From the IMG/VR virus record IMGVR_UViG_3300029562_000126, positions 1 to 19,552 of that record: 19,552 nucleotides of DNA; one strand, written 5' to 3'. Numbering within the stretch: the stretch's first letter is position 1; the number at the start of each line of letters is the position of its first letter. This DNA is from a virus (taxonomy: Duplodnaviria; Heunggongvirae; Uroviricota; Caudoviricetes). Positions 1 through 19,552 of the stretch are shown here, one piece after another. Both the position numbers and the translations under genes were made by a program. Under the pieces are notes generated by a model. That model made no database searches. It was not told the DNA's origin and was given only the letters and a program-made list of their open reading frames with translations.

Positions 1-8842: not shown

Positions 8843-9076
8843 TTAGGCGGCAGAATTACTCGCGTTAAACAATGGTGCGAGGTCGGGACGAATATCTGCT
8901 GGTTTAATCTTTCCACCAGTGGCTGAGACAATTTTCATTACATAGCGGGCATCAATTCCGCCACCGTGTAGCCAACGCCAAACAGTGGGTTGGGCTACAC
9001 CGCATAGATCTGCCAGTCGTTTTTGACTACCTGTAATACTGATTGCGAGTTGAATGGTCTGATTTGTCATCATCAA
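8843..9076 (-). CDS. Cro-like HTH DNA-binding protein, divergent from the repressor
   Basis: 77-aa ORF with an HTH-like segment (QKRLADLCGVAQPTVWRWLHGG). Divergently arranged from the cI-like gene across a ~100-bp operator region. Confidence 0.7.
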   Translation of the reverse strand: MMMTNQTIQLAISITGSQKRLADLCGVAQPTVWRWLHGGGIDARYVMKIVSATGGKIKPADIRPDLAPLFNASNSAA

Positions 9077-9180
9077 TTCCTATTGGTATTGCAACGAATA
9101 GATAATAGCAATGCGTATTAAACCAAGCAATAGCAAAACGTGTTTTGACCATCAATACGCAAGCGTATAAATTAAAACTT
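9077..9180. promoter_or_regulatory. OR-like divergent promoter/operator region with repeated (A)TAGCAA(T) motifs; candidate pRM-like promoter (TTGACC ... TATAAA) directly upstream of the repressor ATG
   Basis: Sequence ...tattggtattgcaacgaatagataatagcaatgcgtattaaaccaagcaatagcaaaacgtgttttgaccatcaatacgcaagcgtataaattaaaacttATG. Repeated AGCAAT/ATTGCA half-site-like elements; -35/-10-like hexamers a few nt before the ATG suggest a near-leaderless repressor transcript. Confidence 0.5.
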
Positions 9181-9873
9181 ATGAAAAAAGAAACTCTTGC
9201 TGATCGCTTAAACCTAGCGATGGAACAATCTGGAATGTCTCAAGGCGCTCTTGCAAAGGCGTCTGGCGTAGCTCAACCCACAATCTGGAGACTGACAAGC
9301 GGCAACGCGCGCGGCTCAACAAAAATTGTTGAAATAGCTAATGCATTGGGTGTTCGAACAGAGTGGCTTTCATCAGGCATAGGCCCGATGAGAAATGACG
9401 GTCAACAATCAGGAAAGCCTGCTGTCAACCATTCCAAATACTTCAAGATTGACGTTCTTGATATAGAAGTCAGTGCTGGGCCGGGTGTCATCAACCGTGA
9501 GTTTGTAGAAGTCCTACGCTCGGTTGAGTACTCGTTTGACGATGCTCGTCACATGTTCGATGGCAGGAAGGCAGAAAATATCCGCATCATTAACGTACGC
9601 GGTGACAGCATGTCAGGAACGATCGAACCAGGTGATCTGCTGTTCGTTGATATCACTGTTAAATCTTTCGACGGTGATGGTATCTATGCGTTTCTGTACG
9701 ACGACACTGCCCATGTAAAGCGCCTGCAAATGATGAAGGATAAGCTGCTGGTTATCTCTGATAACAAGAGCTACTCACCGTGGGATCCGATCGAGAAAGA
9801 CGAGATGAACCGAGTGTTCATCTTTGGGAAAGTTATTGGGAGTATGCCTCAGACATATAGGAAGCATGGTTAA
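9145..9873 (+). CDS. CI-like prophage repressor (N-terminal HTH, C-terminal S24 LexA-type autopeptidase)
   Basis: Track ORF uses a TTG start; likely true start is the ATG at ~9181 (MKKETLADRL...). HTH (SQGALAKASGVAQPTIWRL) and S24 motif (GDSM ... K) are present. Confidence 0.85.
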   Translation: MTINTQAYKLKLMKKETLADRLNLAMEQSGMSQGALAKASGVAQPTIWRLTSGNARGSTKIVEIANALGVRTEWLSSGIGPMRNDGQQSGKPAVNHSKYFKIDVLDIEVSAGPGVINREFVEVLRSVEYSFDDARHMFDGRKAENIRIINVRGDSMSGTIEPGDLLFVDITVKSFDGDGIYAFLYDDTAHVKRLQMMKDKLLVISDNKSYSPWDPIEKDEMNRVFIFGKVIGSMPQTYRKHG

Positions 9874-9995
9874 AGTGAGGCTAAAAAACAGTTACAGCAA
9901 TAGGCCTGTTGTTTTTCTTTAAACACGCAGTGTTAAACCGCTCTTTGAGATGCGGAGTAATGAGATGGAAGACTTGAATCACATAAGGGTTAGTG

Positions 9996-10745
9996 ATGGA
10001 GTGCGTAGCGAGCAGCAATAGTGCAATACCTAATGTCGTTGAGGTAATACGTCGCATCAATGAAGGTTCCACTCAGCCATTTCTTTGCAAATGTGATGAT
10101 GGGCAGTTGTATGTTTTGAAGTCAAAACCATCAATGCCCCCGAAAAATCTCTTAGCTGAGTTCATTTCGGCGTGTTTGGCTAATGATATCGGCCTTCCTT
10201 TACCTGACTTTAAAATCGTATTTGTGCCAGAGGAACTTATAGAGTACTCACCTGATCTGCAGCAACAAATTTGTACAGGATATGCCTTTGCTTCATTGTT
10301 CATTGACGGTGCAATAGCGTTAACGTTTACGCAGTCAAGAAACGAAACGATCATCCCAGTCGAACAGCAAAAATTAATCTATGTTTTTGATAAATGGATA
10401 TTAAATGCAGACAGAACGCTTACTGACAAAGGTGGAAACGTTAACATCCTTTATGACATCAGTAACGATAAGTATTATCTGATTGACCATAATCTCTCAT
10501 TTGATCAGAATGCTGGACCTGAAGATTTTTCTGTGCACGTGTACGGCCCTGGTAACCGCAAATGGCAATATGATTTAGTGGATCGCGTAGAGTACCGCCA
10601 GAGGGTCGTTAACAGTTTACACAAGCTTCCTGCTATCCTTGACGAAATTCCAGAAGAGTGGATAGTAGATGAGGAGTTTTTACCTTTTGTCTGCACTACG
10701 CTAGACAAAGGTGATTGTGATGAATTTTGGAGCGCAATAGAATGA
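9996..10745 (+). CDS. Small HipA-like putative Ser/Thr protein kinase (HipA_C-like core only)
   Basis: 249-aa ORF (ATG 3 nt inside the track start). Kinase-like motifs LYVLKSK (candidate ATP-binding Lys), FDKWILNADRTLTDKGGN and YYLIDHNLSFD (D-H-N catalytic-loop-like). Lower GC than the phage core. Family call rests on motif recognition only. Confidence 0.55.
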   Translation: MECVASSNSAIPNVVEVIRRINEGSTQPFLCKCDDGQLYVLKSKPSMPPKNLLAEFISACLANDIGLPLPDFKIVFVPEELIEYSPDLQQQICTGYAFASLFIDGAIALTFTQSRNETIIPVEQQKLIYVFDKWILNADRTLTDKGGNVNILYDISNDKYYLIDHNLSFDQNAGPEDFSVHVYGPGNRKWQYDLVDRVEYRQRVVNSLHKLPAILDEIPEEWIVDEEFLPFVCTTLDKGDCDEFWSAIE

Positions 10746-11569
10746 CAACTCCATGCCTATATAGCATCGTTCGCTATGCGCCTTATGCGGAGACTGAAGA
10801 GTTCGCAAACATAGGCGTACTTCTGTGCGCGCCAAAAGAAAATTACTTTGATTTCCAGCTCACAAAGCGAAATGACTCTCGTGTAAAGAATTTTTTCCAT
10901 GATGATTGTATTTTCCCTGTAGCAAAAGACTCAATACAAAGAGAACTACAGTTCGCAAAAATGCATGCGACCCAGATTGTTGGACATCAACAACTTGCAC
11001 AATTCTTCAGATATTTTACAAACAAAAAAGAATCAATTTTTCAGTTCAGTTCTACGAGAGTGATTCTCAGCGAAAACCCAAAAGAAGAGCTGGCCCGCAT
11101 TTACAATAAATATGTAAACCACTCTGACTACACAAAAGAGCGCCGTGAAGATGTTCTAGCCAGAGAGCTAAAACGAAGTATCGATAGAATAGATGGATTG
11201 AAGAACGTCTTCAAACAAGCAACCATTGATGGGTATTTCGCAAAGTTCTCAATGCCATTGGTCGCCAAGAAGCATGACAGGATCCAATGTGCCATCAAAC
11301 CTCTGGCATTCACTCAAGCTGAACCAGGAAAAATGATGGAGCATAGTGATACTTGGGTGATGAGAATAACTCGAGCAGCAGAAGAAAACCTGCTTTCACT
11401 TGATGACATTTTATTCACAATTGAAACTCCTGAATCACCAAACTCAGGCCAAAGCAAAGTTATTGACATCATAAAGAGAACTATGGATGCTAAGAAAATA
11501 AATCATATACCTGCATCCAACCACAAAGAAACTATTGATTTTGCAAAAAAAATACTTCCCCAAGTTTAA
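10742..11569 (+). CDS. DUF3037-like protein with C-terminal extension
   Basis: ATG overlaps the kinase stop (ATGA), indicating translational coupling. N-terminus YSIVRYAPYAETEEFANIGVLLC matches the DUF3037 signature as recalled (Y.V.R..P....EEF.N.GV.L). AT-rich. Track ORF 10727..11569 begins at an upstream TTG. Confidence 0.55.
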   Translation: MTTPCLYSIVRYAPYAETEEFANIGVLLCAPKENYFDFQLTKRNDSRVKNFFHDDCIFPVAKDSIQRELQFAKMHATQIVGHQQLAQFFRYFTNKKESIFQFSSTRVILSENPKEELARIYNKYVNHSDYTKERREDVLARELKRSIDRIDGLKNVFKQATIDGYFAKFSMPLVAKKHDRIQCAIKPLAFTQAEPGKMMEHSDTWVMRITRAAEENLLSLDDILFTIETPESPNSGQSKVIDIIKRTMDAKKINHIPASNHKETIDFAKKILPQV

Positions 11570-11603
11570 AATTTATTTTTGTATGTGATATTCCTTATTA
11601 ATA

Positions 11604-11631
11604 ACCCGGCCACCGTGCCGGGTTTTCTTTT
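11604..11631 (+). terminator. Rho-independent terminator ending the cI / kinase / DUF3037 transcription unit (tIMM-like position)
   Basis: CCCGGC-CACCGT-GCCGGG hairpin followed by TTTTCTTTT, about 35 nt after the DUF3037 gene stop. Confidence 0.7.
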
Positions 11632-11771
11632 GCCTCCCCTCATCACACAAACCGCTCAAAAAACCACCACAACCCCGCTTCAGTTATCGCTATGCGATGC
11701 AAGTCACAAAATTAATTCTTTTTGCTATCAAACATTTAATATCAAAACACATCTAACGATAGCAATAAGTA

Positions 11772-11800
11772 TTGATATCACCAATAGCAATAGCTATTAT
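11772..11800 (+). promoter_or_regulatory. pL/OL-like promoter: TTGATA, 17-bp spacer, TATTAT, with operator-like CAATAGCAATAGC in the spacer
   Basis: Near-consensus sigma70 hexamers with 17-bp spacing read directly. The spacer and upstream sequence (~11720..11795) carry the same TAGCAA(T) motif family as the OR region. Correctly oriented to drive kil-position gene, gam, bet, exo, xis and int. Confidence 0.5.
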
Positions 11801-12074
11801 CACCATATCGCAACAACACAACGATACGGCAACCACCTGATTCACCGTTGCGATGACCGCTTAGATCCGCAGCTTGATTTCAGCAGGCTCCGGGGAGTGC
11901 GAGGGGTGAAACGGACGCGTGAACGTCGGTGTGACCAGCTGAAATCAACTCAACACTTCATACCTCAGTTGCTTCAACGAGGCGACTTAGTTATGACAAC
12001 CGGCGGCCATCCACCGCCAAATACTGCGCAACCCCTTATTTGTTCAGCAGCCCAGCTTACGGGCAGGAGTTTTT

Positions 12075-12281
12075 ATGGTTCATCAACATTACGGAACGCA
12101 GACCGTTAATCGCGGTGCGGTCATGCCAGGAATGCTGGTCAAACACAAAGATGGTACCTGGACTGCATCAGCTAATTTACGCGGACGGCTTTATCTGCAT
12201 CGCGGCATCGAGCGCACTTATACCCGTGATTTGCTCGTGGAAGTTTTTCTCGACGGACGCGGTAACGGCCTGAATCACTAA
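12075..12281 (+). CDS. Hypothetical small protein in the kil/cIII position upstream of gam
   Basis: 68-aa ORF with a strong RBS (GCAGGAGT) 8 nt upstream of the ATG. No family recognised. Confidence 0.55.
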   Translation: MVHQHYGTQTVNRGAVMPGMLVKHKDGTWTASANLRGRLYLHRGIERTYTRDLLVEVFLDGRGNGLNH

Positions 12282-12357
12282 CCCCCCTTTCCTGTTTTCC
12301 TAATCAGCCTGGCATTTCGCGGGCGATATTTTCACAGCCATTTTCAGGAGTTCAGCC

Positions 12358-12654
12358 ATGAACGCTTATTACATTCAGGATCGTCTTGAGGCTCAGAGCT
12401 GGGCGCGTCACTACCAGCAGATCGCCCGTGAAGAGAAAGAGGCAGAACTGGCAAACGACATGGAAAAAGGCCTGCCCCAGCACCTGTTTGAATCGCTATG
12501 CATCGATCATTTGCAACGCCACGGGGCCAGCAAAAAAGCCATTACCCGTGCGTTTGATGACGATGTTGAGTTTCAGGAGCGCATGGCAGAACACATCCGG
12601 TACATGGTTGAAACCATTGCTCACCACCAGGTTGATATTGATTCAGAGGTATAA
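12358..12654 (+). CDS. gam: Gam (RecBCD inhibitor), short GamS-length form
   Basis: 98-aa [24 protein letters not shown]...HQVDIDSEV matches lambda Gam as recalled. CAGGAG RBS. Confidence 0.9.
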
Positions 12655-12659
12655 AACGG

Positions 12660-13445
12660 ATGAGTACAGCACTCGCAACGCTGGCAGGGAAGCTGGCTGA
12701 ACGTGTCGGCATGGATTCTGTCGACCCACAGGAACTGATCACCACTCTTCGCCAGACGGCATTTAAAGGTGATGCCAGCGATGCGCAGTTCATCGCATTG
12801 TTGATCGTCGCCAACCAGTACGGCCTTAATCCGTGGACGAAAGAAATTTACGCCTTCCCTGATAAGCAGAACGGCATCGTTCCGGTGGTGGGCGTTGATG
12901 GCTGGTCCCGCATCATCAATGAAAACCAGCAGTTTGATGGCATGGACTTTGAGCAGGACAATGAATCCTGTACATGCCGGATTTACCGCAAGGACCGTAA
13001 TCATCCGATCTGCGTTACCGAATGGATGGATGAATGCCGCCGCGAACCATTCAAAACTCGCGAAGGCAGAGAAATCACGGGGCCGTGGCAGTCGCATCCC
13101 AAACGGATGTTACGGCATAAAGCCATGATTCAGTGTGCCCGTCTGGCCTTCGGATTTGCTGGTATCTATGACAAGGATGAAGCCGAGCGCATTGTCGAAA
13201 ATACTGCATACACTGCAGAACGTCAGCCAGAACGCGACATCACTCCGGTTAACGATGAAACCATGCAGGAGATTAACACTCTGCTGATCTCCCTGGATAA
13301 AACATGGGATGACGACTTATTGCCGCTCTGTTCCCAGATATTTCGCCGCGACATTCGCGCATCGTCAGAACTGACACAGGCCGAAGCAGTGAAAGCTCTT
13401 GGATTCCTGAAACAGAAAGCCACTGAGCAGAAGGTGGCAGCATGA
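12660..13445 (+). CDS. bet: Bet (Red-beta single-strand annealing protein)
   Basis: 261-aa ORF essentially identical to lambda Bet as recalled ([66 protein letters not shown]...). Confidence 0.95.
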
Positions 13446-14122
13446 CACCGGACATTATCCTGCAGCGTACCGGGATCGACGTGAGAGCTGTCGAACAGGG
13501 GGATGATGCATGGCACAAATTACGGCTCGGCGTCATCACCGCTTCAGAAGTTCACAACGTGATAGCAAAGCCCCGATCAGGAAAGAAGTGGCCTGACATG
13601 AAAATGTCCTACTTCCACACCCTGCTGGCTGAGGTTTGCACCGGTGTGGCTCCGGAAGTTAACGCTAAAGCGCTGGCCTGGGGAAAACAGTACGAGAACG
13701 ACGCCAGAACCCTGTTTGAGTTCACTTCCGGCGTAAATGTTATTGAATCCCCGATCATCTATCGCGACGAAAGTATGCGCACCGCCTGCTCTCCCGATGG
13801 TTTATGCAGTGACGGCAATGGCCTTGAGCTGAAATGCCCGTTTACCTCCCGGGATTTCATGAAGTTCCGGCTCGGTGGTTTCGAGGCCATAAAGTCGGCT
13901 TACATGGCCCAGGTGCAGTACAGCATGTGGGTGACGCGAAAAGATGCCTGGTACTTTGCCAACTATGACCCGCGTATGAAGCGTGAAGGCCTGCATTATG
14001 TCGTGATTGAGCGGAATGAAAAGTACATGGCGAATTTTGACGAGATGGTGCCGGAGTTCATCGAAAAAATGGACGTGGCACTGGCTGAAATTGGTTTTGT
14101 ATTTGGGGAGCAATGGCGATGA
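13442..14122 (+). CDS. exo: Exo (lambda 5'-3' exonuclease, Red-alpha)
   Basis: 226-aa ORF essentially identical to lambda Exo as recalled ([65 protein letters not shown]...). ATGA overlap with bet. Confidence 0.95.
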
Positions 14123-14301
14123 AGCATCCTCACGATAATATCCGGGTAGGCGCGATCACTTTCGTCTACTCCGTTACAAAGCGAGGCTGGGTATTTCCCG
14201 GCCTTCCTGTTATCCGAAATCCCCTGAAAGCACAGCGGCTGGCTGAGGAGATAAATAATAAACGGGGGGCTGTATGCACAAAGCATCTCCTGTTGAGTTA
14301 A
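14119..14301 (+). CDS. Lambda orf60a-like small protein
   Basis: Track ORF 14113..14301; the second ATG gives 60 aa ([24 protein letters not shown]...), matching the position and recalled sequence of lambda orf60a just downstream of exo. Confidence 0.55.
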
Positions 14302-14465
14302 GAACGAGTATCGAGATGGCACATAGCCTCGCTCAAATTGGAGTCAGGTTTGTGCCAATACCAGTAGAAACAGACGAAGAATTTCATACGTTAGCCACAT
14401 CCCTTTCACAAAAGCTGGAAATGATGGTGGCGAAAGCAGAAGCAGATGAGAGAGACCAGGTATGA
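14274..14465 (+). CDS. Lambda orf63-like small protein
   Basis: 63-aa track ORF in the lambda early-left small-ORF cluster; identity recalled, not verified. Confidence 0.5.
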   Translation: MHKASPVELRTSIEMAHSLAQIGVRFVPIPVETDEEFHTLATSLSQKLEMMVAKAEADERDQV

Positions 14466-14475
14466 CAACCACTGA

Positions 14476-14757
14476 ATGCATTTTTCTGGCAGCGGGCTTC
14501 ATATTCTGTGTGCTTATGCTTGCCGACATGGGGCTTGTTCAGTGACACCTCAGCAGGAAAACGCCCTTCGCAGCATTGCCCGTCAGGCTAATTCTGAAAT
14601 CAAAAAAACCAGACAGCAGTTTCCGGATAAAAACGTCGATGACATTTGCCGTAGCGTACTGAAGAAGCACCGCGAAACGGTAACGCTGATGGGATTCACA
14701 CCGACTCATTTAAGCCTGGCAATCGGCATGTTAAACGGCGTTTTTAAGGAACGGTGA
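14476..14757 (+). CDS. Hypothetical early-left protein (start uncertain)
   Basis: 93-aa track ORF. The conserved-looking part begins at an internal GTG (VTPQQENALRSIARQANSEIKK..., ~14542). The 5' portion overlaps a short hydrophobic ORF in another frame. Confidence 0.4.
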   Translation: MHFSGSGLHILCAYACRHGACSVTPQQENALRSIARQANSEIKKTRQQFPDKNVDDICRSVLKKHRETVTLMGFTPTHLSLAIGMLNGVFKER

Positions 14758-14778
14758 ACATGAAAAGCAAAATCATCA

Positions 14779-14802
14779 GGGAGCTACAGGCTCCTTTTTT
14801 AT
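14779..14802 (+). terminator. Weak hairpin plus T-run (possible partial terminator within the early-left operon)
   Basis: GGAGC-TACAG-GCTCC followed by TTTTTTATT. Short stem, so low confidence. Confidence 0.3.
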
Positions 14803-14855
14803 TATTCGCATTCACCCTCAAGCGTATTAACCAACAATTCAGGGATTAATGAAAG

Positions 14856-15074
14856 ATGGCAGACATCATTGATTCAGCATCAGAAATTGAAGAATTACAG
14901 CGCAACACAGCAATAAAAATGCGCCGCCTGAACCACCAGGCTATATCTGCCACTCATTGTTGTGAGTGTGGCGATCCGATAGATGAACGAAGACGCCTGG
15001 TCGTTCAGGGTTGTCGGACTTGTGCAAGTTGTCAGGAGGAGATCGAACTTAAGAACAAACAATGGGGACTGTGA
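14856..15074 (+). CDS. TraR/DksA-family C4 zinc-finger protein (lambda Orf73-like)
   Basis: 72-aa ORF with CxxC...CxxC (HCCECGDPIDERRRLVVQGCRTCASCQ) typical of TraR/DksA-type zinc fingers. Confidence 0.7.
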   Translation: MADIIDSASEIEELQRNTAIKMRRLNHQAISATHCCECGDPIDERRRLVVQGCRTCASCQEEIELKNKQWGL

Positions 15075-15121
15075 TGGCCTCAAAGCAGCAAATTTCAACA
15101 TCGTCCAACTGAGGTGTAAAA

Positions 15122-15400
15122 ATGTTCAGAATCATTTTTCCTAACACCTGGTACGTCGACCACCACGGCACTCCCTGCAAAATCCTGCGTTCTACCCACA
15201 ACAAAGTTCACTACATCCGAAAAGGCAGAACATGTATCGCCAGCATGTTCCGCTTTAATCATGACTTTGAACCTGTGAATAAAGCTGATGCAGATCGGAT
15301 AGCAGAAGAGATCGAAACGGCAGAACACATTAAGAAGTTACGTGACATGCGTTCAAAAAGCAGAGGTAACCATGGAATCATACAGCCTCACACTCGATGA
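15122..15400 (+). CDS. Hypothetical protein
   Basis: 92-aa track ORF between the TraR-like gene and xis. No family recognised. Confidence 0.4.
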   Translation: MFRIIFPNTWYVDHHGTPCKILRSTHNKVHYIRKGRTCIASMFRFNHDFEPVNKADADRIAEEIETAEHIKKLRDMRSKSRGNHGIIQPHTR

Positions 15401-15722
15401 GGCCTGTCAGTTTCTCAAGATATCCAGACCTACCGCTACCAACTGGATACGAACAGGCCGCCTACAGGCAACACGCAAAGACCCCACTAAACTAAAATCT
15501 CCTTACCTCACAACACGACAAGCCTGCATTGCGGCACTTCAGTCTCCGCTGCATACTGTCAAGGTGAGCGCGGGTGATGGCATAACAGAGGAAAGAAAAT
15601 GTCACTCTTCCGCAGAAGTGAAATATGGTACGCCAGTTTCACATTGCCGAACGGTAAAAGATTTAAACAGTCTCTTGGAACAAAGGACAAAAGGCAGGCG
15701 ACAGAGCTCCATGACAAGCTAA
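15372..15722 (+). CDS. xis: Excisionase (P22 Xis-type)
   Basis: Track ORF 15342..15722; the internal ATG ([31 protein letters not shown]...) gives 116 aa, matching P22 Xis as recalled. Overlaps the int start. Confidence 0.75.
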
Positions 15723-16762
15723 AGGCTGAAGCATGGCGGGTCAGCAAACTTGGTGAAATACCTGATATGACGTTCGAGGAAGCGTGTGTCAGGTGGCTTG
15801 AAGAGAAAGCACATAAAAAATCACTGGACGATGACAAAAGCCGGATCGGATTCTGGCTTCAACATTTCGCAGGGATGCAATTAAGAGACATTACTGAATC
15901 AAAAATTTATTCAGCAATTCAGAAAATGACGAACCGGCGTCATGAGGAAAACTGGAAACTCAGGGCAGAAGCATGCAGAAAAAAAGGGAAACCTGTTCCA
16001 GAATACACGCCAAAACCAGCGTCCGTTGCAACGAAGGCAACGCATCTTTCATTTATAAAGGCCCTGCTAAGAGCCGCAGAGCGTGAATGGAAAATGCTGG
16101 ATAAGGCACCAATTATTAAAGTGCCTCAACCAAAGAATAAACGGATCCGCTGGCTGGAGCCTCATGAAGCACAAAGGCTGATTGATGAATGTCCGGAGCC
16201 ATTAAAGTCTGTTGTTGAATTTGCACTGGCAACAGGTTTAAGACGCTCAAACATCATCAACCTTGAATGGCAACAAATAGACATGCAGCGCCGGGTGGCA
16301 TGGATAAACCCGGAAGAGAGTAAATCAAACCGCGCAATTGGCGTTGCGCTGAATGATACTGCATGTCGTGTATTGAAAAAACAAATCGGGAATCATCACC
16401 GTTGGGTATTTGTGTACAAGGAAAGCTGTACCAAACCAGACGGAACGAAAGCGCCAACAGTAAGGAAGATGCGGTATGACGCAAACACAGCCTGGAAAGC
16501 GGCGCTGAGACGGGCTGGTATTGATGATTTCAGATTTCACGACTTGAGACACACCTGGGCAAGTTGGCTGGTTCAAGCCGGAGTCCCGTTGTCAGTGTTA
16601 CAGGAAATGGGAGGCTGGGAGTCTATCGAAATGGTTCGTCGATATGCTCACCTTGCACCTAATCACCTTACCGAACACGCACGGCAAATAGACTCGATCC
16701 TGAACCCATCGGTCCCAAATTTGTCCCAGTCAAAAAATAAGGAAGGTACTAATGATGTGTAA
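15599..16762 (+). CDS. int: Tyrosine integrase, P22 Int-type (thrW-specific)
   Basis: 387-aa [44 protein letters not shown]... with C-terminal catalytic region ([15 protein letters not shown]...RYAH). Ends 14 nt before the 3' end of tRNA-Thr and is transcribed toward it. Confidence 0.93.
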
Positions 16763-16776
16763 CTTATTGATTTAAA

Positions 16777-16852
16777 TGGTGCCGATAATAGGAGTCGAAC
16801 CTACGACCTTCGCATTACGAATGCGCTGCTCTACCAACTGAGCTATATCGGC
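16777..16852 (-). tRNA. thrW: tRNA-Thr (anticodon CGU), including 3' CCA; prophage attachment target
   Basis: The reverse complement reads GCCGATATAGCTCAGTTGGTAGAGCAGCGCATTCGTAATGCGAAGGTCGTAGGTTCGACTCCTATTATCGGCACCA (76 nt, cloverleaf-compatible, anticodon loop TTCGTAA). Confidence 0.93.
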
Positions 16853-16966
16853 CCTGAAAGGACATGTTCACGAACGTGAATCACGGTGGACAAGGTTAAA
16901 ACTAACCGGGCGATGCGTCAATGGCCTTGTGAATCAAATGGCTACTTTTGCATCACCCGGTTTTAT

Positions 16967-18220
16967 TTACGCACGAATGGTGTAATCACCAATGCCGATC
17001 CACTTGTAAGTGGTCAGTGCTTCCAGCCCCATTGGGCCACGCGCGTGGAGTTTTTGTGTGCTTACCGCCACTTCCGCACCCAGTCCAAACTGGCCGCCGT
17101 CGGTAAAACGCGTAGAGGCGTTAACGTAAACAGCGGACGAATCCACTTCGTTAACAAAACGCTGGGCGTTGCGCATATCGCGGGTCAGGATCGCATCGGA
17201 GTGTTGTGTGCCGTGTTCACGAATATGGGCGATGGCATCGTCAAGATCACTGACGATTTTGACGTTCAAATCTAATGACAGAAACTCATCGTCATACTCT
17301 TCCGCTTTAACAGCCACCACCTTCGCGGGGCCTGTCTGCAACTGCGCCAGCGCAGCTGCATCTGCGTGTAATGCCACGCCGCTTTCCTCCATTTGTTTGC
17401 TTAATGCGGGCAGGAAGCTATCGGCGATGTTTTTATTCACCAGCAACGTTTCTACCGTATTACATGTGCTCGGACGCTGAGTTTTCGCGTTGACGATCAC
17501 TTTTAATGCTTCAGCAATCTCTACACTTTCATCAACATAAATATGGCATACGCCTATACCACCTGTGATCACCGGGATCGTCGACTGTTCGCGGCACAGT
17601 TTATGCAAACCAGCGCCACCACGCGGGATCAGCATGTCGATGTATTTATCCATACGCAGCATTTCACTGACCAGCGCACGGTCAGGATTATCAATCGCCT
17701 GCACGGCACCCGCCGGTAAGCCGCAGGATTTCAGGGCGTCCTGAATCACCGCCACCGTTGCAGCGTTAGTGCGACACGTTTCTTTGCCACCGCGCAGGAT
17801 CACCGCATTACCGGTTTTCAGGCACAGCGAAGCGACATCAACCGTCACGTTCGGGCGCGCTTCATAAATCACGCCAATAACCCCCAGCGGTACGCGACGA
17901 CGCTCAAGACGCAGGCCGCTGTCCAGTACGCCGCCATCGATTACCTGCCCCACCGGATCGGCGAGGTTGCACACCTGACGTACATCGTCGGCAATGCCTT
18001 TCAGCCGTGCGGGCGTCAGTGCCAGACGGTCAAGCATCGCTTCGCTAAGGCCATTGGCTCGCGCGTCAGCAACATCCTGGGCGTTAGCGTTGAGGATGAT
18101 TTCGCTTTGTGCTTCCAGTTCATCGGCGATTTTTTCCAGCACGCGATTTTTTTCGCGGCTGGAGAGTTGCGCTAATTTATACGAGGCTTGCTTCGCGGCA
18201 ATGCCCATTTGTTCCAGCAT
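16967..18220 (-). CDS. proA: Gamma-glutamyl phosphate reductase
   Basis: 417-aa ORF matching E. coli ProA as recalled ([38 protein letters not shown]...). Confidence 0.97.
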
Positions 18221-18231
18221 CAGCCTGCTCC

Positions 18232-19335
18232 TTAACGGGTAATCATGTCATCACGGTGAACGGCAACCGGGCCGTATTCATATCCCAGTATTGCATCAAT
18301 TTCTTGCGAGTGGTGTCCGGCAATACGGCGTAATGCATCGCTGTTGTAACGACTGACGCCGTGGGCGATATCGCGGCCTTCGAGGTTGCAAATGCGGATG
18401 ACTTCACCACGCGAGAAATTGCCAGTCACGCTTTTAATGCCTTTCGGCAACAGGGAGCTGCCGCGTTCCAGAATGGCGGCAGTTGCCCCTTCATCTACCG
18501 TGATTTCACCCGCCGGCGGCGCACCGAAAATCCAGCGTTTACGGTTTTCAAGCGGAGTCGCCTGGGCATGGAACAGCGTACCGACGGAAATGCCTTCCAT
18601 CACATCACCAATAACGCCCGGCTTGCTGCCCGCGGCAATAATGGTGTCGATACCCGCACGGCAAGCCACGTCAGCGGCCTGCAATTTGGTACTCATGCCG
18701 CCAGTTCCGAGGCCTGAAACGCTGTCACCGGCAATCGCGCGCAGTGCGTCATCAATGCCGTAAACATCTTTAATCAGTTCTGCCTGCGGATTGCTGCGCG
18801 GGTCAGCGGTATACAAACCTTTTTGATCGGTCAGCAGCAACAGTTTATCGGCACCCGCAAGAATCGCCGCCAGCGCAGAAAGGTTATCGTTATCGCCGAC
18901 CTTAATCTCTGCCGTAGCGACAGCATCGTTCTCATTGATTACCGGAACGATATTGTTATCGAGCAACGCTCGCAGGGTGTCGCGGGCGTTCAGGAAGCGT
19001 TCACGGTCTTCCATATCAGCACGGGTCAGCAGCATTTGCCCGACGTGAATGCCATAAATCGAAAACAGCTGTTCCCACAGTTGAATCAGTCGACTCTGCC
19101 CTACCGCCGCCAGCAGTTGTTTCGAGGCGATGGTCGCTGGCAGTTCCGGGTAACCCAGGTGCTCACGTCCGGCGGCGATCGCGCCCGACGTCACAATAAC
19201 AATCCGATGCCCGGCGGCATGTAACTGCGCGCACTGGCGAACAAGTTCAACGATATGGGCACGGTTCAGACGGCGCGATCCGCCTGTTAGCACACTGGTG
19301 CCGAGTTTTACCACCAGCGTCTGGCTGTCACTCAT
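18232..19335 (-). CDS. proB: Glutamate 5-kinase
   Basis: Track ORF 18232..19422 uses an upstream alternative start. The internal ATG ([32 protein letters not shown]...) gives 367 aa, matching E. coli ProB. Confidence 0.95.
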
Positions 19336-19552
19336 GATTCTCTGCCATTCAATTTTAGGAAAAATGATATCAAACGAACGTTTTAGCAGGACTGTCGTCG
19401 GTTGCCAACCATCTGCGAGCAAAGCATGGCGTTTTGTTGCGCGGGATCAGCAAGCCTAAATAGCTGCGCGGAATAGTAGATCACTGAAAGGGAACTCAGC
19501 CCGGATTGTGCGATCTGATCAATCGCCAAACCAACCAAAATCACCAACCGGA

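Follow-up and report, generated by a model that had tools for sequence, protein, structure and literature searches.

Introduction

The gene pair treated here has close counterparts in systems that have been described under several names. DS-6 is a two-protein system of the DefensePredictor study (Science 2026; PMC13092281). It pairs a HipA-related kinase, DS-6A, with a protein that contains DUF3037 and DUF1829, DS-6B, the DUF1829 assignment being an HHpred result of those authors at a probability of 0.78 (PMC13092281 supplement). The name HipAD is credited there to Brenes & Laub 2025. The cloned DS-6 pair protects E. coli MG1655 against phage Bas1 (PMC13092281). In one paired row of its supplement the -log EOP of Bas1 was 5.18 for the wild type versus 0.88 for the D139A mutant, and an earlier wild-type row gives 3.90. 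The complex of DS-6A and DS-6B was predicted by AF3 with an ipTM of 0.76-0.79 and the authors proposed a toxin-antitoxin-like system, with abortive infection as their hypothesis (PMC13092281).

A HipA-like/DUF3037 pair also adjoins Retron-Sda1, and is called by PADLOC as its phage-defence candidate PDC-M66 (PLoS Biology 2025, PMC12548924). That pair by itself defends against Bas51, the reverse transcriptase (RT) and ncRNA being dispensable. Deletion of its HipA gene led to loss of defence, and deletion of the DUF3037 gene was toxic (PMC12548924).

Two exclusion systems of prophages bear comparison with such a pair. The lambda rexAB genes form a two-gene exclusion module that is expressed in the lysogen; they come after cI and before the terminator that precedes pL. 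RexAB is of the ion-channel type and includes no kinase. Stk of prophage 933W, encoded close to the immunity region, is a kinase that acts in exclusion. Here we compare with these systems a gene pair found in a 19,552-nucleotide stretch of viral DNA (IMG/VR record IMGVR_UViG_3300029562_000126), the whole of which is called the window throughout.

Results

Layout of the window

The DNA of the window comes from an E. coli-type chromosome carrying a lambdoid prophage, in the reverse of the orientation of the lambda map. The prophage is integrated at a tRNA-Thr beside proA, and its layout agrees with that of annotated relatives. The features were as follows.

6559-7260, minus strand: P, replication gene
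7257-8276, minus strand: O, replication gene
8273-8812, minus strand: YdaT-domain protein at the cII position
8843-9076, minus strand: cro
9145..9873, plus strand: cI-type repressor with HTH_3 and Peptidase_S24 (longest ORF from TTG 9145; likely start ATG 9181)
9874..9995, plus strand: cI-hipA spacer, 122 nt
9996..10745, plus strand: hipA, 249 aa
10742..10745, plus strand: ATGA stop/start overlap of hipA and hipD
10742..11569, plus strand: hipD, 275 aa
11603..11634, plus strand: terminator-like hairpin and T-run
11755..11805, plus strand: pL/OL-like region
12358-12654: gam
12660-13445: bet
13442-14122: exo
15599-16762: integrase
16777-16852: tRNA-Thr(CGT), the prophage end, then proA and proB

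The kil gene is located between the pL/OL-like region and gam. The repressor matched the Pfam families Peptidase_S24 (E 1.5e-18) and HTH_3 (E 1.5e-6), and the gene at its position in the related Escherichia phage PhiR5_1 is annotated cI. An initial annotation, made from the letters of the window, had placed two co-directional genes after a cI-like repressor and ahead of a strong terminator, beyond which comes a pL/OL-like promoter, and we found the ORFs, the hairpin and the promoter as described. Its statement that both genes are more AT-rich than the phage core also held, with a GC content of 0.41 for hipA and 0.39 for hipD versus ~0.52 for gam-bet-exo; the values for the window and for cI were 0.47 and 0.46.

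The pair is HipAD/DS-6/PDC-M66

Escherichia phage PhiR5_1 (GenBank PV340545.1), a member of the PhiR phage series, was found by megablast against phage records. Its depositors call the two genes 3' of cI 'HipA toxin' and 'HipD antitoxin', and the window proteins are identical to both, at 249/249 residues for HipA and 275/275 for HipD. They are also string-identical to DS-6A (WP_000389051.1) and DS-6B (WP_000210934.1). With PADLOC-DB, HipA matched PDC-M66A (E 6e-15) and HipD matched PDC-M66B (E 3.8e-16, residues 7-271), the latter model being matched by 33/33 aligned HipD homologs. The PHROGs families of the two proteins have no assigned function, and neither protein is covered by an NCBIfam model.

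On all the sequence criteria that we tested, the window pair is HipAD/DS-6/PDC-M66. Because its protein sequences are identical to those of the tested HipAD/DS-6, the pair is not new: it has already been published, named, deposited and experimentally validated, and we do not present it as a discovery. The initial annotation knew of no characterised defence system of this composition, which proved mistaken. Its proposal of a defence module with a kinase effector and a DUF3037 partner or regulator was sound, since the identical pair defends and loses most of that activity with D139A, and the Sda1 homolog agrees. Mutation of the catalytic Asp, which it had put forward as a check, is on record for the identical pair in the form of D139A, with most Bas1 protection lost (PMC13092281).

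HipA is predicted to be a minimal kinase core

HipA matched Pfam HipA_2 (PF20613, 'HipA-like kinase') with an E value of 9.7e-77 over residues 14-247 of 249. The motifs from which the first product had been called kinase-like, LYVLKSK, NADRTLTDKGGN and LIDHNLSFD, were all found in its translation, as was the HipD motif YSIVRYAPYAETEEFANIGVLLC in that of the second. When 26 homologs were aligned, the invariant residues included K42, D139-R140, G146-G147-N148 and D164-H165-N166, a pattern that fits a kinase with its ATP-binding Lys, catalytic loop and metal-binding Asp. The NADR motif flagged in the earlier reading has D139 as its Asp.

We modelled HipA with AlphaFold2 (pLDDT 89, pTM 0.88) and compared the model with PDB folds using Foldseek. 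The best matches were PI4KII-alpha and H. pylori CtkA, at a TM of ~0.55-0.60, and the next were Shewanella HipA, E. coli HipA and Legionella HipT, canonical HipA being at a TM of ~0.40-0.44. The Foldseek probability was 1.0 for CtkA, PI4KII-alpha, Shewanella HipA and Legionella HipT. Searches by sequence for solved-structure relatives of HipA or HipD returned only chance matches at E <= 10. As modelled, HipA is a minimal PI4K/CtkA/HipA-like kinase core that lacks the canonical HipA N-terminal subdomains. The HipA_2 match and the predicted fold together bear out the kinase-like reading of the first product.

HipD combines a DUF3037 domain with a predicted nuclease-like domain

HipD matched DUF3037 (PF11236, E 7.6e-24) over residues 7-125 of 275, and its C-terminal ~150 aa had no Pfam match; a DUF3037-type N-terminus followed by an extra C-terminal region of ~150 aa is what had been described from the sequence. 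For both proteins the assignments to HipA_2 and DUF3037 held, at scores well past what chance would give. Families of HTH type were not significant in any of the 33 HipD homologs. DUF1829 was sought in the C-domain by HMMER and was absent from 33/33 homologs at E <= 1.

The predicted HipD model (pLDDT 91, pTM 0.56) has two domains, residues 1-125 and 132-275, and the pTM is consistent with an uncertain placement of the two relative to each other. The secondary-structure elements of the predicted C-domain (132-275) follow one another as alpha-beta-beta-beta-alpha-beta, as is usual for PD-(D/E)xK enzymes. In the 33-homolog alignment, P172-[L/F] occupies the PD place and [A/V/T/I/L]184-I185-K186 the (D/E)xK place, and the metal-acid positions, mapped by the order of strands in the model rather than by superposition, are never acidic. 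E136, P172 and K186 are invariant, and only these residues are conserved in the C-domain. Because the acids are missing at topologically equivalent positions, the C-domain, predicted to have a restriction-endonuclease-like fold, is probably catalytically inactive. Folds like those of HipS or the HipA N-terminus were absent from the best 50-60 fold matches listed for HipD. We propose that HipD is the antitoxin or regulator of the pair.

Expression signals around the pair

The hipA ORF encodes 249 aa from its ATG, or 250 aa if GTG 9993 is used, and has a Shine-Dalgarno-like AAGGG 8 nt 5' of the ATG. The ATGA overlap of the first stop and the second start, pointed out in the initial annotation, was found at 10742-10745 and suggests that hipA and hipD are translationally coupled. 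In the 122-nt spacer between cI and hipA the terminator scan detected no terminator-like hairpin, and the spacer folded about as stably as its shuffles (z = 0.13). We therefore rejected a terminator separating cI from hipA, and since the spacer is free of one, co-transcription of the pair with cI is plausible.

Beyond hipD, a hairpin at 11603-11624 has 8 pairs, 6 of them G-C, and is followed by a T-run with the tail TTCTTTTGCC. Its folding z was -2.78 against shuffles, 2/200 of which were equally stable. By its sequence, this is an intrinsic-terminator-like element that would close a cI-hipA-hipD unit. The top sigma-70-like site of the scanned region was TTGATA-17-TATTAT at 11772-11800, which scored 10/12. 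An operator-like motif, ATAGCAAT, flanks and overlaps this site and is shared with the cro-cI intergenic region (OR, 9077-9180); it has 4 copies in the window versus 0.77 expected, and 3 of the 4 belong to OR and OL. Because an N gene is lacking, we also considered a structured, put-like antiterminator RNA in the pL leader. This candidate was rejected, as 11805-11990 gave a folding z of -0.42 against shuffles and no Rfam match.

Distribution of the pair and exchange of cargo

The 1574-bp pair was present in 284 of 5426 complete E. coli genomes, in all of them as a single, adjacent, chromosomal copy that was >=95% identical. RefSeq names the two products in these genomes 'HipA family kinase' and 'DUF3037 domain-containing protein'. 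In two E. coli prophage contexts that we examined the gene order was cI, HipA, DUF3037, kil, gam, bet, exo, and in one of the two the repressor and cro proteins differ, by accession. A tblastn search with HipA (E <= 0.01) found the pair in 3 of 50,697 phage records, namely PhiR5_1, Klebsiella phage Kp4864-1, where it lies 3' of an S24 repressor, and Salmonella phage SW-37, where it lies 3' of an HTH protein and hipA is frameshifted. Plasmid carriage was looked for as well and was set aside: the only plasmid matches were two Pantoea megaplasmid records with a distant pair at 68% identity.

Protein searches returned 71 HipA_2 clusters and 121 DUF3037 clusters, and many pairs were on common contigs or had adjacent locus tags. 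Pairs from Pseudomonas, Idiomarina and Sphingomonas kept the gene order and the 4-nt overlap and had no recognisable phage genes nearby; order and overlap were conserved down to ~25-35% identity. Co-occurrence, which had been named as a check on the pairing, is therefore seen both as adjacency in the 284 E. coli genomes and in the non-prophage settings of these three genera. Because order and overlap are kept across genera without a phage context, HipAD is, to judge by these sequences, an autonomous two-gene module.

Over the pL/OL stretch, the window shared just 84.8% identity with PhiR5_1 and 93-95% with the 4A7/PhiR30_1 type, and the megablast match between the window and PhiR5_1 starts within cI. 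The window thus carries the HipAD cargo of PhiR5_1 within another immunity module. Phages of the 4A7/PhiR30_1 group have cI in common with the window and other cargo in the slot, and in the sister phage PhiR47_2 the slot 3' of cI holds a 'GevT toxin' and 'GevA antitoxin'. Since these phages carry other cargo there, the slot is a hotspot of cargo exchange. In the sequences compared, HipAD is joined to no fewer than three immunity regions.

Discussion

We consider it likely, and hold this with good confidence, that the pair is HipAD cargo carried 3' of a lambdoid repressor, in which a kinase toxin restrained by HipD is freed by infection and stops phage production. In the lysogen, transcripts that start at the maintenance promoter would run through cI and the pair and end at the terminator at 11603-11634, much like those of lambda rexAB, and hipAD may have an additional promoter of its own. 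HipD would bind the kinase and hold it inactive, through its DUF3037 domain, its nuclease-like C-domain or both. Infection by a sensitive phage would relieve the inhibition of HipA, a compact kinase that may act as a growth-arresting toxin, and the freed HipA would then phosphorylate a target so that phage production stops, probably by abortive infection or growth arrest. For the window pair, we infer the toxicity of HipA and its neutralisation by HipD from the Sda1 homolog and the AF3 prediction.

How HipD would respond to a phage is a separate matter. A tentative reading, which we regard as rather doubtful, is that HipD itself is the phage sensor: its dead nuclease-like C-domain would detect a phage DNA structure or protein and free a kinase whose substrate is not an aminoacyl-tRNA synthetase. 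The predicted domain is suggestive here in that it keeps E136, P172 and K186 with both metal-binding acids lost. If true, HipAD would be a kinase-based immune sensor-effector pair and not a classical toxin-antitoxin system.

The target of canonical HipA is GltX, and that of HipT is TrpS. The substrate of the present HipA need not be an aminoacyl-tRNA synthetase, because the HipA N-terminal subdomains are missing. Their absence also lends something to a scheme of non-abortive defence, in which the substrate of the kinase is a phage protein, or a host factor required by the phage, and HipD serves as specificity or sensor subunit; the phage would be stopped with neither arrest nor death of the cell. 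The predicted kinase is nearer to PI4KII/CtkA (TM ~0.55-0.60) than to canonical HipA (~0.40-0.44), and abortive infection is only hypothesised by the DS-6 authors (PMC13092281). We nevertheless think this scheme unlikely. Deletion of the DUF3037 gene in the Sda1 homolog is toxic to uninfected cells (PMC12548924), which indicates a host target and antitoxin behaviour, and the depositors of PhiR5_1 label the two proteins toxin and antitoxin.

Very unlikely, in our judgment, is an addiction or stabilisation module that retains the prophage, with defence as a secondary effect. The pair does reside on a mobile element and has the architecture of a toxin-antitoxin system, with overlapping genes, one for a kinase that is toxic and one for its neutraliser, but the identical pair gives strong, kinase-dependent protection from a plasmid (PMC13092281) and homologs occur in chromosomal, non-prophage contexts. 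The slot, moreover, is generally known for exclusion genes such as rexAB, and in a sister phage it holds other cargo annotated as toxin-antitoxin, GevTA. That HipD is instead a nuclease effector acting through its PD-(D/E)xK C-domain, with the kinase merely regulating it, is scarcely credible, because its metal-binding acid positions are never acidic in 33 homologs (strand-order mapping) and kinase D139A removes most defence (PMC13092281), and the Sda1 homolog is not neutral but toxic once its DUF3037 protein is lost (PMC12548924).

Set against known systems, HipAD resembles Stk of 933W in relying on a prophage-encoded protein kinase that excludes phages, but differs in having two components. 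We considered Stk as a homolog and rejected it, as there was no 933W or Stx phage match to HipA (tblastn, 50,697 phage records, E <= 0.01). HipAD is thus without detectable sequence kinship to Stk, the search having matched only three phage records, none of them 933W or Stx. With lambda RexAB, the pair has in common the slot between cI and the pre-pL terminator, on the cI strand, which it also occupies in PhiR5_1 and the two E. coli prophages. The likeness ends with the slot: no Rex family was among the Pfam matches of the pair at E <= 1. That neither protein resembles RexA or RexB had been stated at the outset and is borne out, HipA_2 and DUF3037 being the only Pfam matches.

The likeness to canonical HipBA and HipBST lies in the fold, predicted here to be of the HipA/CtkA/PI4K group, and in the invariant catalytic D139 and second Asp D164; by analogy, the logic of a toxin and its neutraliser would also be shared with HipBA. 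HipA chains of the PDB run to 415-438 residues, however, and the window HipA falls ~190 aa short of them; unlike canonical HipA (~440 aa) it matched only HipA_2 at a Pfam E <= 1, with no HipA_C, HipA_N or Couple_hipA match. Canonical HipB is encoded upstream and has an HTH of XRE type, whereas in the window the partner gene follows hipA, its product lacks any HTH or HipB-like domain, and the upstream gene is cI. Because the kinase is short, matches HipA_2 only and has no HipB, the window pair is not a canonical HipBA.

The Sda1 pair is closer, with the same two-gene architecture, and both of its PADLOC HMMs match the window pair. It adjoins a type III retron RT and ncRNA, whereas the neighbouring genes that we examined here included no retron element. 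The C-terminal region of its DUF3037 protein is reported to be like a retron DNA-binding protein, in contrast to the HipD C-domain, which is predicted to be restriction-endonuclease-like. Closest of all is the HipAD of PhiR5_1, which agrees with the window pair in gene order, in the overlap and in its position 3' of cI and 5' of kil-gam-bet-exo, and differs in the surrounding immunity region. The window thereby shows HipAD in an immunity module unlike that of the phage in which it was named, and illustrates the exchange of cargo 3' of cI.

Mosaicism of the immunity region

We compared window 9100-12400 with Escherichia phage PhiR5_1, which carries the same two genes, and with the phages PhiR30_1 and 4A7. 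The HipA and HipD proteins of PhiR5_1 were 100% identical to those of the window, while the pL/OL stretch was only 84.8% identical, and the megablast match to PhiR5_1 began within cI, at query position 323. It was the 4A7/PhiR30_1 immunity group, not PhiR5_1, that matched the start of cI and the pL region of the window, and the cargo that this group carries in the slot downstream of the repressor differs from that of the window. At the level of sequence, the region is thus a mosaic relative to PhiR5_1 and PhiR30_1/4A7.

Between the pL-like promoter and kil (window 11640-12075) we found no N-like gene. The predicted RNA structure of the pL leader was not significant (z = -0.42), and a Rfam search of the leader returned no match. 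Approximately 62-74 nt at roughly 11957-12030 is kept, with 78-94% identity, in HK225, three Enterobacter phages and one Klebsiella phage, where the matching stretches are unannotated DNA.

A disrupted hipA homolog

In Salmonella phage SW-37 (CP051275.1) the pair takes a different form:
2480-3219, hipA homolog, frameshifted after ~45 codons
3216-4034, downstream hipD homolog, intact

The broken hipA homolog may be a pseudogene, or the frameshift may come from an error in sequencing. An antitoxin-like gene on its own would agree with a toxin-antitoxin model in which HipD restrains the HipA kinase.

Other cargo and the prophage end

Matching PADLOC PD-Lambda-1 with an E value of 1.9e-198, a 500-aa ORF gives the prophage a second defence gene, one that is already catalogued:
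4509-6011, + strand, ORF with DUF4041 and T5orf172/MUG113 domains
6260-6562, gene adjoining replication gene P

The AT content of the window is highest in the stretch that holds this ORF (GC 0.29-0.40). The ORF is flanked by the nin region and gene 6260-6562, with its neighbours on the opposite strand.

Two further genes adjoin the Q antiterminator region, a moron position in lambdoid phages:
384-1343, - strand, YbgA-family protein (2-thiouracil desulfurase and DUF1722)
1536-2060, + strand, lipocalin-family protein

The same arrangement was present in 452 E. coli genomes (at least 80% coverage of query window 1-4500). At 2087-2130 (- strand), Rfam gave a weak hit to "Betaproteobacteria toxic sRNA", with E 0.034 and 28.6 bits where the gathering score is 50; it is probably due to chance.

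At the prophage end, the integrase abuts a tRNA gene:
15599-16762, + strand, integrase
16777-16852, - strand, tRNA-Thr(CGT)

Beyond the tRNA, ORFs occupy the positions where a collinear relative has proA and proB (region 15599-19422), and therefore the element is inserted at the thrW-proA site.

The gene in the cII position

In the window this position is taken by:
8273-8812, - strand, protein of 179 aa that matches the Pfam domain YdaT_toxin (E 7.4e-30)

The gene in this position is annotated "cII" in PhiR5_1, but compared with lambda, the window's protein is not a lambda-type CII.

Follow-up and report, generated by a model that had tools for sequence, protein, structure and literature searches.

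The window that we analyzed is a stretch of 19,552 nucleotides, and its plus strand runs in the leftward direction of lambda. On the minus strand lie the P and O replication genes (6559-8276), a YdaT-like 'cII' gene (8273-8812) and a YdaS-type cro (8843-9076), and on the plus strand these are followed by an S24/HTH cI (9145-9873) and, in the rexAB slot, by genes for a HipA-like kinase and a DUF3037 protein (9993-11569). The early-left operon, also on the plus strand, begins with a KilR-type kil gene (12075-12281) and continues through gam, bet and exo (12358-14122), small ORFs and xis to int (15599-16762); a tRNA-Thr gene on the minus strand (16777-16852) comes next. The prophage is a lambdoid of the DLP12/'Bievrevirus' type without an encoded N protein. 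Its nearest named relatives are the plaque-forming Bievrevirus phages 4A7, Lambda_4C10 and Perceval together with the PhiR series, and the right arm of 4A7 is DLP12-like. Among phages with the leader of the window, which is the subject of this analysis, 4A7, Perceval, the PhiR series and Turner form plaques. A search of 5426 complete E. coli genomes found the leader (positions 11800-12080) in 2232 of them (about 41%), nearly always as a single copy per genome. The prophage group that carries it includes O157:H7 and uropathogenic strains.

The kil gene is preceded by a ribosome-binding site (AGGAG, 12065-12069), matches PHROG 294 (E = 1e-37) and encodes 68 amino acids. Its diversity at codon positions 1, 2 and 3 was 0.017, 0.022 and 0.081, that is, mostly at third positions. 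PGAP annotates it as a CDS of 207 nt, and the same 68-amino-acid protein is called by most other annotators; others call a 'Kil' of 96-139 amino acids, because the leader is open in the kil frame in many strains. Across records, the annotations named 'Kil' are inconsistent and range from 207 to 420 nt.

The interval under study (about 11625-12074) begins behind an intrinsic terminator on the plus strand (11603-11633; a hairpin at 11603-11624 and a T-run), which has an 8-bp stem with six G-C pairs, lies directly 3' of the stop codon of the ORF at 10727-11569 and closes the cI/HipA-like/DUF3037 immunity transcript. The gap between this terminator and the first early-left gene, to which the earlier note had drawn attention, is real and measures about 450 bp, with kil starting at 12075. 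Within it lies the best sigma-70 promoter match of the whole window (TTGATA-17-TATTAT, 10/12 positions; 11772-11800, plus strand), overlapped by two direct repeats of ATAGCAAT(N3)TATT (11759-11773 and 11784-11798) at a spacing of 25 bp. Because the cro-cI intergenic region (9104-9146) shares both this motif and its 25-bp spacing, we assigned the site at 11759-11800 to oL/pL, with the repeats as cI operators; the near-consensus promoter and operator-like repeats that the earlier note had seen here are thus confirmed. Two immunity types were found among the relatives, with unrelated operators and promoters followed by identical sequence from position 11807 (base A or G). This convergence places the transcript start at about 11807 and indicates that the leader and the immunity region are separate modules. 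The interval is an untranslated leader of the cI-repressed pL transcript, which extends for about 268 nt from the pL start to kil.

The leader contains two structured RNAs on the plus strand, element A (11850-11951) and element B (11959-12018). The segment 5' of them (11807-11849, AUCGCAACAACACAACGAUACGGCAACCACC...) is C/A-rich, has an ordinary folding energy and is kept in most window-type copies. However, one variant group and the L114-type phages (described below) have other sequence in its place, and we therefore placed it outside the core RNA. A 5' hairpin, AUCGCAAC/GUUGCGAU, was considered and rejected; it is broken by a variant without compensation, and some copies lack it.

We searched the interval for N and Nun. 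No annotated N gene occurs at the leader position in any relative, and the ORFs of the interval had no family match in Pfam or PHROGs. An arginine-rich open frame in the leader, taken up below, was compared with 5.8 billion proteins in a word search, which returned three singletons, all rearranged copies of the same locus. An exhaustive phmmer search of 1.84 billion representatives gave, beyond same-locus copies, only low-complexity noise. Tblastn with the N proteins of lambda, P22 and phi21 and with phi80 N and HK022 Nun (both from database records, Nun from L005) gave no significant match to the window or to the complete genome of 4A7, and in particular showed no Nun-like ORF between pL and the recombination genes. 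DNA homology of the leader to the lambda pL-nutL-N region was likewise rejected (best local alignment, z about 1.6, not significant). The earlier claim that there is no N homologue in the interval was therefore borne out by all of these protein searches, although not for the reason given, namely that the long ORF at 11579-12109 has no arginine-rich motif. This ORF does contain an arginine-rich stretch (...SRLRGVRGVKRTRERRCDQLKS...) with the motif RLRGVRGVKRTRERRCDQLKS.

HK022 putL and putR and HK639 putL are known antiterminator RNAs (King et al. 1996, 2011; Hwang et al. 2022, PMC9378689). We built a covariance model (R1) from 13 putL variants, which scored 99 bits on HK022 putL, 96 bits on HK639 putL and 34.5 bits (E = 3e-7) on HK022 putR, on which it had not been trained. 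In the window, its top match reached 8.8 bits (E about 2) and lay outside the leader, which is noise, and none of the invariant put motifs AACGGCGCG, AAACCAUGCGUCGG, GGCGGGUUCAGGA and CGGCAAU was found in element A. The leader of the window showed no boxA or boxB and no nut-like second site, and no boxA was found upstream of element B in window-type loci. We found neither a repeat of the leader elsewhere in the window nor a second copy on the pR side, where a spacing of only 30 nt between cro and the YdaT-like gene leaves too little space for a tR1/nutR region. Against Rfam, the tRNA-Thr was the sole match in the window at the gathering threshold, with none in 11560-12400, and the matches in the leader region at E values up to 10 were chance matches, mostly to the terminator hairpin. 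Rfam is without a put family, and HK022 and HK639 give no matches in it; elements A and B match no family of Rfam 15. Several known RNAs were also considered for the leader and rejected: the anti-sRNAs AgvB/AsxR and the Pas sRNAs are sited at the pR' moron or elsewhere, not at pL; lambda PreS/LPR1 is located between ral and ea10, with its end at tL2a, and is thus a different element; and the Gp17/nut system of mEp021 belongs to an unrelated phage group.

Element A, a candidate antiterminator RNA analogous to put, occupies about +44 to +145 of the transcript, counted from the start proposed above. Its homologues were collected by nhmmer with the window-type leader, which led to the IMG/VR contig L114 (~80% identical), and by a flank search and one metagenome scan, and its structure was predicted by RNAalifold from 11 distinct sequences. 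Stem-loop I (11858-11901) has outer pairs CGC/GCG and CCG/CGG and an inner helix P1 (11871-11876/11884-11889), and stem-loop II (11905-11936) has GGU/ACC pairs and a helix P2 (11911-11916/11925-11930); together they span 79 nt. Of the 20 pairs, 4 were changed on both sides, through a small number of independent events, in this alignment of two or three lineages and 11 distinct sequences, from which the structure itself was predicted, and 99.5% of cells were paired, compared with 28-40% when the partners were slid. When window-type sequences are compared with the L114/L401-type, two pairs of P1 and two of P2 have changed in a compensatory way: AGCUUG/CAGGCU of P1 becomes CACUUG/CAGGUG in the divergent group, and ACGGACG/CGUCGGU of P2 becomes ACGGGC/GCCCGU or GCGGACG/CGUUGGC. 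In L114, G-C takes the place of the internal G-G of P2, and in L408 the pair is U-G.

A covariance model of element A (R3) scored 120.9 bits on the window and described a narrow family, with matches of at least 115 bits or nothing. One copy of the element was found in the window, one in the complete genome of 4A7 and one in each of the loci searched, and none was found in the pR operon. It has long invariant single-stranded G-rich stretches (CGGGGAGUGCGAGGGGUG and GUGUGACCAGCUGAAA). In addition, the invariant UUUCAGC of the P1 loop is complementary to GCUGAAA 3' of P2 and, judged from this complementarity, could form a pseudoknot or an alternative fold. A long-range 11-bp helix (11874-11884/11938-11948) also fits the data and was set aside; its positions are invariant or wobble, and it competes with the covarying P1. 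The folding z-score of 11807-11955 was about 0. This is not evidence against element A, because the proven putL reached only -0.7.

In L114- and L401-type phages, a 57-nt 5' leader that is shared with HK639 and phi80 comes after pL, and element A and then TTACCAGCAGCTCTTTGCGAGGGGCTGACGG come next. In an alignment of HK639, L114 and L401, the putL of HK639 sits between the same two flanks as element A of L114 and L401, and the flanks are identical on both sides. When the L114 leader was compared with the phage collection by BLAST, its flanks matched HK639 (95.8%) on either side of the annotated 'putL-like antiterminator RNA', and its centre matched the 4A7 type (about 82%). Among 114 sequences retrieved with the left-flank motif AGCCAGCGGCG.AG.GGAG, putL lay just downstream in 98 and element A in 12; 3 were unrelated G+C-rich matches and 1 was uninspected. 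With regard to the right flank, among the copies of element A listed in full, those of L114, L341 and L401 continue into TTACCAGCAGCTCTTTGCG (TTACCAGCAGC), and those of L350 and L392 do not.

We further asked what precedes element B in 196 loci for which 2.6 kb or more of upstream sequence was available, a biased sample because the loci were collected by sequence patterns, and found element A in 101, putL in 28, a phi80-type boxA in 23, none of the three in 44 and two together in 0. From these alignments and counts, A and putL appear to be interchangeable as a genomic cassette. What such a swap shows is a shared position only, not equal function. In both L114 and L401, two strong intrinsic terminators lie between element A and kil/gam, and the first of those in L114 (CCCGCTCCGGCGGGTTTTTTATCG) is the terminator carried by HK639. 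The ORFs between element A and kil/gam in these phages encode an HNH endonuclease and uncharacterised proteins, none of them N.

The operon of the window also contains a strong intrinsic terminator (14778-14802 on the plus strand; hairpin 14778-14796), with an 8-bp stem followed by TTTTTTATTATT, ahead of the TraR-like, xis and int genes. It is identical in sequence to the lambda terminator downstream of orf61, which we take to be tL3, and is present in 57 related loci as well. On the basis of the cassette swap and of these downstream terminators, we propose that element A may be a cis-acting antiterminator RNA, analogous to put but outside the put family, and we give this proposal an even chance. 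When cI is inactivated, transcription would start near 11807, and element A would be made within the first ~145 nt. It would then act in cis on the polymerase that had just made it, as the put RNA of HK022 and HK639 does, and the polymerase bearing or modified by it would become resistant to termination independently of N and without a phage protein. In the window, such a polymerase would pass the terminator at 14778; in L114-type relatives, it would pass the pair of strong terminators that precede kil. Put action is recognized by factor-independent suppression of downstream terminators and by sensitivity to mutations in the zinc-binding domain of beta'.

Element A resembles put in that it would act in cis, is promoter-proximal in the early-left leader of an N-less lambdoid and has two stem-loops within ~70-80 nt, and in HK639-like phages it takes the slot of putL, with the flanks of putL on either side and the terminators that follow putL further downstream. 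It differs from put in that it has no sequence or covariance-model similarity and none of the invariant put motifs, and, while HK022 has both putL and putR, it is single-copy without a partner on the pR side. The lack of sequence similarity to put, the narrowness of the A family and the presence of one copy per genome are observations that count against an antiterminator role. The suggestion in the earlier note of a put-like RNA antiterminator thus holds in so far as a structured RNA takes the place of putL in HK639-like phages, but this RNA is a different one, and membership of the put family did not stand. With somewhat more reserve than for the proposal itself, we suggest that element A (stem-loops at 11858-11936) could be the first representative of a second class of nascent-RNA antiterminators, unrelated in structure to put, that would act on E. 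coli RNA polymerase free of protein factors.

The main alternative explanation, which we regard as unlikely but of appreciable weight, is that no early-left antitermination is needed because the module of N or put and its terminator is absent and pL reads straight into kil-gam-bet-exo. Element A would then serve in transcript stability, as a Rho or pause signal, in translational control or as an sRNA sponge, and its occurrence in the putL slot would reflect ordinary mosaic recombination. Window-type phages have no strong terminator between pL and exo, with none above chance matches on the plus strand from 11807 to 14778, and antitermination is therefore not obviously needed for kil-gam-bet-exo. 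The missing space for tR1/nutR between cro and the YdaT-like gene and the single copy of element A, with none on the pR side, are also as expected under this explanation; moreover, the 5' leader has the C/A-rich composition of rut sites, and other enterobacterial prophages place kil right after pL, with short leaders and no N. However, in L114- and L401-type phages element A precedes unrelated genes and two strong terminators, which indicates that it is not specific to kil and that read-through is needed there. Furthermore, it replaces putL between identical flanks, never occurs together with put or boxA, and even in the window a strong terminator stands ahead of xis and int. The architecture of L114 and L401 in particular argues against the absence of antitermination as a general explanation. 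A loss of N, as the earlier note had considered, is possible as history, but it leaves the conservation and covariation of the promoter-proximal RNA unexplained.

Element A could also be a nut-like site to which an antiterminator protein from elsewhere is recruited; this could be a phage protein whose gene lies beyond the window, or the host Nus factors could suffice, as they do in rrn operons. The invariant single-stranded G-rich stretches could bind a protein, and the right flank of HK639/L114-type leaders contains a boxA-like GCUCUUUGCG. However, the leader of the window itself has no boxA match, and the complete 4A7 genome has no N-like ORF, its only annotated antiterminator being a Q-like protein. 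There is also one site per genome, in contrast to the nutL and nutR of N systems. We therefore consider recruitment of this kind improbable.

The remaining explanation concerns the arginine-rich frame, which starts with GTG at 11906 and extends to 12109 on the plus strand (MKRTRERRCDQLKS..., MKRTRERR...). It could be a functional micro-N, that is, an arginine-rich peptide of ~20-67 amino acids. It could also be what remains of the 5' end of a lambda-like N gene after a deletion that began within N and reached as far as the terminator preceding element B. Its RTRERR resembles RRRERR, and MKRTRERRCDQ resembles TRRRERRAEK, which we take to be the motif of lambda N; in this respect, as in its position between oL/pL and the kil-gam-recombination genes, the leader of the window is similar to the N/nutL/tL1 module of lambda and the N/nutL/tL1A module of phi80. 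An SD-like GGGGAG lies 8 nt 5' of the GTG, which is ATG in 18 of 126 copies. The first 20 codons have diversities of 0.024, 0.021 and 0.064 at positions 1, 2 and 3, with common polymorphisms mostly at third positions, and there is a weak colinear likeness to the lambda nutL-N leader, although at the z-score given above it is not significant. In the window, the frame comprises 67 amino acids and ends inside kil. However, its C-terminus varies among window-type strains, being 20 amino acids in about a third of variants owing to a TAG at 11966, 29 after a 5-nt duplication, 67, or a fusion to kil, as in 4A7-type copies, which continue into that gene.

In the homologous stretch, L114-type sequences read GTG TAA, with a stop at codon 2, and L401-type sequences GTG AAG CGG ACG TGA, with a stop at codon 5, and the RNA helices are preserved where the frame is stopped. 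Because the tail differs between strains and the frame stops at codon 2 or 5 in divergent homologues, we judged that it is not a gene, and because the compensatory changes in P1 and P2 are kept while the frame is stopped, element A is an RNA and not a peptide. The very divergent small N that the earlier note had entertained was rejected on the same grounds. In contrast to lambda and phi80, the window lacks an N ORF, boxA and boxB, a tL1-type terminator preceding element B and an equivalent of nutR. Given in addition that the frame lacks the parts of N that bind NusA and RNAP and that no longer protein with the N-terminus of this frame exists among the 5.8 billion sequences, a micro-N or an N stump is very improbable, more so than a recruitment site.

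Element B consists of hairpin 1 (11959-11995) and hairpin 2 (12002-12018) and is the only part of the leader with an exceptional folding energy (z = -5.7; 0 of 200 shuffled sequences were as stable). Seven pairs of hairpin 1 were changed on both sides, and 98.3% of cells were paired, compared with 31-49% when slid. Hairpin 2 (GGCGG-CCAUCCA-CCGCC) was fixed by the search pattern, and its invariance is therefore not evidence. A covariance model of this element (R2) scored 87 bits on the window and also matched phi80, HK639, HK225, KO-TP1 and ENT1, with one copy per genome. In phi80, element B lies directly 3' of N and tL1A, and in HK639, HK225, KO-TP1 and ENT1 it lies directly 3' of an intrinsic terminator. 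In the record of HK639, hairpin 2 itself is annotated as a terminator. Element B is independent of the mode of antitermination.

Hairpin 1 pairs an invariant CAUA with UAUG, which occludes an AUG at 11993. The short ORF that starts from this AUG (MTTGGHPPP...) is variable; in many phages, however, it either runs into the next gene or keeps its frame across inserts of unequal length and terminates in ...EVLY*. Element B is weakly shared with lambda too, where a clear homologue of hairpin 1 occurs at 33482-33521 (CATACC...GCTTCACTCGAGGCG...CGTTATG), 19 nt before the AUG of cIII and 5 nt before Rfam RF01804, the cIII thermoregulator, and in both phages the hairpin follows a terminator-like hairpin. 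The two regions differ in that lambda has no hairpin 2 and has the cIII ribosome-binding site in its place, whereas the window has no cIII and RF01804 does not match it. Element B is probably a separate module for the control of translation or stability, or a leader-ORF module, of the cIII/kil region; control of the translation or stability of what follows is suggested because hairpin 1 buries an AUG.

To our knowledge, processive antitermination by RNA alone is known from one family, the put RNAs of HK022, HK639 and their close relatives, for which one structure of the complex is available. In the literature searched, we found no description of a second family of lambdoid antiterminator RNAs. 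Several recent papers mention N-less lambdoid phages and guess at a put-like mechanism, among them a 2025 survey of lambdoid phages in which such a mechanism is only speculated on (PMC12315714). The locus described here makes this guess directly testable. Even if element A is not an antiterminator, two conserved, unannotated structured RNAs have been defined and the inconsistent 'Kil' annotations corrected. If it is one, a second, unrelated RNA with the job of put would indicate how general the mechanism is and would provide a new handle on the RNA polymerase exit channel and its zinc-binding region. It would also explain how early-left and excision genes are expressed without N in a very common group of E. 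coli prophages.

The AUG at position 11993, which is occluded by hairpin 1 of element B (the leader RNA at 11959-12018), opens a short ORF at 11993-12109 that begins MTTGGHPPP and contains a polyproline motif. This ORF recurs in many IMG/VR loci, as in one retrieved sequence in which it occupies about 2530-2600 (L145). In many phages, the reading frame either reaches the same in-frame end (...EVLY and a stop codon) despite variable insert lengths or continues, still in frame, into the gene that follows. It may encode a small protein, or a leader peptide with a regulatory role.

A homologue of element B hairpin 1 was also found in lambda (L340, 6483-6522 on the minus strand, corresponding to lambda 33482-33521). 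It is located directly 3' of a terminator-like hairpin, 19 nt upstream of the cIII start and 5 nt upstream of the Rfam element RF01804. We found no description of this conserved lambda hairpin.

The kil gene that follows the leader (12075-12281) is annotated discordantly in public records, where the same gene in GenBank relatives is given as 207, 234, 291, 378, 387 or 420 nt; the records of phages 1W and 3W label it a 'membrane carboxypeptidase'. These annotations disagree because many strains have no in-frame stop codon in the untranslated leader.

Upstream of the leader, a stretch on the plus strand between the immunity terminator and the oL operators (11630-11715) is conserved in both immunity types. 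It contains a palindrome, ATCGCTATGCGAT, at about 11688-11700, and the half-sites of this palindrome, ATCGC and GCGAT, appear again within the leader, at positions 11807 and 11850. On the other side of the immunity terminator, the slot between it and cI, which corresponds to rexAB, is occupied by a HipA_2-type kinase (assigned to PF20613, E 1e-76) and an overlapping DUF3037 protein, together spanning 9993-11569 on the plus strand. The same slot in relatives was observed to hold other cargo, namely an ASCH-domain pair, 'GevT/GevA' or a lipoprotein. The position looks like a swappable site for defence or toxin-antitoxin genes.

A strong intrinsic terminator at 14778-14802 (plus strand), identical to that after lambda orf61 and which we take to be lambda tL3, lies within the pL operon of this phage lacking N, upstream of the TraR-like, xis and int genes. 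Between ren and ninB, a gene for a 500-aa protein of unknown function (PHROG 1847; 4509-6011, plus strand) is encoded opposite to the pR operon, and pR transcription must pass through it in the antisense direction. In 4A7, a plaque-forming relative with a complete genome, the equivalent position carries emrE/qacE and a recombinase.

Other leader designs were found in other prophages and phages. In Citrobacter and Kluyvera prophages (2895-3003 in L010; also L013-L016), kil directly follows pL, and the leader differs from that of the window and forms a hairpin of ~100 nt (z = -5.7 in the folding-energy test, 0/200 shuffles); this set also shares the motif GTTCCGCCAGCCTGGCGACAAGG. This arrangement is another early-left design without N. 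At about 2450-2700 in Enterobacter phage ENT1, flanks that match the ones around putL or element A (the two-stem-loop leader RNA at 11850-11951) enclose a third insert of ~150 nt, unrelated to either, which may be yet another leader cassette.
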